Shown here: piece by piece, positions 1-64,000 of the stretch
How positions within the stretch are numbered: position 1 is the first letter of the stretch
Layout: the number at the start of each line of letters is the position of its first letter
Assembly (NCBI GenBank): GCA_038209745.1
Contig: JBBQXJ010000007.1
Location: forward strand, 15,037-79,036
Origin: Verrucomicrobiota bacterium
Lineage (GTDB): Bacteria; Verrucomicrobiota; Verrucomicrobiia; Limisphaerales; CANJSG01
Reading direction: 5' to 3'
DNA: 64,000 nucleotides
Notes under the pieces: generated by a model
Told to the model about the DNA's origin: nothing
Seen by the model: only the letters and a program-made list of their open reading frames with translations
Databases searched by the model: none
Made by a program: the position numbers and the translations under genes

Positions 1-194
1 GCGCTTCCGCGACTCAGGCACTCCAGACAGAGAGCGCCCGTGCCGCCGAACAGCTCCAATACTTTGGCGCCGTCCACCCGATCGCCCAGGCTGTTGAAGA
101 TCGCCTGCCGAACCTTGTCCGGCGTCGGCCGGACCCCGAACCCGTCCGGAACCTTCAACAGCTGACCACCCGCCGACCCGCCAATGATGCGCAT
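1..194 (-). CDS. rsmD: 16S rRNA (guanine966-N2)-methyltransferase RsmD, N-terminal part, runs off the window edge
   Basis: Minus-strand ATG at 192-194. My translation is MRIIGGSAGGQLLKVPDGFGVRPTPDKVRQAIFNSLGDRVDGAKVLELFGGTGALCLECLSRGS, typical of the RsmD N-terminus and its SAM-binding GxGxL/E..SRG motif. Absent from the ORF track because it is truncated. Confidence 0.7.
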   Translation of the reverse strand, partial: MRIIGGSAGGQLLKVPDGFGVRPTPDKVRQAIFNSLGDRVDGAKVLELFGGTGALCLECLSRGS

Positions 195-297
195 GCCCAC
201 AGGCTAAGAGTTCAGGACGCCTGCAATCCAGCCCACGATGTGAAACAGAATCGCGGCCCCTTCCCTTCCCCCGCCCCTCTGCTAGCTTCCGACCGCC

Positions 298-1485
298 ATG
301 ACGATGTTTGCCCTGAAGCACAGCGAGCTGCGCGATCTCTACGAAAAGGTCGTCGCCAACGAACGGCTCACCGAAGCCGACGCGCTGCGCCTGTTCGAGA
401 CCAAGGATCTCAACGCCCTCGGCGCGATGGCCGATTTCGCCCGCGCCCGCAAGGTTGGCAACCGCGCCTCCTACATCGTCAACCGCTACCTCAACTACTC
501 GAACTACTGCATCCTCAGCTGCCAATTCTGCGCTTTCAGCCGCAAGAAGCGCGACAAGGACGGCTTCGAGCTGACCGCCGATCAGATGGTCGAAAAGGCT
601 CGTGAAGCCCTCGCCCTCGGCATCACCGAGCTGCACATCGTCGGCGGCCTCCACCCTTCATTGCCCTTCAGCTACTACACTGGTTTTCTCAAGGCGTTGA
701 AGGCGCTCGATTCCAGGCTCCAGTTGAAGTGCTTCACCGCGATTGAAATCCTCCACCTCGCTTGGCTGGCCAAGAAGTCCGTTCGCGACACGCTCGCCGA
801 GCTGAAAGAGGCGGGCCTCGAATCCCTCACCGGCGGCGGCGCCGAGATCTTCCGCAAGGAAGTCCGCACCGCCATCGCGCGCGGCAAGGAATCGGCCGAG
901 GAATACCTCGATGTCCACCGCACCTGGCACCAGCTCGGCGGACGCAGCACCTGCACCATGCTCTACGGCCATGTCGAAACGCTCGCGGACCGGGTCGATC
1001 ACCTGAGCCAACTTCGCCGCCTGCAGGATGAGACCAAGGGCTTCGTCGGGTTCATCGGCCTGCCCTATCAGCCGGACAACAACGGCATTCCCGTCGAACA
1101 TCCGCCCACCGGCTTCGACCAGCTCCGCACGCTCGCCGTGGCCCGGCTGTTCCTCGACAACTTCGAGCACATCACCGCCTACTGGGTCGGCATGGGGATG
1201 AAGATGGCGCAGGTCGCCCTCAGCTACGGCGCGGACGACATCCACGGCACGATCATCGAGGAGCACATCTTCCACATGGCCGGTGCCAAAGCCCCCCAGC
1301 TCCAGACCGAGGCCGCGATGGTCAAGGCCATCCGCGAAGCCGGCCGCACGCCGGTTCAGCGGAACACCTTCTACGAGCCGATCCAGGTCTGGGAAGAACC
1401 GCAGGCCGCCGCGATCTCGGCGAAGGAGTCGGGCGGGGATGCTGACGATCAGCGAACCAAGGAAACCGAACTGGCGAGTGCGTGA
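298..1485 (+). CDS. Radical SAM enzyme of the futalosine menaquinone pathway (MqnE/MqnC family, aminofutalosine synthase-like)
   Basis: 395-aa ORF with the CxxxCxxC cluster motif (NYCILSCQFCAF). It also has TGGGAEIF and overall MqnE/MqnC/CofH-like architecture. I cannot separate MqnE from MqnC by eye. Confidence 0.8.
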   Translation: MTMFALKHSELRDLYEKVVANERLTEADALRLFETKDLNALGAMADFARARKVGNRASYIVNRYLNYSNYCILSCQFCAFSRKKRDKDGFELTADQMVEKAREALALGITELHIVGGLHPSLPFSYYTGFLKALKALDSRLQLKCFTAIEILHLAWLAKKSVRDTLAELKEAGLESLTGGGAEIFRKEVRTAIARGKESAEEYLDVHRTWHQLGGRSTCTMLYGHVETLADRVDHLSQLRRLQDETKGFVGFIGLPYQPDNNGIPVEHPPTGFDQLRTLAVARLFLDNFEHITAYWVGMGMKMAQVALSYGADDIHGTIIEEHIFHMAGAKAPQLQTEAAMVKAIREAGRTPVQRNTFYEPIQVWEEPQAAAISAKESGGDADDQRTKETELASA

Positions 1486-2093
1486 ATGCCGAGTTCAACA
1501 ACAAATTCGGTGAACGAGACGTGTTTGGCGACACGGCGAGAGAGAGGTTCGGTTCGTGGGCCGGAGAATCTTGGCGCAAATACATCGTCTGGTCCGGCCA
1601 GCATCAATTGACCGACCTCGTCGGACTGGACGTAGCGCTCTGCGGAAACTTGGCCGACGTGGAGGAGGCCGAAGACTGGAACCACAATATCCATGCCGCC
1701 GGGCTGACCCATCTGTATTGGGATCTTCCTTACCTGCGTTCCAAGTTTTCCGATCCGGCCGTTTTCAACCTGCTGGCAGTGACCCGAAATCCCGCCGATG
1801 ACCCGCGGTTTTGGAAGCCACCAGAAGGCTTCCTCTACCTAGGATCGGACCTCCTCGACGACGGCACAGGCCTCAGCGCCCTGACCAACTGCGGTGGTTT
1901 CCCTGATGTGTTTCCCAACTCCGAGATTTCGCCGCTCGGCTTGATCCCGGATTGGAACCGGGCCGTGGAGATCCAAGTCGCGCTGGCGAGGGCGCACCCG
2001 GAGGAAGCCCACGCGCATTGCGCCCTATGGTCTCTCTGGCGACATCTCGGCTCCATTCCTCCGACTCCAACCACGAACCCATCCAACACATGA
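1482..2093 (+). CDS. Hypothetical protein (203 aa), no recognisable domain
   Basis: The ATG overlaps the upstream TGA (ATGA-type coupling at 1482-1485). Amino-acid composition is protein-like. GC is visibly lower than the flanks. Confidence 0.5.
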   Translation: MNAEFNNKFGERDVFGDTARERFGSWAGESWRKYIVWSGQHQLTDLVGLDVALCGNLADVEEAEDWNHNIHAAGLTHLYWDLPYLRSKFSDPAVFNLLAVTRNPADDPRFWKPPEGFLYLGSDLLDDGTGLSALTNCGGFPDVFPNSEISPLGLIPDWNRAVEIQVALARAHPEEAHAHCALWSLWRHLGSIPPTPTTNPSNT

Positions 2094-2349
2094 CCTGGTT
2101 CGAATCAGCCCTCGACCATCTCGCAAAGTGGAAGGCGAAGGAAGCGGCCGGTCTGGGGTTCAAGGAAAAATTCAGGCAGTTATCGGCACGGAGCAGATCC
2201 TCCTCGGATTGTTGTCCAAATCAGAAGGGGTAGCCGGGCAGATCTTGAAGCACTTCAACATCGATGCAGCACGGATGCGGAGCGATCTTTTGAAAAACAG
2301 CGTGCCGAATTACGCAACCAGGAGCACTGGGCAACAGCAGTCGGAATAG
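2090..2349 (+). pseudogene. Stand-alone Clp_N (Clp R-domain repeat) mini-protein, apparently frameshifted at an A5 run
   Basis: ATG at 2090 overlaps the upstream TGA (2091-2093) and encodes MTWFESALDHLAKWKAKEAAGLGFKEK. The Clp_N core IQAVIGTEQILLGLLSKSEGVAGQILKHFNIDAARMRSDL continues in another frame (track ORF 2128..2349). The switch point is at aaaaa, 2166-2170. Confidence 0.5.
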
Positions 2350-2432
2350 AGGAAATCACGGGTTCTCGCTCAAAAGAGCCGTCGGCAAGATGACCCAAGG
2401 ATACGGGAAGCCAACGGCGGAAAGCACGCCGT

Positions 2433-3422
2433 TCAGGGCGATTCGACCACCCGGAAAAATCGCCGAGGTTCGCCGGGAACGAACGGGTCGGGCAGCGTCA
2501 GCGGGCTGCCGTTACCCGGCAGCGTAGCGCTGAGATTGGTCCACATGTCGGCGGGCAATTGCGGGGTGGACTGCACCTGGTAGGCGTGGTTCGTCCGGGA
2601 ACCCCACTGCAATTGGACGCCACCAAAGACCTTGGAAATAGTGACAAAAGCGAAACGGTCCGGCGGGAGCCTCACGAATTCCGACGGCGCCAACGCCACG
2701 TTGCTGATGCGCACCTCGTCGAGGCTGCCGTCGAAGTTTCGCCGGAACTGTCCATTGTCCTGTCCGCCGGGAAAGTTGCCCGCGCCGAGGTAGATCGGGT
2801 AGTCGGCCCATGCGACCGGCGTCGCGGCTCCGCTCCCGGATGTCTGCAGCGTGTAGTCCACGAACAACTGGACCGTGTTCGTCCCGACGGGCGAATCGTG
2901 ATGGAAGACCAGGGCCACATGATGCCAGAAGCCGTCTCCATAACGCGCGGCTGTCGCTCCCGCATACAGTCCGACATTCGGTGCATAGCTCACGAATCCG
3001 TTCAGACTGCCATTTGCACCGTATTCGATGACGAAGGAACTCAGATGACCTCCCTCAACGGGCGTATGGAGCTTGTTGATCAGTTCCGCCGGATCGCTTC
3101 CATAAACGGTATACGGCTGGTTGGCCTTGAAAAACAGTTCGACCGTAAAGTCGTTCGTCAGCACAAAGGCGGGCGAATTCGGAATGGAGCCATAGTTTCC
3201 GTCGCCGGACAGATCCAAGCCGGTGCCCAGCACGCCGGCCGAGTAGGTCGCCGAGCCGATGGTGGTGCCGTTCAGCCCGGCCGGACCGGAGTCGGTGATC
3301 TGGGCAACTGGACTTCCGTTGGTGCCGTCGAATCGATAATAGGCCACGGTCTGGGCAGTGGCGGCCAACGGAGGGAGCAACAGGGCAATTGCTGTCACGA
3401 AGCGGATCATTCTCAATTTCAT
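2433..3422 (-). CDS. Secreted LamG / concanavalin-A-like lectin domain protein
   Basis: I chose the internal start MKLRMIRFVTAIALLLPPLAATAQ, which gives a signal peptide; ATG checked at 3420-3422. Typical LamG segments are present (LDLSGDGNYGSIP, FTVELFF, WHHVALVF, FDGSLDEVRISN). Confidence 0.7.
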   Translation of the reverse strand: MKLRMIRFVTAIALLLPPLAATAQTVAYYRFDGTNGSPVAQITDSGPAGLNGTTIGSATYSAGVLGTGLDLSGDGNYGSIPNSPAFVLTNDFTVELFFKANQPYTVYGSDPAELINKLHTPVEGGHLSSFVIEYGANGSLNGFVSYAPNVGLYAGATAARYGDGFWHHVALVFHHDSPVGTNTVQLFVDYTLQTSGSGAATPVAWADYPIYLGAGNFPGGQDNGQFRRNFDGSLDEVRISNVALAPSEFVRLPPDRFAFVTISKVFGGVQLQWGSRTNHAYQVQSTPQLPADMWTNLSATLPGNGSPLTLPDPFVPGEPRRFFRVVESP

Positions 3423-3568
3423 GGCAAGAGTTCGGTGACCTTCATTGAAAACGTTCCCGCCGGTTGGAATGAGGTAAAGGACAATTGCGGAGGTATGCCG
3501 ACCCCGCGTGCCTACAAAACCGGGCATCCCAACTGTGCCCTTTGTCCGAATTGGAGGCGTTCTCTGCC

Positions 3569-4270
3569 TCAGTCCTTCTTCGCGCAACCCAGCCAGCGAT
3601 AGACGCCGCCGGCCAGCACCGCGCCGAGGATCGGGGCCACCCAGAAGAGCCAGAGCTGCGTGAGCGCCCAGCCACCCACGAAGATCGCCGGACCCGTGCT
3701 GCGGGCCGGATTCACCGAGGTGTTCGTCACCGGGATGCTGATGAGATGGATGAGCGTCAACCCGAGACCGATGGCGATCGGGGCGAATCCTTTCAGAGCC
3801 CGTTCATCCGTCGCGCCGAGGATGATGATCAGAAACATGAAGGTCATGACCACTTCGGTGACGAAGCCCGCGCCCATCGAATACTTGCCGGGCGAATGTT
3901 CTCCGTAGCCGTTCGAGGCGAGTCCGGCGCTGAGATCGAAGCCGGCTTTGCCGCTGGCGATGAAATACAGCACGCCCGCTCCGGCAATCGCCCCGAGCAC
4001 CTGCGAGACGATGTAGGGCAGGAGTTCCCCGGCCTTGAACCGTCCGCCGGCCACGAGACCGAAGGAGACGGCGGGATTCAGGTGGCATCCGGAGATAGGG
4101 CCGATGGCGAACGCCATGGTGAGCACCGTCAGACCGAAAGCGAACGCCACGCCCAGCAGTCCGATGCCGACACCGGGAAAGGCCGCCGCCAAGACGGCGC
4201 TGCCGCAGCCGCCGAGGGTGAGCCAGAAGGTTCCGAGGAATTCAGCGAATGCACGCTTTGATAGAGGCAT
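3569..4270 (-). CDS. aqpZ: Aquaporin Z
   Basis: 233 aa with two NPA boxes (HLNPAVS, SVNPARS). N-terminus [10 protein letters not shown] and six hydrophobic segments match the MIP family. Confidence 0.95.
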
Positions 4271-4799
4271 AGGATAGTCCTGCGTTGAGTTGGTTTATTG
4301 GGGAACGTCCTGAACAGATCGCTCCGGAGAATGCGGGGCCGACGCCGGTTCGCAAGTCTCCCGTGGACGACATTTGCACGACCCGATTTCTCAAGACGCG
4401 CGGCGAAAACAGGGGCGTTCGAGAACGGAAAAACGGGGCAACTGGAGGGCTCCAACGGTCGGAGGGCCATCCTGATGAACAAGATCGCCGAAGAAATCGT
4501 GGCCTCGGTCCGTCTTCATACCGTCCGACCGTGATGGCAGGGATCCGGCCGTTCGTCTCCGCGCCGGATCCCTCGAGTCGGAATTGCCCGCTCCAAAGAT
4601 CTCCAAGCAACCGAAGGCGATTCTCCAAGTGCTCGGTCGTCGCCGGGATCGGCATCCCCAAGGAAAGTCGCCGCACCGAGTGAAAGTGACGCAGCGATCA
4701 GTCCCGCCAAGGCCGAGCCAAAGAAGAAGGCGCAACGGAGGAACATTGCAGGAAACTCCAAGTCGCCTCCCCGTCGGGCGACGCAACTTGACGCCGTCG

Positions 4800-5888
4800 T
4801 CAGTAGACGCCTTCGACGATGGTCTTCTCCATCGCGCCGAAGGGCCGCACTTCGGCGACGCCGTCCCAAGCGTAGCGGTCGCGGGGGGCTTTGCGGATGG
4901 CTTCGTCGCGTTCGAGGAAGCGGGGCATGAAGAACTCCCTGGTCAACGTGGTCAGTTCCACGCGGCCCCATTCGCCGTATTCCTTCACCTGCGTCGTGTC
5001 GTTCGGATCGACGACCCTGAGCACGGCTCGGGGCTGCGGCGGATAGTAGCTGATGGAGAACTTGTCCTCGGGCCGGAGGGGCACGCTGGCGGCCAACCCC
5101 ATCAAGGTGTTGCCGTAGGTCGGGTAGAAGCCGATGCGACCCTCGAGCACTTCCTCGACGATGAAACGCACATATTGCGGGGCCATCGTGGTGCCGCCAC
5201 AGAAGACGCCACGAATGCCGGCCTCGAACAGATCGAGTTTCTCGGCGAGGGCTTCGAGAAGTTTGGGAGTGGTGAAGAGGCCGGAGATCTTTCGGTTCTT
5301 CAACAGCATCAGGGCTTGGTCCACCACGTGGTCCATGTATTGCCGGGCCACGTCGAACTGCTTGTTCGAGATCAGCTTCTTCACGAAGCGCGGGTCCAAA
5401 TCGATGAAGTAGCAGGAGCTGCCGCGAATGTTCGCCAGATGCTCGATGGCGAGACGGAGGCGACGCGGCCCGGTGGGACCGACCATCAGCCAAGCGCCGC
5501 CGCGGGGGAAATGCTCGTCGGAAATCTTGTCGCTGAACTCGGAGTAGTCGACCTTGTAGTCGTTCCAGCCGATGCGCTGCTTGGGCATTCCCGTGGTGCC
5601 ACCGGTTTCGAAGATGTTGAAGGGCTTTCCCTTGAACTCGGCGGGCACCCAGACCTCGGGTTGCTCGTCGCGCAGCCACTCGTCCTGGAAGTGTGGGAAC
5701 TTCGCTATGAGGTCGGCGAAGGACTTCACCTCGGCCCGCGGATCCCAGCCGGCATTTTTCACCCAACCGAGCCAGAACGGGCAGCCGGTTTCGGGACTGA
5801 AGTGCCAAGCGACGATTTCGCGGACGTGGGCGTCGAGGGTGTCCTGCGCCTTCTGGATTTCGGCGGAGGTCGGGTCGGGGCTCATCAT
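4800..5888 (-). CDS. Adenylate-forming enzyme, phenylacetate-CoA ligase (PaaK) / F390 synthetase-like family
   Basis: Start MMSPDP, with ATG checked at 5886-5888. The nucleotide-binding loop ETGGTTGMPK resembles the PaaK SSGTTGKPK motif. About 360 aa, and the upstream part of the track ORF is R/S/P-rich junk. Confidence 0.65.
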   Translation of the reverse strand: MMSPDPTSAEIQKAQDTLDAHVREIVAWHFSPETGCPFWLGWVKNAGWDPRAEVKSFADLIAKFPHFQDEWLRDEQPEVWVPAEFKGKPFNIFETGGTTGMPKQRIGWNDYKVDYSEFSDKISDEHFPRGGAWLMVGPTGPRRLRLAIEHLANIRGSSCYFIDLDPRFVKKLISNKQFDVARQYMDHVVDQALMLLKNRKISGLFTTPKLLEALAEKLDLFEAGIRGVFCGGTTMAPQYVRFIVEEVLEGRIGFYPTYGNTLMGLAASVPLRPEDKFSISYYPPQPRAVLRVVDPNDTTQVKEYGEWGRVELTTLTREFFMPRFLERDEAIRKAPRDRYAWDGVAEVRPFGAMEKTIVEGVY

Positions 5889-5931
5889 GTTCGGAATGCT
5901 AGATGTCGGGACGTAAACGGCAACGGCCGGT

Positions 5932-7545
5932 TCAGGGCTTCTTGAGCTCGGTTTCGACCCCGGCGGGTGCGTCCTTCTTGAGAATCTTCGAAGCGTCCTG
6001 CAGCGCGTAGAGATGAGTCTGGGTGCCGACGTAGAGCACGCCGTTGGCAATGATCGGAGTGGAGTAGATCGGCGAGTCGAACATCGTCTCGCTGATGATC
6101 TTTTTTTCCTTGGTTGCGGCGAACACCACGAGGTCGCCGTCCTCGTCTCCGACATACACCTTGCCGTCAGCCACCATGGTGGATCCCCACATGTGGGCCT
6201 TCATGTCGTGCTCCCAGTAGAGCTTGCCGGTCTCCGCATCGAGACAATGGACGAAGCCGGAGAAGTCCCCGACGAAGAGCAGGCCGGTCGCGGGATCGAT
6301 GGAGACGGTGGAGATGCTGCGGTGGATGCCTCGGAACTCCCAGATGAGGCCGCTCTTGGTCACGTCGCCCGACTTGGTCGGATCGTAGCAGACGAGGCGG
6401 CCGATGCCTTCCCCGTGCTCCGGATCCTGGCCGATGGGGACATAGACGCGGTTCTTGTAGAAGACCGGGGTGGCGTTGATCTCGCTCGGGCCGTCGGCGG
6501 AGGGATACTTGATCGGTTTGCCGTCTTTCGCCCGGTAGTCGGGGGGGTTGCAGTCGGCTTTCCAGAGGACTTTCAGAAACGCGCCTTCGGCCGTCTCCTT
6601 GGGCTCGGCATTGAGAGCGTAGAGCCAGCCATCGCCGCCTCCCGCGTAGAGCTCCATTTTGCCGTTGACCTTGCCGGCCGAGAGGGAAGTCCACTGTCCG
6701 TGGAAGATCCGGGGTCCGATGCCGGCATCGTCTTCACCGACCAGTTTGCCGGTGTTCTTGTCGAGGGCGATGAAGCTCGGCGACATCGGCGAAGGGACGT
6801 TGGAATGGGTCCAGTCCTGTCCGTTGGACGTGCAGACGTAGACGCGGTCGCCGACGATCAGCGGAGAGCTGTTGGAGGCGTTGTGCGGAAACACGCCCAA
6901 CTCGTCCATCATGTCGTAGACCCAGAGGATGTCGGCATCCTTCGGACCGATCTTGGCGGGAGGATTGCCCGTGTCCTTGGTGACGTATTCGGCTTCCGTC
7001 GTGATGCCCTGGTTGCCGTCCTTCTGTCCGTTCAGATCGAGGCAGATGACTTCGCAGCGGCTGGTGACGAGGTAGACCTTGTTGCCCTCGATGCGGGGCG
7101 ACGACAGCAGGCCGAGGTTCTCCCAGTCGTTGACCTTGCCGGATTTCAACTTGGGCACGACGAGCTGCCAGAGGAATTCGCCCGTCTTCTCGTCGAAGCA
7201 CATCAGGACCGAGCGGTCGCCCTGATGCTGGGGATCGCGCGGCGAGTCGTTGTTCGTCCCGATGAGGACGTGGCCGTTGGCCACGACGACGTTGCCGTAG
7301 GCCTGGGACCCGACCTTGGCCACCCACTTCACGTTCTTGGTGGTGGCCATGTCGATGTCCTCGGAGCCGGGCTTGAACTTGCCGGGGACGGCCCCGTCAG
7401 GAAGCCCCTTGGCGGTGGAATACATGTTGCGGTCCGTCGAACCTCCCCACATCGGCCAGTCGTCGGCCTGCAGGCTGACCGCAGCGATGCCGCAGAGCAG
7501 CGAAAGGGTGATCACCGACGCTCCGTGGTTCTTCTTTTTCATCAT
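5932..7545 (-). CDS. Secreted PQQ-like (BamB-like) beta-propeller repeat protein
   Basis: Start MMKKKNHGASVITLSLLCGIAAVSLQA gives a signal peptide. It is followed by DDWPMWGG and repeated G.VY.G..DG.L.A.D..TGK.LW propeller blades. Confidence 0.8.
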   Translation of the reverse strand: MMKKKNHGASVITLSLLCGIAAVSLQADDWPMWGGSTDRNMYSTAKGLPDGAVPGKFKPGSEDIDMATTKNVKWVAKVGSQAYGNVVVANGHVLIGTNNDSPRDPQHQGDRSVLMCFDEKTGEFLWQLVVPKLKSGKVNDWENLGLLSSPRIEGNKVYLVTSRCEVICLDLNGQKDGNQGITTEAEYVTKDTGNPPAKIGPKDADILWVYDMMDELGVFPHNASNSSPLIVGDRVYVCTSNGQDWTHSNVPSPMSPSFIALDKNTGKLVGEDDAGIGPRIFHGQWTSLSAGKVNGKMELYAGGGDGWLYALNAEPKETAEGAFLKVLWKADCNPPDYRAKDGKPIKYPSADGPSEINATPVFYKNRVYVPIGQDPEHGEGIGRLVCYDPTKSGDVTKSGLIWEFRGIHRSISTVSIDPATGLLFVGDFSGFVHCLDAETGKLYWEHDMKAHMWGSTMVADGKVYVGDEDGDLVVFAATKEKKIISETMFDSPIYSTPIIANGVLYVGTQTHLYALQDASKILKKDAPAGVETELKKP

Positions 7546-7594
7546 ACTAATGGTCCTGGTCTTGGTCTCGACGTTACGGGTCAACACGCGCGGT

Positions 7595-9904
7595 TCAATT
7601 CGGAGTCACTAAAATATTGTCGATGCAAACAGGCATGTCCTGCGGCGAAAATCCATAGAGGCCGGGTGATCCCTCGGTATGGGCATGCTTGTGCGGCACT
7701 TCAACCGTCCAAGCTTCAGGCTCCTTCTCGCCCCGTTTCCACGCCTTTGCCCGAATCACACCTGAGCCGTCGGCCGCCACGTCCACCCGCGCTTTGAGCG
7801 TGTACCAGGTGTTGGGCGACCAGCGGAAATTAGGCCCGTCGGTCACGGCCGGCACCCGGAGTCGCTCCAGGTTCGAGCTGATCTCGAGTTTCTGTTCGTT
7901 GCCCTTGAGCGTGATCAGATAGCGCTGACAGATCAGTCCCACTTCGGACATCTTGCGGCGGTTGCCTTCGCTGAGGACATCGGCTTGGACGGAGTAGTTC
8001 TTCATCGTCTCGTCGCCGATGATGACGGTCGCGCGTTGGAAGAAACGGTTGTCGACGGTCTTGCGCAAAACCTTGCTCCCATCCTGTTCCCGGATGTCGA
8101 ACTTGAACCGCGCCCCAATCCACGGGAGAGGCGGGTAGCTGAACTTGGCCTGGTCGAACGTGCTCGTTTCCCCCAGATCGTATTCCTCGAAGTTCTCGCT
8201 GATCGGTGGGAACGGCAGCACGCGACCGCGGATGGTCCCCTTCAATCCATTGTAGACGGCCATATACGCGCCAGCCGAAGGGACTTTCTCCGCGTCCGCC
8301 ACCAGGTCGCCGGCCGCGTTGAACGAGCCGTTCATCTTGGCTTTCACCTTGGCCGTCGGAGGAATGAAGGCGTCCCACTTCACGCCGGATTTCACCTCGC
8401 CCACCACAAGACCGTGCGCGTCGACGGTGCGGACCCGGAGCGAGACCTTTTCGCCCGGGTGGAGCAGCACTTCGGACGGGATGATCTGGAGTCCGGCGGC
8501 GGCGCCGGCCTTGGGCCAAGCAGGTTCGTCCATCGGTTTTGCGAGGCCCGGGTTGTTGCCGGCCTTGCCGAAGGCGTAGAGATGCTTGGTGGTCTGTAGA
8601 TAGACCTTGCCGTTGTAGGCGGTCGGCGAACCGAAGCAGCGGCCTTCCAGAGCGATGTGCGCCAGGATCTTCCCTTTCTCGGGATCGACCACGTAAAAGG
8701 CGCCCTTGGTGCCGGCGTCGGTGGAGTCGCCTCCCTTGCTGTCGGGATCGTCCAGGATCGGCACATAGATCTTGCCGTCGGCGAAGAGCGGGCAGGAGTT
8801 CCGCTGCTCAATGCCGATCTTGGTGTCCCAGATCCGCTTGCCGGTGTTGATGTCCACGCAGATCAGATCGCCCTTTTCGGCCACCACATAGATGCGGTCC
8901 CCGACGAGGATCGGGCTGCTCGTCGAGGTGGAAATATCTGCGCTCCAGATCTCGACGTCTTTCCGCTCGACCACAGTCGGCGCCTGTTGACCGAGCTTGT
9001 AGGCCACGTCGGGGACTTTGAAGCAGACCATCTGTCCCGGCTCATAAGGAGTGCCGTAGATGCCCACGACCTTGTCGCCGTTGTGGACGAGCACGGTGGC
9101 GTTGATGCCCGCCTTGCCGAGGTTGACGCGCCAGATCGGATCGCCGGTCAAGGCGTTGATCGCCCCGACACTGCCGTCGCCCAGGGTGACGTAGAGCACG
9201 CGAATGCCCTTCCACCAGTTCAGATACGGATAGGAGAATGAGCTGTCCTTTGGCCGATCACCGGGGGTGGAGGCCCAGACGATTTCGCCGGTCTTCTTGT
9301 CGAAGGCGTAGAGCCGATCTCCGCCCGGGCCCTGCGCGCCCCAGTTCGCGGTGATGCCGCGAATGATCACCAGATCGCCGTCCACCAGCGGCGTCTGGGT
9401 GCGTCCGTTCGGGAAGGTCAGCCGGCCGATCATTTCGCCGAGCGCGTGTTTCCAGAGCATCTCGCCGTCCCGCGAGAAGGCCACCAGCAGCCCCTGCGAT
9501 CCTTGGAGGTAGACGTTGCCCGTCTCGGGATCGACCGCCGGACTCGAGGTCGCATAGCGGTTGTAGATGATGTCGCTGATGAAATCGCTGAAAAGGTGCT
9601 GCCAGATCGGCTTGCCCGTCTCGGCGTCGTAACAGCCGATGCCTTCCTGAAGATCCTGTCCCTCACCGAGGTAGCCCACGATGTAGAGCCGGCCTCCGGC
9701 AACGACCGCGGTCGATGCCCCGGGGAAGTCCACCTTCCAAAGCGGCTTGGCGGCGTCGAGCGTGGACGGAAGGCCGGTCTCGCGGGAAACCCCGTTTTGC
9801 TCCGGACCACGCCAACTGAGCCAGCCCTGCACGGGAGCGGCGGACAGCGCTGCGATGGAGAAAAGGAAAGAGGCCCCGATGGCAAAGTGAACGTTGAGTT
9901 TCAT
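7595..9904 (-). CDS. Secreted PQQ-like beta-propeller repeat protein with a C-terminal beta-sandwich (LamG/DUF1080-like) domain
   Basis: Start MKLNVHFAIGASFLFSIAALSAAP (signal peptide; ATG at 9902-9904). Multiple PQQ-like blades are present (GRLYIVG, TGKPIWQ, DGKIYVP). The C-terminal ~200 aa resemble a jelly-roll domain. Confidence 0.8.
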   Translation of the reverse strand: MKLNVHFAIGASFLFSIAALSAAPVQGWLSWRGPEQNGVSRETGLPSTLDAAKPLWKVDFPGASTAVVAGGRLYIVGYLGEGQDLQEGIGCYDAETGKPIWQHLFSDFISDIIYNRYATSSPAVDPETGNVYLQGSQGLLVAFSRDGEMLWKHALGEMIGRLTFPNGRTQTPLVDGDLVIIRGITANWGAQGPGGDRLYAFDKKTGEIVWASTPGDRPKDSSFSYPYLNWWKGIRVLYVTLGDGSVGAINALTGDPIWRVNLGKAGINATVLVHNGDKVVGIYGTPYEPGQMVCFKVPDVAYKLGQQAPTVVERKDVEIWSADISTSTSSPILVGDRIYVVAEKGDLICVDINTGKRIWDTKIGIEQRNSCPLFADGKIYVPILDDPDSKGGDSTDAGTKGAFYVVDPEKGKILAHIALEGRCFGSPTAYNGKVYLQTTKHLYAFGKAGNNPGLAKPMDEPAWPKAGAAAGLQIIPSEVLLHPGEKVSLRVRTVDAHGLVVGEVKSGVKWDAFIPPTAKVKAKMNGSFNAAGDLVADAEKVPSAGAYMAVYNGLKGTIRGRVLPFPPISENFEEYDLGETSTFDQAKFSYPPLPWIGARFKFDIREQDGSKVLRKTVDNRFFQRATVIIGDETMKNYSVQADVLSEGNRRKMSEVGLICQRYLITLKGNEQKLEISSNLERLRVPAVTDGPNFRWSPNTWYTLKARVDVAADGSGVIRAKAWKRGEKEPEAWTVEVPHKHAHTEGSPGLYGFSPQDMPVCIDNILVTPN

Positions 9905-10202
9905 GCCGGATAGCGTAGCGGTTTGCCCCGGAATCAGCGGCGGCGGCCAACCGGAGTCCTGTGGGCCCGACAACTATTCCGCACACCCTGTCAGCTGGCA
10001 AACGATTTCATACCTACACGTATCAACTCCAACTCGACGGCGAAACTGAATGACCGGAATCGAAAGAGTTCGGCACCCGGACGTGCCGCCTCTTTGCCGA
10101 TCCCACCAGACTCCGGTCCACGGCCATGATCGCTCAACGCCCTAAAAAACCTGCGTTTGCCTCCTTTGACACCGCCCGCCGAGGCCAACAGACTCCCCAC
10201 TC

Positions 10203-11027
10203 ATGATGCTTCCGTTCATCCAGTTTGCCGAGGCGGGTTCCACCGTCGCCGCCGCGAGCGGATCGATCTTGGAACAGCTCGCCCTGCCCTCGATCTGGAT
10301 CAGCCTCCTCACCCTGACCCTCCTGGAGATCGTTCTCGGCATCGACAACATCATCTTCATCTCGATCCTCAGCGGGAAGCTCCCGATCGATCAGCAGGCC
10401 AAAGTCCGCCGCATCGGTCTGATGCTCGCGCTCATCACCCGTATCCTCCTGCTCGTGTCCATCTCCTGGGTCATGAATCTGCAGAACAAACTCTGGGACT
10501 GGGAGCTCTTCGGCCTGCCGCTGCCCAATACCGGCAAGGACCTGATTCTCTTCTTCGGCGGGTTGTTCCTGATTTTCAAGAGCGTGAAGGAAATCCACGA
10601 GAAGCTGGAAGGGCACGATGGAGATAAGACCTCCCGCATCGTCCCGACCTTCGCCGGCGTGCTCATCCAGATCCTGCTGCTCGACGTCGTCTTCTCGCTC
10701 GACTCCGTCATCACCGCCGTCGGCATGGTGAAGGAGATCTGGATCATGATCACCGCCGTCGTCGCCGCCGTTGTCGTCATGTTGATCTTCGTCAACCAGA
10801 TCAGCGGCTTCGTGGACCGCCATCCGACGATCAAGGTGCTCGCCCTCAGCTTCCTGATCCTGATCGGAGTGCTCCTGACCGCCGAAGGCTTCGGCCAGCA
10901 TATTTCCAAGGGCTACGTCTACTTCGCCATGGCCTTCGCGGTCGGGGTGGAAGTGTTGAACCTCAGGGTTCGGACCAAGGCCGACAAAGCCGCAGACGCG
11001 GTGAAGCTGCACCAGCCGTATCGGTGA
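10203..11027 (+). CDS. TerC family integral membrane protein
   Basis: 274 aa, polytopic. It carries the paired TerC signatures LEIVLGIDNIIFISIL and LLDVVFSLDSVITAVGM. Confidence 0.9.
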   Translation: MMLPFIQFAEAGSTVAAASGSILEQLALPSIWISLLTLTLLEIVLGIDNIIFISILSGKLPIDQQAKVRRIGLMLALITRILLLVSISWVMNLQNKLWDWELFGLPLPNTGKDLILFFGGLFLIFKSVKEIHEKLEGHDGDKTSRIVPTFAGVLIQILLLDVVFSLDSVITAVGMVKEIWIMITAVVAAVVVMLIFVNQISGFVDRHPTIKVLALSFLILIGVLLTAEGFGQHISKGYVYFAMAFAVGVEVLNLRVRTKADKAADAVKLHQPYR

Positions 11028-11050
11028 CCCGGTCGATCACGGAGCCTGAG

Positions 11051-12271
11051 TCAACCGCCTCCTCCGCGAACCATCTTCCCGTTCTTCGTATCCACCAGGG
11101 TCGAGTCGCCGACCGCCGGCTCCGCCCCGATGAACCGCGCCGCCAGTCCCGCGATTTGTCCGCGCTGCTGATAGGTCAGGATCCCCAGCAGTCTCGACCG
11201 GCTCCAGGGGCTCCGCTGCACCGTGGCCGCCGCCCAGGTCTTCCCCAGCATCGTCTCGCGCTGGAACACCAGGCGGCCATCGACGTGCCGGACCTTCAGC
11301 CGCTTCTCCACGCGCCGCATCCAGGAGTGGTTGTCTGTCCGTCCGATGAACAGCAGATTGGCCGACTTGGCATCCGCCTCGGTCAGTTCTTCGTCCGACT
11401 TCACCAGCAACTTGCCCGAGCGAATTCGAAGGTCTTCACCGAACTGGAACCGTGCGATCCGTTCCGCCTCCTGCCGCAGTTGGTCCGCTTCCCGGGGGAT
11501 CAAGGTGGACGCCGGACAACAGACGATCACCCGCTCGCCGAAGAGATCGTTGAAGAGCTCCTTCCGTAGCGGCTTTTTCACCGGCGCCGGAGCGGCACCG
11601 CAGCGGAACTGCAGGAACCAATCGACCAGCGAATCCCCTTCCCTCTGCGGATCGTAGAGCGACCGCCACGCGTCGTGGCCCCCGTCGCCCAATTCGTCAT
11701 AGCGCACTTTTCCTTTGAGGCGCCTCAGCTCGGACACGAGTTCACGCGATCTCTGCACCGGCACCACCGGATCGTGCCGGCCATGCACGCACCAGACAGG
11801 AACCCGCTTCATGGCCGCCACCGCCGCCACTGGGCCGCCGCCACACACCGGCGCGATCGCCGCCCAATACAGCGGACGTTCCGCCGCCATCCGCCACGCT
11901 GCGTAGCCCCCCAGCGAAAGCCCGGTCAGGTATTGCCGCCGCAGATCCACCCGATACCGCTTCCGCACCCAGTTGACGGCGTCCCAAAGATCCGCTTCCC
12001 CCATCCAGCGCCAGTCCACATCGCCCCGGCCGAAGGGACTCAGGAGAATCACCCGTTCATCGAAACCGCGCTCGTGGATGCGGAAACATTCCTCCGGGAT
12101 CATCCGGTGGTCGGCGTCGCTGCCGTGCAGCGCGACGACCAGCGGCCAGGACTTCTTCGGCGAATAGCCGGGCGGAACCCAGAGGGCGAACGGCTGCGGA
12201 GAGTCGTCCACGGAGGACCGGCATTCCGCGAGGAAGTAGCCGGTGGGAGGATGGGAAGAATCCGGTTTCAA
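11051..12271 (-). CDS. Alpha/beta hydrolase (esterase/peptidase S9-like) with a C-terminal domain of unknown function
   Basis: Nucleophile elbow GLSLGG, with LVVALHG and VWCVHGRHDPVVP. The start is uncertain. I prefer TTG at 12269-12271, preceded by GGAGG, which avoids a 68-nt overlap with the upstream gene. The track ORF extends to ATG 12385. Confidence 0.65.
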   Translation of the reverse strand: MKPDSSHPPTGYFLAECRSSVDDSPQPFALWVPPGYSPKKSWPLVVALHGSDADHRMIPEECFRIHERGFDERVILLSPFGRGDVDWRWMGEADLWDAVNWVRKRYRVDLRRQYLTGLSLGGYAAWRMAAERPLYWAAIAPVCGGGPVAAVAAMKRVPVWCVHGRHDPVVPVQRSRELVSELRRLKGKVRYDELGDGGHDAWRSLYDPQREGDSLVDWFLQFRCGAAPAPVKKPLRKELFNDLFGERVIVCCPASTLIPREADQLRQEAERIARFQFGEDLRIRSGKLLVKSDEELTEADAKSANLLFIGRTDNHSWMRRVEKRLKVRHVDGRLVFQRETMLGKTWAAATVQRSPWSRSRLLGILTYQQRGQIAGLAARFIGAEPAVGDSTLVDTKNGKMVRGGGG

Positions 12272-12317
12272 ACGATGCTCGCCTCCGAGCGAACCACGCG
12301 GTCGGGTCGAGGCCCGT

Positions 12318-12599
12318 TCATTTCCCGCGTTGCCGCACCGCGTCTTTCTTCTCGTCCAAATCGCCCCGCAGCTTCTTCCGTTCATGCACCAACTGCCCCT
12401 CCAGCTCCTTCCGCTTCTCCCAGTCGCCGGCCTGGTTGGCCGCGGTGATCTGGTCCTTCAGCATGATCTCCTGCTCGGCGATCTTGGCCGCGTAGCGCGA
12501 CTCGAGCTCGGAGATCTCGGCCTTCTGTTTGGTGTTCAGCTTGGCGATGGGCTCCGACTTGTTCAGCCGCTCCATCGCGAGTTCGTAGGCAGATTTCAT
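12318..12599 (-). CDS. Small coiled-coil hypothetical protein (93 aa)
   Basis: Start MKSAYELAMERLNK, with ATG checked at 12597-12599. The charged heptad-like sequence has normal composition. Confidence 0.45.
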   Translation of the reverse strand: MKSAYELAMERLNKSEPIAKLNTKQKAEISELESRYAAKIAEQEIMLKDQITAANQAGDWEKRKELEGQLVHERKKLRGDLDEKKDAVRQRGK

Positions 12600-12693
12600 G
12601 GGGCCACCGTAGCGGGTGATCCAGGAAAGTTCAGCGGAAGTTTCATCGTCCAACCTCGTTGCGTCCGACGATGGACCGACCAGCGCCTTCGCC

Positions 12694-13635
12694 CTACTTG
12701 TCCGGCTGATCGGCCGGCGCCTTTAAATCCTTCAGTTGGATTCCGGTCCGTTTTTGGAGCACGGCCTCGAACTTCGGCACATACATCTGCGTCTCCGCAG
12801 GGAGCCGTCCGGCGATCGCGTCGAAGGTCTTGATGTCGGACTTCTTCAAAAGCCGTGAGACCCGGCCTTCGCCGGCGTTGTAAGCCGCCAGGGCCAGTTC
12901 CCAGTCGTCGAAGCGGTCGTGCAGGTGGCGAAGGTGTTTCGCGGCGGCGCGGCCGTTCTTCTCCGGATCCAGCCGTTCATCCGGCAGCCACGTGGACAGC
13001 CCCAGATCCTTCGCCGTCGGTTTCATCAGCTGGAACAGACCTGCCGCTCCCACCGGACTCTTGGCCCTGGGATCGAAGGACGACTCCACCTCCGCCAGCC
13101 AGACCAGCTCCGCCGGCAGCTTCGCCTCGATGAAGATCGGCTTTAGTTTCGAGACCAAGGCTTCGGCCCGCTCCGGCAAGGGCCTTCCCTTCATTTCCTC
13201 CACCCAAACCCTCCGCTGCGCCGCCGGAAGAGGAGAGGAAGGCGTGGGCTGACCGGGCTCCGGCGCAGGCGGATTGAACTCGCGGCGCAGGTCGTCGGCG
13301 GTGGTCAGATAGTCGAGCCGCGCGCGCAACCAGCGGGCGTATGGATCGGTCTCCTCGAAGCTGTCGAGGATCGGCAGCAGCGCGGTCGCCGTCTCCTTGA
13401 TCGCGCTGAGATCGTAGACCGAGTCGCTCTGGAAGCGCCGGAGCAGATCATCCAAGACCGCCTTCACCCGGTCTCGATCCACCTGCTGGAGCGAGGTCAG
13501 AACGGAGGCGTCCAAGTTCTCTTTGGCCCACGCATCGGCCGTCTTGATCAACTCGTCCGCCGAAACCGGTTGATCCTGTGCCCCCACGCTTCCAGCCAGC
13601 CCGAGTGCGAGAACTATGATCCAAGCGACTTTCAC
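12694..13635 (-). CDS. Lytic transglycosylase (SLT domain), secreted
   Basis: Signal peptide MKVAWIIVLALGLAGSVGA. SLT catalytic region: AEVESSFDPRAKSPVGAAGLFQLM ... AAYNAGEGRV. Confidence 0.85.
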   Translation of the reverse strand: MKVAWIIVLALGLAGSVGAQDQPVSADELIKTADAWAKENLDASVLTSLQQVDRDRVKAVLDDLLRRFQSDSVYDLSAIKETATALLPILDSFEETDPYARWLRARLDYLTTADDLRREFNPPAPEPGQPTPSSPLPAAQRRVWVEEMKGRPLPERAEALVSKLKPIFIEAKLPAELVWLAEVESSFDPRAKSPVGAAGLFQLMKPTAKDLGLSTWLPDERLDPEKNGRAAAKHLRHLHDRFDDWELALAAYNAGEGRVSRLLKKSDIKTFDAIAGRLPAETQMYVPKFEAVLQKRTGIQLKDLKAPADQPDK

Positions 13636-13744
13636 GTCCCGACCCTAGCCTGTTGGGCGACGCGACGGAAACGGTGATTCCACCGCCGATTCTCCAACGA
13701 CCGGACTGGCGTCCCCGGTGGCTGAAGACCTAGCGTCGAACCGC

Positions 13745-14602
13745 ATGATCGTTCGTGAGGCAATTCGCCGCACCAGTGAGAGCCTGCAATCCGCGGGCGT
13801 CGAATCGGCGCGGGTGGAGGCGGAGTGGCTGTTGGCCCATGTCTTGGGCCTGCCGAGGATGCATCTGTTTCTGGAGAAGTCCCGTGAACTGGCCGCCGTG
13901 GAGATCCGGTCGCTCGACCTCTTGGTCCGGCGCCGCGAAAAACGGGAACCGCTCCAGCACATTCTCGGCACGGCCGAATTCTGCGGCCGTGTCTTCACCG
14001 TCAACCGTAACGTCCTCATTCCCCGCCCCGAAACGGAACTGCTGGCCGAGTTGGCCGAGACCGCGTGGCGGGCCGTCGGTAAAGCCGGGGGCGGGCGCGT
14101 TCTCGACTTCGGCACCGGCAGCGGATGCCTTGCCATCACGCTGGCGCTGGAACTTCCCGAAGCGGAGATCCACGCCCTCGACATTTCCCCCGACGCGCTG
14201 GTCGTCGCCCGGGCCAATGCGTCTTCATTGGGCGCCAAAGATCGAGTCGCATTCCATTTCGGAGATGGCTTCAACGCTTTGCCCCAAGGGCTGCGCTTCG
14301 GCCTGATCGTGACCAACCCGCCCTACATTCCCTCGGCCGAGATCGAAACGCTCCAGCCCGAGGTGCGGGACTTCGATCCGGCCCAAGCGTTGGACGGCGG
14401 AGCGGACGGTCTGGATTTCTATCGACGATTGGCGGACCAGGCGCCGACGCGGCTTGTCCCCGGGGGACAGCTGGTGGCGGAATTCGGCGAAGGCCAAGGG
14501 CCGGACCTGAGGGCGCTCTTCTCAGGCAAGGGCTGGACCGTGGAAGCGGTTCTGCCCGACGACACGGGACGCGACCGGATGCTCCACGCAACGCGACCCT
14601 GA
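13745..14602 (+). CDS. prmC: Release factor glutamine N5-methyltransferase PrmC (HemK)
   Basis: ILGTAEFCGRVFTVNRNVLIPRPETE, SAM motif LDFGTGSGCLAI and catalytic NPPY. Start chosen at MIVREAI (ATG 13745); the track ORF begins at 13718. Confidence 0.9.
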   Translation: MIVREAIRRTSESLQSAGVESARVEAEWLLAHVLGLPRMHLFLEKSRELAAVEIRSLDLLVRRREKREPLQHILGTAEFCGRVFTVNRNVLIPRPETELLAELAETAWRAVGKAGGGRVLDFGTGSGCLAITLALELPEAEIHALDISPDALVVARANASSLGAKDRVAFHFGDGFNALPQGLRFGLIVTNPPYIPSAEIETLQPEVRDFDPAQALDGGADGLDFYRRLADQAPTRLVPGGQLVAEFGEGQGPDLRALFSGKGWTVEAVLPDDTGRDRMLHATRP

Positions 14603-14713
14603 ACGACCCCGACGACCGTTCCGGTTCGAAACGGGTCGGGCGGTCACACAGGGTGGCGAGAAATCCAATTGAGCCATGGCTGGTTCGAGCCCCACAGTCG
14701 CCGCGACCTACCC

Positions 14714-15643
14714 ATGACCGCCGCACCTCCCACCTTCGCCGTCAATCTGGTCAACGTGACCAAGCGCTTCGGCCAACAGGTCGCGGTCAACGACCTCACG
14801 CTCCAGGTTCCCACCGGTTCCATCTACGGTTTCATCGGGCCGAACGGCTCGGGCAAAACCACGACGATCCGGATGATCATGCACATCGTCCTGCCCGACA
14901 ACGGCACGGTCGAAGTGCTGGGCCAGCAAGGCACACGCGCGGCGAACGACGTCATCGGCTATCTCCCGGAAGAGCGCGGACTCTACAAGAAAATGACGGT
15001 CCGCCGCCTGTTGGTCTACTACGCGGGGCTCAAGGGCATGGGTGCCAAAGACGCCGGCCGGGCCGCCGACGATTGGCTGGATCGAATGGATCTCTCCGCG
15101 TGGGCGGGCAAGAAGCTGGAAGCTCTTTCGAAAGGCATGGCGCAGAAGGTGCAGTTCATCTCCTCCGTCATTGCCCGGCCCAAGCTGTTGATTCTGGACG
15201 AGCCGTTCTCCGGGCTGGATCCGGTGAATCTGGAGGTGATCCGGACCGCCATCCTCGATCTCCGCAAGCAGGGCACGACGATCATCTTTTCCACCCACAG
15301 CATGTCCGCCGCCGAGGAGATGTGCGACTACGTCTTCATGATCTATCGCGGCAACAAGGTGCTGGACGGCACGCTGGCCAGCATCCGCGCCCGCTATGGC
15401 AACGACACGATCCGTCTGCGCGTGCCTGGCGGGGCCGAGGCGTTGCGCGGCATTCCCGGAGTGGAGGTGGCCCGCGATTTCGGCCAGAACCTCGAGCTGC
15501 GCAACACGGGTGATCCCCAGGCGCTGCTGCAGGCCATCGCCTCCCGCGCCAGGGTGGAGCTGTTCGAGGTGACCACGCCGTCGTTGCACGACATCTTCGT
15601 CCGCATCGCCAAACCGCAAACCACGGAGGTCGCCCATGCGTAA
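14714..15643 (+). CDS. ABC transporter ATP-binding protein (ABC-2 / NatA-like)
   Basis: Walker A GPNGSGKTT, signature LSKGMAQK and Walker B LLILDEP. Start at MTAAPPTF (ATG 14714). Confidence 0.9.
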   Translation: MTAAPPTFAVNLVNVTKRFGQQVAVNDLTLQVPTGSIYGFIGPNGSGKTTTIRMIMHIVLPDNGTVEVLGQQGTRAANDVIGYLPEERGLYKKMTVRRLLVYYAGLKGMGAKDAGRAADDWLDRMDLSAWAGKKLEALSKGMAQKVQFISSVIARPKLLILDEPFSGLDPVNLEVIRTAILDLRKQGTTIIFSTHSMSAAEEMCDYVFMIYRGNKVLDGTLASIRARYGNDTIRLRVPGGAEALRGIPGVEVARDFGQNLELRNTGDPQALLQAIASRARVELFEVTTPSLHDIFVRIAKPQTTEVAHA

Positions 15644-16943
15644 GATCTGGATCGTCGCCCTGACCGAGTATTTGAACTCGGTCCGCAGCAAGGCCTTCAT
15701 TCTCGGCATCGTCGCGCTGCCAGTGATGATGTTCGGCGGCCTCATCATCGGCCACCTCGCCAGCGACAAGGTGGACGTCAGACCGCGCAAGCTGGCCGTC
15801 GTCGATCAATCGGGACTGTTCCTGCCGCTCTTGGAATCCCGTGCCGCCGAACGCAACGCCAACGAACTGTTCTCCTCCACCAATCGGACCAAACAGGTGA
15901 AGCCCGCCTTCGTGATCGAAGCCGCTTCGACAAACGGGGCGCTCAGCGAGGGTCTGGAGCTCACCCTCTCCGACCGGGTCCGGAGCAAGGACCTCTTCGC
16001 GTTCCTCCTCATCCGGACCAACGCCGCGGAGATCGGAGCGACCAACGCGATCTCCTACTACACCGAAACGGCGACCTACGAGGAGCTGCCCCAATGGTTG
16101 AACCGGGTGGTGAACGACGAGGCGAAGCGAAGGCGCTTCGAATCCGCCGGCGTGGATCGCGCCTTGATCCAACGCCTGACCGCCCCCGTGGAGATCCGCC
16201 AACTTGGCCTCACGAAGCGGGACACATCCGGCAAGATCCAGGGCGCCAAGGAGACGAACCGGACCGCGACGTTCCTGATTCCGCTCGGTGCGGTCTTGCT
16301 GCTCTTCATGCTGGTGATGTCCTCGGCGCCGGCGCTGTTGAACAGCGTGCTGGAAGAGAAGATGCAGAAGATCGCCGAAGTGCTGGTGGCGTCGGTCAGT
16401 CCGTTCCAGTTGATGATGGGCAAGCTGCTGGGCGGAGTGATGGTGTCGCTGACGCTGTCGGTCCTCTATCTCGGCAGCACCGGTTGGATGCTGGCCAAGT
16501 TCGAAATGTTCAGCTACGTGGAGCCGTCGCTGTTCCTCTGGTTCATCTTCTTCCAACTGGTGGCGATGCTGACCTTCGGCTCGATCTTCCTCGCCATCGG
16601 TTCTGCGTGCAGCGAGATCCGCGACGCGCAGAGCCTGATGTTCCCCGCGATGATGATGGTGATTCTTCCGATGTTCTGCCTCGGCCCCGTGCTTCAGTCG
16701 CCCTCCAGCTCGTTCGCCCGCGCCCTTTCGCTCTTTCCTCCCGCCACCCCCACGATCATGACGCTACGAATCGCGTCGAAGCCCGGGCCGCCGCTTTGGG
16801 AAATCCTGCTGGGCGCTGCCTTGTCGACCCTCTTCATGCTCCTCTGTGTCTGGGCGGCCGGGAAGATCTTCCGCATCGGCGTCCTCTCCCAAGGCCAAGC
16901 CCCGACCCTCGGCAAAATGCTGAAGTGGGTGGTCTCGAAGTAG
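15636..16943 (+). CDS. ABC-2 type transporter permease (NatB-like)
   Basis: Overlaps the ATPase gene by 8 nt. It has an N-terminal TM helix, a large periplasmic loop, then about 5 TM helices, as in ABC-2 permeases. Confidence 0.8.
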   Translation: MRKIWIVALTEYLNSVRSKAFILGIVALPVMMFGGLIIGHLASDKVDVRPRKLAVVDQSGLFLPLLESRAAERNANELFSSTNRTKQVKPAFVIEAASTNGALSEGLELTLSDRVRSKDLFAFLLIRTNAAEIGATNAISYYTETATYEELPQWLNRVVNDEAKRRRFESAGVDRALIQRLTAPVEIRQLGLTKRDTSGKIQGAKETNRTATFLIPLGAVLLLFMLVMSSAPALLNSVLEEKMQKIAEVLVASVSPFQLMMGKLLGGVMVSLTLSVLYLGSTGWMLAKFEMFSYVEPSLFLWFIFFQLVAMLTFGSIFLAIGSACSEIRDAQSLMFPAMMMVILPMFCLGPVLQSPSSSFARALSLFPPATPTIMTLRIASKPGPPLWEILLGAALSTLFMLLCVWAAGKIFRIGVLSQGQAPTLGKMLKWVVSK

Positions 16944-16947
16944 CGGC

Positions 16948-17955
16948 TTACTGCGCCGCGCCCTTCGGCCAGGCGCAGCGAAACAGCGTCGGCCGCTTGT
17001 CCTGGGGATATTTCTTCCGACCCAGCCCGTTGTTGTCCGTGATGAGCCAGAACCCTCCGGCGTCGATGGCCAAGCCCTCCAGATTTCCCGTTCCATACCG
17101 CGTGATGTAGGCGAATTCTGGATCACGGTCCGCGAAACCGGCGTCGTATTCTGCGACGACCTGTTCCGTCGCTGGATCGACCTCCAAGATCTGGTCCCGG
17201 CTACGGACGAGCACGAAAAGGTGCCCGCGCCAAACCGAGAGGTCGCTGTAGTGGGCCTCGTTGATCAGGGGAATGTTGAACGTCGGCGAGAAGTCCCCGA
17301 CCACTTTCATCGTGTCCAAGTCCACCCGGATGATCCGTGGAAGGCTGCGTTCGTTCGCCACGAAAAGGGTCCGCCCGATGACGGCGACCCCTTCGAAAGA
17401 GGCGTTGTCGTCTTTGGGATCGAAATAGCGGGCAACGGGCGACCAGTCGATCGGGAGTCGCTCCATCCGTGATCCGTCGGACGGAAACCGCAGAATCCAG
17501 CGATTCGCCTCCTCGCTGACGTAGATTCTTCCGACATCGTCCTGCGCGAGGCCCTCGATGTCATACCGGTCTTTCTTCTCTCGCTTGAACGGCGCGAGCT
17601 GAGAGGCGCCAAAGAATCCCGGGAGCTTTTCCAGATGAGCAATCCCGCCGCCGTGAGGCGCAATGATCCGGAACAAAGCCGGCTGTTGGTCGCTGAGGGT
17701 GAGAAGTGATCCGTCCGGACGGAGCAGCAACGCAGAAGCATCGAATCGGACTCCATCCAAAAGATCGACCTGCCAAACGTTGGTTGGAGAGAGGGAGAAG
17801 TGTCGGCGCTCGACCAACTTCGCCGCAGATTTTGCCGTCGTGGCCGGCGCTGCGGATCGGCATCCCAGGATCGAAATTCCGATAAGCAGAACCACCCCTG
17901 CCGCCGCAATCTTCGGCTTCCAGTTTCCACGATTCAGTGAGGCGACTCGCAACAT
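16948..17955 (-). CDS. Lipoprotein with beta-propeller fold (SdiA-regulated / phytase-like esterase family, tentative)
   Basis: Start MLRVASLN ... LLIGISILGC gives a lipobox Cys. YDIEGLAQDDVGRIYVSEE and NLEGLAIDAGGFWLITDNN resemble SdiA-regulated/phytase-like propellers. Confidence 0.5.
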   Translation of the reverse strand: MLRVASLNRGNWKPKIAAAGVVLLIGISILGCRSAAPATTAKSAAKLVERRHFSLSPTNVWQVDLLDGVRFDASALLLRPDGSLLTLSDQQPALFRIIAPHGGGIAHLEKLPGFFGASQLAPFKREKKDRYDIEGLAQDDVGRIYVSEEANRWILRFPSDGSRMERLPIDWSPVARYFDPKDDNASFEGVAVIGRTLFVANERSLPRIIRVDLDTMKVVGDFSPTFNIPLINEAHYSDLSVWRGHLFVLVRSRDQILEVDPATEQVVAEYDAGFADRDPEFAYITRYGTGNLEGLAIDAGGFWLITDNNGLGRKKYPQDKRPTLFRCAWPKGAAQ

Positions 17956-18028
17956 TCCAGTGACCTTTGGAACAAACAACCGGGGACGCAAGGCCGCTGC
18001 CGTTATCGGTGCTGGGCCGAAAACAGAA

Positions 18029-18061
18029 AGACCCGCCGATCCTTTCGGGATGGGCGGGTCT
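18029..18061 (-). terminator. Second rho-independent terminator-like hairpin
   Basis: Minus strand: AGACCCGCC...GGCGGGUCU (9-bp GC stem) followed by UUCUGUUUUC. Confidence 0.55.
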
Positions 18062-18230
18062 GGGCGGAAAAAAGCGGTCCGCTCAAGAATTCATGCTGGG
18101 CGTCACTCCAACGAATCATTCATCCGATTGGACGCAGCCAAGGAAATCGCGGCCCCCAAGAGCCCAATCCACGCGCAAAGTCCGATGATGACGAGGTGCA
18201 TAGGCCAAACCATAGCGGATCCGATGCCAA

Positions 18231-18264
18231 CAACGCAAAACCCCGGAAACCACGGTTCCCGGGG
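18231..18264 (-). terminator. Rho-independent terminator downstream of the PFK gene
   Basis: On the minus strand: CCCCGGGAACC-GUG-GGUUUCCGGGG followed by UUUUGCGUUG, about 65 nt after the PFK stop. Confidence 0.7.
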
Positions 18265-18330
18265 TTCTAGCGGCTGAATGACTTGTCCCGTTTTGGGAGA
18301 TTATCCAGCCGCTGTGTCTCAGTGGACAGA

Positions 18331-19605
18331 TCAAGCGCGAGCCGGCAGAACCTTCTCGATCGCGATCTTTTCGAGCACGGCATACTTCGGCAGGCCGTTT
18401 TCAGTCGGCGGAGTGACTTCGCCTTCGATCAGCGGCGCCGCGTATTCGACGAACTTCTGGTTCGGCATGAACCCATCGGCGCTGACCCAGTCGCGGGGCA
18501 GGAAACGTTCAACGTTCGCGATATCCTTGAGATCCTGCAAAGCGGTGCCGAAGTAGGTCTTCACTCCGACCGTGCGGACGATCTTCACCATGAAACCGCT
18601 CTGGCCATCGATCGCCGCGCGCACGGCGGCCTCGCCGCACTTGAACGCGATTTCTGCGTCGACGGCGCTGGCGAAGTGGGCGGCGCAGCGTTGGGCATAG
18701 CCAAGCTTCACCGTGCGGGTCTTGAGGTTGAGCTTGCCCTGGATGATCTCGGCGAGCTTGTCGGCGGCACCGGAAAGAACGGCATGTCCGAACGAGTCCA
18801 CCTTGGATTTGTCGGCTCCGATCTCCTCACCAGCGGCGTTTTTTAGGCCCTCGCCAACGACCACCACGCAATACTTCAGCTTGGCGATGGTCTCCTTCAC
18901 CTTGGCGAGGAAGGCGGCTTCGTCCAAAGCAATCTCCGGCATCAGGATGATGTGCGGGGCATTGTCGGGGTTGCCCTGCTTGGCCAGCACGGTGCCGGCC
19001 GCGATCCAACCGGCGGCGCGGCCCATGACCTCGACGATGCAACAGGAGCCGTCGTCCGTGGCCATCGATCCGACATCGAGACCGATCTCGGCGACGGTGG
19101 CGGCGTTGTATTTGATGACCGAGCCGTAGCCGGGGCAGTGGTCGGTATGGGGCAGATCGTTGTCGATCGTCTTGGGCACCCCGATCACGCGGACTTCGTA
19201 GCCGCGCTTGACGGATTCGCCATGGATCTTGTTGGACGTGTCCTGGGAATCGTTCCCGCCCGCGTAGAAAAAGTAGCGGATGTTGTGCGCCTGGAAGACC
19301 TCGAAGAGACGGTCCATGTCCTTGGCGGCCTGTTCCGGGTTCTTGGCTGGGTTGATCTTGTAGCGGCAGGTGCCGAGGGCGGCAGCCGGCGTGTAGCGGA
19401 GGCTGTCGATCGTCTTCTGCTTCTCGTCCTGCAGATCGATGATGTCTTCGTTGAGGATGCCGAAGATCCCGTTCAAACCGCCGTAGATCTCCTCGATGCA
19501 GCCATGCTTTCCTGCCTCGGCCATCACACCGGCGACGCTTGAATTGATCACCGCGGTCGGGCCACCGGATTGGGCGACAAGTAGATTTCCAACTAGTTCA
19601 GACAT
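18331..19605 (-). CDS. pfp: Pyrophosphate-dependent 6-phosphofructokinase (PPi-PFK, PfkA family)
   Basis: QSGGPTAVINSS, GGNDS (Asp at the position that is Gly in ATP-PFK GGDGS) and PKTIDNDL (Lys instead of Gly). Both are known PPi-specificity markers. Confidence 0.85.
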   Translation of the reverse strand: MSELVGNLLVAQSGGPTAVINSSVAGVMAEAGKHGCIEEIYGGLNGIFGILNEDIIDLQDEKQKTIDSLRYTPAAALGTCRYKINPAKNPEQAAKDMDRLFEVFQAHNIRYFFYAGGNDSQDTSNKIHGESVKRGYEVRVIGVPKTIDNDLPHTDHCPGYGSVIKYNAATVAEIGLDVGSMATDDGSCCIVEVMGRAAGWIAAGTVLAKQGNPDNAPHIILMPEIALDEAAFLAKVKETIAKLKYCVVVVGEGLKNAAGEEIGADKSKVDSFGHAVLSGAADKLAEIIQGKLNLKTRTVKLGYAQRCAAHFASAVDAEIAFKCGEAAVRAAIDGQSGFMVKIVRTVGVKTYFGTALQDLKDIANVERFLPRDWVSADGFMPNQKFVEYAAPLIEGEVTPPTENGLPKYAVLEKIAIEKVLPARA

Positions 19606-19824
19606 AAAAATTGTAGTTTTGGGGGCGAAGACAACCGCCCAGAGGCGGACAGATCCGCCAAATCAAGGTTCAAACTGAACGTTGAAACTGCCAACCGCCC
19701 AACGGGGTGTCAAAGATTGAATTCCGGCCAAGTGGTTATGGCTGGCGGACAACCGACCCCGCCGCGGACAACTTTGAAAAACTGCTTTCGTCACGACCGA
19801 CCATTTCTGATTCTCCCCCATCCG

Positions 19825-20925
19825 ATGAACGTTCCGTTCCTGAACCTAGCCGCTCAATACGAGGCCCTTAAATCCGACATCCTGCCCGCCGTGGAGAAGG
19901 CCCTCGCCGGTGGCCACTACATCCTCGGGCCCAATGTCGCCGCCTTCGAAAAGGAGCTGGCTGAGTTTACCGGGACCGCGTTCGCCGTCGGCGTGAATTC
20001 CGGATCGGACGCCCTGACGCTGTCGCTGCGGGCGCTCGACGTCGGCCCCGGCGACGAGGTCATCACTTCTCCTTTCACCTACATCGCCCCGGCCGAGTCG
20101 ATCATCCAGATGGGCGCGCGGCTGGTCTTCGCCGACATCGATCCCAAGACGCTTTGTCTGAATCCGAAGGACGTCGCCGAACACATCAGTCCAGCCACGA
20201 AGGCGATCATTCCCGTCCACCTCTTCGGCCAAGCCGCGCCGCTCGACGAGATCTTCGCCTTCGCCAATCCGGCCCAGATCCACATCGTCGAAGACTGCGC
20301 CCAAGCCATCGGCGCCACCCGCAACGGCCAGTCTGTCGGCTCCTTCGGCGCAACGGGCTGCTTCAGCTTCTATCCGACCAAGAACCTTGGCGCCGACGGC
20401 GACGGCGGCGCGATCGTCACCAACGACGAGGCCCTGGCCAAGAAGCTGAAGATGCTCCGCGTCCACGGCATCGAACGCCGCTACCACCACGACCTCCACG
20501 GCTTCAACTCCCGGCTGGACGAGATCCAGGCGGCCATTCTCCGGGTCAAGCTTCCGCACCTGAACCGCTGGAACGCCCGCCGTGCCGAGATCGCCGCCCG
20601 TTACGTTGAGGGTTTGAAGAACCTGCCCGTTGAAACCCCGACCACCGCCCCGGGCAACGGCCACGTCTTCCATGTCTTCCATCTGCTGAGCGAACGACGC
20701 GACGAACTGCAGAAGCATCTGGCCGATCACGGCGTGCCGACGATCATCTACTACCCCAAGCCGCTGCACCTCCAGCCATGCTACGCCGACCAGGATTGGC
20801 GCGAGGGCCAGTTCCCCGTGGCCGAGGCGATCTCGAAGAAGATCCTTCCCCTGCCGATGTATCCCGAACTGACCGACGCGCAGGTCGATCATGTGATCAA
20901 GACGATCCGCAAATTCCGATTCTGA
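19825..20925 (+). CDS. DegT/DnrJ/EryC1/StrS family sugar aminotransferase (PLP-dependent)
   Basis: Start MNVPFLNLAAQYEALK (ATG 19825). Family-typical YILGPNV..FE.E.A.F and FSFYPTKNLGA (PLP lysine) are present. Confidence 0.9.
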   Translation: MNVPFLNLAAQYEALKSDILPAVEKALAGGHYILGPNVAAFEKELAEFTGTAFAVGVNSGSDALTLSLRALDVGPGDEVITSPFTYIAPAESIIQMGARLVFADIDPKTLCLNPKDVAEHISPATKAIIPVHLFGQAAPLDEIFAFANPAQIHIVEDCAQAIGATRNGQSVGSFGATGCFSFYPTKNLGADGDGGAIVTNDEALAKKLKMLRVHGIERRYHHDLHGFNSRLDEIQAAILRVKLPHLNRWNARRAEIAARYVEGLKNLPVETPTTAPGNGHVFHVFHLLSERRDELQKHLADHGVPTIIYYPKPLHLQPCYADQDWREGQFPVAEAISKKILPLPMYPELTDAQVDHVIKTIRKFRF

Positions 20926-21034
20926 GAACCGGCCGCAAAGAGGCAGGAAAAGCGGAAAAACTGAAAGGCCCCGATGGACGAATCCACCGGGGCTCTTTCG
21001 TTGTGAATCCTGTGCCCCTTTGCGGACCAACCCT

Positions 21035-21361
21035 TCAGTTCACCGCCAGCAGCTCGACCTCGAAGATCAAGGTGGCGTTCGGCGGGATGACACCGGGATA
21101 ACCGCCGGCGCCGTAGCCCATGTTGGGCGGAATGGTCAGTTTGACCTTCTGGCCGACCTTCATCTGGGCCACGCCGACGTCCCAGCCCTGGATGACCTGG
21201 CCGACTCCGAGCACGAACTCGAAGGGCTCCTTGCGGTCCACGGAGCTGTCGAACTTGGTGCCGTCGGTCAGGGTGCCGGTGTAGTGGACAGAGACGGTCT
21301 GGCCCTTGCGGGGCGACGCGCCGGTGCCGGCGACGAGGGTTTCAGAAACGAGTTGGGACAT
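21035..21361 (-). CDS. FKBP-type peptidyl-prolyl cis-trans isomerase
   Basis: 108 aa: [18 protein letters not shown]...[36 protein letters not shown]....[14 protein letters not shown]. Confidence 0.92.
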
Positions 21362-21372
21362 GGGAGAGGGGA

Positions 21373-21675
21373 TCAGCTTTCGATGACGTTGATTTCGACG
21401 GGTTCGACGCTCACGCCGACCTTTTCCAGCCAGGCAATGATGGACTTCATGTCCGAACGCTTGCCTTCGAGTTCAAGGCAGAGAATTCCGATCTGCTCGC
21501 TGACGCTGGCCTGGCGGACGTTGAAGACGACCGGGAACTTGTGCGCCATTTCCCAGATGATCGGGCGGGTCACCAGCTTGGTCGGGTAGCTGAGCCAGAA
21601 ACGGCGGGTTTCCTTCGCGTCCGTCCGGGCGGCTTCCGGGGCGACCTTCTTCTGGGCAGTCTTCTTGGGAGGCAT
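21373..21675 (-). CDS. Stand-alone NIL-domain protein (100 aa) with a basic N-terminal tail
   Basis: Start [10 protein letters not shown] (ATG at 21673-21675). The core [70 protein letters not shown] resembles the NIL/C2 domain of MetN and NIL-ferredoxin proteins. Confidence 0.65.
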
Positions 21676-21689
21676 GAAAGTATTGGAGT

Positions 21690-21965
21690 TTAGCCGCCGG
21701 CGATCGCCGGGATGATGCTGATCTCGTCGCCGTCCTTGACCGGGGTCTGCTGGTTCTCGAGGAAGCGGATGTCCTCTTCGTTCACGTAGACGTTCACGAA
21801 GCGACGGACCTCGCCCTTCTCGTCGAGCAGGCGTTCCTTGATTCCGGGGAATTTGGACTGCAGCTCGGCCATGGCGGTGGCGACGGTGCCGGTGGCGACT
21901 TCGACGAGTTCCTGCTCGTTGGTGAGCTTGCGGAGCGGAGTTGGGATGCGGACTTTTGCGGGCAT
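21690..21965 (-). CDS. CysO/MoaD/ThiS-family sulfur-carrier protein, copy 2 (91 aa, C-terminal GG)
   Basis: MPAKVRIPTPLR...RFVNVYVNEEDIRF...DGDEISIIPAIAGG. Close to the CysO pattern (RFVNIYVN.EDVRF ... ILPAVAGG). Confidence 0.85.
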   Translation of the reverse strand: MPAKVRIPTPLRKLTNEQELVEVATGTVATAMAELQSKFPGIKERLLDEKGEVRRFVNVYVNEEDIRFLENQQTPVKDGDEISIIPAIAGG

Positions 21966-22146
21966 AAAATTGAACTGCGATTAACGGCGGGATCGTCGGC
22001 CAGTTTCCAGTGGGTGGCAACGGTCAATTCCCGGACTTCGAACCGCTATTCTGCGCTGATTTTCGACGACGCTGCCTTCAGAGAGCCTCCGCGCCACGAT
22101 ACCCTGTCTTGGCCCTGTCAAAGTTGATCGACCAAGATTGGCGGTT

Positions 22147-22180
22147 AAAAAAATCACCCTCCGGCAAACGCCGGGATGAT
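22147..22180 (-). terminator. Intrinsic terminator overlapping the 3' end and stop codon of carrier copy 1
   Basis: Minus strand: AUCAUCCCGGC-GUUU-GCCGGAGGGUGAU, a GC core of 5 bp extended by bulged pairs. It is immediately followed by U7 (plus-strand a47-a53). Confidence 0.55.
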
Positions 22181-22429
22181 GCTGACTTCGTCGCCCGGAT
22201 TGAGCGGGGTCTCTTCGTTCAGGAGGAAGCGCACGTCTTCCTCGTTCACGAAGACCAGCACGGAGCCGCGGAGCTGCCCGTGTTCGTCCATCAGCCGCTC
22301 GCGCACGCCGTGGAAGCGGCTGTGGAGCTGGTGCACCGCGCCGGCCACGGTGCCGGGCTGGACCAGAATCGTCTCCGAGCCTTCACAGTAGCGACGGAGC
22401 GTGGGTGGAATACGAATGGCGACGGACAT
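22154..22429 (-). CDS. CysO/MoaD/ThiS-family sulfur-carrier protein, copy 1 (91 aa, C-terminal GG)
   Basis: Start MSVAIRIPPTLRR (ATG at 22427-22429) ... VLVFVNEEDVRF...PGDEVSIIPAFAGG. Lies 20 nt downstream of the ThrC-like gene. Confidence 0.85.
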   Translation of the reverse strand: MSVAIRIPPTLRRYCEGSETILVQPGTVAGAVHQLHSRFHGVRERLMDEHGQLRGSVLVFVNEEDVRFLLNEETPLNPGDEVSIIPAFAGG

Positions 22430-22449
22430 GGTGGATAGCAGTTTTCGGG

Positions 22450-23703
22450 TTAGGCCGCGGCGGCCGCCTTGTCGCGTTCGAGAATCGCCTCGAACTCGCG
22501 GAGGCTGGGCCGGATCTCGCGGGTTTCGCCGACATGGCCGGTCATGGCTTCGATGGTCTTGAGACCGTTGCCGGTGATGCACAGCACGGCGGAGTCGCCG
22601 GCCGCGATCTTACCCGCCGCGATCAGCTTCTTGGCCACGCCCACGGTCACGCCGCCGGCGGTCTCGGCAAAGATGCCTTCGCATTCGGCCAGAATCCGGA
22701 TGCCTTCGCGCACTTCGTCGTCGGTCACGTCGTCGGCGTAACCGCCGGTCTCCTTCATCACCTTGAGCGCGTAGAAGCCGTCGGCCGGCGTGCCGATGGC
22801 CAGCGACTTGGCGATGGTGTTCGGCTTGACCGGCTTGAAGAAGTCGAGCCCGGCACGGTGCGCGGCGCTGATCGGATTGCAGCCCGTGGCCTGGGCGCCG
22901 TGGATGCGGCTTTCGCCGGAAACGAGGCCGAGCTTGTTCAGCTCCTGGTAGGACTTGTGGATCTTGGTCAGGAGCGAGCCGGACGCCATCGGGATGACGG
23001 TGTGCTGCGGCACCTTCCAGCCGAGCTGCTCGACGATCTCGAAGCCCATCGATTTGGAACCCTCGGCGTAATACGGCCGCATGTTCACGTTCACGAAGGC
23101 CCAGCCATACTTGCCGGCGATCTCGGCGCAGAGGCGGTTGACCTCGTCGTAGTGGCCTTTGATGCTGATGACGTTGGCGCCGTAGACGAGCGAATTGACG
23201 ACCTTGCCCAGCTCCAGATCGGAGGGAATGAAGACGTAGGCCTCCATGCCGGCGGCGGCGGCGTTGGCGGCGACGGAGTTGGCGAGGTTGCCGGTGGAGG
23301 CGCAGGCGGCGGTCTTGAAGCCGAGTTCACGGGCGCGGCTAAGGGCGACGCTGACGACGCGGTCCTTGAACGAAAGCGTGGGGTAGTTGACGGCGTCGTT
23401 CTTGATCCAGAGCTCGCGGATGCCGAGACGTTTGGCCAATCGGTCCGCTTTCACCAGAGGCGTGAACCCGACCTCGACCCCCACGGTGGGGTCACCGGCG
23501 ATGGGCAGCAGCTCGCGATAGCGCCACATGGAGTGCGGCCGGGACTGGATGGCGGCGCGGGTCATCGACTTCTTGATGCTCTCGTAGTCGTAGGCGACTT
23601 CGAGGGGACCAAAGTCGAACTCGCAGACGTGGGTGGCGGCGAGCGGGTACTCGCGGCCGCACTCGCGGCACTTCAACGCCTTCATGAATCCTTGCTGTTG
23701 CAT
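22450..23703 (-). CDS. Threonine synthase-fold PLP enzyme (ThrC family, N-terminal zinc ribbon); candidate sulfur-carrier-dependent homocysteine synthase
   Basis: Start MQQQGFMKALKCRECGREY (ATG at 23701-23703). PLP lysine context YPTLSFKDRVVS; also ACASTGN and GNGLK. The upstream part of the track ORF is really the riboswitch leader. Confidence 0.9.
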   Translation of the reverse strand: MQQQGFMKALKCRECGREYPLAATHVCEFDFGPLEVAYDYESIKKSMTRAAIQSRPHSMWRYRELLPIAGDPTVGVEVGFTPLVKADRLAKRLGIRELWIKNDAVNYPTLSFKDRVVSVALSRARELGFKTAACASTGNLANSVAANAAAAGMEAYVFIPSDLELGKVVNSLVYGANVISIKGHYDEVNRLCAEIAGKYGWAFVNVNMRPYYAEGSKSMGFEIVEQLGWKVPQHTVIPMASGSLLTKIHKSYQELNKLGLVSGESRIHGAQATGCNPISAAHRAGLDFFKPVKPNTIAKSLAIGTPADGFYALKVMKETGGYADDVTDDEVREGIRILAECEGIFAETAGGVTVGVAKKLIAAGKIAAGDSAVLCITGNGLKTIEAMTGHVGETREIRPSLREFEAILERDKAAAAA

Positions 23704-23724
23704 CGTCGTTCTTTTTTTCGGGGC

Positions 23725-23760
23725 AAAAAAAGCCCCTTCTCGTGGTGTCGGGAGAAGAGG
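23725..23760 (-). terminator. Riboswitch expression-platform terminator
   Basis: Minus strand: CCUCUUCUC-(10 nt)-GAGAAGGGG, then C and U7. The 5' arm can alternatively pair perfectly with GAGAAGAG (23775-23782), which overlaps the P1 3' strand and acts as the antiterminator. Confidence 0.8.
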
Positions 23761-23779
23761 ATGGACGGGCCGCGCTCTT

Positions 23780-23896
23780 CTCATTTTTCCCCGGTTCGGC
23801 TGCGATCCGGGCTGGATTTGGCACCTGACGCGGAACTCGCGGTTCCACCGGTTGCCGTGACGTCTTCGGGCCAGTCCCTCGGTCACTCTTAATGAG
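23780..23896 (-). promoter_or_regulatory. SAM-I (S-box) riboswitch aptamer
   Basis: Minus strand reads CUCAUUAAGAGUGACCGAGGGACUGGCCCGAAGACGUCACGGCAACC...CAGGUGCCAAAUCCAGCCCGG...CCGGGGAAAAAUGAG. P1 is CUCAUU/AAUGAG, P2 is GUGAC/GUCAC with the GAGGGA...GGCCC core, P3 is GCAACC...GGUGC, and P4 is CCCGG/CCGGG. This matches the SAM-I consensus almost base for base in the conserved cores. Confidence 0.9.
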
Positions 23897-24208
23897 ATCC
23901 ATTGCGTATATATCAACGGATACGGATTTAATGATTTAAGCCGCAAACTACGTCAACGACTTTTATGCGGATCGATGGCCTGTTCCGATCCCGTCCATGG
24001 GCGACCGGCTGTCTCCGCTCTCGATGTGCGTCTCACCGGTCGGCGTCCCGTGCCTTGGCAGTGGTGAAGTCCCTCGGCCACCGACGCCTTCTGCCGGGAC
24101 AACTCTGTCCCAGTCCCGGAAGGTGGCGCCGTTCGCCTCCGCTTTCCCTGTAGATCCACCCTCATCAGAACTTCTTCTGGCGCCGATAGATCTTGGACCG
24201 GAACGCTC

Positions 24209-25291
24209 ATGAATCATTGGGTCATCAGATTGTTCTTCTGGGGTCTTTGCACTCTGGGAGGTTTCTCCGTCAGTCAGGTCCGCCCGGAGCTGGTGCAACA
24301 GCCCGTGGTCGGAATGCTCGTTGGCTTCGGCTTCGGGGGAGTGATGGTGGCCTTCGATCTCATGCTGAAGGGCTTCTCCATCCGGGCCTTTTCGGCAGCA
24401 ACCGCCGGCATCGCCATCGGCACGGCCATGGCCTGGATGGTGGACCGGTCCGGCCTCTTCGACTTTGTGGATGAAAACCTCCGTTGGCTCATCCGGCTCG
24501 GGCTGTTCCTCGGATTCTCCTACCTCGGAATGATCGTGTCGATTCGCAGCAACAAGGAGGATTTCAGCCTGATCATCCCCTACGTCCGCTTCGCCTCCCA
24601 GTCCAAGCCCGACACCCTCCTCGTGCTCGATACCAGCGCCGTCATCGATGGACGCATCGCGGGCCTGGTCGGGGGCGACGTGGTCGAAGGACGCCTCATC
24701 GTTCCCCGCTTCGTCCTGCACGAACTGCAAAAAGTCGCCGACTCGGCCGATCCGACCAAGCGCGCCCGGGGCCAACGCGGCCTCGACATGCTCCACAAGC
24801 TCCAGTCCAGCCCCCGCACCGACGTGAAGATCCACGAGGGCGACTTTCCCCATGAATCCGCCGTCGACGCCAAGCTCGTGATGTTGGCCAAAACCCTCGG
24901 CGCCAAACTCGTCACCAACGACGCCAACCTCGTCCGCGTCGCCGTCCTCCAGTCGGTCAAGACCATCAACCTCGCCGAGTTGTCCTCCGTGCTGAAAGCC
25001 CAGATCCTGCCGGGCGACGAGGTGGAACTGCGGATCACCCGAGAAGGCCGCGAAAAAGGCCAGGGCATCGGCTACCTGACCGACGGCACCATGGTCGTCG
25101 TCACGGGCGCCCACGTCTTCATCGGTCGGAATGCCCGCGCCACCATCACGAATCTGACCCAGACCGGTGCCGGTGTGATCATGTTTGCGCAGATCGCCCA
25201 GACGGCAGAGTTTGAAGGCCAACCATGGAACTCAAAACCGTCTTCACCACCTTCAGCTCCGCCGAAGCCAATCTCGTCCGTGGCCGCCTAG
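24209..25291 (+). CDS. PIN and TRAM domain membrane protein (YacL-like)
   Basis: N-terminal TM helices, then a PIN domain (LLVLDTSAVIDGRI ... LVTNDANL). A TRAM-like C-terminus follows (GDEVELRITREGREKGQGIGYLTDGTMVVV). Confidence 0.8.
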   Translation: MNHWVIRLFFWGLCTLGGFSVSQVRPELVQQPVVGMLVGFGFGGVMVAFDLMLKGFSIRAFSAATAGIAIGTAMAWMVDRSGLFDFVDENLRWLIRLGLFLGFSYLGMIVSIRSNKEDFSLIIPYVRFASQSKPDTLLVLDTSAVIDGRIAGLVGGDVVEGRLIVPRFVLHELQKVADSADPTKRARGQRGLDMLHKLQSSPRTDVKIHEGDFPHESAVDAKLVMLAKTLGAKLVTNDANLVRVAVLQSVKTINLAELSSVLKAQILPGDEVELRITREGREKGQGIGYLTDGTMVVVTGAHVFIGRNARATITNLTQTGAGVIMFAQIAQTAEFEGQPWNSKPSSPPSAPPKPISSVAA

Positions 25292-25479
25292 AGGCGGCCG
25301 GCTTCGAGGCCTACATCCAGGGTGAACTGGCCTCGATCAGCATCGGGGCCTCCACCGCCGCCACCGGCGGCATCCGCATCCAAGTCCCAGAAGATCGCGC
25401 GGCGGAAGCCCGCGCCGTGATCGAGTCCGACCTCAGCCAACCCTCCGGAGAGACCGACGAAGGAACCACGGTTTCGTAG
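25225..25479 (+). CDS. DUF2007-type putative signal-transducing protein (84 aa)
   Basis: MELKTVFTTFSSAEANLVRGRLEAAGFEAYIQGE...IRIQVPEDRAAEARAVI is the family pattern. It overlaps the low-complexity tail of the upstream gene by 67 nt. Confidence 0.65.
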   Translation: MELKTVFTTFSSAEANLVRGRLEAAGFEAYIQGELASISIGASTAATGGIRIQVPEDRAAEARAVIESDLSQPSGETDEGTTVS

Positions 25480-25683
25480 CGGCAGAAGGGAGCCGGCCGC
25501 CATCGCGCTCCAGCGCCCGGTCTTGTCGATCAATGTCGCCCGCCGGATTGGCGTTCCCAGCGGAACGCCGAGACTATCCGCCCGGGATTGGCCGAAGGGA
25601 GCCCGCGGTTGGAGCCTCCAAGCCCACCTGCCGTGGCCTTTCCCATTCTCACCGTTCGCCAGACCTGCTAGACCCACCCGCCC

Positions 25684-26292
25684 ATGCAAGACACTGCGGC
25701 CCCGGCCGAGACCCTGATCTACCCGCTGACCGACATCATGTCCCTCCTCCCGTTGGACACGATGTTCCCGGTGGCGCAGCCGCTGGAGGTTGAACTGGGT
25801 GCCGGCGACGGCGGCTTCATCGCCCAATACGCCGCGCTGCGAAGGGACCGCAACATCATCGCCGTGGAACGCCTCCTGGGCCGCCTCCGCAAGATCGACC
25901 GCCGGGGCCGCCGCGCCGGACTGACCAATCTGCAGGGCGTCCGGGTCGAGAACAGCTACCTCCTCCAATGGCTCGTGCCGCCGGGCTCGGTGGATGGCGT
26001 CCATCTCTACTTTCCCGATCCGTGGCCCAAGCGCCGCCATTGGAAAAACCGTCTCGTCACCGAAGCCTTCACCGAGATCGTCCACGGCTCGCTCAAGCCC
26101 GGCGGCGTGATCTACCTGCGGACCGATGCCGTGGACTACTTCGAACAGATGGTCCTCGTCTTCGATGCGAACCAGAAGTTCGAGCGTGTGGAAACCCCGG
26201 CCGAACTCGCCGCCGTGACCACCGACTTCGAACGCGGCTTCAACGCCAAGGGCATCCCCACGAACCGCGCGGCGTATCGGAAGAAAGCCTGA
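25684..26292 (+). CDS. trmB: tRNA (guanine46-N7)-methyltransferase TrmB
   Basis: VELGAGDGGF and the diagnostic LYFPDPWPKRRHWKNRLV motif. Confidence 0.9.
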   Translation: MQDTAAPAETLIYPLTDIMSLLPLDTMFPVAQPLEVELGAGDGGFIAQYAALRRDRNIIAVERLLGRLRKIDRRGRRAGLTNLQGVRVENSYLLQWLVPPGSVDGVHLYFPDPWPKRRHWKNRLVTEAFTEIVHGSLKPGGVIYLRTDAVDYFEQMVLVFDANQKFERVETPAELAAVTTDFERGFNAKGIPTNRAAYRKKA

Positions 26293-26468
26293 GCCGGAAC
26301 GAGGCAGCGGGGCTGGGGGAGCGCGCCCGCCCCGGGCGCAGTGGACCGCGCCCTTGCGGTCCATGGGAGGCGCAGGAAACGATTCTCCGCCTGGTGTGTC
26401 CGGGCGCGCCGGACGGTAGCCGGGGCGGCTGCGATCCCCATTTATTTTCTCTGCCTCGTTCCGGCTGA
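26290..26468 (+). repeat. ~180-bp repeat element copy A, with ~18-bp terminal inverted repeats (MITE-like or structured 3'-end element)
   Basis: TGAGCCGGAACGAGGCAG (26290-26307) against its near-perfect reverse complement CTGCCTCGTTCCGGCTGA (26451-26468). The interior aligns along its whole length with the reverse complement of 40228-40407. Confidence 0.75.
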
Positions 26469-26555
26469 GAGACCCCTATGCCGTCCGAGTCGGGTTCCGA
26501 AATCGCTTTCCACTGGCTCCGGTTCTTGGTTCGTTAACGCTCAATTCCCCGCACC

Positions 26556-27569
26556 ATGAAACCGCTTCACCGCTCCCTCTTTTTTTCGGCTTTTATCGCG
26601 CTCGCGTTGGCCGCGCTCCCGGCCGTTGACGCCGCAGCGCAGGAATCCCAGCCCTCAACTGCCAAGCCGAACTTTCCCGCCGTGCTTCCCGGCAAGGGTC
26701 TCGCCCAGCACGATTTCTTCTACGCGGGCGAGGCCAAGACGCGGGACATGTATCTCGTGCGCGGCGGCAAGGTGACCTGGAGCTATCACGACGACGACGG
26801 CAAAGGGGAGATCAGCGACGCCGTCCGTCTCTCCAACGGCAACATCCTTTTCGCACATCAATACAAGATCGAGCTCGTCACCCCGGAGAAGAAGGTCCTG
26901 TGGCACTACGACGCCCCGGCCCATTGCGAAACCCACACCGCCCAGCCCATCGGCACCAATCGCGTCGTCTTCATCCAGAATGGACCGGAGCCGAAGTGCT
27001 TCGTGGCCAACCTCGCGACCGGCCAGATGGAGCGGGAGTTTCCCCTGCCCGTCCGCAATCCCAAGAGCACGCATGGCCAATTCCGCCACGCCCGCCTGAC
27101 TCCGGCCGGCACCTATCTCGTCGCCCACATGGACATGAACAAGGTCGCCGAATACGACGCGACCGGGAAACAGGTCTGGATCCAGGACAGCCCCAACAGC
27201 GCGTGGTCCGCAGTGCGACTGGCCAACGGCAACACGCTTACCTGCGGCAAGGTCGTCCGCGAGATGGATCCCGCGGGCAAGACCGTCTGGGAGTTCACCG
27301 CCGACGACGCGCCGGACTACAAGTTCAACAGCAACCAGGTCGCGACCCGTCTGCCGAACGGCCACACGCTGATCAACAACTGGATCAATCAATGGAACGA
27401 GAAGATCGATCCCGCGACCGCTCCCGTCCAAGCCCTTGAAGTCACGCCCGACAAGCAGATCGTCTGGGCCCTCCGCTCCTGGACCGAGCCCGACCTCGGC
27501 CCCTCCACCACCATCCAGATCTTGGATGGCTCCGTCCCCGAAGACGTGCATTTCGGCGACATTCGGTAG
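26556..27569 (+). CDS. Secreted beta-propeller-like hypothetical protein
   Basis: Signal peptide MKPLHRSLFFSAFIALALAALPAVDAAAQ. Repeated G..VW.. / NGN.L blade-like motifs, with normal composition. Confidence 0.55.
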   Translation: MKPLHRSLFFSAFIALALAALPAVDAAAQESQPSTAKPNFPAVLPGKGLAQHDFFYAGEAKTRDMYLVRGGKVTWSYHDDDGKGEISDAVRLSNGNILFAHQYKIELVTPEKKVLWHYDAPAHCETHTAQPIGTNRVVFIQNGPEPKCFVANLATGQMEREFPLPVRNPKSTHGQFRHARLTPAGTYLVAHMDMNKVAEYDATGKQVWIQDSPNSAWSAVRLANGNTLTCGKVVREMDPAGKTVWEFTADDAPDYKFNSNQVATRLPNGHTLINNWINQWNEKIDPATAPVQALEVTPDKQIVWALRSWTEPDLGPSTTIQILDGSVPEDVHFGDIR

Positions 27570-27705
27570 GGCTGAAACGATGTAGGCCCGGTCCCCCGAC
27601 CGGGCGTCGTTCTCCGACCCGAGAGGCGTTTCGCCGAGCAGTTCTATTTTTGCGCCTTCAAGCTCGCCGGGTTGGGGAACCCAGCCTACAGCTTCGCCGC
27701 AAAAG

Positions 27706-28479
27706 CTATTCCGTGTTCCGCCAATTCGGCAGCCAAAGCCGGCTGCCGTTAGTATCTCCGCTCTGCTTCACAGCCCCCCTGAGCTTTGCCGAAACCAAAC
27801 CCTGCACCGAACCGTCCGCGAATCCCACGTTGCCGGAGCGGCCATGCAGCCGGGCATTCCATCGCAGGTTGGAATCCACGGAGTTCGCTCCAACGGCGGC
27901 GGGACGCTGATCGCCTACGAGGAACGAATCACCGGGCTCGTCATCGGTCTTGCCTCCTTCCGTCGTGAGATGCCGATCGCCTGTGACCATCATCTCCCAC
28001 TGGTCTTCGCTGGCGTTCACGCCGTAAAAATAGCTCAGGCTGTTCAGGCGGTTCAGGGGATGGCCGAAGCTGGCAGTAGTCTGGTTGGTGCCGAACCCGA
28101 AATCGCGGGCCGGTTTGCGGCTGCGATCCGAGGGGCATACGAGGATCACCGGCGATGACAACTCGTTGCCCGCCTCCTGAAACAGCATCCAGAGGTCTTG
28201 TGGGTTGTTCGTCCGGAAGCGGTCCCCGTAGACGGAGTTGGTCCGATTTTGCAGAACCAGCCACGGGTATTTGCCGTCGTAGTCGTTGGCAAAAAGCCGA
28301 AAGGCGGTTCCGATCTGTTTCAAATTGCAGTTGCAGCAAATACTTCTCGCACGGTCCCTTCCCTGGACCAAAGCCGCCAACGCGACAAGCCCCAAGACAC
28401 CCAGCACAGCCAACACGATCAGAACTTCCTTTCGGGTGATGCCCGAAAGGCCGGCCGAAGGCTTGGCGCGCAGTTGCAT
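27706..28479 (-). CDS. Type II secretion pseudopilin-like protein, H-X9-DG (DUF1559) family
   Basis: Start MQLRAKPSAGLSGITRKEVLIVLAVLGVLGL, a prepilin-like N-terminus (ATG at 28477-28479). C-terminal HGRSGNVGFADGSVQ equals the H-X9-DG motif. Confidence 0.8.
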   Translation of the reverse strand: MQLRAKPSAGLSGITRKEVLIVLAVLGVLGLVALAALVQGRDRARSICCNCNLKQIGTAFRLFANDYDGKYPWLVLQNRTNSVYGDRFRTNNPQDLWMLFQEAGNELSSPVILVCPSDRSRKPARDFGFGTNQTTASFGHPLNRLNSLSYFYGVNASEDQWEMMVTGDRHLTTEGGKTDDEPGDSFLVGDQRPAAVGANSVDSNLRWNARLHGRSGNVGFADGSVQGLVSAKLRGAVKQSGDTNGSRLWLPNWRNTE

Positions 28480-28481
28480 TC

Positions 28482-29612
28482 TCACTCCTTCATCTTCTCC
28501 GGATCCAATCCCACGTTCTGGCACCAGGCGCGGTAGGCGAAGGGGGAGATTTCGCTGGGCTTGATCTCGCTGCGGCCGCCCCAGAAAACGTTGGTGTAAC
28601 CAAGCGGGATGCCGGCTTCGACGAGGTGTTTATCGATGGCGGCCTTGTTCGCGAGCACGACGGGCTTCTCCGTGCCGTGGGCCACGCCCATGACGTTGAC
28701 GTTCTTGAACTCGGGGCCGCCCTCGCGCCAGTAGGCGTGGGTCATGCAGAAGTGGCGGGCGACTTCGCGGCCGGCCTCGATCTCGCGACCAGGCGGCACG
28801 GCCCAGTGGAAGAGCGCGTTGAACCGGGTCACGCGTTCGCCGTCGGCCAGCGTCTTCACGTGTTCGAGGAAGGTGCTGAAGCGGCCGATGACCTTCCGGT
28901 TGTTCAGGTCCTCCGCGACTTCACAGAAGGTTTCCAGCGGCATGCCGGCTTCCTCGGCCCGGGCGCGCCAGAGATCAGGAATGAGTTCACCGACCTCGAA
29001 TTCGCGCTTCAAAGCGGTGAGCACGCGCCACTCCAATTCATTCAACTGCACGACGGAGACATCGGTGACTTCGCCGAGCACGTCGGCCCGCGCACCGGGT
29101 TCGAGGCCGCGACGGCGGATGTGGCCGACGCCGAGGGCGAAGAGGCGTTTGGCCGGCATGAGGCGGAAGTGTTTTGCGCCGATCTTCTCGAGCAGGAATT
29201 CGCAGTGCCGCTCCATCGAATAGCCCTGCGGGACTTTCACCGTGGTCCAGAGCTTGTATTGCGAGCCGGGCGTTTCGGCGTCGGTCGAGCGGGTGACGAC
29301 GTGGCCGGAGAACGGATCCTCTTCGAAGAGATAGTTGAACGCGGCGTCTAGCTTCTCCTGCGGCACTTCCCAGGCGACGAGCGAGCCTTTGGCCAAGTTC
29401 GTGGCGAGCAGGGTCTGGCGGACGCGGCGAATGACACCCTTCTCCAACATGGCGCGGATGCGTTCGATTACGGTGTCGAGGGGCACGCCGGACAGGCGGC
29501 TGATTTCGCCGAGCGGATCGCGCTGGAAGCCCTGGATGCGATCCTCGGAGACGGCAAGGATCTGGGAGTTGACCGGGTCGCTGATACTGAAGGGCACTTC
29601 CGTCGTGTTCAT
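28482..29612 (-). CDS. Tandem Lrp/AsnC-like modules, siroheme decarboxylase (AhbA/AhbB, NirDL)-like fusion (tentative)
   Basis: Two repeats, each an HTH segment plus an effector-like domain. Features include ..EKGVIRRVRQTL... and ..NNRKVIGRFSTFL.., VTHAYWR-like MTHAYWREG, and RLFALGVG. Confidence 0.45.
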   Translation of the reverse strand: MNTTEVPFSISDPVNSQILAVSEDRIQGFQRDPLGEISRLSGVPLDTVIERIRAMLEKGVIRRVRQTLLATNLAKGSLVAWEVPQEKLDAAFNYLFEEDPFSGHVVTRSTDAETPGSQYKLWTTVKVPQGYSMERHCEFLLEKIGAKHFRLMPAKRLFALGVGHIRRRGLEPGARADVLGEVTDVSVVQLNELEWRVLTALKREFEVGELIPDLWRARAEEAGMPLETFCEVAEDLNNRKVIGRFSTFLEHVKTLADGERVTRFNALFHWAVPPGREIEAGREVARHFCMTHAYWREGGPEFKNVNVMGVAHGTEKPVVLANKAAIDKHLVEAGIPLGYTNVFWGGRSEIKPSEISPFAYRAWCQNVGLDPEKMKE

Positions 29613-29738
29613 GTGGGCGAGACGCTAACAAAGCGGAGGCCGGAGGGAAGACTGCTTGCTGCCCGGAAGCGGACCGATTTTGCCTTTCCCGGGCGGAAAC
29701 CGTTTGTCGGGCCGAGTCCGCCTGCACAGTGTCGCCCC

Positions 29739-30533
29739 ATGAAACGCCGTGATTTCCTCTCGTCCAGCCTCGCCGCCGCCGCAACGCTTCCGGCCATGTT
29801 GACCTCCGCCGCCGAAGCCGCGCCCGCCGGACGCGAATACTACGAGCTCCGCCATTACCATCTCCGCTTCGGCCCGATGCAGTCGCGGTTCGACGCGTTC
29901 TTCCAGGATGTGGCCATTCCGGCCATGAACCGCGCCGGGGTCCGGGCGGTGGGCGTCTTCGGTGTGCTCGCCGGGCCCGACATCCCTTCGATGCAGGTGC
30001 TGTTGCCCCATGCCTCGGCCGAAAGCCTGCTGACCCTGGAGGACCGCCTCATGGCCGATGGGGAGTATCGCAAGTCCGGGGCCGATTTCCTCTCCCGCCC
30101 GGCCGCCGATCCGTCGTTTGTCCGCATCGACAGCTCCGTGCTGGTCGCCTTCTCCGGGATGCCGAAGCTGGCAGTGCCCGCCGCGGTGGCCGAAAAGAAG
30201 GCCCGCATCTTCGAGATGCGCACCTACGAGAGCCCGAGCAAGGATGGGAATCTCAGCAAGATCGGCATGTTCAACAACGGCGAGATCGCGGTGTTCCGGA
30301 AGACCGGTCTGCACCCGGTGTTCTTCGGCGAAGCGTTGGCCGGCGGGAACCTTCCTCGGCTGACCTACTTGTTGACCTTCGCCGACATGGAGGAACGGGA
30401 GAAGAACTGGGCCGTGTTCCGCAACGATCCGGACTGGAAGAAGCTCAGCGCCACTCCCGGGCTTGGCAACGCCGAGATCCTGTCGAACATCACCAACACC
30501 TTCCTCCGGCCCGCCGTCTACTCGCAGATCTAG
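29739..30533 (+). CDS. NIPSNAP family protein with twin-arginine (Tat) signal
   Basis: Start MKRRDFLSSSLAAAATLPAM (ATG 29739). Two NIPSNAP-like repeats are present (YYELRHYHL..., IFEMRTYES...NWAVFRNDPDW). Confidence 0.7.
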   Translation: MKRRDFLSSSLAAAATLPAMLTSAAEAAPAGREYYELRHYHLRFGPMQSRFDAFFQDVAIPAMNRAGVRAVGVFGVLAGPDIPSMQVLLPHASAESLLTLEDRLMADGEYRKSGADFLSRPAADPSFVRIDSSVLVAFSGMPKLAVPAAVAEKKARIFEMRTYESPSKDGNLSKIGMFNNGEIAVFRKTGLHPVFFGEALAGGNLPRLTYLLTFADMEEREKNWAVFRNDPDWKKLSATPGLGNAEILSNITNTFLRPAVYSQI

Positions 30534-30542
30534 CCCCAGCGG

Positions 30543-31940
30543 CTAAGCCGAGAACATCCGCGACAGCGCGAAGACCGCCGCCACGACGATCACCGCCACG
30601 GACAGGTAGAGAGCCGCATTAAAGACCGCGCCCGGTCGGTATTCCGGCGCGCGTTGCTGTCGAACCAGCAGAATTGCGATGGCGAAGACCGGCAACAGGA
30701 TTGTCTGCACCACCGCCCCTCCGAGGATCAGCCATTGGGGCGTCCCCGTGAAGCCGGCCACCATGAAGACGTAGATCGTCGCAAGGAGGCCGATGCTCCA
30801 GTTCACCACCTTCCGATGCTGGAACGCCTCGGGCTTCTGCACGAAACGTCGACCGATATCGGCGATCAGCCGGGCCCAGGTCGCCATCGCCACGAGGAAG
30901 GTCGAAAAGAGCACCACCATCGCGCCGATCAGAAAGATCACGAACACCCATTGGCCAAACGTCCTCGTGTACATCTGCGAGAGCGTCTGGATCATGTCCA
31001 GGCCCGCCGGCACATCCTGACGTCCGTGCAGGATGGCGGCTCCGAGAATGAAGAACGCCAGCGTCGAAAACGTGTAGATCAACACCGCCGCCGAGATGTC
31101 GATCCGCATGCCGAGAATCCTCCGCTTGATCAAGGAAGGATCCTCGACGATGCCGGCGTTCAAATCCTTGGCGTATCCCTTCTCCAGGCACCAGTAGGGG
31201 TAGAAGATCAGCTCGGAGGTGCCGATGCCCGTGATCCCGAAGACCGCGATCGCATCCGCCAGACCTTTCTCCGGGAGTTTGAACTTCAGCCCTTCCACCA
31301 GGGCGGCGACTGACACCGCATCCTCCGTTCGCTGGAGAAAGACCAGCGCCAGCAGGGTCAACAGGGTGAATCCGGCGACCAAAATCCCGGACGTGGACTC
31401 GATCAATCCGTAACGGCCGAACACGAGAAGCACCGCCGTTCCCGCCGAGACCAACGCCGCCAACACCAGCGTGTGTCCGGGGATTCCCATCAGCCCCATC
31501 GTCTGCACCATCGAGACGAGGATGCCGCCCATCTGGATGTTGCCGGCGATGATCAAAAGCGGCAGCGCCCATCCGGCCCAGGACAGCCGCCAGCGCGGCC
31601 CCGGCACCCGGTCGAGCGCCTCCAGGGTGGTGTCGCCCGTGAGGATGGTGTGGCGGCCCAGTTCCTCCTGCAGCAGCACCTTCACCATGCAGCCGAGGAT
31701 CACGATCCACAGCGCGCTCAGCCCGACGGTCGCTCCCAACCGGGGCGCGACAATGAGTTCGCCGGTGCCCACGACGGCAGCCGCGATGATGATGGAGGGA
31801 CCGAGGCAATCTCGGAGACGGAGGGACATGGCCGCGGACCGTAGCGACGCGAGAGGGCTCGGGCAATCATTCGAACCGGCGACGGCCAAGCCGGTTTCTC
31901 CGCCTCTTCGCCGGAACGGTTTAATCGGGCTGCGGGACAT
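30543..31940 (-). CDS. NRAMP-family divalent metal transporter (distant MntH-like)
   Basis: About 11 TM segments, with GPSIIIAAAVVGTGELIVAPRLGA and ALWIVILGCMVKVLLQEELGR. The start is uncertain; an alternative ATG at 31829 gives MSLRLRD. Confidence 0.7.
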   Translation of the reverse strand: MSRSPIKPFRRRGGETGLAVAGSNDCPSPLASLRSAAMSLRLRDCLGPSIIIAAAVVGTGELIVAPRLGATVGLSALWIVILGCMVKVLLQEELGRHTILTGDTTLEALDRVPGPRWRLSWAGWALPLLIIAGNIQMGGILVSMVQTMGLMGIPGHTLVLAALVSAGTAVLLVFGRYGLIESTSGILVAGFTLLTLLALVFLQRTEDAVSVAALVEGLKFKLPEKGLADAIAVFGITGIGTSELIFYPYWCLEKGYAKDLNAGIVEDPSLIKRRILGMRIDISAAVLIYTFSTLAFFILGAAILHGRQDVPAGLDMIQTLSQMYTRTFGQWVFVIFLIGAMVVLFSTFLVAMATWARLIADIGRRFVQKPEAFQHRKVVNWSIGLLATIYVFMVAGFTGTPQWLILGGAVVQTILLPVFAIAILLVRQQRAPEYRPGAVFNAALYLSVAVIVVAAVFALSRMFSA

Positions 31941-32103
31941 GGTCTCGGGAAGAGGTCTTCACGGGTTCTCCCGATCAGAGCCTTTCCCAAAAGGCTCTAA
32001 CCGCACGGTGGGACTTGTCGCGCTGCGACAACGAGCGCCGTGAAGAGCGGCCCACAGAACAGACCGCGATCAAACCGGGCCCAAATTGCCCGCTGAACGC
32101 GCC

Positions 32104-32475
32104 CTAGTCCTGCCGCAGCGCGGCAACACCCACGTGCTGGAGGCAGCTGATGGCGTCGTTGATCGAGACGTAGCCGTCGTCGCTCAGTTCGGCCTTGCCC
32201 CGGAGGGCTTCGAGCAGGTGGTAGGCGACAATGCCTTGGCCAAGGCCGGGATCTTCCCAGGCGCGCTGTTTTGGCTTGGCGGCGGAGACGACGCCCCATC
32301 CTTCGCCGGCGGTGAGCGGCTCGAAGTTCGGCAGATTCCCGACCCCGATGTCGCGCGAGCCCGCGCATACGCCGTCACGGGAATGGCAGCCGTCGAGGAG
32401 GACAAGGGTGCGCCGGGCGCGGATGACCTGGAGGAGATTGTCGAAGTCTTCGTTGGCGGGCCCGGAGGAAGGGAA
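32104..32475 (-). pseudogene. C-terminal fragment of a caspase-like (peptidase C14) gene, no start codon and no His-bearing N-terminal half
   Basis: My translation of the minus strand is FPSSGPANEDFDNLLQVIRARRTLVLLDGCHSRDG...GWGVVSAAKPKQRAWEDPGLGQGIVAYHLLEALRGKAELSDDGYVSINDAISCLQHV*. The DxCHS catalytic-Cys motif and the .G.FT..L..AL.G.AD...DG.V...E tail are typical of C14. It is in frame directly after the TAG of the upstream kinase and is absent from the ORF track. Confidence 0.6.
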
Positions 32476-35400
32476 CTACGCGGAGGGAACAGCGGTCTTG
32501 GCCTTTTCCAGGAGACGTTTCATCGCCAGGACGAGGCCTTTCAAGCTGACGGGTTTGGTCAGGTAGTCGTTGGCTCCGGCGGCGAGGCAACGTTCCCGGT
32601 CGCCGGACATCGCGAGAGCGGTGAGGGCGATCATGGGGGTGTGGGCGACGCCGGGCGTGGCGCGGATCTCCCGCATGGCTTCGAGGCCGTCTTTGTTCGG
32701 CATCTGCACGTCCATCAGGACGAGATCGGGATGGTCGGCGATGGTGCGATCGACGGCTTCCTGTCCGTCCGAAGCGAAGATCATGCGGTAGCCGATCTGC
32801 TCGAGATAGTCGCGGAGCAGGAGCGTGTTGGTCTCGTTGTCGTCGGCCACGAGGATGAGCGGCTGATCGAGTCCGGGTGGGGCCAAACTGCTCTCCATCG
32901 GGACCGCGGGAGTCTGCGGCCTCTGCGGTAAATCCACGGATTCCGACGGCTCCGGCTTGGTCGAGGTTGTCGAGGTTGACCTCCGGACAAACCTTGTATC
33001 GTCGGGCCCGGAGGTGGGGATGACGGTGGGCAGGAAGAAGTGGAAGCGGCTCCCCTTCCCCAGATCGCTCTCCAGGCCGACGCGGCCGCCGTGGAGTTCG
33101 GCCATTCGCCGGACGAGGGCCAGACCGAGTCCGGTGCCGCAGTATTCCCGGCTCAGGCTGCTGTCGAGCTGGACGAAGGAGCGGAAGAGTTTGTCCTGGT
33201 TGCTTGGAACGATGCCGATACCGGTGTCCCAGACCTCGAAACGGACGCCGGCGGGATCATCGACGGCGTGGACGTCGATGCCGACCCGGCCACCCTCGGG
33301 GGTGAACTTCACGGCGTTGCTGAGGAGATTGACGAGCATCTGTTTCACGCGGCGCTCGTCGGCGGTGAGCTGGTCGACGCCGTCGCCGATGTTCAGGGTG
33401 ACCCCGATGCGCTTCTTCTGGGCGATCTCCTTGATGAAGCGGAGGCTGGACTCGCAGACGTCGCGGACGGTGAAGAGCTCGGCATCCAGCTTCATCTTGC
33501 CGGCTTCGATCTTGGAGAGGTCGAGGATGTCGTTGATCAGCGCGAGGAGATGGCGGCCGCTTTCGGTGACACCGTTCAGGGAGCCGCGCTGCTTTTCGGT
33601 GAGGGGGCCGTAGACTTCTTCGAGGAGAGCCTCCGAGAGGCCGAGAACCGAGTTGAGAGGCGTCCGGAGCTCGTGGCTCATGCTCGCGAGAAACTCGTCC
33701 TTGAGGGTGGCCACCTTGGCCAGCTCGACGTTTGCCTGGCTGAGACTGCGGGTCCTCTCCTCGACCTGCCGGGAGAGGGACCGGCGTTCGGTCTCGAGTT
33801 CGCGTTCGATCCTCTGCCGCTCGGAGATCTCCATCCGCATGAGCCGGTTGGTGAGCTCGATCTGTTCCGTGCGCAGATGGACGCGTTCTTCGAGGGACTC
33901 GTTGGCCTGCCGGAGATCCTGCTGCGCCTGCATGCGCTCGATGGCGGCGGCGGCGTAGTCGGCCATGGCCTGGAGAGTGACGAGGTCGGACTCGCGGTAG
34001 GCGCCATGGTGGCCGCTCCGGATCGTAACCAGACCGAAAGCCTCAGGACCGCGACGAATCGGGACCAGGAGCGTCGACATGGTCCTATCACCGGGCGCGC
34101 TCCCGGGGGACGGGCGCTCGTCGGGCTCCAACAATCCGGTGCCGGAGCCGACGACCCGCTCATACAAAGCGGAAAGCGGTCGGTTCAGAGTCAGAGGAAG
34201 CTCGGCGCGATTGCCATCGACGAGTTCAAGCTGCAGGACGTCGGACAGAAGGCGCTTCTCCGCATCCCACACCATCAGGCCGAAGGCGTCCCATCCGAGA
34301 ATGCGGTCCGCCTCGTTCGCGACGATGGAAGCGGCCTCCTTCTGGGACGCGGCGCTGCTGAGAAGCAGACCAAGGCTCAGGAACGCCTCCTGTACCGCTT
34401 CGGTCTTCTTGCGTTCGGAGATGTCGCGCTGGACGGAGACCCAGTGGGTGAAGAGCCCGCTCTTGTCGGCAATGGGGACCAGGGAGAACTCGACCCAGAA
34501 ATCCGTCCCGTCCTTGCGATAGTTCAGCAGCTCGACAGTGATCTGGCTCAGGGTCTCCAGCGCCCCCCGCACCTGGTCGAGGGTGGCCTGGTCCGTGCCC
34601 GGGCCTTGGAGCATGCCCGACGTTTTGCCCACCGCTTCTTCGGGTCGATAGCCCGTCTGGCGGCAGAAAGCCTCGTTCACATAGACGATGCGGGGCTCCT
34701 GTCGGCTGATCGGTTCCGCCTCGGTGATGATGACCGCGTCCGTGGCGTGAAAAATGGCGGATTCCAGCAGGCGAAGCCGTTCCTCGGCGTGCTTCCACGC
34801 GGTGAGATCGGTATGCGAGCCCGCCATGCGGTAGGGCTTTCCGGAAGGGTCGCGCAGCGCGGCGCCCCGAGCCAGAACCCAGCGGCACGTCGCATTGCGA
34901 TGCCACATCCGGTATTCGACCTCGAAGTCGCGGGACCGGCCCTGGAGGTAGCTGTCGATCGCCTCCATGACCCGGGGGCGGTCCTCCGCGTGCATCAGTT
35001 CTTTCCACGTGTCGAAGCGGTTCAGCAGTTCCTGGTCGGAGTAGCCGAGCATCTCCTTCCAACGCGGCGACAGATAGACGCGGTCGCTCCCGACCTCCCA
35101 GTCCCAGATGCCGGCGCTGGAACCGTTGACCGCGAGTTCGAACCGTTCGCGACTACGACGCACGTGGTCGATCTCCTCTCCCTCCTCGGTGGAATCCAAC
35201 AACACCCCCGAGAACACGATCAACCCTCCGGGCTTCGTCTTCACATTGGCCTGGCCACGGATCCAGCGGAGACCCCGGCTGCCCGATTCCAGTCGACCAA
35301 GCCACTGCCACGGACTCCGCTCACGACCGGCAATATGGAGGGAATCCAGCAGACCCGGCAGATCGTCGGGATGTGCCCGGCCGAAAAACACGTCAGCCTC

Positions 35401-35571
35401 CCGGGCGATATCCGTGGCGGAAACGCCCAGCAAAGTGGCGGTCGACGGGCTTATCCGGTCGAACCGGAATTCGCCCGCAGGGGAAAGCTCCAAGCGGAAC
35501 ACCACTCCCGGCAGATCGTCGATCAGGTCGTCGGCGATCTCGGCTTCGGGGGCAGTTGCGTCGGTCTGCAT
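32476..35571 (-). CDS. Hybrid sensor histidine kinase (multiple PAS, GAF, HisKA, HATPase_c, C-terminal receiver)
   Basis: H-box LASMSHELRTPLNSVLG, then N/G boxes (NLLSNAVKFT, DTGIGI, GTGLGLALV). Receiver: ILVADDNETN...DLVLMDVQMPNKDG...TALA...KP. Start chosen at MQTDATAPE (ATG 35569-35571) to clear the upstream HAD gene. Confidence 0.9.
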   Translation of the reverse strand: MQTDATAPEAEIADDLIDDLPGVVFRLELSPAGEFRFDRISPSTATLLGVSATDIAREADVFFGRAHPDDLPGLLDSLHIAGRERSPWQWLGRLESGSRGLRWIRGQANVKTKPGGLIVFSGVLLDSTEEGEEIDHVRRSRERFELAVNGSSAGIWDWEVGSDRVYLSPRWKEMLGYSDQELLNRFDTWKELMHAEDRPRVMEAIDSYLQGRSRDFEVEYRMWHRNATCRWVLARGAALRDPSGKPYRMAGSHTDLTAWKHAEERLRLLESAIFHATDAVIITEAEPISRQEPRIVYVNEAFCRQTGYRPEEAVGKTSGMLQGPGTDQATLDQVRGALETLSQITVELLNYRKDGTDFWVEFSLVPIADKSGLFTHWVSVQRDISERKKTEAVQEAFLSLGLLLSSAASQKEAASIVANEADRILGWDAFGLMVWDAEKRLLSDVLQLELVDGNRAELPLTLNRPLSALYERVVGSGTGLLEPDERPSPGSAPGDRTMSTLLVPIRRGPEAFGLVTIRSGHHGAYRESDLVTLQAMADYAAAAIERMQAQQDLRQANESLEERVHLRTEQIELTNRLMRMEISERQRIERELETERRSLSRQVEERTRSLSQANVELAKVATLKDEFLASMSHELRTPLNSVLGLSEALLEEVYGPLTEKQRGSLNGVTESGRHLLALINDILDLSKIEAGKMKLDAELFTVRDVCESSLRFIKEIAQKKRIGVTLNIGDGVDQLTADERRVKQMLVNLLSNAVKFTPEGGRVGIDVHAVDDPAGVRFEVWDTGIGIVPSNQDKLFRSFVQLDSSLSREYCGTGLGLALVRRMAELHGGRVGLESDLGKGSRFHFFLPTVIPTSGPDDTRFVRRSTSTTSTKPEPSESVDLPQRPQTPAVPMESSLAPPGLDQPLILVADDNETNTLLLRDYLEQIGYRMIFASDGQEAVDRTIADHPDLVLMDVQMPNKDGLEAMREIRATPGVAHTPMIALTALAMSGDRERCLAAGANDYLTKPVSLKGLVLAMKRLLEKAKTAVPSA

Positions 35572-35701
35572 GTTCGGAACGGCGCGCGGAACCGACAGAC
35601 GCCACATGCGCCGACGATTCCCTGCACCGCCCTTGCATCGGCGCGAAGTTGGCGGAGTTGAGGCTTCGGCTCGTGCCGGAGGAAATGCCTCCGATCCTCG
35701 G

Positions 35702-36274
35702 TCAGACCACCGAATCGACGATCCGGACGTCGACGGCGTGCATGCCGGCGGCACGGATTCCTTGGAGCCCGAGTTCGGTGTCCTCGTAGGCGCGACAAAA
35801 CCGGGGTTCCACTCCGATACGACGGGCTGCTTCCAGAAAGATGTCGGGAGCCGGCTTTTGCCGCACCACGTCCTCGCTCGTGACCACGGCGTTGAACCAC
35901 TCCCGGATGCCGAGGTGCACGAGCACGTCGTTGATGACGTGTCGGCTGCCGCCGGAGGCGACCGCCATGGGGAGCTTGCCGAGATATTGGCGGGCGATGG
36001 CGACGACGTGTTCCACGGGCTTCACCAGGCGAAGGTTCGGGAGATAGGCCATCTCCTTCTCCTTCGCGACCGCGAGAGGGTCGAGATCGAGCCGTTGCTC
36101 GACGGCGATCATCTCGACGATGTCGCGGGTGGGCACGCCGCCGAGGGAATAGAAACGGTCCTCGGGGAAGTGGAACTTGTATTTCGCGCTGACAAACTGC
36201 CAGGCCTCCCAATGCAGCGGCATGGTGTCGGCGATGGTGCCGTCGCAGTCGAAGACGAGTCCTTGGATGGTCAT
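35702..36274 (-). CDS. HAD-IA family hydrolase (beta-phosphoglucomutase-like)
   Basis: Motif I VFDCDGTIADT and motif II AVASGG, with a DD-type motif IV region. Its ATG overlaps the prfA stop (ATGA). Confidence 0.85.
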   Translation of the reverse strand: MTIQGLVFDCDGTIADTMPLHWEAWQFVSAKYKFHFPEDRFYSLGGVPTRDIVEMIAVEQRLDLDPLAVAKEKEMAYLPNLRLVKPVEHVVAIARQYLGKLPMAVASGGSRHVINDVLVHLGIREWFNAVVTSEDVVRQKPAPDIFLEAARRIGVEPRFCRAYEDTELGLQGIRAAGMHAVDVRIVDSVV

Positions 36275-37350
36275 AGCTGCAGGGCCTTGAGCCGCTCGTC
36301 CAGATCGTTGGCCATCAGCGGCTCGATGACGTCGTCGAGGTCGCCCTCCATGAGGGCCGGAAGATTGTAGAGGGTGAGCTCGATCCGGTGGTCGGTCACC
36401 CGGTTCTGGGGAAAATTGTAGGTGCGGATCTTCTCGCTGCGTTCGCCGGTGCCGACCTGCTGGGAACGCTGGCTCTCATACTTGGCCTTCTCCTCGGCGA
36501 CCTTCCGCTCCAACAGCCGCGACCGCAGCACGGTCATGGCCTGGGCCCTGTTCTTGATCTGCGACCGTTCATCGGCGCACCGCACGATCATGCCCGTCGG
36601 CTTGTAGATGATCTGGACGGCGGAGTCGGTCGTGTTCACGCCCTGCCCGCCCTTGCCCGAGGCGCGGCAGACGTTGACCTCGATGTCCTCGGGCCTGATC
36701 TCGACATCCACCTCCTCGGCCTCCGGCAGCACCGCGACAGTGGCGGTGCTGGTGTGGATACGGCCTTGGGCCTCCGTGGCCGGCACACGCTGCACCCGGT
36801 GCACGCCGCTCTCGTATTTCAACCGCTTGAAGACGTCGTCGCCCTTTATGTTGACGACGATCTCCTTGAGCCCGCCGAGATCCGACGCGCTGGAATCCAT
36901 CGGCTCGATCTTCCAGCCGCGCGCCTCGGCATAGCGGGAATACATCCGGTAGAGAGCCGCCACGAAAAGAGCGGATTCCGACCCGCCGGCACCGGCGCGG
37001 ATCTCGAAGATCGTGTTCCGCGAATCGGTCTGGTCCGGCGGCACCAGGCCACGCATGACGACGAGCTCCAGCCTCGGCGCCAACTCCTCCAACCGCGCGA
37101 TTTCTTCCCGCGCCATGAGCGCCATTTCAGAACCCTCGGGCTCGGACTCGAACAGCGCGCGGTTCTCGGAAAGTTCTGCCTTCGCCTTGAGAAACGCGTT
37201 CCCGCTGGAGACCAGCTCCTTCAGCCGCGAATACTCCCGGGTCAGCTCCTGGCCGCGCTGCGCGTTGTCGAAGGCCGACGGATCCGACAAGGCCGATTCC
37301 ACTTCGGCGAAGCGGCGGGCAAATTTGTCGATGTGGGGTTGAAGATCCAT
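36271..37350 (-). CDS. prfA: Peptide chain release factor 1
   Basis: GGQ motif (SGKGGQGVNTTDSAV), RF1-specific PAT tripeptide (RVPATEAQGRIHTS), 359 aa. Confidence 0.95.
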   Translation of the reverse strand: MDLQPHIDKFARRFAEVESALSDPSAFDNAQRGQELTREYSRLKELVSSGNAFLKAKAELSENRALFESEPEGSEMALMAREEIARLEELAPRLELVVMRGLVPPDQTDSRNTIFEIRAGAGGSESALFVAALYRMYSRYAEARGWKIEPMDSSASDLGGLKEIVVNIKGDDVFKRLKYESGVHRVQRVPATEAQGRIHTSTATVAVLPEAEEVDVEIRPEDIEVNVCRASGKGGQGVNTTDSAVQIIYKPTGMIVRCADERSQIKNRAQAMTVLRSRLLERKVAEEKAKYESQRSQQVGTGERSEKIRTYNFPQNRVTDHRIELTLYNLPALMEGDLDDVIEPLMANDLDERLKALQL

Positions 37351-37411
37351 GGAGTGGGGTTCCTACCAGCGGTCAGAATCGTTGCTCCGCCCCGCGAAGT
37401 TCCCGACCGTC

Positions 37412-37456
37412 ACCAAAACGCAAAACCGCCCGCCTACCTCGGAAGAGGCGGGCGGG
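37412..37456 (-). terminator. Rho-independent terminator after rpmE
   Basis: Minus strand: CCGCCCGCCU-(10 nt)-AGGCGGGCGG followed by UUUUGCGUUUUGG, 18 nt after the rpmE stop. Confidence 0.75.
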
Positions 37457-37473
37457 CGGTCGGATGAAAAGGG

Positions 37474-37728
37474 CTACTTGCGCTTCTTCTTGGTGGTCGC
37501 GGCCTCGGCGGCGGCGGCCTGAACGGCCTGGGTCTTGGCCAAGCGCTGCTGGAACTTGTCGACGCGTCCGGCGGTATCCACGAACTTCTGCGTTCCGGTG
37601 TAGAACGGATGGCAGGCGTTGCAGATGCCGACCACCATCGACTTCTTCACCGATCGGGTGTGAATCACATTGCCACAGGCACAACGGATCTCGGCGTCCT
37701 GGTAGTTCGGATGAATGTCAGCTTTCAT
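37474..37728 (-). CDS. rpmE: 50S ribosomal protein L31
   Basis: [27 protein letters not shown]...[27 protein letters not shown] at 37726-37728. Confidence 0.95.
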
Positions 37729-38004
37729 AGCAAAGGCCGGCGAAAGTAGCAGTGACCGCGCCCCTGACAAGAGCAATTTTTGCCGAACGACCGCACAGCA
37801 GGGTTCTGCCAACGATTCCGGGCGTCCAGCGGGACCCCCGACACCTTCGGAAGTTCTCGATCAAGTGGGGCAGCGATCCCCTGATACCGACTACGGAAGG
37901 GGGTTGAAAAAACCGCAGGCACCCCCTCATGCAGTTTACTCTCGTAGTTCGTATGAGAGATTCCGCTGTGGTGATTCGCCAGCAACCCCCGGTAGCCTGC
38001 GGGC

Positions 38005-38733
38005 GTGGTCGAGAACGAGCCAAAGCCCCACCCCGTCGCCGTGGTCACCGGAGCCGCCGGTGGGCTGGGCCGCGCGTTGGTCGGGGAATTCCTCCGCACG
38101 GGCTGGAGAGTGGCCGCCGCATCCCATCGCCCGGCCGACTGGGAAGCCCACGTCGCGCTCCTGCCCCTGACGGTCGACGTCACCTCGAAGGAGGCCGTGG
38201 TCGCCGGCATGAAGTCCGTGACCGACCGGTGGGACCGCATCGACTGTCTCGTGAACAATGCGGGCGTTGCGCTCGACGATTCCGTGGTGCGCCTCTCAGA
38301 CGAGGACTGGCAACGGGTCTGCGACGTCAATCTCAAGGGCGCTTTCCTCTGCTCGCAGGCCGTGTCGCGCGGCATGGGCTCCGCCAAGAACGGCAGCATC
38401 GTCAACCTCGCCTCCTTCGCGGCCCGCCAGGGCACCCGGGGTCAACCCGCCTATGCCGCCGCCAAGGCGGGACTCATCGGCTTCACCCAGTCGCTGGCGC
38501 GCGAACTCGGCTCACGGAACGTCCGGGTCAACGCCGTCCTCCCCGGCGTCCTGCCCACCGGGATGACCGCCTCCCTGTCCCCAGACCAATGGCAATCGCT
38601 GGCCGGCACGAACGTCCTCGGCCGCGTCGGAACCTTGGAAGAAGCGGCTCGGTTCATCGTGTTCCTCGCCGGGATGCAGCATGTCTCGGGGCAGGTTTTC
38701 CAACTCGACAGCCGGATCGGGCGGTGGACGTGA
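38005..38733 (+). CDS. Short-chain dehydrogenase/reductase (FabG-like)
   Basis: GTG start. Cofactor motif VVTGAAGGLGRAL, NNAG, and catalytic YAAAKAG. Confidence 0.85.
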   Translation: MVENEPKPHPVAVVTGAAGGLGRALVGEFLRTGWRVAAASHRPADWEAHVALLPLTVDVTSKEAVVAGMKSVTDRWDRIDCLVNNAGVALDDSVVRLSDEDWQRVCDVNLKGAFLCSQAVSRGMGSAKNGSIVNLASFAARQGTRGQPAYAAAKAGLIGFTQSLARELGSRNVRVNAVLPGVLPTGMTASLSPDQWQSLAGTNVLGRVGTLEEAARFIVFLAGMQHVSGQVFQLDSRIGRWT

Positions 38734-38821
38734 AGCAGACGCGGCATCCCAGTTTTCCCGAGCCTCAAACCGAACCGACCATCGCATTGATGCCCCTCTC
38801 CTGTCTGACTTCTCTCCGACG

Positions 38822-40204
38822 ATGAACGCCACTTTGCGCCGCGCCCTTGCCCAACTCGCCCGCCAGATGCCCGCCGGAGAACTGCTCCGCGACGAGGCTT
38901 CTTTGCTCAAGTTTTCCGGCGACAAATGGTTCGCCACCGCCCGGCCCGACGCCGTCGCGTTGCCTTCGTCCACCGCCGCCGTCTCCAAGGTCCTCGCGTT
39001 CGCCACGAAGCATCGGATTCCCGTCACGCCGCGCGGCGCCGGCTATGGCTACGTCGGCGGCTGCGTTCCGGTGCAGGGCGGCATCGTGCTTTCGCTGGAG
39101 GAGATGGACCGCGTGCTGGAGATCAACGACCGCGACTTCGTGGCCGTCGTCCAACCCGGCTTGATCACCGCCACGCTCCAGAAAGCCGTCGAGAAGAAGC
39201 GCCTGTTCTATCCGCCGGATCCCGCCAGCCGCGCCGACTGTTCCATCGGCGGCAACATCGCCACCAACGCCGGCGGGCCGCGCTGCCTGAAATACGGCGT
39301 CACCCGCGACTACGTCCTCGGCCTCGAAGTCGTCCTGGCCGACGGCACCGTCACGCGGCTCGGCGGCCGCGCGCACAAGAACAAGACCGGCTTCGATCTG
39401 CACCGCCTCTTCGTCGGCAGCGAGGGGATGCTGGGCATCGTGACGGAGGCCACCTTGAAGCTCCTGCCGTTGCCGCCGTATCGCGCCCTGCTCGGCGTCG
39501 GCTTCAACACCATGCGCGGCTGCACCCGCGCCATCCGTGCGATCCTCCGCGCCGGATTCCTGCCCTGCGCGCTGGAGATGGCCGACCAGTTCACCCTCGC
39601 CGCCGCCCGCAAACGCACCGGCAGCAAACGCCTCGAAGGCTCGAACGCCATGCTCTTCGTCGAGCTCGACGGACAGGAACGTTCCGTGCGCGGCGAGCTG
39701 GAGGATCTGGAAAAGCTGGTCAAGCCGCTGAAGCCCGTCTTCGTCGACCGCGCCTTCGGCCCGGCGGAAGTGGAGAAGCTCTGGGGCCTGCGCCGCGAAT
39801 TCTCCTACTCACTGCGCGACACCGGTCTGACCAAGCTGAACGAGGACATCGTGGTCCCGCGCGGCAAACTGGAGGAACTGATCGCCTTCGCGGAAGGCCT
39901 CCAGAAGAAGCACGGACTGCCGGTCGCGTGTTTCGGCCACGCCGGCGACGGCAACATCCACGTCAACGTGATGGTCGATTTTACCCAGCCCTTCGCCAAG
40001 GAACGCAGCGAAGCCGCGCTCGACGAACTCTTCTCCCAGATCGTCGCCTGGGGCGGTGCGGTCACCGGCGAACACGGCATCGGCCTGGCCAAGAAACCGT
40101 GGTGGCCGCTGGCCGCCGATGAATCCGTCCGCGCCCTTCACCAGACGGTGAAGAACGCCCTCGATCCCCTGCGTCTCCAGAACCCCGGCAAGTTCCTCGG
40201 CTGA
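38822..40204 (+). CDS. FAD-linked oxidase (GlcD / D-lactate dehydrogenase family)
   Basis: Start MNATLRRALA (ATG 38822). FAD_binding_4 segments are present (PVTPRGAGYGYVGG, NAGGPRCLKYGVTRDYVLGLEVVLADG). C-terminal GHAGDGNIHVN ... TGEHGIG. Confidence 0.85.
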   Translation: MNATLRRALAQLARQMPAGELLRDEASLLKFSGDKWFATARPDAVALPSSTAAVSKVLAFATKHRIPVTPRGAGYGYVGGCVPVQGGIVLSLEEMDRVLEINDRDFVAVVQPGLITATLQKAVEKKRLFYPPDPASRADCSIGGNIATNAGGPRCLKYGVTRDYVLGLEVVLADGTVTRLGGRAHKNKTGFDLHRLFVGSEGMLGIVTEATLKLLPLPPYRALLGVGFNTMRGCTRAIRAILRAGFLPCALEMADQFTLAAARKRTGSKRLEGSNAMLFVELDGQERSVRGELEDLEKLVKPLKPVFVDRAFGPAEVEKLWGLRREFSYSLRDTGLTKLNEDIVVPRGKLEELIAFAEGLQKKHGLPVACFGHAGDGNIHVNVMVDFTQPFAKERSEAALDELFSQIVAWGGAVTGEHGIGLAKKPWWPLAADESVRALHQTVKNALDPLRLQNPGKFLG

Positions 40205-40227
40205 ACGCCAAGACCACGGAAGGGGTG

Positions 40228-40407
40228 CGGTCGGAGCGATGCAGTGGAAATGAATGGGGATCGCAGCCGCCCCGGCTGCCGGACTCGGACGCGGTCCGGA
40301 CCCAGCAGCCGATATATCGTTTCCTGCGCCTATCGTTGGACCGCGAGGGCGCGTTCCACTGCGCCCGGGGCGCGCGCCCCCAGCCCCACTGCTTCGCTCC
40401 GGCTCAG
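40228..40407 (-). repeat. ~180-bp repeat element copy B (inverted relative to copy A)
   Basis: The reverse complement reads CTGAGCCGGAGCGAAGCAGTGGGGCTGGGGG...GGCGCAGGAAACGAT...AGCCGGGGCGGCTGCGATCCCCATT...CACTGCATCGCTCCGACCG. It is colinear with 26290-26468, roughly four fifths identical by eye, and has its own terminal inverted repeats. Confidence 0.75.
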
Positions 40408-40952
40408 TGCCGCAGAATCTGGAAGGTCGTGTCAAACCACAGCCCGGCATAGTCGAACTGCATGGTCCCCTCTTCGAAGCTCGCCCCGAACCACGTCACC
40501 GCGTTCCGGTTCCCGGTCAGGCCGAGGACCTCCTGGAACATCGCCGCGTCCAGCGCCAGGACCGAGTAGCGCCCGCGCCGCAGGTCATGTTTGGCCATCA
40601 AGCGGATCATTTCCTCGGCGGATTCGAGCGACGGCGTGACCACCCACAAGTCCGCCTCCGGACACTTCACCGCCAGCTTCTCCAGCTTGTTGACGCCGCA
40701 CTCGCCACACTCCACCCAGAGCTTCATCCGCATCTCGTAGTCGAGTTGGCTGAGGTCCGGCACGAAGGGCACCGCGTCGTCCGGCACCCGCGCGTCGATG
40801 CGGAGACGCTCCCGGAAGAAGAGCATGAAACCCATCACCTTCAGGAGCACGTGGACCAGCGTCTGTTTGTCCCGTCGGCCGATGATGATCGACTGCGGCA
40901 GGTCCCGCTTCTTGTCCCGGCTCTCGATGGCGAAGCTGAATTTGTGGCTCAT
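40404..40952 (-). CDS. YaeQ-like (PD-(D/E)XK-fold) protein, distant
   Basis: 182 aa. The layout resembles YaeQ: N-terminal beta segment, LLKVMGFMLF, then D..PDL...D......LWVECGE....KLEKA....A.V.V. Weak by-eye call. Confidence 0.45.
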   Translation of the reverse strand: MSHKFSFAIESRDKKRDLPQSIIIGRRDKQTLVHVLLKVMGFMLFFRERLRIDARVPDDAVPFVPDLSQLDYEMRMKLWVECGECGVNKLEKLAVKCPEADLWVVTPSLESAEEMIRLMAKHDLRRGRYSVLALDAAMFQEVLGLTGNRNAVTWFGASFEEGTMQFDYAGLWFDTTFQILRH

Positions 40953-40971
40953 CGGCTCCGGAAGGTTGCAT

Positions 40972-42240
40972 TCACGGCAACACCTGCACCGGCGTCTCGA
41001 TCCCTACCATCCGCAGCAGGTGCAGCGCGTTCCAGTTCGCCAACCGGAAACACCCGTGCGACTCGGTGCGTCCGACCTGCTCCGGCGAAGGCGTGCCGTG
41101 GATGCCGTAGCCGGGCCGGTCCAACCCGACCCAGGCAAGTCCCACCGGGTTGTTCGGCCCCGGCGGTATGATCAACTTCCGGCCCAGTTGCTGCGCCTCC
41201 GCGGATTCCGGAAACACCTCCGGATTCATCGTGTAGTTCGGGTCCGGAATGGCCACGGCCACGTGCAGCTCGCCCACCGGCCGCTTGTCCACCCGGGCCG
41301 CGATGCTGCAGGGGAAATGCGCCACCAACCGGCCATGGTCGTCGAAGGCTTCCAACGCCCGCGCGCCCAGTTCGATGCGGATCACGGCCACCCGCCCGGA
41401 CACCGGCGGCGGCTCCACGGCGGGAATCACCAGGGGCGTCCCCGGCGCGACGTTGTCCCAGTCGATCGCGGGATTCAGCCGCTGGACAAGGGTCGGAGAA
41501 CTCCACGCCTTCTCGGCCACCTTTTCCAAAAGCGTCTCGTAGGCCATGGACGTTTGTTGCGACTTCCCGAGCCACGTCTTGCTGATCGGCTGCAAGTCCG
41601 CCAAGTCGCCGGGCTGCACCGTCCAGACCGTGTAGATCGGCTCGCGCACCGGAAGCCGGGCACGGGTCGCGGCATCCAGTTCGCCCGACTGCGACAAGCC
41701 CTGTTGCCGTTGGAAGGCAAGGAGAGCCGCCCGCGTCTGGCCACCGGAAACGCCGTCGATCGAGCCCGGAGAAAACCCGCGCCGCGCCAACGCCAACTGG
41801 GTCTCGAAAGGGTTCTGCACTGGGCGGAAGCCGGCCCACTGGATCCCTCCCGAGGCCAGAGGCGGAGCCGGATCGGTGACCACGGTTCGCACGGCCGGTT
41901 CCGGCTGCGGCAAAGGAGCGACGTCGTGGCTTGGCGCAGCCGAAGTCGCGGGCCGCTGCGGAGGCGGCACCGGAAGGAACGTGTTGGTCACGATGACCAC
42001 CACGCCGTTGCTGCGAAAGGCCCGCAGAACCGGAGTCGGCTGGAGCGTCGCCGGCCGGGCGCTGCCGGGCGCCGGGACCGTCGTGCGGGCCGGGCCAGGA
42101 GACGTCGCGAGCTTCTGCTGCTGCCTCCACCACCACCAGGCGCCATAGGCCAGTCCGGCAACGAGGATCAACCCGCCCAGCGTCCGGAGAATGCCTCCAT
42201 GTTGGCGGGACCTGCGGGCTGACACGTTCAATCGCACCAT
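40972..42240 (-). CDS. L,D-transpeptidase (YkuD) with peptidoglycan-binding domain
   Basis: PG_binding_1 (GVSGGQTRAALLAFQRQQGLSQSGELD) and the YkuD catalytic region GIHGTPSPEQVGRTESHGCFRLANW. N-terminal TM anchor. Confidence 0.85.
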   Translation of the reverse strand: MVRLNVSARRSRQHGGILRTLGGLILVAGLAYGAWWWWRQQQKLATSPGPARTTVPAPGSARPATLQPTPVLRAFRSNGVVVIVTNTFLPVPPPQRPATSAAPSHDVAPLPQPEPAVRTVVTDPAPPLASGGIQWAGFRPVQNPFETQLALARRGFSPGSIDGVSGGQTRAALLAFQRQQGLSQSGELDAATRARLPVREPIYTVWTVQPGDLADLQPISKTWLGKSQQTSMAYETLLEKVAEKAWSSPTLVQRLNPAIDWDNVAPGTPLVIPAVEPPPVSGRVAVIRIELGARALEAFDDHGRLVAHFPCSIAARVDKRPVGELHVAVAIPDPNYTMNPEVFPESAEAQQLGRKLIIPPGPNNPVGLAWVGLDRPGYGIHGTPSPEQVGRTESHGCFRLANWNALHLLRMVGIETPVQVLP

Positions 42241-42330
42241 GCAGATGTAGCCGAATCCGACGATTCAGACCAAGAGGAACGTGGCGGGCGGCAAGCTGAC
42301 GGGCAGCCAAGGCAGCTGGCCAACCCGCGT

Positions 42331-43092
42331 TCACCGCACCCGAATCCGGGCACGAGAGCGGCACGGAGAAGCAGGAAGCCTGATGGCACCAAGGCCACCA
42401 AACACGGCCACGGGCAGCCACCAGCGCCTGGGTTCCGTCGGATTAGGGGTGTTGGAAGCGACAACCTTGGTAGCAGGTTCGCCTCCTTTTGGGCCCAAAG
42501 AAACACGGATTCCGGGGATAGCTGTGGCTTGCAAAAACGGGCGGTCTTCAGGATGGGATCGATGCCAGTCGTCATTGGTCTTGCTCAAAAAAGCCTCCGC
42601 CGTTTCGATGATGTCGCTGCGGATCGCTGAGAGCATTGGTTCAGGAAGTGGAATCTCTCCGCCTGCTTCTGCGAACACCCACTGCACCTTGGCTTCCGGC
42701 AGAAAAAGGCCATCCGCACCAGTCTGAGCCGCCACGACACAGATCTCTCCAAGCTGGCTTCTCCTAGATCAATCGGCTGGGCGGAGATCATCAGGATGCG
42801 GTATCGGGCTCCACCCGGAAGAGCCGAAATCAAAGGCGCCTTCACTCCATCCGACAGGAATACATATTTCCAGAAAGATGAATTTGGGAATCTCGTGGAG
42901 CGGTTTCTACAACCATGGAGCCAGGCCTGAATGGGAGAAGAAGCCGAGGCGGTCGTGGGGCGAGATGGAGGCGAAGGCGGTGTCGCCGTCCGGGAGGAGT
43001 TCGTCGGCGGTGCGCAAATCATCCTAGACTTCCCGGCAGAGCAAACCAACGTCTTCATCCGGGCCAGCAAGATCCCGTGAAACCGTTCCGCG
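42331..43092 (-). pseudogene. Decayed gene of unknown family: a single reading frame interrupted by three in-frame stops
   Basis: One minus-strand frame stays protein-like over about 254 codons. It carries TAG at 43024-43026, TAG at 42907-42909 and TGA at 42769-42771. GC is locally depressed. Only the last segment (42331..42735, GTG) is in the ORF track. Confidence 0.45.
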
Positions 43093-43144
43093 TCACCCCA
43101 AAACCTCCACTTGGACTGCGGCGCGGCCTCGCTATGGTCCGCGC

Positions 43145-45697
43145 GTGCAGCCGCCCGGTGAATCCATCGAAAAGTCCCTCCCGCCCCAACGCGTCCCCGT
43201 GCCCGATGTCTGGCAGGAGCAGGCGGTCAGCGCCCTGCGCGCCGGCAAGGACGTCGTCGTCCACGCCCCCACCGGCGCCGGCAAGACCCTGATCTTCGAG
43301 CTGTGGTCGGACCAGGGCCGGAACCAGGGCCAGGCCATCTACACCGTCCCCACCCGCGCCCTCGCCAACGACAAGCTGGCCGAGTGGCGCAGCCGGGGCT
43401 GGGACGTCGGCATCGCCACCGGCGACCTCTCGGACAATCTCGAAGCACCGGTCGTCATCGCCACCCTGGAGACGCAGAAGAACCGCCTCATCCGCGGCGA
43501 CGGCCCTAGTCTGCTGATCATCGACGAATACCAGATGCTGGGCGATCCGGACCGGGGCTTGAACTACGAGCTGGCCATCGCCATGGCCCCGGCCAAGACG
43601 CAGCTCCTGCTCCTCAGCGGCAGCGTCGAGAATCCGCACCACATCGTGAAGTGGCTCACCCGCCTCGGCCGCAAGGCGGTCATCGTCCGCCATGAGGAGC
43701 GCCCGGTGCCGCTGGCGGAAGCCGATCTCAAGGACATCGACCTCAACCTCCCGTCCGAGATCCGCGGCATCTGGCCGCGAAACATCGCCAAGGCCTTGGC
43801 CAGCGGATTGGGACCGGTGCTGCTCTTCGCGCCCCAACGAAAAGCCACGGAGATGCTGGCCGCCGAATTGACGCGGTTCCTGCCGAATCCGAACCCGCTC
43901 ATCCTGACTCCGGAACAGAAGGCCGCCGTCGGTGAAAACCTCGCCCGGATGCTGCGGTCGCGGATCACCTACCACCACAGCGGGCTGAGCTACGCCGCCC
44001 GCGCCGGCGTCATCGAGCCCCTGGCCAAAGCCGGCCAGCTCCGCGTCGTCGTCGCAACCATGGGCCTGGCCGCCGGGATCAACTTCTCGCTGCGCAGCGT
44101 CGCCCTCGCGGCCGCCACGTATCGCCGCGACAACGTCGAGCATCCCATCAAGCCGGACGAGATTCTCCAGATGTTCGGCCGGGCGGGCCGGCGCGGCCTC
44201 GACAAATCGGGCTTCGTCCTGGTCACCGAAAACAACATCCGCCTGCAGGACGGACGGCCGGCTTGGCTCTCCCGCAGCGGCATGGTGGACTGGAACGCCC
44301 TTCTCGGAATCATGCACGCGGCGGCGGCCCAGAACCGTTTGCCGTTCCTCGCGGCGGTGGAGGTGCAGGAGCGGCTCTTCACCACCAAACCGATCGTCCT
44401 CGGGGTGGAAGAATCCCTGAAGCACCCGAACACCCCCTGCGGTCTCGAGACCGACGCCGAACGGGCCCGCCACGTCCGCCGGCGCGAGAAGGAGCTGCTC
44501 AACAGCCAGGGCGAATGGGAACGGATGGGCCAGCTCGTGGAAGTGCCCTTGAAGGAGATCAAGGCGATCCGGGATCCCAAATCTCGGAAGCGGGATGCCG
44601 ACGCTCCGGAGGAGGCGATCCAATCGGAAGCAGCCGATCGGACCACGGGCATCCAGCTCGTGCCCGCGCTCTCCGTCCCAGGCGCTTTGGACCGGATCGG
44701 CCAAGGCCAATTGGTCCGGGTCGGCGAGACGGATGGACACAGGATCTACGGCCGCTCCAGCGTCGTGGCGGACCGGCTCAATGACGGCCAAGTCATCATG
44801 GCCAAGTGGGTCCAAAGCGCCGTCGGTTGGAACGGTCGCCAGGCCACGCTCGAGCAATGGAACGAGAAGATCGTCCGGTCGCTCGCCGAATACCTCGCCC
44901 ATCAGGGCACTCCGCTCGTCGAAGTGGTCGAAGACGGCCTGCGGCTCCTCGCCCTCACCAGTCTCGCCGAGCATAAGTTGCGGGTGCCGGTGGACCGCCA
45001 CGGCGTCGCCCTCCATCGTCCGAAGACGCGCGACGTCATGCCGACGGACTGCGGCGCCTGCCCTCTCGTGGAGACCTGCCGCAAACTCCCCTCCGCCATC
45101 GGCGCCGCGCTGCTCTGGCGCAGGATGGGCCTGGTGGATGCCAAGGGCGTGCCGACATTGCGTGGACGCGTGGTCAGCTTCTTCCATCAAGGCGACGGTC
45201 TGGCGGCGGCGTCCGCGCTGGAGGACGAACACTACCCGCTCGGCGAATTGATCTACGATCTGGCGAATCTCAACGCCGGGTTCCGCTTCTGCGGCGGCAA
45301 GGAAGCGCGCTTCGAAGGGCGTCTAGCCCGGTCCTGCCAACGCTTGTTCGGCAACCAGAACATACCCGGCTATCTGGAGAACGGCCTGCCGCCCGGCTAC
45401 GGCTTCGGCGCCCAGGACGTGGTCAAGGGCGTCCACGGCAACCCCGTGAGCAAACAACGGTGGATCACCCCGTGGACCGGACCCGGCGACATCGACCGCG
45501 TCATCATCGAATGGCGCAGCCTGATGCGGCAGATCACGAATTCACCGAATCTCGAATGGTCCCGCTGGACCGGGCTCAAAGCCTTGGCCAAGACGATCCT
45601 CAACGAGACCGAATCCCCTTCGCTCGTCGACCTGCCGCCGCTGGAGTCCCATCAAACCGAACGGGTGGACCACAAGCTGCATTTGCGCCACCGCTGA
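43145..45697 (+). CDS. Superfamily 2 DEAD/DEAH-box helicase (Ski2/Lhr-like core) with a ~400-aa C-terminal extension
   Basis: GTG start. Motif I HAPTGAGKT, motif II IIDEYQ, motif III LSGS, VATMGLAAGINF, and motif VI QMFGRAGRRG. Confidence 0.85.
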   Translation: MQPPGESIEKSLPPQRVPVPDVWQEQAVSALRAGKDVVVHAPTGAGKTLIFELWSDQGRNQGQAIYTVPTRALANDKLAEWRSRGWDVGIATGDLSDNLEAPVVIATLETQKNRLIRGDGPSLLIIDEYQMLGDPDRGLNYELAIAMAPAKTQLLLLSGSVENPHHIVKWLTRLGRKAVIVRHEERPVPLAEADLKDIDLNLPSEIRGIWPRNIAKALASGLGPVLLFAPQRKATEMLAAELTRFLPNPNPLILTPEQKAAVGENLARMLRSRITYHHSGLSYAARAGVIEPLAKAGQLRVVVATMGLAAGINFSLRSVALAAATYRRDNVEHPIKPDEILQMFGRAGRRGLDKSGFVLVTENNIRLQDGRPAWLSRSGMVDWNALLGIMHAAAAQNRLPFLAAVEVQERLFTTKPIVLGVEESLKHPNTPCGLETDAERARHVRRREKELLNSQGEWERMGQLVEVPLKEIKAIRDPKSRKRDADAPEEAIQSEAADRTTGIQLVPALSVPGALDRIGQGQLVRVGETDGHRIYGRSSVVADRLNDGQVIMAKWVQSAVGWNGRQATLEQWNEKIVRSLAEYLAHQGTPLVEVVEDGLRLLALTSLAEHKLRVPVDRHGVALHRPKTRDVMPTDCGACPLVETCRKLPSAIGAALLWRRMGLVDAKGVPTLRGRVVSFFHQGDGLAAASALEDEHYPLGELIYDLANLNAGFRFCGGKEARFEGRLARSCQRLFGNQNIPGYLENGLPPGYGFGAQDVVKGVHGNPVSKQRWITPWTGPGDIDRVIIEWRSLMRQITNSPNLEWSRWTGLKALAKTILNETESPSLVDLPPLESHQTERVDHKLHLRHR

Positions 45698-45922
45698 TTC
45701 CTGGAAGGACCGCGCAAGAACGGGACGCGTGTCGCTCGCGGCGGCCGGAGCTCTCCAGCCGGGAGCACGGCATCGTCGCCGCTCCGCCGCTGGTTGATCG
45801 CAAGGCCTTGTCCCGACACGGCGCCGAGCACGGGGACGGCGCCGTTCGTTTTCTGCGCTGGTGGCCCGCCAAAAAACTTTCCTTCCCGCCGTCGTCCCGG
45901 ACCCGGCATCTTCGCTCCGCGC

Positions 45923-47050
45923 ATGATCGGCCTCGCCCAACTGCTCCAGGACTTGATCGCTCTTCCGAGCGTCAACCCGGCCTTCGTCGAACCCGGCAAC
46001 GTCTTCGCCGGTGAACAACGCGTCGCCGCGCATCTCCTCGATCTCGCCCGCCGCGCCGGCCTCGACGCCGAACTGCAAGCCGTCCGCGATGGCCGGGCCA
46101 ACCTGCTCGTCCGCTTGGCGCCTGCCGGCAAAGTCTCCCGCCGCATCGTGCTTGCACCGCATCTCGACACGATCGTCGCCGACGCCGCCCAGCTTCAGCC
46201 CCGACTGGTGAAGGGCCGCATCCACGGGCGCGGCGCCTGCGACACCAAGGGCTCCGTCACGGCGATGTTCGCCGCGGTGCTGGATCTCGCCGCCTCCGGC
46301 CATCGCCCGCAGGAAACGGAGATCGTCTTCGCCGGCGTGATCGACGAGGAGAACAACCAGCTCGGTTCCCGCGCCCTCGTGAAGTCCGGCTTCAAGGCCG
46401 ATCTCGCCATCGTCGGCGAACCGACCCGGTGCGACGTGGTCAGCGCCCACAAGGGCAACATCTGGCTGAGCTTCGAGACCAAGGGCCGCGCCGCCCACGG
46501 CTCCACCCCGCACCTCGGCCGGAACGCCATTCTCGAAATGGCCCGCGTCGTCGAACTGCTGGAGACGCGCTACGCCAAACAGCTTTCCAAGCGGAAACAT
46601 CCCCTGCTCGGCAGCCCGAGCATCAGCGTCGGCGTGATCCACGGCGGCCAACAGCCGAACATCGTCCCCGACCACTGTGTGATGCGCGCCGATCGGCGGC
46701 TGCTGCCCGGAGAAAACCCGACCGCGATCCGGAAGGAGCTGCTGGCCCTGCTCAAGAAGGACGGGCTCACCGCGACCATCGGCGATGCCAAAGGCGTCGA
46801 CTGTCTCGCCACCGAGACCGATCCCGATCGGCCGCTCGTGCAGGCTTTCCTCAAGAGCGCCGGCCGCAAGACCGCCGTCGGGGCAAACTACTTCTGCGAC
46901 GCCGCCGTGTTCGGCCACAGTGGAACCCCGGCCATCGTCTTCGGCCCGGGCGACATCGCCCAGGCCCACACGGCCGACGAATGGATCGCGGTCCGGCAAC
47001 TGGAGCGCGCCCACGCGGTGCTCTTGAAGTTCCTCCGCCATTTGCCGTGA
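45923..47050 (+). CDS. M20 family metallopeptidase (ArgE/DapE-like deacylase)
   Basis: Start MIGLAQLLQDLIALPSVNP (ATG 45923). Also present: LAPHLDTIV, GRGACDTKGS, DEENNQLGS, GEPT, SAHKG. Confidence 0.85.
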   Translation: MIGLAQLLQDLIALPSVNPAFVEPGNVFAGEQRVAAHLLDLARRAGLDAELQAVRDGRANLLVRLAPAGKVSRRIVLAPHLDTIVADAAQLQPRLVKGRIHGRGACDTKGSVTAMFAAVLDLAASGHRPQETEIVFAGVIDEENNQLGSRALVKSGFKADLAIVGEPTRCDVVSAHKGNIWLSFETKGRAAHGSTPHLGRNAILEMARVVELLETRYAKQLSKRKHPLLGSPSISVGVIHGGQQPNIVPDHCVMRADRRLLPGENPTAIRKELLALLKKDGLTATIGDAKGVDCLATETDPDRPLVQAFLKSAGRKTAVGANYFCDAAVFGHSGTPAIVFGPGDIAQAHTADEWIAVRQLERAHAVLLKFLRHLP

Positions 47051-48294
47051 TCCGCTCGGCCTTCTTCCGTCAGAGCGCATGGCTCCTGTTCGCCTCGCTG
47101 GCCGGCGGCGGCCTGTTGGCGCTCGTGCACCGGATCGCCGGCCGGATGGACACCGGTGGAGAATACGGGCTCTTCACCACCGTCCTGAACTCGATGCAGG
47201 CCCTGACCTTTCCCTCGCTCGGATTGGCGGCGGTCTTCACCCAGATGACCGCTCTGGCCGCGACGGACGAAGCCCGGCGCGACGTGGCCGCAGCGGCGAA
47301 GCGCGCGGCGGGCGGGATGGTCGCCTACTGGCTGCTGATCTGTGTCCTGGTCTTCGCCGGCCACGGCTGGCTGATGGAGAAGTTCAAGATGACCAGCAGT
47401 CTCCCGCTCCTCTGGCTCGCTCCGACTCTTCTCATCACCCTCATCAACCCGATCGCTCTCGGCATCGTTCAAGGACGACAAGATTTCGCGTGGGTCGGAC
47501 TCAGCTCCATCTTCGGCGGAGCCGGCCGGCTGACCATCACTTGGATGGCCGTGGCATTGCTCGGGGCGAGCGCCGGTTGGGCGATCTGCGGGGTCTTCTT
47601 CGGCTTGATCGCCGGGTTCATCCCGCTGCTGCTGGCGAGCCGGCCGATCTGGCAATTGCGCGGCGGAGACTTCCATGTTCTGCGCTGGCTGCGTGATGCC
47701 GGGCCGCTCACGGGCGGGTTGGCCGCGTCCGCCTTCCTTTTCTCCCTCGACCAATGGGCGGCCCGAGAATTCCTGTCGCTGGACGGCAATGACCTCTATG
47801 GCGCCGCCGGGACCGTCGGGCGCGTCGTCATGTGGGTCTCGGCTCCCCTCGTCATGGTGATGTTCCCGAAAGTGGCCCGCTCGGCATCGGCCAAGGAAGA
47901 CCGGACAATCGTCTTCCAAGCCTTGGGGGCCACTTTGGTCGTGGCCGCTTTGGCAGCTCTGGCCTGCACCCTGTTTCCCTCCGTGCCGCTGTTGGCGCTT
48001 CAGGGGAAGAAGCTCGCCGGAGCGGCCTCGCCGCTCGTGCCGGTCTATGTGTGGTGTCTGGTGCCCTTGACCCTGACGAACGTCCTTCTGAACAACCTTC
48101 TCGCCCGCCGCCGCTACCGGGTCGTCGTGCCCTTGCTGTTGGTGGTGGGCGGCTACTGGTTGGCGCTCAGACGGTTCAATTCTTCCCCCAAGGAAATCAT
48201 CCTGACCATGGGCGCCGCTTCCGTGGTCTCCCTCATCGTTTGCATCGCCGCCACCTGGCTCGGAACCGGACGACCCGCGAAGACCCCGAACTAG
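47047..48294 (+). CDS. MOP-superfamily flippase-like polytopic membrane protein (polysaccharide/lipid-linked oligosaccharide)
   Basis: The GTG start overlaps the M20 stop (GTGA at 47047-47050). About 12 hydrophobic segments. The N-terminal part of the track ORF 46429..48294 is off-frame read-through of the M20 gene. Confidence 0.6.
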   Translation: MIRSAFFRQSAWLLFASLAGGGLLALVHRIAGRMDTGGEYGLFTTVLNSMQALTFPSLGLAAVFTQMTALAATDEARRDVAAAAKRAAGGMVAYWLLICVLVFAGHGWLMEKFKMTSSLPLLWLAPTLLITLINPIALGIVQGRQDFAWVGLSSIFGGAGRLTITWMAVALLGASAGWAICGVFFGLIAGFIPLLLASRPIWQLRGGDFHVLRWLRDAGPLTGGLAASAFLFSLDQWAAREFLSLDGNDLYGAAGTVGRVVMWVSAPLVMVMFPKVARSASAKEDRTIVFQALGATLVVAALAALACTLFPSVPLLALQGKKLAGAASPLVPVYVWCLVPLTLTNVLLNNLLARRRYRVVVPLLLVVGGYWLALRRFNSSPKEIILTMGAASVVSLIVCIAATWLGTGRPAKTPN

Positions 48295-48468
48295 GCAGCC
48301 CCCATACCCCATCCGGGTGGCTGGCCAAACACGGACGTCCTCGGGAAGGCTCCCCTCCACAACTCAACGAAAGCACCTAAGTTTGGCGTGCTTTTCACCG
48401 ACCAGCGTAGACACTCATAGTCATCAGCTGCTCACCCAACGGCCCGCCTCACGCCGTGCAGCACCCAT

Positions 48469-49047
48469 ATGAAACTCTCCGACACCGTCGTCATCCACGA
48501 ACCGCCCCAACGGGTGTGGAAGGCCATCACCGATCCCTCCAGTTGGCCCGACTGGAATCCCAAGGTGGTCCGCGTCGTTCGCACCAGCACTCGTCCGCTG
48601 GAGGTCGGAGAAACCTTCACGGCGGACTTCAAGTTGAGCGGCCCGCCCATGCCATCCCAGCTAAAGGTCCGGGTGCTGAACCCGCTTCGCCAACTGACCG
48701 TGAAGCAGCGCCCGGAAGGGCGACACCGTTCCCGGTCGGTGAAGATCGACTTCGAGATCGAAATGGAAGGGACCGCGACCCGCGTCACCCAGACGACCGA
48801 CATAACAGAAGCCGGCCTGCCTTTTTGGACCCGGACCGTGATGTGGATCGTGACCCGCTTCGGCAAGGCGGCCGGCCCGTCGCCGCTGGACGGACTCAAG
48901 AAGCACCTCGAATCCACCTCCTCCAAAACGCCTTCAACCATAGCCAGTGCCGCCGAAGGATCCCCGGCGATTCCGACGGAGCCTTCCGATCCAGTCGATC
49001 CCGCCGCACCGGTCAACCCCGCCACTCCAGACAAAAAGGTCTGGTAG
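48469..49047 (+). CDS. SRPBCC (polyketide cyclase/START-like) domain protein with a low-complexity C-terminal tail
   Basis: The N-terminus MKLSDTVVIHEPPQRVWKAITDPSSWPDWNP is the canonical SRPBCC opening. Confidence 0.7.
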   Translation: MKLSDTVVIHEPPQRVWKAITDPSSWPDWNPKVVRVVRTSTRPLEVGETFTADFKLSGPPMPSQLKVRVLNPLRQLTVKQRPEGRHRSRSVKIDFEIEMEGTATRVTQTTDITEAGLPFWTRTVMWIVTRFGKAAGPSPLDGLKKHLESTSSKTPSTIASAAEGSPAIPTEPSDPVDPAAPVNPATPDKKVW

Positions 49048-49135
49048 ACGAGAGCACCCTGCGTCGGCGTTCAACCGTCGACTCCAGAGCGATTCGGAGT
49101 TTCCACGGCTTGTCGGGTCGGCAAAATGATCCGCC

Positions 49136-49636
49136 GTGGCCGACACCCTCACTGCCGTCGAACGTTCACGGCTGATGTCCCGCATCCGCTCGCGCGGCAA
49201 CGCCCGGACCGAAGTCGCCCTCGCCAAATTGCTTCGCCGGCATGGCGTCACTGGCTGGCGGCGGCACTTGAAGCTCGAATCCGTGGCGGCGGTTCAATCG
49301 CGCCGTTTCGCCGATCGACGGTCGCGCTACGTCCGGCCTGACTTCGTCTTTCGCAAGGAGCGCGTCGTTGTTTTCGTTGATGGCTGCTTCTGGCACGGTT
49401 GCCCGCTCCACGCCACCCAGCCCAAGGACAACCGCGCTTTCTGGTGGAACAAGATCCGGACGAACCAGGCGCGGGACCGCCGGGTCCATCGCGCCCTTCG
49501 CGCCAAGGGTTGGAAGGTTCTCCGCATCTGGGAACACGCCTTGCGTGGCGTCGATGGGAAGAGGCCCATCGCAGACGACGAAGTCCCGTCAGTGATCAGA
49601 CGAATCCGGCGTGCGCTTGGCACAAGGGCCCAGTGA
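49136..49636 (+). CDS. vsr: Very short patch repair endonuclease
   Basis: SRLMSRIRSRGNARTEVAL, RPDFVF...VVVFVDGCFWHGCP, QPKDNRAFWWNKIRTNQARDRR, GWKVLRIWEH. Confidence 0.9.
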   Translation: MADTLTAVERSRLMSRIRSRGNARTEVALAKLLRRHGVTGWRRHLKLESVAAVQSRRFADRRSRYVRPDFVFRKERVVVFVDGCFWHGCPLHATQPKDNRAFWWNKIRTNQARDRRVHRALRAKGWKVLRIWEHALRGVDGKRPIADDEVPSVIRRIRRALGTRAQ

Positions 49637-49673
49637 GTCCGGGATCTCCTTCAGCGCGCCAGCGTCTTGGACT

Positions 49674-49696
49674 GCGCCGGTGCTCCGGCGCTTTTG
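49674..49696 (+). terminator. Rho-independent terminator after vsr
   Basis: GCGCCGG-TGCT-CCGGCGC followed by TTTTG, 38 nt after the vsr stop. Confidence 0.6.
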
Positions 49697-49827
49697 CCAC
49701 GCTGCTCCGTCCGGCCAAACTTTGAGACCACCGCCTCTCGGCCCAAGCGAGTCTCACCAAGCGGCGCCGCAGCGCCGCAGTCCAAAAGCTTCGCCACGAC
49801 GCCGCCCGCTTCTTCGATTCTTCCACC

Positions 49828-50502
49828 CTACGGAAGCCGTCGTCGAAACTCCCCGCAGGCCGCCGCAATGTCCTTCGCGTTCAGGATCGCCGAGACCACG
49901 CAGATCCGTTTCGCACCGGCTTCCAGCACGGAGTCCAGATTCTCCAGCGTGATGCCGCCGATGGCCCACCAGGGAACCGCCACGTTCGCAGCGGCCCAGC
50001 GCACATACTCCAACGTCACCGGCTTCGCGTCCGGCTTTGTGCCGGTGGGAAACACCGGGCCGATGGCGATGTAGTCGGCACCGGCCGCGACGGCGCGCAG
50101 GGCTTGGGCGGAAGCATGGGTGGAGAGGCCGATTTCTGGGAATGGATACCTGATACCTGATACCTGATTCCCGATACCGGATACCGGATGCAGGAGCTGG
50201 TCTGTGTGGGTGAAGCCGGCGTCGAAGAAGTCTTCCTGGCCGAGATGGCAGGCCGGTGCGCCGAGGGCTTGGGCGACATCAAGATGGTCGTTGATGACCA
50301 ACCGGACGCCGGCGGCGGCGGCGATGGGCAGGAGCTTCTCCGCGACGCCGCGCACCCAGTCGGCCGATTCGTGCTTGGCGCGGAGCTGGACCAGGTCGGC
50401 GCCGCCATCGCACAGCTCGCGGCAGACCACTTCCGGAGTGCGTCCGTGGAGATAGGCCGTGTCCACGAATCCGTAGAGGCGGCAGTCGGCGAGAGGTTTC
50501 AT
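49828..50502 (-). CDS. thiE: Thiamine-phosphate synthase
   Basis: LYGFVD..., GGADLVQLRAK, RLVINDHLDVA, HLGQED, GLSTH, YIAIGPVFPTGTK, IGGI. It carries an extra ~14-aa loop encoded by a heptamer repeat. Confidence 0.9.
   Translation of the reverse strand: MKPLADCRLYGFVDTAYLHGRTPEVVCRELCDGGADLVQLRAKHESADWVRGVAEKLLPIAAAAGVRLVINDHLDVAQALGAPACHLGQEDFFDAGFTHTDQLLHPVSGIGNQVSGIRYPFPEIGLSTHASAQALRAVAAGADYIAIGPVFPTGTKPDAKPVTLEYVRWAAANVAVPWWAIGGITLENLDSVLEAGAKRICVVSAILNAKDIAAACGEFRRRLP
50146..50187. repeat. Heptanucleotide tandem repeat, 6 units, inside thiE
   Basis: Plus strand: ATACCTG ATACCTG ATACCTG ATTCCCG ATACCGG ATACCGG, 42 nt. It encodes PVSGIGNQVSGIRY on the minus strand. Confidence 0.9.
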
Positions 50503-50526
50503 TTCAAAACGGGAACCACCAAAGCG

Positions 50527-50737
50527 AAACCACAGATGGACCCAGATTCACACAGATACGGAATCATGGCAGTTGGATGGCTCCCCACCCACATTGAGTG
50601 CCAAGGATGAAGAGAGAATCCCGGATTTCGCCACGCCCATCGGGTCGGGCTGGAAGTCCGACCCACGTTCCTCTGCATTGCTCCGGCTCAAGCCGGTCCG
50701 CTCCAAATCTGTGACCATCTGTGTGAATCTGTGGTTG
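50527..50737. repeat. Inverted arrays of three 10-bp direct repeats (NNNCNCAGAT) flanking a ~146-bp core
   Basis: Left array: AACCACAGAT GGACCCAGAT TCACACAGAT (50528-50557). The reverse complement of the right array is AACCACAGAT TCACACAGAT GGTCACAGAT (50708-50737). The core holds a GGGTCGG...CCGACCC hairpin and a CCGGCTcaAGCCGG palindrome. Confidence 0.6.
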
Positions 50738-50769
50738 CTCTTCCGGGTTTTCGCTGGGCGCGGCTCAAT

Positions 50770-52899
50770 TCACTTCTCGATCCCGATGCTCTTCAGGAAC
50801 GGCTCGATGGAGCGGGGGCGGCCGAGGAACTTCTCGATCGAGACGTTCACGTCCCTCGAACCGCCCGGAGCGTAGATCTCGTCGCGCAGACGACGGCCCG
50901 CGACGGGATCCCAGAAACCTTTCGGAGAGTTCTCGAAGACCGTGGCCATGTCGGCGGAGATGGCGTCGGCCCATGCGTAGCCGTAGTAGCCGGCGTCGTA
51001 GCCGCCGCCCATGTGGCCGAAGTAGGCGATGAAGGCCGAGCCTTCCGGCACCGGTAGATGCACTTCGCTGAGGACGCGGTTGCAGACCGTCTGCAGTTCG
51101 TCCGGCGTGGACGGGACGTTCTCGCCGTGGATGGTGAGATCCATGATCGCGAAGGAAAGCTGGCGGCGGTAGAAGTTGCCCATGGTGGCGAGCTTCGCGG
51201 CCTTGAGCTTCGAGAGGATCTCGGCCGGAATCTTCTTGGAGCGGTCGCGGTAGTCGGCGGCGAAGCTGTCCAGGACCGACTTGTCGTAGACCCAGTTCTC
51301 CAGCATTTGCGACGGTGCTTCGACGAAGTCAGACGGGACGGCGGTGCCGGAGAACCGCACGGTGTTCGCCCGCGTGAGGATCGTATGCATCGCGTGGCCG
51401 AACTCGTGGAAGAGCGTCTCCACCTCGTCGTGCGACATGAGGGAGGGCTTGTCCTTTTGCGGCGGGGGAAAGTTGCAGATCAACGCGGCGGTCGGCCGTT
51501 GGTAGGTGCCGTCGGGCAGGCGCTTGCCATCGACCACGCCGAACTGGGCGAAGTGGTTGTATTTTCCGTCGCGCGGGAACATGTCGAGATAGAGCGCGCC
51601 GAGCGGTTCACCGGTGGCGTGGTCGCGGACGACGAAGAGCTGGACGCCCGGCGCCCAGATGGATTCCGCCGGCGGGGTCACTTCATCGAGGCTGATCCCG
51701 AAGATCGTCTCGTAGACCTTGAACATGCCTTCCAGCGCCGCTTCGTAGGGGAAGAAGTCGCGGAGCGCCTCGGTGTCGATGGTGAACTTCTCCTTCCGCA
51801 ACTGGTTGGCGAAGTAGCGGGTGTCCCAGAGGCGCACCTGCGCGGCGGGGTCGCCGGTCTCCTTCGCCTTGAGGACCTGATACTCCTTCAATTCCGCGTC
51901 GAGTTTCGGCTGGAGACCGACCTTCAAGTCTTCGAGGAACTTCAGCGCGGTCGCCCGGTCCTTGGCCATCTTGGGCTCGATCTGGTAGTCGGCCCAGCTC
52001 TTGTAGCCGAGCTTGTTCGCGATGGTCTTCCGGAGCTGCACCATCTCGGTCATCAACGGGAGGTTGATCTCCTTGGCCAGGTTGTAGTGGGTGTCGATCA
52101 TCCGCCGCCGCACGGCCTCGGATTTCGCGTTGTCCATGACCATCAGGTATTGCGGCGTGACGTTGACCTGGATGGTGAACTCGTCGTCGCCGGTCTTGAT
52201 GCCGTCCTGGCTCAGAAACGCCTCGGGCACGCCGTCGAGCTCGGCCTTGGTGAACTTCAGCGACGCCTTGGCCTTGGTCACGTTCGAGCGGAAATCGGTG
52301 GACTTGTTCTCCAGTTCCTTCCGCAGCCGCTCCACTTCGTCGCGTTGCTCCTTCGGCAAGGCCAGACCGGCGCGCCGGAAGCTGCGCATCGTTTCTTCCA
52401 ACAGCTTCTCGTCTTCGCCTTCGAGCTTCGGCTTGGAGTCCGAGAACGCCTTGATGGCGGCGTAGACGTCCTCCCGGTAGTCGAGGCCGACATACCAGTT
52501 CTGGATCTTCTTGATCGCGCCGGTGGCCGCTTCGCGCAGGGCGGCGTCGGGGGAAGTCTCCTTCAACAGACCGAGCCGGTTGGAGGCCAACCCGGCGCGG
52601 AACAGCACCTCGTCCAGCGCCAGCGTGGTGTTCGCTTCGGTCACGGCGGCAGGTTGGACGCGGCCGATGACGTCGAGCGCGGCGTTGCCCTCGGCGATGG
52701 CCTGGTCCGCCGCCGCGAGAATGGCGTTCGTCGTGGTTTCGAAGACCGGGAGGGTCAGCCGATCATGGAAACCAACGGCCTTCGCCTGATACTCGGCGAA
52801 GTTCCCTGGCGCGACGACCCGGTCGGTCCGGTCGGTGGAATCGGTCTGGCAACCCGTGATGGTGGCGACGGTCATGAGCGTGATCAATTGGCGATACAT
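50770..52899 (-). CDS. M3 family zinc metallopeptidase (oligopeptidase A / Dcp-like), lipoprotein
   Basis: HEFGHAMH zinc motif with a downstream E. The N-terminus MYRQLITLMTVATITGC gives a lipobox. 709 aa. Confidence 0.9.
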   Translation of the reverse strand: MYRQLITLMTVATITGCQTDSTDRTDRVVAPGNFAEYQAKAVGFHDRLTLPVFETTTNAILAAADQAIAEGNAALDVIGRVQPAAVTEANTTLALDEVLFRAGLASNRLGLLKETSPDAALREAATGAIKKIQNWYVGLDYREDVYAAIKAFSDSKPKLEGEDEKLLEETMRSFRRAGLALPKEQRDEVERLRKELENKSTDFRSNVTKAKASLKFTKAELDGVPEAFLSQDGIKTGDDEFTIQVNVTPQYLMVMDNAKSEAVRRRMIDTHYNLAKEINLPLMTEMVQLRKTIANKLGYKSWADYQIEPKMAKDRATALKFLEDLKVGLQPKLDAELKEYQVLKAKETGDPAAQVRLWDTRYFANQLRKEKFTIDTEALRDFFPYEAALEGMFKVYETIFGISLDEVTPPAESIWAPGVQLFVVRDHATGEPLGALYLDMFPRDGKYNHFAQFGVVDGKRLPDGTYQRPTAALICNFPPPQKDKPSLMSHDEVETLFHEFGHAMHTILTRANTVRFSGTAVPSDFVEAPSQMLENWVYDKSVLDSFAADYRDRSKKIPAEILSKLKAAKLATMGNFYRRQLSFAIMDLTIHGENVPSTPDELQTVCNRVLSEVHLPVPEGSAFIAYFGHMGGGYDAGYYGYAWADAISADMATVFENSPKGFWDPVAGRRLRDEIYAPGGSRDVNVSIEKFLGRPRSIEPFLKSIGIEK

Positions 52900-53071
52900 G
52901 GGCGGAAACCCTTAAAAAGTTGCGCAAGCTTGGTCGCGGCCAAGCGGCTTGTCGAGCGGCGGGCGGGCGGCTGTCGGCTGAATGGGCGACATGTCCCCGG
53001 ACAAAGATTCCGCTGGAGACGCGCCGGGTTGAATCTATTCTCGGCGCACACGTCACACCCAGCGATTCATC

Positions 53072-55429
53072 ATGCGCGCATTCCCAACCCACCACTTCAC
53101 CCGGACGCTTTCCTTTGCTTTGGCCTTGGCGGCGGCGCCGATTCTCCATGCAGCCGACTCCCCGGAGCAGGTCTACGGACCGTTCTGGTCCGGCACCATC
53201 ATGTCCGGCAAAACCCCGGTCGCGAACAAGGGCATGGCCGTCATTCTCGGCGCCAACAAGGACGCCTACATGGTCTATGACCTCGACACCATGCGGATGG
53301 CCGCGGCGTGGACGGGCGACTTCCTGAACTTCGGCAACTCCGTGACCAAGATCGAATGGCCCCAGCCGCCCCAGGTGAAAGGGATGATCCAAGTCTCTTC
53401 CGCCGAAGGTCCCGGCTGGGCCGACACGAAAGGCAGCTTCACCGATCCCCGCGAACGCCAGCAGGGCCCCATGCCCAAGAATTGGCTCCACTACGAGGGC
53501 GCCTATGTGAACGCCGGACGCGTGATCCTGAGCTACCAGATCGACGGCACTTCTGTGCTCGAACTGCCCGGAGTTGAGACCGTCGGCGGCCACACCGTCT
53601 TCACCCGCACGATCCAGTTCCTCGGCAATGCCCGCGACGTCGCCCTGCTCGTGGCCACCGGCAATGAAGCCAAGGCCCTCGTCCACGGCAACACCGGCTC
53701 GATGTCGGTGAAGCTCGGTTCCGACAAGACCCTCACGTTCTCCGGAGAGGGCGCCAACCCCGTCCTGTGGGATTCGGACAACGGCCATGTCGTGGTCAAG
53801 ATCCCCAAAGTCGCCCGCAACTCCGTCATCCGCATCGCCACGATGGCGTCCGGTTCCGCGCCCGCCGACGCGGTCCTCCCGTCGCTGCCGCCAATGACCA
53901 AGGACCTTCGCCCATTGCTCAAAGGCGGCCCCGCCCGTTGGAACGAAAACATCACATCCACCGGAACGCTCGGCACCGAGGACGGCGCCTATCAGGTCGA
54001 CACGATCACGGAGCCGTTTCCGAATCCCTACAAGACCCGCACCTTCTGGGGCGGCTTCGACTTCCTGCCCGACGGACGCGCCGTCATCTGCGCCTGGCAT
54101 GGCGACGTCTGGATCGTTTCCGGCGTCGACGCCAAGCTCGACAAGCTGACCTGGAAACGGTTCGCCACCGGCCTCTTCCAACCCCTCGGCGTGAAGGTCC
54201 AGAAGGGCAAGATCTACGTCGTCGGCCGCGACCAGATCACCGAACTCGAGGACCTCAACGGCGACGGCGAGGCGGACTTCTACCGGAACTTCAACAACGA
54301 CACCACGGTCACCCCGAACTACCACGAGTTCGTCCTCGATCTCCACACCGATCCGCAGGGCAACTTCTACTTCGCCAAGGGCGCCGCGTGGCCGCCCGAC
54401 ACCCAGTCCCCTTCCCAGGGCACGCTCAACAAGGTCTCGCCCGACGGCAAGAAGCTGGAGGTCATCGCCACCGGTTTCCGCGCCCCCAACGGCATGACCG
54501 TCGGCCCCGACGGCACCATCCTCACCGGAGACAACCAGGGACATTGGATGCCCTCCTCCAAGCTCAACCTCATCAAGAAAGGCGGCTTCTACGGCATGGT
54601 CCCGACCGCGCACCGTGAACTGAAGCTCCGCTACCAGGACGGCAAGGAGATCACGACCGATCCCAGCCTCCCGGAAGACCGCGCCAAGTACGGCCTCAAG
54701 GGCTTCGAAGGCGCGATGCCGATCCCCGAAAGCTACGACCAGCCGGTCGCGTGGGTGCCCATGCGCTGGGACAACTCCTCCGGCGGCCAAGTCTACGTCA
54801 CCAGCAAGAAGTGGGGCCCTTGGGACGGCATGCCGCTCTTCATGAGCTACGGCAAGTGCCTCCTCTACGGCGTGATGATGGACAATGTCGACGGCACCGA
54901 CCAGGCCACCCTGACTCCGTTCGGTCTCAAGTTCGCCAGCGGCATCATGCGCGGCCGCACGAATCCGAAGGACGGCCAGCTCTACTTCTGCGGCCTCAAG
55001 GGCTGGCAGAACTCCGCCAGCCGCGACGGTGGCTTCTACCGGGTGCGCTACACCGGCAAGCCGGTAGAAATGCCGATCAAGACCCACGTCGCCGCCAACG
55101 GCATCCAGATCACCTTCAGCGACGCCCTGGACGCCAAAGCCGCCATGGATCCGGAAAACTACGGGGTCGAACTGTGGAACTACTACTACAGCGGCAACTA
55201 CGGTTCGCCCGAGTTGAGCGTGAAGACCCCCGGCAAACAGGGTCACGACCGCCTGGAAGTCACCGGGGCGACCTTGTCCGCCGACAAGAAGACCGTCTTC
55301 CTGAAGGTCAACGGCCTCCAACCGGCCGACCAGTTCTCGGTGAAATACCTCCTCAAGTCGGCGACGGGCGCCGAGCTCAGCTCCGAGCTCATCGGCACCA
55401 TCCACAAGCTCGGCAAACCGATCGAGTGA
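53072..55429 (+). CDS. Secreted beta-propeller protein of the PVC 'membrane-bound dehydrogenase domain' type (SGL/sugar-dehydrogenase-like), without a CxxCH haem motif
   Basis: Signal peptide ...LSFALALAAAPILHA. N-terminal DUF-like region (MVYDLDTMRMAAAWTGDFLNF) and propeller segments (GFRAPNGMTVGPDG, GDNQGHWMP). No CxxCH was seen. Confidence 0.55.
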   Translation: MRAFPTHHFTRTLSFALALAAAPILHAADSPEQVYGPFWSGTIMSGKTPVANKGMAVILGANKDAYMVYDLDTMRMAAAWTGDFLNFGNSVTKIEWPQPPQVKGMIQVSSAEGPGWADTKGSFTDPRERQQGPMPKNWLHYEGAYVNAGRVILSYQIDGTSVLELPGVETVGGHTVFTRTIQFLGNARDVALLVATGNEAKALVHGNTGSMSVKLGSDKTLTFSGEGANPVLWDSDNGHVVVKIPKVARNSVIRIATMASGSAPADAVLPSLPPMTKDLRPLLKGGPARWNENITSTGTLGTEDGAYQVDTITEPFPNPYKTRTFWGGFDFLPDGRAVICAWHGDVWIVSGVDAKLDKLTWKRFATGLFQPLGVKVQKGKIYVVGRDQITELEDLNGDGEADFYRNFNNDTTVTPNYHEFVLDLHTDPQGNFYFAKGAAWPPDTQSPSQGTLNKVSPDGKKLEVIATGFRAPNGMTVGPDGTILTGDNQGHWMPSSKLNLIKKGGFYGMVPTAHRELKLRYQDGKEITTDPSLPEDRAKYGLKGFEGAMPIPESYDQPVAWVPMRWDNSSGGQVYVTSKKWGPWDGMPLFMSYGKCLLYGVMMDNVDGTDQATLTPFGLKFASGIMRGRTNPKDGQLYFCGLKGWQNSASRDGGFYRVRYTGKPVEMPIKTHVAANGIQITFSDALDAKAAMDPENYGVELWNYYYSGNYGSPELSVKTPGKQGHDRLEVTGATLSADKKTVFLKVNGLQPADQFSVKYLLKSATGAELSSELIGTIHKLGKPIE

Positions 55430-55537
55430 TCCGGCGAAACCGATCCTAGGATTCGACACAAGGGCGAGCTTCGGCCCGCCCTTTTCATTTCGCAACCCAG
55501 ACTCGTTCTCACCACGCCCGAGGCCTACAGCGAAGGG

Positions 55538-55891
55538 TCATCGGCCGGCGAAATACCCCGCGACGCCGGCCCGAAGCATCGCCACCAGTTCTTCATCCAT
55601 GAACCGGTAGTCGTCGGAAATACCAAGGCAGACGATCTCGCGCGAATCCGCCGCCTCAGGAAACCGCTCCCGCAGGATCTCCCCGTGGCGTTTCTCCATC
55701 ACAAAGACCACGTCGGCCCACAACAGCAGCTTCTCCGAAACGCGGATGCGCGCCTGCTCCGAAGTGCCGGCCGACCGCACCTGCCAGCCGGGCGTGCTTT
55801 GAAAAATTTCCTCGGCCGTCCGGCTGCGCCATTGGTTGCGGCTGCAGATGAAGAGGAGCTTGAGCGGGTCGGTCATTCGGAATCGGCGCAT
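55538..55891 (-). CDS. Low-molecular-weight phosphotyrosine phosphatase-like protein
   Basis: LLFICSRNQWRSRTAE contains the CX5R(S) P-loop. 117 aa. Confidence 0.65.
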   Translation of the reverse strand: MRRFRMTDPLKLLFICSRNQWRSRTAEEIFQSTPGWQVRSAGTSEQARIRVSEKLLLWADVVFVMEKRHGEILRERFPEAADSREIVCLGISDDYRFMDEELVAMLRAGVAGYFAGR

Positions 55892-55907
55892 CCTCTCACG
55901 GACTTTC

Positions 55908-56006
55908 GTAGGCCGAGCATCCCTGCCCGGCCAGTCGATGGTCTGATCCGCGTGTTCCTGGACGTGCCTGTTTCGGAAACTTGCCGGGCAGGGATGCCCG
56001 GCCTAC
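55908..56006. repeat. Long inverted repeat (24-nt arms, about 51-nt spacer)
   Basis: GTAGGCCGAGCATCCCTGCCCGGC (55908-55931) against GCCGGGCAGGGATGCCCGGCCTAC (55983-56006), 23 of 24 complementary. The right arm overlaps the stop codon of the prolyl oligopeptidase gene. Confidence 0.7.
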
Positions 56007-58156
56007 GGCTTCGGCGCGGCGACCCGCATTCCCAAATTCTTATAGAGGAAGGCCCATTTGTCGGCGGATTCCTCGATGAGCTTGCCGGTGGGCTTGCCGG
56101 CGCCGTGGCCGGCTTTGGTCTCGATGCGGATGAGCACCGGGGCGTCGCCGGTCTGCACGGCTTGGAGGCGGGCCGCATACTTGAAACTATGGGCCGGGAC
56201 CACCCGGTCGTCATGGTCGCCGGTGGTGACCATGATCGCGGGATAATGCGTGCCGGGCTTGAGGTTGTGATAGGGCGAAATGGCGAAGAGCGGTTTGAAG
56301 TCCGCCGCGTCGTCGGGCGTGCCGTAGTCGCTGGTCCAGGCCCAGCCGATGGTGAACTTGTGGAAGCGGAGCATGTCCATCACTCCCACGGCCGGGAGAC
56401 CGGCGGCGAAGAGATCGGGCCGTTGGTTGATGACCGCGCCGACGAGGAGGCCGCCGTTGCTGCCGCCCATGAGCGCGAGCTTCTTCGGATTCGTGATCTT
56501 CTCCTTCACGAGGAATTCCGCCGCCGCGATGCAGTCGTCGAAGACGTTTTGCTTGGTGTGTTTGGTGCCGGCCTTGTGCCATTCCTCGCCGTATTCGCCG
56601 CCGCCCCGGAGATTGACCACCGCGTAGACGCCGCCGAGCTCCAGCCAACCGGCGACCGAGGCGGAGAAACCGGGAGTGAGGCTGATACTGAAGCCGCCGT
56701 AGCCGTAGAGCAGCGTCGGATTCGCCCCGTCGAACTTCAGCCCTTTCCGTGCCGTGATGAACATCGGGATGCGCGTGCCGTCCTTGCTCGGGAAGAAGAC
56801 CTGGCGGGTTTCGTAGTCCTCGGATTTGAAGGGCAGACTGGGCTTGCGGTAGACGGTGGTCTCACCGGTCTTGAGGTCGAGCCGGTAGCTGGTGGCCGGC
56901 GTGGTGTAGCTCGAGTAGCTGAAGAAGGTTTCGGCGTCCGTCCGTTCGCCACCAAACCCACCGGCGCTGCCGATGCCGGGCAATTTGACTTCGCCGAGCG
57001 GCTTGCCGTCGAAACGGGCCGTCTTCACCACGCTGTGGGCGTCCTGCAGGTAGTTCAGGGTGAATCGACCGCCCACGGTGCTCACGCCCTCCAGTTTGTC
57101 GGAGGTCTGCGGGATCAATTCCTTCCAGTTCACCCGCTCGGGCTGGGTCGTGTCGATGGCGATGACGCGGTTGCGGGGCGCGACCAGATCGGTGCGGAAC
57201 CAGAAGACCGGGCCTTCATTGTCCACGAAGCTGTAGTCCGCGTCGAAGTCCGTCAGCAAGGGCTTCACCTTCCAGTCCGGGTCCGCCAGCTCGGCGTAGA
57301 AGACGCGGTTCTTGGGATCCGTGCCCTGCGACGCGGTGATGATCAAGTAGAGGCCGTCGTCGGTGACGTCGCCGCCGAAGTTCCATTCCTTCTCGTCCGG
57401 GCGTTGATAGACCAATCGATCCTCCGACTGTGCGGCGCCGAGTTTGTGGAAGTAGAGTTTGTGGTAGTAGTTCGCCTTCGAAAGCTTCGTCTCCTCCGTC
57501 GGAGCATCGTAGCGGCTGTAGAAGAAGCCGCTGCCGTCCTTCAGCCAGGAGGCGCCGGAGAACTTCACCCATTCGATCTTGTCCGGCAGATCCCTGCCCG
57601 TCTCCACGTCCCGGACGAACCACTCCTGCCAGTCGGAGCCGGACCGCGAAACACCGTAGGCCAGAAGCTTGCCGTCTTTGGAAACCGTCGTGCCGGACAG
57701 AGCCACCGTACCGTCGGCGGACAGCGTGTTCGGATCGAGCAACACCTTCTGCTCGGCGGTCAACGAATCCACGGTGTAGAGGACGGCTTGGTTCTGCAGA
57801 CCGGAATTGCGGCTGATGAAGTAGCGTGCTCCGTGTTTGGACGGCAGGCCGAAACGCTCGTAGTTCCAGAGTTCTTCCAATCGATGCCGGATCCGCTCGC
57901 GTTCGGGGATGGTTGCGAGATAGGCGAAGGTCACCTTGTTCTCCGCTTCCACCCAGGCCTTCGTCTCCGCCGCGTTGTCGTCCTCCAGCCAGCGATAAGG
58001 ATCGGCCACTTCGACGCCGTGGAGGGTTTCGACGAAATTGGTGCGACGGGCTTCGGGATACTTCAAGGGAACGGAGGCGGCTTGGGACATGGAACAGATT
58101 CCGGCGGCGACGATCAGGACGCCGGCGGCACGAATGGAGAAAGGCGGGATTGCCAC
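56003..58156 (-). CDS. Prolyl oligopeptidase (S9A family), secreted
   Basis: DPYRWLEDD, catalytic GGSNGGLL, and a C-terminal D/H region (TGDHDDRV, GHGAG). I prefer GTG 58154-58156, which gives the signal peptide (M)AIPPFSIRAAGVLIVAAGICSMSQA. The track ORF extends to 58258. Confidence 0.88.
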   Translation of the reverse strand: MAIPPFSIRAAGVLIVAAGICSMSQAASVPLKYPEARRTNFVETLHGVEVADPYRWLEDDNAAETKAWVEAENKVTFAYLATIPERERIRHRLEELWNYERFGLPSKHGARYFISRNSGLQNQAVLYTVDSLTAEQKVLLDPNTLSADGTVALSGTTVSKDGKLLAYGVSRSGSDWQEWFVRDVETGRDLPDKIEWVKFSGASWLKDGSGFFYSRYDAPTEETKLSKANYYHKLYFHKLGAAQSEDRLVYQRPDEKEWNFGGDVTDDGLYLIITASQGTDPKNRVFYAELADPDWKVKPLLTDFDADYSFVDNEGPVFWFRTDLVAPRNRVIAIDTTQPERVNWKELIPQTSDKLEGVSTVGGRFTLNYLQDAHSVVKTARFDGKPLGEVKLPGIGSAGGFGGERTDAETFFSYSSYTTPATSYRLDLKTGETTVYRKPSLPFKSEDYETRQVFFPSKDGTRIPMFITARKGLKFDGANPTLLYGYGGFSISLTPGFSASVAGWLELGGVYAVVNLRGGGEYGEEWHKAGTKHTKQNVFDDCIAAAEFLVKEKITNPKKLALMGGSNGGLLVGAVINQRPDLFAAGLPAVGVMDMLRFHKFTIGWAWTSDYGTPDDAADFKPLFAISPYHNLKPGTHYPAIMVTTGDHDDRVVPAHSFKYAARLQAVQTGDAPVLIRIETKAGHGAGKPTGKLIEESADKWAFLYKNLGMRVAAPKP

Positions 58157-58338
58157 GGCCGAAGACCGTAGCCGCGACGCCCTCGCTGGCAATGCCACAT
58201 GAGGGGGACTTGCGGAATGACGAAGACCGAAGACCAAATCCCTAAACGAGTCGCCCATCGTTCGGGCTTTGACCTTCGGTCTTCGTCATTTTCTACGTTC
58301 CTTGACCACACCCCGGTCGCGCGGCCAATCATCCCGCC

Positions 58339-59337
58339 ATGGTTCGCTCGTTCGCCTACACCACGCAGGGCCGGCTGCACACGAAGGACATCGAGATGTT
58401 CCTGATGCCGACGCTGTTGGAGGACACCAATCTCTTCCTCTGGGTCGACCTGGAAGGTCCCTCGTCCGAGGAAACGAAGTTCATCCTCGAAGACGTGTTC
58501 CGTTTCCACCCCTTGTCCATCGAGGACTGCGTGACGGTCAGCCCATCCCCCAAGGTCGAGGAATACACCCCGAAGGAAAACGACCGCTTCTCCTCCTATC
58601 TCTTCATGGTCATCCATGCCGTGGACTACCATCGCAAGGACGGCGTCTTCGGCACCAGCGAGCTCAACTTCTTCCTCGGAAAGAACTTCCTCGTCACCTT
58701 CCACGAAAAGCCCCTCCGCTCGGTCCACACCGTCGAGGAAAGTTGCATCAACGGCACCCAGCACATCGCCCGCGCCCCGGACCGGGTCGCACACAGCCTG
58801 CTCGACGCCATCGTGGAAAACTACAAGCCGGCGCTGGAGGAACTCTCCGAGGAGATCTCCGACCTCGAACAACTGGCGCTGACCAACCCGACCAAGGACA
58901 CCCTGAACAAGATCCTCCTGATCAAGAAGGAGGTGCTGCATCTCCGGCAGATCATCGGCCCCCAGCGCGAGGTCCTCGCGCGTTTCGCCCGCGGGGAATT
59001 CAAGATGATCCGGCCACATCTCGTGCCGTATTACCGGGACGTCTACGACGGCCTCCATCACATCTCCGAACTCTCGCAGAACTACACCGACTCGCTCACC
59101 GGCATTCTCCAGGTCTACCTCAACATGTCGTCCAACCAGACGGGCGAAGTGGTGAAGCTGCTGACCCTGATAACCCTGATCACCACGCCCGCGATGTTGA
59201 TCGCGGGCTGGTATGGAATGAACTTCGAGGGCATGAGCGAGCTCCGCTGGAAGCACGGCTACATGGTGGCGGTGGTCGCCACGGCCGTGTCCACCGTGCT
59301 GACCTATCTGTGGTTCAAACGGAAAAAATGGCTCTGA
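58339..59337 (+). CDS. corA: Magnesium/cobalt transporter CorA
   Basis: YGMNF (GMN motif) before the last TM helix, two C-terminal TM helices, 332 aa. Confidence 0.92.
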   Translation: MVRSFAYTTQGRLHTKDIEMFLMPTLLEDTNLFLWVDLEGPSSEETKFILEDVFRFHPLSIEDCVTVSPSPKVEEYTPKENDRFSSYLFMVIHAVDYHRKDGVFGTSELNFFLGKNFLVTFHEKPLRSVHTVEESCINGTQHIARAPDRVAHSLLDAIVENYKPALEELSEEISDLEQLALTNPTKDTLNKILLIKKEVLHLRQIIGPQREVLARFARGEFKMIRPHLVPYYRDVYDGLHHISELSQNYTDSLTGILQVYLNMSSNQTGEVVKLLTLITLITTPAMLIAGWYGMNFEGMSELRWKHGYMVAVVATAVSTVLTYLWFKRKKWL

Positions 59338-59363
59338 CCACCGCCCCGTCCTGATTTCACCAC

Positions 59364-60608
59364 ATGCCCGCAAAACCCAGCTTTCTCGACCGCGTCCTCG
59401 GCCGCATCGGCCGTCTGGATCCCCAGGGCCTCCAGACCGTCGTCGAGCGGCTGGCCCGGGAACGCAGCTTCCTAGAAATGCTGTTCGACACCATCGAAGA
59501 CGGCGTCCTGGTGGTGGATGAACAGGGCCGGGTGCTCTACTTCAACCAGGGCGCGGTCAAGCTGCTCAATCTCCCCGCCGACAACGTCGAGGGCCAGCCC
59601 GTCACCCGCTTCCTCCCCGAGCTCGACTGGAAACGCCTGGCCAAGCTCGACGCCAAGGGCGGCAACCGCGTCGCCCGGCACGAGTTCGAGATCAGCTACC
59701 CGGAGCGCCGCTTCGTCCGTCTCTACGCCGCTCCTTTGGATGGCGAGGCCATCGGCAGCTCCGGAGTCGCCCTGATCCTGCACGACGCCACTGAAGCGCG
59801 GCAGCAGACCTTCGAGGCCATCGAGAGCGAACGCATCCAGGCCCTCACGCTTCTCGCGGCCAGTGTCGCGCACGAGATCGGCAATCCGCTCAACGCCCTC
59901 CACATCCACCTCCAGTTGATGTCCCGCGAGAGCCGCAAGCTCCGGCAGACCCTGGCCGAGCCCGTCTCCCCGCCAGCCAGAACCTCGGGGAAGAATCCAC
60001 CCCTCCGCCATGAATCCACCGAATCGCTCGACAAATTCGACCAATATCTGGACGTGGCGAAAGGCGAGATCACCCGGCTCGACTACATCATCACGCAGTT
60101 CCTCCAGGCCATCCGGCCGACCAAGCCCAAGCTCCAGCCCGCTTCCCTGAACGACGTCGTCGCCGAGACGCTCGAACTGCTCCGGCCGGAGCTGGAAAAC
60201 CGCGGCATCTCCATCAACAGCCAATGCGCGCGCCGCCTCGCGCTCGCGCCGATCGATCCAGGACAGATCAAGCAGGCTCTGGTCAACCTGGCCAAAAACG
60301 CCATGCAGGCCATGACGAAGGGCGGCGCGCTCACCCTCGCCACCGGGGAGACCTCCGACGCCGTCTGGGCCAGCGTGAGCGACACGGGCGGCGGCATCCC
60401 GCAGGAACAGATCAACCGCATCTTCGAACCGTTCTACACGACGAAGCAGAAGGGCTCGGGCCTTGGGCTCATGATCGTCCAGCGCATCCTCCGGGAACAT
60501 GGCGGCCGGGTGGAACTGGAGAGCAACCTCGGCCAAGGCACCCTCTTCCGACTGTGGTTTCCTCTGGCCGAGCCGAAACCAAAACTCCTCCAAGGCCCGC
60601 CCGGATGA
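59364..60608 (+). CDS. PAS-domain sensor histidine kinase (soluble, NtrB/AtoS-like)
   Basis: PAS (LEMLFDTIEDGVLVVDEQGRVLYFN), H-box SVAHEIGNPLNAL, N box NLAKNAMQA, G boxes DTGGGI and GSGLGL. Confidence 0.85.
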   Translation: MPAKPSFLDRVLGRIGRLDPQGLQTVVERLARERSFLEMLFDTIEDGVLVVDEQGRVLYFNQGAVKLLNLPADNVEGQPVTRFLPELDWKRLAKLDAKGGNRVARHEFEISYPERRFVRLYAAPLDGEAIGSSGVALILHDATEARQQTFEAIESERIQALTLLAASVAHEIGNPLNALHIHLQLMSRESRKLRQTLAEPVSPPARTSGKNPPLRHESTESLDKFDQYLDVAKGEITRLDYIITQFLQAIRPTKPKLQPASLNDVVAETLELLRPELENRGISINSQCARRLALAPIDPGQIKQALVNLAKNAMQAMTKGGALTLATGETSDAVWASVSDTGGGIPQEQINRIFEPFYTTKQKGSGLGLMIVQRILREHGGRVELESNLGQGTLFRLWFPLAEPKPKLLQGPPG

Positions 60609-60880
60609 ACCTCCCGTCCGGCACTCGCCAAACCACCGTCCCGGCACTCCTCGCGCTCGGGTCGTTGTTCGAGCTGATCGGCCGGGCAGAGCGCATCGTG
60701 GACGGGTTCAGCAATCCTTGAGGCAAAACAGGTCGAGCCGCATGCCCTCGAACCGGTCTTGCCAGCGACCAAGGAGTCTCTAGCTTCCTTCAGTGGTTCA
60801 TCCCAATTCATGAAACAGGGCGGCCGCAATTTTCATTGCGGCCTTTCCCGAAACGGAATCAACCAAGTTTCTCTGGATCA

Positions 60881-61573
60881 TTGTTCGACGTGCAAAGTAT
60901 CGATCTGAAAAAGGCGTTCGGCGGCACCGTCCGAGTTTGGCGCAACCGGCTTGGACTCTCCCAAGAAGAGCTGGGAGGGCGCGCCGGCCTGCACCGGACC
61001 TATGTCTCGGACATCGAACGCGGCTCCCGCAACGTCTCCCTCGAGAGCATGGAGAAGCTGGCGGGTGCCCTTCAAGTTTCCGTCGGAACCCTCTTTTCCA
61101 GTCCCGCCGAGCCCCCTCCGCAAAACGGAAACCAATCCGTGATCGAGATCCTGTTGGTCGAAGATTCTCCGATCGACATCACCCTCGCCAAGGCAGCCCT
61201 GAAGGCCTCCGGCGTCCTCCACCGCATCGAGGTCGCCATCGACGGAGCCGCGGCGTTGACCCACGTCTTCGGGCCCTCATCCAACGGCGAACGCCGCGCT
61301 CCCGTGCGGCGCCCCGACTTGATCCTGCTCGATCTCGGGCTTCCCAAGGTCGACGGCATGGAGGTCCTGCGGATCATCAAGGGCGACGAGCGAACCCGCT
61401 CGATTCCCGTGGTGGTCTTGACCGCCTCCAGCAGCGACCAGGATCTGGACGACAGCCGCCGACTCGGAGCCGACGGCTACCTCACCAAACCCGTGGACCT
61501 GACCGGCCTGAGCAAGATCACCCCCCGACTGAGCCTCAAGTGGGCTCTGCTGGCGCCGGATCAGCTCGCTTGA
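60881..61573 (+). CDS. Response regulator with an N-terminal XRE-type HTH and a C-terminal receiver domain
   Basis: HTH_XRE: VRVWRNRLGLSQEELGGRAGLHRTYVSDIERGSRNVSLESMEKLAGAL. REC: ILLVEDSPID...DLILLDLGLPKVDG...VVVLTAS...TKP. The start is uncertain. The track ORF starts at TTG 60836, inside a hairpin, so I use TTG 60881; GTG 60890 is also possible. Confidence 0.8.
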   Translation: MFDVQSIDLKKAFGGTVRVWRNRLGLSQEELGGRAGLHRTYVSDIERGSRNVSLESMEKLAGALQVSVGTLFSSPAEPPPQNGNQSVIEILLVEDSPIDITLAKAALKASGVLHRIEVAIDGAAALTHVFGPSSNGERRAPVRRPDLILLDLGLPKVDGMEVLRIIKGDERTRSIPVVVLTASSSDQDLDDSRRLGADGYLTKPVDLTGLSKITPRLSLKWALLAPDQLA

Positions 61574-61757
61574 TCCGAGAACCGTAGCGCTTCGGACACA
61601 GGTCCGGATCCGAGATGTGAGACCAAACCGGGAGTGGGCCGGAGTGGCGGATTGAATGGGCGAGTTCAAGATCGCTCGGCCGACGGTCCACCACGAATGC
61701 TCAACCATGGCTCTTGTGAATAACGCGATCAAACAGACCCAGGACGCGGGATCCCGA

Positions 61758-62384
61758 ATGCTCAAGGCGGGAGCCCTCGTCGTGACCCTCATCGGCTTCG
61801 TCGCCACTACCGGATGTCACAGTCTGGAAATAACCCAGCCCAAACGTTCGGTCGCGGAACAGCTTCTCCTGAGCACCGCCACGGACCGCGCGGTGACGGG
61901 GATCGATCTGACACCGCTCCGCCACAAGTCCGTCTTCGTCGAGGAGCGCTACTTTAAAAGCTATGACAAGGGCTACGCCATCGGCTGCCTGCGCCAGGCC
62001 ATTTCCGAAAGCGGCGCGCGACTGGTGAAAACCAGGAACCAGGCCGATCTGATCGTGGAGATCCGCAGCGGCGCCCTGGGCCTGGATACCCGCAGCACCT
62101 TGATCGGTATCCCGGCCTTCACGGTCCCCATCCCTCTGGCCGGCCCTGTATCGACACCAGAAATTGCCTTTTACAAGAGCCAACTGTCGGATTCCACGGC
62201 CAAGTTCGCCCTCTTCGCCTATGAGCGGGAGTCCGGCGAACACGTCCATTCTTCCGGCCCTTTGAACGGCACCGCCTACTTCAACCACTATCTCTTCCTC
62301 GGGTTCTTCAACTGGCGGGGCACCGACATCCCGCAACTGGATCTCAAGCTAAAGGAAAAGGTCACTACGAAGCAGTCGCGGTGA
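61758..62384 (+). CDS. Hypothetical lipoprotein
   Basis: Start MLKAGALVVTLIGFVATTGC gives a lipobox (ATG 61758). Composition is normal and no domain was recognised. Confidence 0.5.
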   Translation: MLKAGALVVTLIGFVATTGCHSLEITQPKRSVAEQLLLSTATDRAVTGIDLTPLRHKSVFVEERYFKSYDKGYAIGCLRQAISESGARLVKTRNQADLIVEIRSGALGLDTRSTLIGIPAFTVPIPLAGPVSTPEIAFYKSQLSDSTAKFALFAYERESGEHVHSSGPLNGTAYFNHYLFLGFFNWRGTDIPQLDLKLKEKVTTKQSR

Positions 62385-62428
62385 CCCTGTAAATCCGACG
62401 GATCCGGAACGCTTGGAGGAGCGCGGGC

Positions 62429-63700
62429 CTATTCCTTGCCTTCTCCCACATAGACGATGCGGGAGATCGCGTCTTTGGGCGAGCCGGTGAACCAGCCGCC
62501 GTATTCCGCCATGTAGATCGCCCCGTCCTTGCCGAGCTGCATCTGGAGCGGGCCGGCCGTGAGGCCCCGACCAAACGACGTGGTCTTGATCACGGTGTGG
62601 GTCGCCGGATCCACTTCGGCGAAGCGGATCGTTTTCCGGGTGAAGTCGGAGTAGAACATGCCCCCCTGATATTTGTCGGGGAACGCGCCCTTGCCCGAAG
62701 CGTGGTAGATGGGGCCCACCGTGATGCTGGCGCCGCCGACATGGCCATAGGTCAGCCAAGGTTTGATCGCGTTCGGATAGCGATTGGTCTCAGTGGTCGG
62801 ATAGACCGGGATGTTGTTGCCCATGTAGAAGGGCCAGCCGTAGTTCCCGCCCGCCTGGAGCAGGTTGATCTCTTCCCAATCCTCCTGCCGATCATAGCCG
62901 ACCTCGCCCACATAGACGCGGCCGTCGGTCAGGTCGATGTGCATCGAATACGGGTTCCGATGGCCGAAGGAGTAGACTTGCGGCGCCGCACCGGGCGTCT
63001 GGACGAAGGGATTGTCCGTTGGGATCGAGCCGTCGAGATTGATCCGAAAGGTTTTGCCCTGATACATGCCGAGGACCTGGGGCGGATTCTTGGGGTCGTC
63101 CCAAAACTTCTTGGTGTCCGTGGAGACGTTGTTGTCGCCCATGGTCACGTAGAGCTTCCCGTCCTTCGGGTTGTATTGCATGGCGCCGCCCTGATGGAAC
63201 CCGCGCAGGGAAACCCACTCCATCAGCATCTTCTCGCTGCCGGCCTTGAGTGACGTCGCGTGCTTCGGATCGTCCACCACGAAGCGAGAGACCCGGTTCG
63301 AGTAGACCTGCCCGCCGTATTCCGGGGCGTAGTAGAGATAGACCTCGCCGTTCTTCAGATAGTCGGGATGGAACTCGATGCCGTGCAGACCGCGCTCGTT
63401 CGCTTCCCGACCCGGCACTGGATGCCAATCGGTCGGGATAGTGGCGATCAGGTCATGCTTCTTCGTCCCGAAATCATAGGCCCAGACCTCGCCGCGACGG
63501 CCCGTGAACCAGAGGCGGCCATCGGGACAGAACTGGAGGTAGACCGGCTCCTGGATGTCGCCCTGCACCAGCGCTTCATAACGAAATCCGGGCGGGAGCT
63601 TCAGGTCGGGATTGCCCTCGGCGGCGGCGGCCGGCCCCGGGTTCAGGAACAAGGCGCCACAGGCCAGAGCCAGCGCCGCAAGACGATGCGGGAATGTCAT
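62429..63700 (-). CDS. PQQ-dependent sugar dehydrogenase (glucose/sorbosone dehydrogenase family), secreted
   Basis: Start MTFPHRLAALALACGALFL (ATG 63698-63700). Features: GLHGIEFHPDY, YSFGHRNPYS, GGNYGWP. Confidence 0.8.
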   Translation of the reverse strand: MTFPHRLAALALACGALFLNPGPAAAAEGNPDLKLPPGFRYEALVQGDIQEPVYLQFCPDGRLWFTGRRGEVWAYDFGTKKHDLIATIPTDWHPVPGREANERGLHGIEFHPDYLKNGEVYLYYAPEYGGQVYSNRVSRFVVDDPKHATSLKAGSEKMLMEWVSLRGFHQGGAMQYNPKDGKLYVTMGDNNVSTDTKKFWDDPKNPPQVLGMYQGKTFRINLDGSIPTDNPFVQTPGAAPQVYSFGHRNPYSMHIDLTDGRVYVGEVGYDRQEDWEEINLLQAGGNYGWPFYMGNNIPVYPTTETNRYPNAIKPWLTYGHVGGASITVGPIYHASGKGAFPDKYQGGMFYSDFTRKTIRFAEVDPATHTVIKTTSFGRGLTAGPLQMQLGKDGAIYMAEYGGWFTGSPKDAISRIVYVGEGKE

Positions 63701-63774
63701 TAGGCGAGCTTGGACGAAGCCGACGGCCAATCAATTCCCTAAAATTGTCGACACGGACGAAACAGTCCCCCCGG

Positions 63775-64000
63775 TCATCCCGCTGTCCTGGCCACTTCCC
63801 GCATCCATTCGCCGACCGCCTGCTTGATCGATCCAGCAACGTCCGCCCGCGGCTTGGCAAACTTCGGCGTGAACCACGGGAAACCGCCCACCAGATCCGG
63901 CGTGACGAGGATCTGTCCGTCGCAGTCCAGCCCGGATCCGATCCCGATCGTCGGAATCGGAACCGCCTCCGAGAGTTCCTTCGCCACGGGCGGCGTGACC
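63775..64000 (-). CDS. panB: 3-methyl-2-oxobutanoate hydroxymethyltransferase, C-terminal part (gene continues beyond the window)
   Basis: VPIPTIGIGSGLDCDGQILVTPDLVG....PKFAK matches the PanB C-terminus (IPVIGIGAG..DGQILV..D..G....PKFAK). Confidence 0.8.
   Translation of the reverse strand, partial: VTPPVAKELSEAVPIPTIGIGSGLDCDGQILVTPDLVGGFPWFTPKFAKPRADVAGSIKQAVGEWMREVARTAG

Follow-up and report, generated by a model that had tools for sequence, protein, structure and literature searches.

A stand-alone NIL-domain protein as a conserved partner of a predicted MetM/MetO-type homocysteine synthesis operon in Verrucomicrobiota

In a 64,000-nucleotide stretch of DNA from a Verrucomicrobiota bacterium (hereafter, the window), a stand-alone NIL-domain protein is encoded within a gene group whose conserved core is a SAM riboswitch, a ThrC homologue that we assign as MetM, one ThiS/MoaD-type carrier, and the NIL protein itself (Table 1). 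We propose, with a probability of roughly 0.55, that the region represents the Verrucomicrobiota version of the MetM/MetO pathway and that the NIL protein would serve in it as a methionine-sensing regulatory subunit. The NIL protein is a widely conserved partner of MetM/MetO-type genes, and we did not find this partnership described in the literature. The MetM/MetO route, which proceeds through O-phospho-L-homoserine, comes from Streptomyces albulus (Hasebe et al. 2024, Appl Environ Microbiol 90:e01247-24, as cited in bioRxiv 10.1101/2024.10.14.618325 and PMC12172450). In this pathway, MetM, a ThrC-like PLP enzyme, converts O-phosphohomoserine into homocysteine and draws for this on the thiocarboxylate at the C-terminus of MetO, a ThiS/MoaD-type carrier. 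The components named in its description are MetM, MetO, Mec (a JAMM protein), and MoeZ (an E1), with no NIL protein on the list.

Table 1. Features of the carrier/NIL region, in window coordinates
Feature	Coordinates	Strand	Evidence or remark
SAM-I riboswitch aptamer, operon head	23778..23898	-	Rfam RF00162, 75.7 bits, E=5.4e-17
Hairpin(s) and U7 run between aptamer and MetM start	23725..23760	-	possible terminator-type expression platform; tentative
MetM-like ThrC homologue, 417 aa, PLP enzyme	22450..23703	-	PALP E=2.5e-66; thrC TIGR00260 274.8 bits
Carrier 1, ThiS/MoaD-type, 91 aa, C-terminus AFAGG	22154..22429	-	PF02597, 48.6 bits
Intergenic spacer, 188 nt	21966..22153	-	distal ~130 nt unconserved, proximal ~70 nt partly conserved
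Promoter-like motif TTGCCA (22020-22015)-N17-GACGAT (21997-21992)	21992..22020	-	55 nt upstream of carrier-2 ATG
Carrier 2, MetO-type, 91 aa, C-terminus AIAGG	21690..21965	-	PF02597 66.3 bits vs cutoff 22.5
NIL-domain protein, stand-alone, 100 aa	21373..21675	-	PF09383 E=1.6e-12, 47.6 bits vs cutoff 24, residues 28-91
FKBP-type peptidyl-prolyl isomerase, 108 aa	21035..21361	-	PF00254 E=1.8e-39
Terminator-like GC-rich hairpin with T-rich tail, closes unit	20968..20993	-	terminator scan: 11-pair stem, 8 GC pairs

The layout read at first pass from the letters alone was accurate. It had placed a GG-terminated carrier, a 100-aa protein, and an FKBP in this order with gaps of 14 nt (carrier 2 to NIL) and 11 nt (NIL to FKBP), and had counted 48 of 91 ungapped identities between the two carriers, a count that holds (BLASTP E=2e-35). 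All of these elements are on the minus strand. The profile searches it had called for matched the carrier to PF02597 and the 100-aa protein to PF09383. Between the aptamer and the MetM start, two small hairpins flank a U7 run (z=-1.68 in folding); the terminator scan did not flag this segment, and the only terminator-like hairpin that it found on the minus strand is the one following the FKBP gene.

The 417-aa protein has an N-terminal zinc-ribbon-like segment. GapMind records that MetM often carries the annotation threonine synthase. We infer that the protein is a carrier-thiocarboxylate-dependent homocysteine synthase (MetM) because of its context, namely the SAM riboswitch, the adjacent carrier, and the separate ThrC that stands beside homoserine dehydrogenase in locus L086, where the order is MetM, ThiS, NIL, homoserine dehydrogenase, and a second PALP gene. 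The sulfur/methionine theme that the first-pass annotation had recognized is right, and the O-phosphohomoserine pathway of Hasebe et al. 2024 frames it better than CysO-type cysteine synthesis or the methanogen NIL-ferredoxin/DUF39 system. Compared with the S. albulus system as described, the region shares a ThrC-homologous PLP enzyme adjoining a ThiS/MoaD-type carrier behind a SAM riboswitch; it differs in its conserved third member, the stand-alone NIL gene, in carriers that end in GG, in the presence of two carriers in one lineage, and in that no E1 or JAMM gene was matched among the ten ambiguous window ORFs scanned.

Synthesis of amino acids from protein thiocarboxylates is also carried out by the CysO/CysM/Mec system of M. 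tuberculosis and the HcyS/MetY/HcyD/HcyF system of Wolinella. Both resemble the present region in having a GG-terminated ThiS/MoaD-type carrier that adjoins a PLP-dependent sulfhydrylase, and JAMM and E1 genes are present in related loci (L088, L174). Here, in contrast, the PLP enzyme is ThrC-like and a NIL partner is added, and control by a SAM riboswitch points to methionine rather than cysteine.

The association of the NIL protein with the carrier and MetM was seen in two samples of 80 loci each with independent anchors, one anchored on NIL in genomes and the other anchored on the carrier in metagenomes. When anchored on NIL, a carrier lay directly upstream in 70 of 76 loci, with a median carrier-NIL gap of 13 nt, and MetM was found within 1.2 kb in 48 of 62. 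When anchored on the carrier, NIL followed in 56 of 62 loci and MetM preceded in 41 of 44. The carrier/NIL adjacency, for which the first-pass annotation had suggested a neighbourhood survey, is thus strongly conserved. A SAM-I riboswitch was present upstream of MetM in all 12 related loci tested (12/12) and also in L174, L171, and L089. The architecture, which the first-pass annotation had not recognized, is not restricted to PVC genomes, as Chloroflexota carry SAM-I, MetM, an 80-aa NIL, ThiS, and ThiF in this order. The carrier and NIL genes also occur as free-standing bicistrons apart from MetM (L018, L021, L023, L029, L037, and others), and NIL is found with neither carrier nor MetM adjacent in L011, L015-L017, and L076, so that its action need not be confined to the MetM pathway.

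Natural fusions tie the same domains together. Four proteins (P0163, P0166, P0179, and P0187) consist of a carrier with the AIAGG motif, a linker, and a NIL domain; the gene for P0163 is flanked by TusA and Prok-JAB genes, and that for P0179 lies downstream of a SAM riboswitch and a PALP gene. JAMM-NIL fusions are represented by P0200 and P0259, and seven proteins are tandem NIL-NIL repeats, indicating a dimer as the working unit. It should be noted that the contexts of P0220, P0135, and P0200 come from very short contigs with partial neighbours only. In an AF2 model of a natural carrier-NIL fusion, both domains folded and the linker was disordered (pTM 0.49), with no confident inter-domain packing, which is consistent with cleavage of the fusion and lends no support to a fixed carrier-NIL interface.

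The FKBP gene, which the first-pass annotation had counted as part of the carrier/NIL unit, does not belong to this conserved set. An FKBP gene follows NIL in 1 of 77 loci, being limited to this species (L081-L084) and L001, and in other loci different genes occupy this position (HU-like, homoserine dehydrogenase, ABC ATPase, and others). Its membership in the system was therefore ruled out, and it looks like an incidental, species-specific passenger.

The two carriers differ in their history. Carrier 2 ends with ...IIPAIAGG followed directly by the stop codon and thus has a free C-terminal Gly-Gly, as is typical of its relatives (89 of 91 related carriers end in AGG). It scores 50.8 bits against moaD_arch TIGR01687 (cutoff 49.5), and its identity to homologues is 73-85% across most loci and lower in the most divergent ones. 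In the carrier tree, the NIL-adjacent carriers, carrier 2 included, form one tight clade, while the extra MetM-adjacent copies, among them carrier 1, sit on long branches outside it. Carrier 1 occurs in just 17 of 80 loci, and between the window and L001 its codons differ synonymously at 16 positions and non-synonymously at 11. In 45 single-carrier loci, the sole MetM-adjacent carrier is of the carrier-2 type. A scan of metagenomes with a carrier-1 profile, seeking MetM plus carrier-1-type units devoid of NIL, returned mostly carrier-2-type loci, with at most 62% identity to carrier 1. Judged from these comparisons, carrier 2 is the ancestral, conserved MetO-type carrier, and carrier 1 is a divergent, lineage-specific, later, and faster-evolving paralogue that would have taken the MetM-adjacent slot in one lineage. 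Calling carrier 2 the "second" carrier, as was done at first pass, therefore reverses the order of origin suggested by the tree.

Carrier 2 and NIL are preceded by the 188-nt spacer (22153-21966). It had been described at first pass as holding a TTGACA hexamer with no convincing -10 and no known riboswitch fold, and both points stand. A scan of 19500-25500 against Rfam gave no match in the spacer at E<=1, the SAM-I aptamer alone being found; the spacer reaches an MFE of -60.6, while its shuffles average -69.7 (z=+1.85), meaning that it folds worse than they do; and RNAalifold on 13 homologous upstream regions yielded 0 pairs and no consensus RNA structure. These results ruled out a riboswitch or other structured RNA. 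An origin of the spacer from duplicated flanking DNA, or from a repeat with further copies in the window, was likewise rejected, there being no significant blastn match. Blastn searches with the spacer retrieved near-identical strains only, and an alignment with L001, the nearest other species, gave a divided answer to the question of conservation raised at first pass: about 70 nt nearest to carrier 2 are shared, whereas the distal part, including TTGACA, is not. The hexamer itself (22122-22117) was rejected as a promoter, having no acceptable -10 at 16-18 nt and no conservation in L001.

A better candidate lies closer to carrier 2. The pattern TTGCNN-N17-NANNNT precedes the ATG by 38-55 nt in the window, in 5 of the related (group-A-type) two-carrier loci, and in 8 of the 10 loci with a free-standing carrier-NIL unit. 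The 45 single-carrier loci yielded it once, within coding sequence, and loci in which the carrier begins 4-50 nt after MetM essentially lack it. For a pattern of equal information, with a gap of 20 nt used in place of 17, the chance rate is about 16 per 128 kb. The free-standing carrier-NIL units have no riboswitch, and those that stand alone with a divergent upstream gene must have a promoter of their own. Because the motif is also found upstream of these units, the copy in the window, TTGCCA-N17-GACGAT, is probably an internal promoter, although its -10 element is weak and it was not called by a sigma-70 consensus scan. The promoter-like motif, together with the occurrence of the carrier-2/NIL unit apart from MetM in sister genomes, identifies the spacer as a fast-evolving junction between two units and not an RNA element, most of it being, like the FKBP gene, a local accident. 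Carrier 2, NIL, and FKBP would then be transcribed both by read-through and from the internal promoter. Alternatively, the spacer could be functionless junk, with the three genes expressed solely by read-through from the riboswitch-controlled promoter; the terminator scan found no terminator-like site between carrier 1 and carrier 2, and the unconserved distal spacer and the weak -10 element are compatible with this option. We consider it somewhat unlikely, since it is at odds with the recurrence of the motif at a similar distance upstream of carrier-NIL units, stand-alone ones included, and with its near absence from loci where the carrier closely trails MetM.

In the NIL protein, a basic, poorly conserved N-terminal tail leads into the NIL domain, which is followed by an invariant tail at the C-terminus [11 protein letters not shown]. 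PF09383 was the only Pfam family matched, with no Fer4-type match, confirming the first-pass description of a NIL domain that lacks a ferredoxin part. The NIL profile matches the C2 domain of E. coli MetN (3dhx, E=4.9e-7), and the AF2 model (pLDDT 72.7) has the beta-alpha-beta-beta-alpha-beta topology expected of a MetN C2-type fold, with best Foldseek matches to 3tuz_H, 3tui_D, and 3dhw_C (TM 0.64-0.67, rmsd 1.2-2.3 Å, 26-29% identity). Asn52, which is invariant in 20 Verrucomicrobiota homologues, aligns with MetN N295, a residue that hydrogen-bonds bound L-methionine and whose replacement in N295A abolishes detectable binding (PMC6233128). The near-invariant Ala56 aligns with MetN A299, and the dimer-interface strand of MetN C2 is conserved as well. 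In distant stand-alone NIL proteins, the N295-equivalent is mostly Asn and is Asp in at least two. Based on this homology and on the gene context, the stand-alone NIL protein most likely corresponds to MetN C2, a methionine-binding domain, and its ligand is predicted accordingly from the same two sources. The similarity to MetN C2 of the E. coli MetNI transporter (PDB 3DHW, 3TUI, 3TUZ, 6CVL) thus extends to fold, ligand Asn, and dimer-interface strand; in contrast to MetN C2, the window protein is free of an ATPase, has the two additional tails, and is partnered with biosynthetic proteins (MetM, carrier) rather than with a transporter. These NIL proteins currently carry wrong labels, either "ABC methionine transporter ATPase subunit" or "L-ASST ferredoxin".

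In the mechanism that we propose, SAM would shut the operon off through the SAM-I riboswitch, and a NIL dimer would bind L-methionine across its dimer interface, or else a closely similar compound, for example homocysteine. The ligand-bound form could then act on the carrier cycle, its target being the carrier, the E1, the JAMM hydrolase, or MetM, and would thereby provide protein-level end-product feedback on top of the riboswitch. More tentatively, MetM/MetO-type homocysteine synthesis may have in the stand-alone NIL protein an unrecognized third subunit that is near-obligatory in Verrucomicrobiota and Chloroflexota, thus in at least two phyla, and that operates as a methionine-driven switch on a ubiquitin-like carrier cycle. 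Such a switch might gate charging by the E1, or else the step in which JAMM releases or matures the carrier, which would explain both the carrier-NIL and the JAMM-NIL fusions.

The NIL protein could instead work independently of any ligand, as a structural adaptor or chaperone for the carrier and not as a feedback sensor. In this role it might dock the carrier to MetM, E1, or JAMM, protect the thiocarboxylate, or bring a carrier-homocysteine adduct, recognized by its homocysteine moiety, to a JAMM hydrolase. The fusion partners being carrier and JAMM rather than MetM, the persistence of carrier-NIL pairs as free-standing bicistrons, and the invariant C-terminal tail, which has no counterpart in MetN C2, would all suit such a role. 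We nevertheless regard it as rather unlikely, given that conservation extends to the Asn in contact with methionine and to the dimer-interface strand, that proteins with two NIL domains in tandem resemble the C2 dimer in its ligand-binding form, that the fusion model has no defined carrier-NIL interface, and that the window carriers already end in GG and would need no processing.

That carrier 2, NIL, and FKBP constitute a separate, non-methionine system, such as SAMP/Urm1-like modification or a Moco or thiamine carrier, appears improbable. The own promoter-like motif and the lack of a riboswitch at the free-standing units speak for it, and carrier 2 scores barely above the cutoff of NCBIfam SAMP1 (60.3 vs 60 bits). 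However, the majority of genomes have a carrier-2-type protein as the sole MetM-adjacent carrier, under the SAM riboswitch, operons with MetM and a SAM riboswitch also surround the fusions and the Chloroflexota genes, and the FKBP adjacency is not conserved.

The window protein can also be compared with the NIL-ferredoxin subunit (MA1822 / DvMF_0262) that works with DUF39/COG1900 in L-ASST. Both tie a NIL domain to a homocysteine-forming system, and in L-ASST, the methanogen homocysteine enzyme, that domain is treated as a methionine-binding allosteric module (PMC12068725). The window protein differs in lacking the C-terminal 4Fe-4S ferredoxin domain, and the chemistry differs too, L-ASST performing reductive sulfuration of aspartate semialdehyde whereas a protein thiocarboxylate and O-phosphohomoserine would react here. 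As read from Pfam annotation, no DUF39/COG1900 gene is listed in L081 and L082 (PALP, ThiS, FKBP, DegT, PFK, and others) or in the other Pfam-annotated loci. A direct part of NIL in sulfur transfer or redox chemistry, modelled on the proposed NIL-ferredoxin role, is very improbable: the JGI label "L-aspartate semialdehyde sulfurtransferase ferredoxin" on many homologues, the genetic requirement for NIL-ferredoxin in homocysteine synthesis in Desulfovibrio and Methanosarcina (PMC5764234), and a Cys66 that is near-invariant in the Verrucomicrobiota subfamily would favour it, but the protein has no ferredoxin domain, its partner is a ThrC-like PLP enzyme in a neighbourhood whose Pfam annotation lists no DUF39-type gene (L081, L082), and Cys66, its single Cys, is not conserved in Chloroflexota and other stand-alone NIL proteins, a lineage-specific distribution that also weakens a Cys66 persulfide relay.

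The MetM/MetO route was described only in 2024 and is now entering pathway-prediction tools with four components. If the NIL protein is a real member, it would be a fifth, small, and easily overlooked one, and both the reconstitution and the annotation of the pathway would be incomplete. A methionine-sensing NIL subunit would place homocysteine synthesis in these bacteria under two layers of control, the SAM riboswitch and a methionine-sensing protein, and would give a sulfur-carrier pathway a new mechanism of feedback at the protein level. As a portable methionine-sensing module, NIL would link three otherwise unrelated systems, namely the MetNI importer, the DUF39/L-ASST enzyme, and MetM/MetO.

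All elements proposed in the first-pass annotation, from the riboswitch bicistron through the spacer and the second carrier to the NIL protein and the FKBP, were recovered on the minus strand, and the NIL call was borne out by HMM search. The combination of a SAM riboswitch, a ThrC homologue and an adjoining ThiS/MoaD-type carrier is the signature of MetM/MetO, a pathway reported from Streptomyces albulus (Hasebe et al. 2024, via the GapMind 2026 preprint) in which, according to papers citing that work, homocysteine is formed from O-phosphohomoserine and MetO-thiocarboxylate. The GapMind 2026 preprint gives MetO, Mec, MoeZ and MetM as the pathway components and threonine synthase as a frequent annotation of MetM, and a SAM riboswitch is found upstream of metM (PMC12172450). 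The assignment of the PLP enzyme as MetM rests on this gene context. Besides its MetM-like gene, the related locus L086 has another PALP gene, shorter and adjoining homoserine dehydrogenase; this second gene is presumably the true ThrC. A U7 run with two alternative small hairpins around it lies in the stretch from the SAM aptamer to the start of MetM (23725-23760, minus strand); the 10-nt loop of the first hairpin kept them from being flagged by the terminator scan.

Layout of the operon, in order of transcription
Feature	Coordinates	Strand	Support or position
SAM-I riboswitch	23898-23778	-	RF00162, 75.7 bits
ThrC-like PLP enzyme (putative MetM), 417 aa	23703-22450	-	PALP, E=2.5e-66
Carrier 1, Gly-Gly end	22429-22154	-	directly after ThrC-like gene
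Spacer, 188 nt	22153-21966	-	between carriers 1 and 2
Carrier 2, Gly-Gly end	21965-21690	-	after 188-nt spacer
NIL protein, 100 aa	21675-21373	-	14 nt past carrier 2; PF09383, E=1.6e-12
FKBP	21361-21035	-	11 nt past NIL; PF00254, E=1.8e-39
Terminator-like hairpin	20993-20968	-	end of unit, after FKBP

With a profile from 20 NIL homologues, we assembled 80 NIL-anchored genome loci from a pool of 550 or more relatives, almost all of them Verrucomicrobiota, and mapped the five window proteins onto them; the closest relatives are Verrucomicrobiota MAGs, which bears out the earlier PVC guess. The carrier/NIL adjacency held: of the 76 NIL-anchored loci with room for one, 70 have a carrier immediately upstream of NIL, at a median gap of 13 nt. 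MetM was found no more than 1.2 kb from NIL in 48/62 loci, a second carrier is present in only 17/80, and a SAM-I riboswitch precedes MetM in all 12 loci tested. Repeating the test from the carrier side on metagenome contigs, so as to avoid circularity, placed NIL downstream of the carrier in 56/62 loci and MetM upstream of it in 41/44. Therefore, the conserved module consists of the riboswitch, MetM, one carrier and NIL. The proposed FKBP adjacency is not kept, being found in 1/77 loci (L001, the closest other species), the gene 3' of NIL otherwise differs between loci, and the FKBP is ordinary. In L054 (470-6276), 3.9 kb containing two short carrier-like fragments (3056-3139 and 3847-3939, 68% identity) part MetM from carrier-NIL, which may reflect an insertion or rearrangement within the operon. 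A few genomes have NIL alone, adjoining an ECF sigma factor or ABC ATPase. Such genes without carrier or MetM occur at L011:3492-4094 and L015:5839-6240 and in L016, L017 and L076; there NIL is oriented divergently to a gene pair for an ECF sigma factor and a putative anti-sigma factor, and genes for a LolD-like ABC ATPase and a permease come after it in L015.

The two carriers are identical at 48/91 ungapped positions, reproducing the earlier hand alignment. In a neighbour-joining tree of 91 carriers, all NIL-adjacent carriers, carrier 2 of the window among them, form one tight clade that spans single-carrier loci, downstream copies of two-carrier loci and free-standing carrier-NIL pairs, whereas the extra MetM-adjacent copies, including carrier 1, form at least two long-branched groups. 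The residues differ as well, with RGSVLVFVN and PAFAGG in the extra copies versus RRFVNVYVN and PAIAGG in NIL-adjacent carriers. The tree and these signatures point to carrier 2 as the ancestral MetO orthologue and carrier 1 as a derived paralogue; the copy first taken as "second" falls in the ancestral clade and is not secondary. Both carriers look functional, because the Gly-Gly end is kept and codon differences from L001 are mostly synonymous.

The spacer, in which no known riboswitch fold had been recognised, gave no Rfam match at E≤1 and folds less stably than its own shuffles (z=+1.85). Its blastn matches are confined to near-identical strains (97%). In L001, where the flanking genes share 88-93% protein identity with the window, the spacer is 147 nt long and alignable only across ~70 nt adjoining carrier 2; this proximal part is conserved, but the distal part is replaced by unrelated GA/CT-rich sequence. 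A long CT-rich/GA-rich inverted repeat, GTCTTCCTCCTCCTC...GAGGAGGAAGAC, lies at L001:510-600, a position taken by unrelated sequence in the window. Within the conserved part, TTGCCA (22020-22015) is followed after 17 nt by GACGAT (21997-21992), 55 nt ahead of the carrier-2 ATG. At 38-55 nt ahead of the ATG, the pattern TTGCNN-N17-NANNNT is shared by the window, five of the related two-carrier loci and 8/10 free-standing carrier-NIL loci behind a divergent gene; it occurs only once, within coding sequence, among 45 loci with the carrier close behind MetM; an equal-information pattern arises ~16 times per 128 kb of shuffled window sequence. No riboswitch was found at the free-standing units, nor a consensus RNA structure in aligned carrier upstream regions. 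From these comparisons we conclude that the spacer is probably a fast-evolving junction of two abutting transcription units. Its proximal part is most likely an internal promoter and possibly also holds an operator, because conservation extends further (AAYTC...C..TTGC); most of the spacer is ordinary. Since the scan gave no terminator-like site between the carriers, read-through probably adds to carrier-2 transcription. The TTGACA hexamer noted earlier (22122-22117) was rejected as a promoter, having no usable -10 element and no conservation. A seven-T run (U7 in RNA; 22147-22153) directly past the carrier-1 stop codon lies 7 nt past a 5-bp GC hairpin made by the PAFAGG codons; it is below terminator criteria and missing from L001, but may act as a weak site of pausing or termination.

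The NIL family profile matches 3dhx, the C2 domain of E. coli MetN in isolated form (E=4.9e-7). The AF2 model (pLDDT 72.7) has a beta-alpha-beta-beta-alpha-beta fold, and its closest structures are the MetN C2 domains 3tuz, 3tui and 3dhw (TM 0.64-0.67, rmsd 1.2-2.3 Å). The profile alignment pairs the invariant N52 with MetN N295, a residue that hydrogen-bonds L-methionine and whose replacement by alanine lowers methionine binding to undetectable levels, and the near-invariant A56 with A299, on the dimer-interface strand whose register shifts upon binding (PMC6233128). The last 11 residues (window 21373-21405) are invariant in 20 Verrucomicrobiota homologues, with a similar end, VEPIExxVVEG, in distant NILs; this tail reaches past the end of MetN C2, and confidence in its model is low (pLDDT <50 at residues 96-100). 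The basic N-terminal tail is Verrucomicrobiota-specific, the Chloroflexota NIL having 80 aa. In P0152 (161 aa), a protein from the profile search, a histone-H1-like Lys/Ala-rich tail of ~80 residues is an exaggerated form of this short one (residues 1-25). The window NIL has one Cys and no ferredoxin domain and is therefore not the NIL-ferredoxin of the DUF39/L-ASST pathway. Public labels of 100-aa stand-alone NILs include "ABC-type methionine transport system ATPase subunit", "L-aspartate semialdehyde sulfurtransferase ferredoxin" and even "arsenate reductase-like glutaredoxin", none of which suits a NIL-only protein.

An exhaustive NIL profile search (954 cluster representatives at E≤1e-3) revealed three types of natural fusion: carrier-linker-NIL with the internal AIAGG intact (P0163, P0166, P0179, P0187), JAMM-NIL with an HSHPNH motif (P0200, P0259), and tandem NIL-NIL in seven proteins of 164-193 aa (P0136, P0139, P0140, P0146, P0148, P0149, P0199), suggestive of a C2-like dimer in covalent form. 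Two consecutive NIL matches also lie downstream of MetM and carrier at the carrier-anchored locus L166 (4351-4809). P0163 has TusA on one side and a Prok-JAB gene on the other; P0179 lies downstream of a SAM riboswitch and a PALP gene of 424 aa, P0200 before an APS-kinase-like gene, and P0259 near PAPS reductase and ThiS genes; these contexts fit the same sulfur/methionine theme. The AF2 model of a carrier-NIL fusion (pTM 0.49) has two well-folded domains and a disordered GG-containing linker, compatible with cleavage and uninformative on any interface. The 80-aa Chloroflexota NIL belongs to a family of 3283 proteins (E≤1e-5), and loci L174-L177 of that phylum run SAM-I riboswitch, MetM, NIL, ThiS, ThiF. 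Together with the fusion contexts, these loci show that the NIL-MetM/carrier association is conserved in at least two phyla, with differing gene orders. A TMP-TENI gene adjoins ThiF in L174 (7652-8329), and an ORF at 49828-50502 (minus strand) of the window has a start resembling thiamine-phosphate synthase (ThiE), judged by eye, a hint that thiamine synthesis may use the same E1 or carrier. A 376-aa window protein with AsnC-type ligand-binding and NirDL-like HTH domains (28482-29612, minus strand) resembles siroheme decarboxylase of the alternative haem pathway and has no relation to the NIL finding.

The reading that best accommodates the data is NIL as a putative dimeric methionine- or homocysteine-binding feedback module. 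The dimer, taken as the working unit because tandem NIL-NIL proteins exist, would bind methionine (or homocysteine), and ligand-bound NIL would exert protein-level feedback on the carrier-dependent homocysteine pathway. Because fusions join NIL to carrier and JAMM, the suggested target would be not MetM alone but the carrier cycle, through carrier, JAMM or E1. Such feedback would parallel trans-inhibition of MetNI and the methionine regulation proposed for L-ASST through its own NIL domain (PMC12068725). Alternatively, NIL may be a ligand-independent adaptor for the carrier or a carrier-homocysteine adduct, or carrier 2 and NIL may form a separate SAMP-like system, for which carrier 2 just reaches the SAMP1 cutoff. 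A sulfur-transfer role is less favoured, since the Cys is not kept in more distant stand-alone NILs, which argues against a persulfide relay.

In one searchable library, the six papers with "NIL domain" gave no link to ThiS/MoaD carriers or MetM; the domain goes unmentioned in a classic survey of prokaryotic ubiquitin-like systems, and the GapMind pathway description has no NIL component. Within the library searched, a NIL partner of the MetM/carrier system appears undescribed, and we rate the finding as a conserved partnership, new in itself, between a pathway and a domain that were both known. The prediction of feedback by NIL is specific and cheap to test, and it bears on the annotation of a newly recognised methionine pathway.

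Follow-up and report, generated by a model that had tools for sequence, protein, structure and literature searches.

A SAM-I riboswitch, a threonine synthase homologue, two sulfur carriers and a NIL-domain protein in a Verrucomicrobiota bacterium: a probable MetM/MetO-type methionine pathway

Introduction

Which product is made by an enzyme that databases call threonine synthase, if its gene lies behind a riboswitch for S-adenosylmethionine (SAM) and is followed by genes for small sulfur carrier proteins? This question is raised by a locus on the minus strand of a 64-kb stretch of DNA from a Verrucomicrobiota bacterium, which was analyzed as a whole and is called the window below. Genes for methionine and SAM are the targets of SAM-I riboswitches. 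Thiocarboxylate-dependent synthesis of cysteine is known from the CysO-CysM system of Mycobacterium tuberculosis, and a thiocarboxylate pathway with the proteins HcyS and MetY was reportedly described for Wolinella succinogenes by Krishnamoorthy and Begley in 2011.

An earlier annotation made from the letters alone (the sequence-only reading) had proposed that the enzyme is a SAM-repressed homocysteine synthase using the adjacent carrier, and had named a comparable MetM/MetO pair from Streptomyces. This precedent exists: according to citing papers, MetM/MetO was described for Streptomyces albulus (Hasebe, Adachi, Maruyama, Hamano 2024, Appl Environ Microbiol 90:e01247-24), and it is listed as part of a MetM/MetO/MoeZ/Mec pathway whose enzyme MetM often carries the wrong name threonine synthase (GapMind 2026 preprint, 10.1101/2024.10.14.618325).

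Results

The leader RNA contains a SAM-I aptamer at 23778-23898 (minus strand), which matches the Rfam covariance model RF00162 over its full length (model positions 1-108) with a score of 75.7 bits (gathering score 44.4; E 5.8e-16), in agreement with the sequence-only reading. It was the sole Rfam match in the window and scored 111.5 bits with a covariance model of our own. In 27 aptamers located 5' of homologous genes, 95% of the cells were paired and 16 of 29 pairs showed compensatory changes, values that are biased in favour of the P1-P4 structure because the alignment was fitted to our covariance model; none of 500 shuffles reached the observed level, and slid partners were 40-54% paired.

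The aptamer is followed by an intrinsic terminator, CCUCUUCUC-N10-GAGAAGGGG-C-U7 (23725-23760, minus strand, -11.9 kcal/mol), and by an antiterminator formed by GAGAAGAG and CUCUUCUC (23752-23782, minus strand, -9.0 kcal/mol for the bare helix). As had been proposed before, the two structures are mutually exclusive because both need the same CUCUUCUC. GAGAAGAG is composed of the final 4 nt of the 3' strand of P1 and of AGAG, and the antiterminator became the minimum free energy structure (-11.6 kcal/mol) once the 3' arm of the terminator was omitted from the fold. The 3' strand of P1 thus competes with the terminator, as in SAM-I riboswitches, and an equivalent hairpin with a U-run was found 38-47 nt past the aptamer in seven relatives (L001, L002, L003, L013, L015, L044 and L066). 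From these features, the leader RNA is predicted to bind SAM and to switch through the terminator. At high SAM concentrations, the aptamer would lock P1 and leave CUCUUCUC free to form the terminator, so that transcription would end before the genes; at low SAM concentrations, the P1 3' strand would pair with CUCUUCUC, and the resulting antiterminator would permit read-through.

A candidate -35 element, TTGACG, lies at 23951-23956 (minus strand), and the motif TTGAC(A/G) was invariant about 50 nt 5' of the aptamer in an alignment of the window with five verrucomicrobial relatives. We infer from this conservation that it may be a promoter element; a good -10 element paired with it was not identified. 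The extended -10 element suggested earlier, TGATATATA, was rejected, as it lacks both conservation and the final T. It sits in the loop of a small 5' leader hairpin with the arms ATCCGTTG and CAATGGAT (23897-23921, minus strand), a low-confidence feature with weak counterparts (z -0.5 to -1.7) at the matching place in L081, L002 and L003.

The first gene behind the riboswitch (22450-23703, minus strand) encodes a pyridoxal phosphate (PLP) enzyme of 417 amino acids that belongs to the threonine synthase (ThrC) family, as the sequence-only reading had stated (PALP 2.5e-66). With 274.8 bits against a cut-off of 167.1 it passes TIGR00260, the NCBIfam equivalog model for thrC, which explains its annotation as threonine synthase in databases, and its match to PRK08197 is just under the cut-off of that model. 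Threonine synthase is the name given to all 120 listed close homologues for which a source name is available. The best matches carry the names Pedosphaera, Limisphaerales or Verrucomicrobiota, so the genome is of the PVC type, as was assumed before. The N-terminal zinc ribbon that had been noticed is present, with the modification that Asp30 takes the place of the fourth cysteine next to Cys12, Cys15 and Cys27, as it does in all PVC members. The enzyme gene had a dN/dS of 0.10.

Comparison with solved ThrC structures separates the enzyme and its relatives from canonical threonine synthases. It shares 55-81% identity with 77 carrier-linked homologues compared to 29-38% with five solved ThrC proteins, and identities within the clade are 49-99% compared to 26-41% to the same five proteins. 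With canonical bacterial ThrC (1UIM, 2ZSJ, 6CGQ and 2D1F; 34-38% identity) it has in common the fold type II PLP domain, the PLP lysine (Lys113, aligned with ThrC Lys61) and the S-T-G-N loop, the latter two being kept in all 78 clade members, whereas the ribbon of about 55 amino acids is additional. T88, S155, R160 and N188 (Thermus thermophilus numbering) are invariant in the solved ThrC proteins and are said to contact the substrate (Omi et al. 2003). In the window enzyme all four of these canonical residues are replaced, by L, N, Y and S, respectively. T88L, S155N and R160Y occur in 78/78 clade members and N188S in 59/78, the other 19 having G, and N157R and Q164S are likewise carried by all 78. 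The resulting signature ASTGNL, NxNxRPYY and PxASGSL separates MetM-like enzymes from true ThrC.

Downstream of the enzyme gene, the locus encodes not one but two carriers. Carrier 1 (22154-22429, minus strand; 91 amino acids, ending AFAGG; PF02597 1.3e-12), a ThiS/MoaD family protein that starts 20 nt past the enzyme stop codon, is the GG-ending protein that had been recognized before. Carrier 2 (21690-21965, minus strand), which had been missed, is also 91 amino acids long, ends AIAGG, matches PF02597 with 3.5e-18 and reaches the cut-offs of the SAMP1 and MoaD_arch models. Carrier 1 shares 53% identity with carrier 2 and 87% with L081_a, and its occurrence is limited to the window and L081, a 94%-identical relative. 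In contrast, carrier 2 has 98% identity to L081_b, and the single carriers of L001, L003, L006 and L082 match it with 77-81% identity; every other verrucomicrobial locus has metM followed by a carrier-2 orthologue and a gene for a NIL-domain protein, with gaps of 5-133 nt in L001, L003, L006 and L082. Judged by these identities, carrier 2, and not carrier 1, is the conserved putative MetO orthologue, and carrier 1 is best described as a divergent paralogue specific to the window lineage, which appears from its dN/dS of 0.19 (0.06 for carrier 2) to be still under purifying selection.

The sequence-only reading regarded metM and carrier 1 as a discrete bicistron, closed by a hairpin with U7 at the carrier stop codon, in which case carrier 2, the NIL gene and the FKBP gene behind it would form an independent, unrelated operon. 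The hairpin exists (22147-22174, minus strand; CCGGC/GCCGG, followed 7 nt on by U7; -14.6 kcal/mol) and overlaps the stop codon of carrier 1, and the 188-nt spacer between the two carrier genes is not conserved in L081. However, the stem has only 5 bp and coincides with the coding sequence for P-A-F-A-G, 17 of 200 shuffles folded equally well (z -1.37), the terminator scan did not pick it up and the U-run is missing in L081. The spacer lacks a sigma-70-like promoter on the minus strand, and the other verrucomicrobial loci have the carrier-2 orthologue and NIL gene directly after metM. Thus, we consider a true bicistron rather unlikely and infer that carrier 2 and NIL are co-transcribed with metM across the spacer, with the hairpin and U7 as a possible partial terminator. 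This weak element between carrier 1 and carrier 2/NIL is an observation that speaks against one transcript. In the spacer, Rfam models gave no match at E <= 1 and folding gave no signal (z +0.2 to +0.4); its sequence resembled neither the 3' end of metM nor L081, and for this reason a tandem-duplication scar could not be shown.

The third component is a stand-alone NIL-domain protein of 100 amino acids (21373-21675, minus strand; PF09383 9.6e-12, 45.1 bits against 24), composed of a basic disordered N-terminal tail and the NIL core without any other domain. Its AF2 model (pLDDT 76) has a ferredoxin-like fold, and the best Foldseek matches were MetN C2 domains (E 5e-5, TM 0.65, rmsd 1.2-2.3 Å), the top seven all being E. 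coli MetN C2. Asn52, invariant across 18 homologues, aligns with MetN N295, which is needed for L-methionine binding (PMC6233128). A NIL gene comes after the carrier gene in 27 loci, and the two are fused in L012, L013 and L014. According to a hand count, NIL presence was not associated with riboswitch presence across the loci, with about one third riboswitch-positive in both classes.

From a scan of genome contigs for related loci, the best 80 were taken, giving 81 loci with the window, from more than ten phyla: Verrucomicrobiota, Kiritimatiellae, Planctomycetota, Deltaproteobacteria, Nitrospirota, Nitrospinota, Cyanobacteria, Actinomycetota, Acidobacteriota, Chloroflexota and Aquificota are represented. 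A GG carrier lies directly 3' of the enzyme gene in 75/81 loci and a SAM-I riboswitch directly 5' of it in 26/81 (the window and 25 others). Genes for a MoeB/MoeZ-like E1, a JAMM protease and CysK/CysM adjoin in Nitrospira and Delta loci. In two Acidobacteriota loci, thrB directly follows the carrier gene (TIGR00191, 241 bits), and the operons of L062, L066 and L052 contain thrB or a canonical thrC, the latter in L052, and therefore both enzymes coexist there. Streptomyces was not among the best 80 loci of the scan, the only name obtained when ten 50%-representatives were looked up by cluster was that of a Micromonosporaceae protein, and searching with a profile of seven actinobacterial homologues retrieved nothing but proteins from Acidimicrobiales and other Actinomycetota MAGs. 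Within the 64-kb window, HMMs built from the relatives' neighbour genes detected no E1, JAMM, ThrB, CysK, Rrf2 or DsrE protein, consistent with the sequence-only reading for the former two, and no second ThrC was found.

Discussion

The locus in all likelihood represents a verrucomicrobial (Limisphaerales/Pedosphaera-like) version of the MetM/MetO-type methionine pathway, repressed by SAM and equipped with carriers and a NIL protein. Carrier adjacency in 75/81 loci, riboswitches in 26/81, thrB and thrC neighbours and the active-site substitutions all argue that the enzyme is of the MetM/MetO type and not a true ThrC, and a SAM-repressed, carrier-dependent homocysteine synthase is the best reading of its sequence and context. 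In this respect the earlier proposal appears to hold, except that the adjacent carrier is probably the lineage-specific paralogue and the conserved orthologue is carrier 2. A MetM-type enzyme would use O-phosphohomoserine, eliminate the phosphate and, instead of water at C-beta to yield threonine, accept sulfur at C-gamma to yield homocysteine. The sulfur would come from the thiocarboxylate at the Gly-Gly C terminus of a ThiS/MoaD-type carrier, either carrier 2 as the conserved MetO orthologue or carrier 1 as its presumably recent, faster-evolving duplicate. An E1 enzyme that adenylates and thiocarboxylates both carriers would be encoded elsewhere in the genome, and no trimming by a JAMM protease should be needed because both carriers end exactly at GG. 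That the enzyme passes the thrC cut-off of TIGR00260 and that the window contains neither E1 nor thrB nor a canonical thrC are observations counting against the MetM reading.

As described in citing papers, the MetM/MetO system of S. albulus resembles the window in the order of a ThrC-homologous PLP enzyme and a ThiS/MoaD-type carrier, in the predicted substrate O-phosphohomoserine, in an E1 (MoeZ) encoded elsewhere and in the annotation as threonine synthase. The upstream SAM riboswitch is shared as well: it had seemed a new feature of the window, but is reported there for S. albulus metM (PMC12172450). The window differs in belonging to Verrucomicrobiota, in having two carriers, one of them apparently a recent paralogue, in the conserved stand-alone NIL protein after the carrier and in the aspartate as fourth zinc ligand; with both carriers ending at GG, the Mec/JAMM maturation listed for MetO should be unnecessary. 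Likeness to MetM itself is judged via reported identities: L051, the homologue from the genus Microcystis, shares 59% identity with the window enzyme, its Microcystis aeruginosa counterpart is reported to be 51.6% identical to MetM (PMC12172450), and for Bacillus subtilis ThrC 33% identity to MetM is reported.

As proposed here for the window, the CysO-CysM and HcyS-MetY systems feed a PLP enzyme from a small beta-grasp carrier with a thiocarboxylate at its C terminus, and E1 and JAMM partners also occur in clusters related to the window locus. CysM is CysK-like and MetY is a fold-type-I O-acetylhomoserine sulfhydrylase, whereas the PLP enzyme of the window is ThrC-like and its activated substrate would be O-phosphohomoserine. 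The CysO-CysM precedent and the cysteine synthase genes within Nitrospira and Delta clusters could also be taken to mean that the enzyme is carrier-dependent but makes another product, such as cysteine from O-phosphoserine, cystathionine or another thioether, since its substrate, like its product, the use of either carrier and the role of NIL, is deduced from context. We regard this as highly improbable: clusters that already hold separate CysK/CysM-type enzymes would not need the ThrC-like protein as cysteine synthase, SAM-I riboswitches belong to methionine and SAM genes, the thrB and thrC neighbours indicate O-phosphohomoserine, and the characterized founder of the family is reported to make homocysteine (10.1101/2024.10.14.618325).

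Likewise highly improbable is that the enzyme is a genuine threonine synthase and the carriers serve molybdopterin, thiamin, tRNA thiolation or SAMP-like conjugation: the TIGR00260 and PRK08197 scores, every database name and the threonine synthase activity of a Microcystis clade member in vitro (PMC12172450) favour it, but control by SAM and not threonine in 26 loci, the carrier adjoining in 75/81 loci of more than ten phyla, the canonical thrC beside the enzyme gene in L052, the replacement of four ThrC-invariant residues in 78/78 clade members and the GapMind warning of exactly such misannotation (10.1101/2024.10.14.618325) make a bona fide ThrC very unlikely, as the sequence-only reading had also concluded. 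The Microcystis member, which has a degenerate zinc ribbon, additionally showed deaminase activity and no clear homocysteine formation with Na2S, not a carrier thiocarboxylate, as donor (PMC12172450). Canonical ThrC further differs from the window enzyme in that the latter is SAM-regulated, by prediction, and linked to carrier genes.

The window thus appears to hold a known pathway in a new phylum, together with an apparently undescribed NIL accessory. Our analyses correct a systematic misannotation, which concerns both the threonine synthase names and the acceptance of the window protein by NCBI's thrC model. They also extend the recently discovered methionine route via O-phosphohomoserine and a thiocarboxylate to Verrucomicrobiota and no fewer than ten further phyla, which is relevant to predicting whether uncultured bacteria from soil and freshwater are methionine prototrophs.

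The NIL protein, by its recurrent position, seems to belong to the metM/carrier module and, if the MetN C2 domain is taken as a guide, is most plausibly a methionine-sensing regulatory subunit or, alternatively, a sulfur-relay adaptor. A genetic link between NIL proteins and the synthesis of homocysteine is known for methanogens and Desulfovibrio (PMC5764234), and our search of the accessible literature found no report of NIL together with sulfur carriers or MetM. Like the window protein, MetN C2 and MA1822, the NIL-ferredoxin from homocysteine synthesis in methanogens, have the NIL fold, and the asparagine equivalent to N295 is invariant in the window NIL family as well. In MetN, however, NIL is a C-terminal appendage of an ABC ATPase, and MA1822 contains a ferredoxin domain, whereas the window protein has neither and is a stand-alone protein of 100 amino acids whose gene follows, and elsewhere is fused to, that of a sulfur carrier. 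More tentatively, and with considerable doubt, MetM, MetO and NIL may form a three-part module, in which NIL would sense methionine or homocysteine and gate carrier use or MetM. MetO-NIL fusions would then be cleaved by a JAMM protease after Gly-Gly, much like ubiquitin-fusion precursors, and the duplicated carrier might be specialized for a second acceptor enzyme. If true, this would add feedback at the protein level to the riboswitch and assign a function to a domain that recurs in the unrelated methanogen pathway with MA1822. The conserved and sometimes fused NIL protein is thus a testable lead on regulation or sulfur supply of the pathway, which also bears on NIL domains in homocysteine synthesis generally.

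The gene 11 nt past the NIL gene encodes an FKBP-type peptidyl-prolyl isomerase (21035-21361, minus strand; PF00254 1.8e-39). An FKBP gene follows NIL in L081 and not in L082, and it is probably a co-transcribed neighbour and not a conserved part of the module. Past FKBP, the terminator scan detected a terminator-like hairpin of 11 pairs, 8 of them G-C (20968-20993, minus strand), which likely marks the end of the minus-strand unit.

Relationship of the ThrC-like enzyme to MetM and to threonine synthases

The minus-strand ORF at 22450-23703 encodes a fold type II PLP enzyme of 417 amino acids, and its assignment to the ThrC family by an earlier sequence-only reading was borne out by matches to PALP (2.5e-66) and TIGR00260 (274.8 bits); PRK08197 scored 297 bits, short of its cut-off of 303. 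The names borne by the window's best protein matches (85-100% identity) are Pedosphaera, Limisphaerales or Verrucomicrobiota; the genome is hence of the PVC type, as had been stated. Of the N-terminal zinc ribbon proposed in the same reading, Cys12, Cys15 and Cys27 are present, but Asp30 stands in place of the fourth cysteine found in most homologues. This exchange (window 23614-23670, residues 12-30) is shared by 16 of 16 PVC members and 120 of 120 close relatives; in the homologues from Microcystis and Crocosphaera, only one of the four ligands is left.

Threonine synthases with solved structures (T. thermophilus, Aquifex, B. subtilis, M. tuberculosis and Arabidopsis) are devoid of the ribbon, match the window enzyme only from about residue 55 onwards and are 29-38% identical to it. 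Across phyla, the members of the carrier-linked clade share 49-99% identity with each other (median 60%), but only 26-41% with canonical ThrC. When 78 clade members were aligned with the five solved ThrC (T. thermophilus numbering), the PLP lysine and the S-T-G-N loop were found to be retained, and ThrC-invariant positions were uniformly swapped: all 78 have T88 replaced by L, S155 by N, N157 by R, R160 by Y, A240 by S, R/K242 by A and N188 by S (59) or G (19), and 77 have S for Q164. In the ThrC reaction, the substrate phosphate helps water addition, and Omi and colleagues are said to have found in 2003 that T88, S155, R160 and N188 touch the substrate phosphate or carboxylate in the T. thermophilus enzyme. 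The remodelled active site of the clade would fit another second half-reaction.

The pathway of Streptomyces albulus, in which the ThrC homologue MetM forms homocysteine with a sulfur carrier, MetO (Hasebe et al., 2024), is described in papers that cite it, among them the 2026 GapMind preprint. According to PMC12172450, S. albulus metM has a SAM riboswitch upstream and homologues in cyanobacteria, including a Microcystis protein encoded beside a metO-like gene that is 51.6% identical to MetM. The Microcystis-genus homologue among our loci (L051), which is followed by a carrier ending in VAGG, is 59% identical to the window enzyme. B. subtilis ThrC has a reported identity of 33% to MetM and is 35% identical to the window enzyme. 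Gene architecture and this identity bridge via the Microcystis homologue and B. subtilis ThrC make it likely that the window enzyme is of the MetM type. The homocysteine synthase proposed by the sequence-only reading thus appears correct in substance, although its account of the operon fell short of the full extent and, according to the citing papers, both the riboswitch-MetM-MetO pathway and its regulation had already been published in 2024, leaving only the phylum as new.

The assays described in PMC12172450 call for a caveat, in that a Microcystis member of the clade showed threonine synthase and deaminase activities and formed no clear homocysteine with Na2S; Na2S was the sulfur source there, and the carrier thiocarboxylate was not used. 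Of the four ribbon ligands, this member keeps a single one. A Thermodesulfovibrio operon (L052:151-3101) contains the ThrC-like gene, a carrier with an RGI tail after GG, a NIL gene and a canonical threonine synthase, which is 66% identical to Aquifex ThrC and scores 333 bits with TIGR00260. Since this operon carries both enzymes, they can coexist with O-phosphohomoserine as their common branch point. Two Acidobacteriota loci with a SAM-I riboswitch carry thrB directly 3' of the carrier gene (L062:6646-7557 and L066:6692-7609); the homoserine kinase call was scored on the L066 copy (TIGR00191, 241 bits versus 168).

Conservation of the gene pair across phyla

A single scan of species-representative genomes with an alignment of diverse homologues as query gave, as its 80 best loci, relatives with 55-81% identity from Verrucomicrobiota, Kiritimatiellae, Planctomycetota, Deltaproteobacteria, Nitrospirota, Nitrospinota, Cyanobacteria, Actinomycetota, Acidobacteriota, Chloroflexota, Aquificota and others, and all ORFs in these loci were clustered. 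A ThiS/MoaD-type carrier directly 3' of the ThrC-like gene was present in 75 of the 81 loci, window included, and nearly always ended in A-[IV]-A-G-G. Some carriers, among them those of Nitrospira loci, extend 1-8 residues past GG; in these Nitrospira loci, the adjacent genes include those for a JAMM protease, a MoeB/MoeZ-like E1 and CysK/CysM-type enzymes. In the 64-kb window, HMMs from the relatives' neighbour genes detected no E1, JAMM, ThrB, CysK, Rrf2 or DsrE, and Pfam annotation assigned about 45 further ORFs to unrelated housekeeping functions, in agreement with the earlier statement that E1 and JAMM are missing from the window. Thiamin synthesis does not explain the carriers, because the thiamine phosphate synthase gene thiE (49828-50502, minus strand) is 27 kb away and no ThiS, ThiG or ThiF was found near it. 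A siroheme decarboxylase-like ORF (28482-29612, minus strand) combines an AsnC-type ligand-binding domain with a NirD/L-like HTH domain and is unrelated to the metM-like unit.

Predicted riboswitch control

RF00162 (SAM-I) was the sole Rfam match in the whole window (23778-23898, minus strand; 75.7 bits versus a gathering score of 44.4, E 5.8e-16, full model covered), which confirms the aptamer recognised in the sequence-only reading; a permissive rescan of 20900-24200 gave no further credible RNA match. The aptamer is followed 3' by a terminator, CCUCUUCUC-N10-GAGAAGGGG-C-U7 (23725-23760, minus strand; -11.9 kcal/mol). An alternative helix, GAGAAGAG:CUCUUCUC, draws on the final 4 nt of the 3' strand of P1 and has -9.0 kcal/mol as a bare helix; it forms the minimum-energy fold (-11.6 kcal/mol) until the 3' arm of the terminator is transcribed. 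Because CUCUUCUC is needed by both, the two structures are mutually exclusive, as already proposed, and the arrangement of the leader is that of a classical S-box OFF switch. Within 23711-23741, a conserved GCCCC just 3' of the terminator U-run could pair with GGGGC of the terminator 3' arm, leaving the U-run as loop, and the A-run that comes next is able to pair with the U-run. Five of six verrucomicrobial relatives retain GGGG(C/T)-U-rich-GCCCC, the sixth (L003) having GCCCA, and this pairing may be a structure of read-through transcripts.

As promoter, TTGAC(A/G) at 23951-23956, which is invariant in the window and five verrucomicrobial relatives, is a better candidate than the extended -10 element TGATATATA (23907-23915) suggested before; the latter is not conserved and falls within the loop of a small 5' hairpin that has weak support.

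Among the relatives, Rfam was run on 18 loci and a covariance model built from 11 matches was then applied to all 81. An aptamer directly 5' of the ThrC-like gene was found in 26 of them, belonging to Verrucomicrobiota, Kiritimatiellae, Planctomycetota, one deltaproteobacterium, Acidobacteriota, Acidimicrobiia and other Actinomycetota, and Dehalococcoidia; the same survey found none in Cyanobacteria or Nitrospira loci. Together with a weak match of 21.6 bits in locus L004, these gave 27 model-aligned aptamers, in which 95% of the cells were paired and 16 of 29 pairs had compensatory changes, with far lower values in shuffled and slid controls. In verrucomicrobial and several other relatives, a terminator lies 38-47 nt 3' of the aptamer. 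In Acidimicrobiia and one actinomycete locus (L074), no more than 17 nt separate the aptamer from the start codon, pointing to translational control.

Two carriers in a probably extended operon

Carrier 1, a ThiS/MoaD family protein of 91 amino acids ending in AFAGG, is encoded 20 nt 3' of the enzyme gene (22154-22429), as the sequence-only reading had described. The discrete bicistron seen there could not be upheld. After a spacer of 188 nt, the same (minus) strand encodes a second GG-ending carrier of 91 amino acids (carrier 2, AIAGG; 21690-21965), then, after 14 nt, a NIL-domain protein of 100 amino acids (21373-21675; PF09383, 9.6e-12) and, 11 nt further, an FKBP isomerase (21035-21361), behind which lies a G+C-rich, terminator-like hairpin (20968-20993). 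The hairpin plus U7 thought to close the unit at the end of carrier 1 is weak: its stem of 5 bp lies inside the coding sequence for P-A-F-A-G, 7 nt away from the U-run, its z score is -1.4, and the terminator scan did not call it; no U-run occurs there in the 94%-identical relative L081, where other short ORFs occupy the variable spacers. Transcription probably continues to carrier 2, NIL and FKBP.

Carrier 2 is 98% identical to the second carrier of L081, 77-81% to the single carriers of other Verrucomicrobiota and 62-65% to those of Nitrospira and Kiritimatiellae. Carrier 1 is 53% identical to carrier 2 and 87% to its counterpart in L081, lacks the otherwise conserved RRFVN motif and was found only in the window and L081 among the loci compared. 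With dN/dS values between window and L081 of 0.10 for the MetM-like gene, 0.19 for carrier 1 and 0.06 for carrier 2, all three genes remain subject to purifying selection. Based on the identities, the restricted occurrence and the selection, carrier 1 is presumably a recent, still functional paralogue placed between metM and its ancestral partner carrier gene. In L081, additional ORFs were called in the spacers around the two carriers (5639-5992 and 6269-6803; 77 and 156 amino acids, no Pfam match), and the corresponding window spacers measure just 188 and 14 nt. This part of the operon seems to be structurally plastic.

The NIL protein

A NIL gene lies 3' of the carrier in 27 loci from Verrucomicrobiota, Nitrospirota, Thermodesulfovibrio, Deltaproteobacteria, Chloroflexota, Methylomirabilota and one planctomycetal locus. 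Three independent genomes encode in-frame carrier-NIL fusions (...AIAGG-SFLKRR...NIL; L012:6282-6797, L013:6281-6796 and L014:3326-3856) with JAMM and E1 genes nearby, which implies that MetO-NIL fusions would be cleaved post-translationally after Gly-Gly; a comparable case, in which JAMM cuts a MoaD-MoaE fusion, is cited in PMC11237513. Database names range from "NIL domain-containing protein" and "ABC-type methionine transport ATPase subunit" to "L-aspartate semialdehyde sulfurtransferase ferredoxin" and "ferredoxin", which amounts to an uncharacterised family.

In the PDB, sequence comparison relates the NIL protein to MetN C2 domains alone (E 1e-3). The AlphaFold model (pLDDT 76) has a beta-alpha-beta-beta-alpha-beta fold, and its best seven Foldseek matches were C2 domains of E. 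coli MetN, with E values of 5e-5 to 8e-4, TM scores of 0.58-0.67 and rmsd values of 1.2-2.8 A; ACT-like domains came next. Asn52, invariant in 18 homologues, aligns with MetN N295, which hydrogen-bonds the inhibitory L-methionine and whose loss abolishes binding (PMC6233128). NIL-ferredoxin proteins are required in the unrelated DUF39 homocysteine pathway (PMC5764234). We prefer to see NIL as a regulatory subunit that would sense methionine or homocysteine. Alternatively, it might act in sulfur relay or carrier docking.

A literature search that covered papers other than the primary MetM/MetO report found none tying NIL to MetM/MetO, and a conserved NIL accessory of this system appears to be undescribed so far. 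The system as a whole is probably MetM/MetO in a phylum new to it, set apart by the duplication of the carrier and by the conserved NIL accessory, and its value rests mostly on the NIL lead and on the annotation signature. In four Planctomycetota loci (L036:6577-6927, L017, L044 and L060), an acidic protein of about 116 amino acids without Pfam match takes the place of NIL; the genes after it encode a longer MoeZ-like E1 and a cysteine desulfurase of class V.
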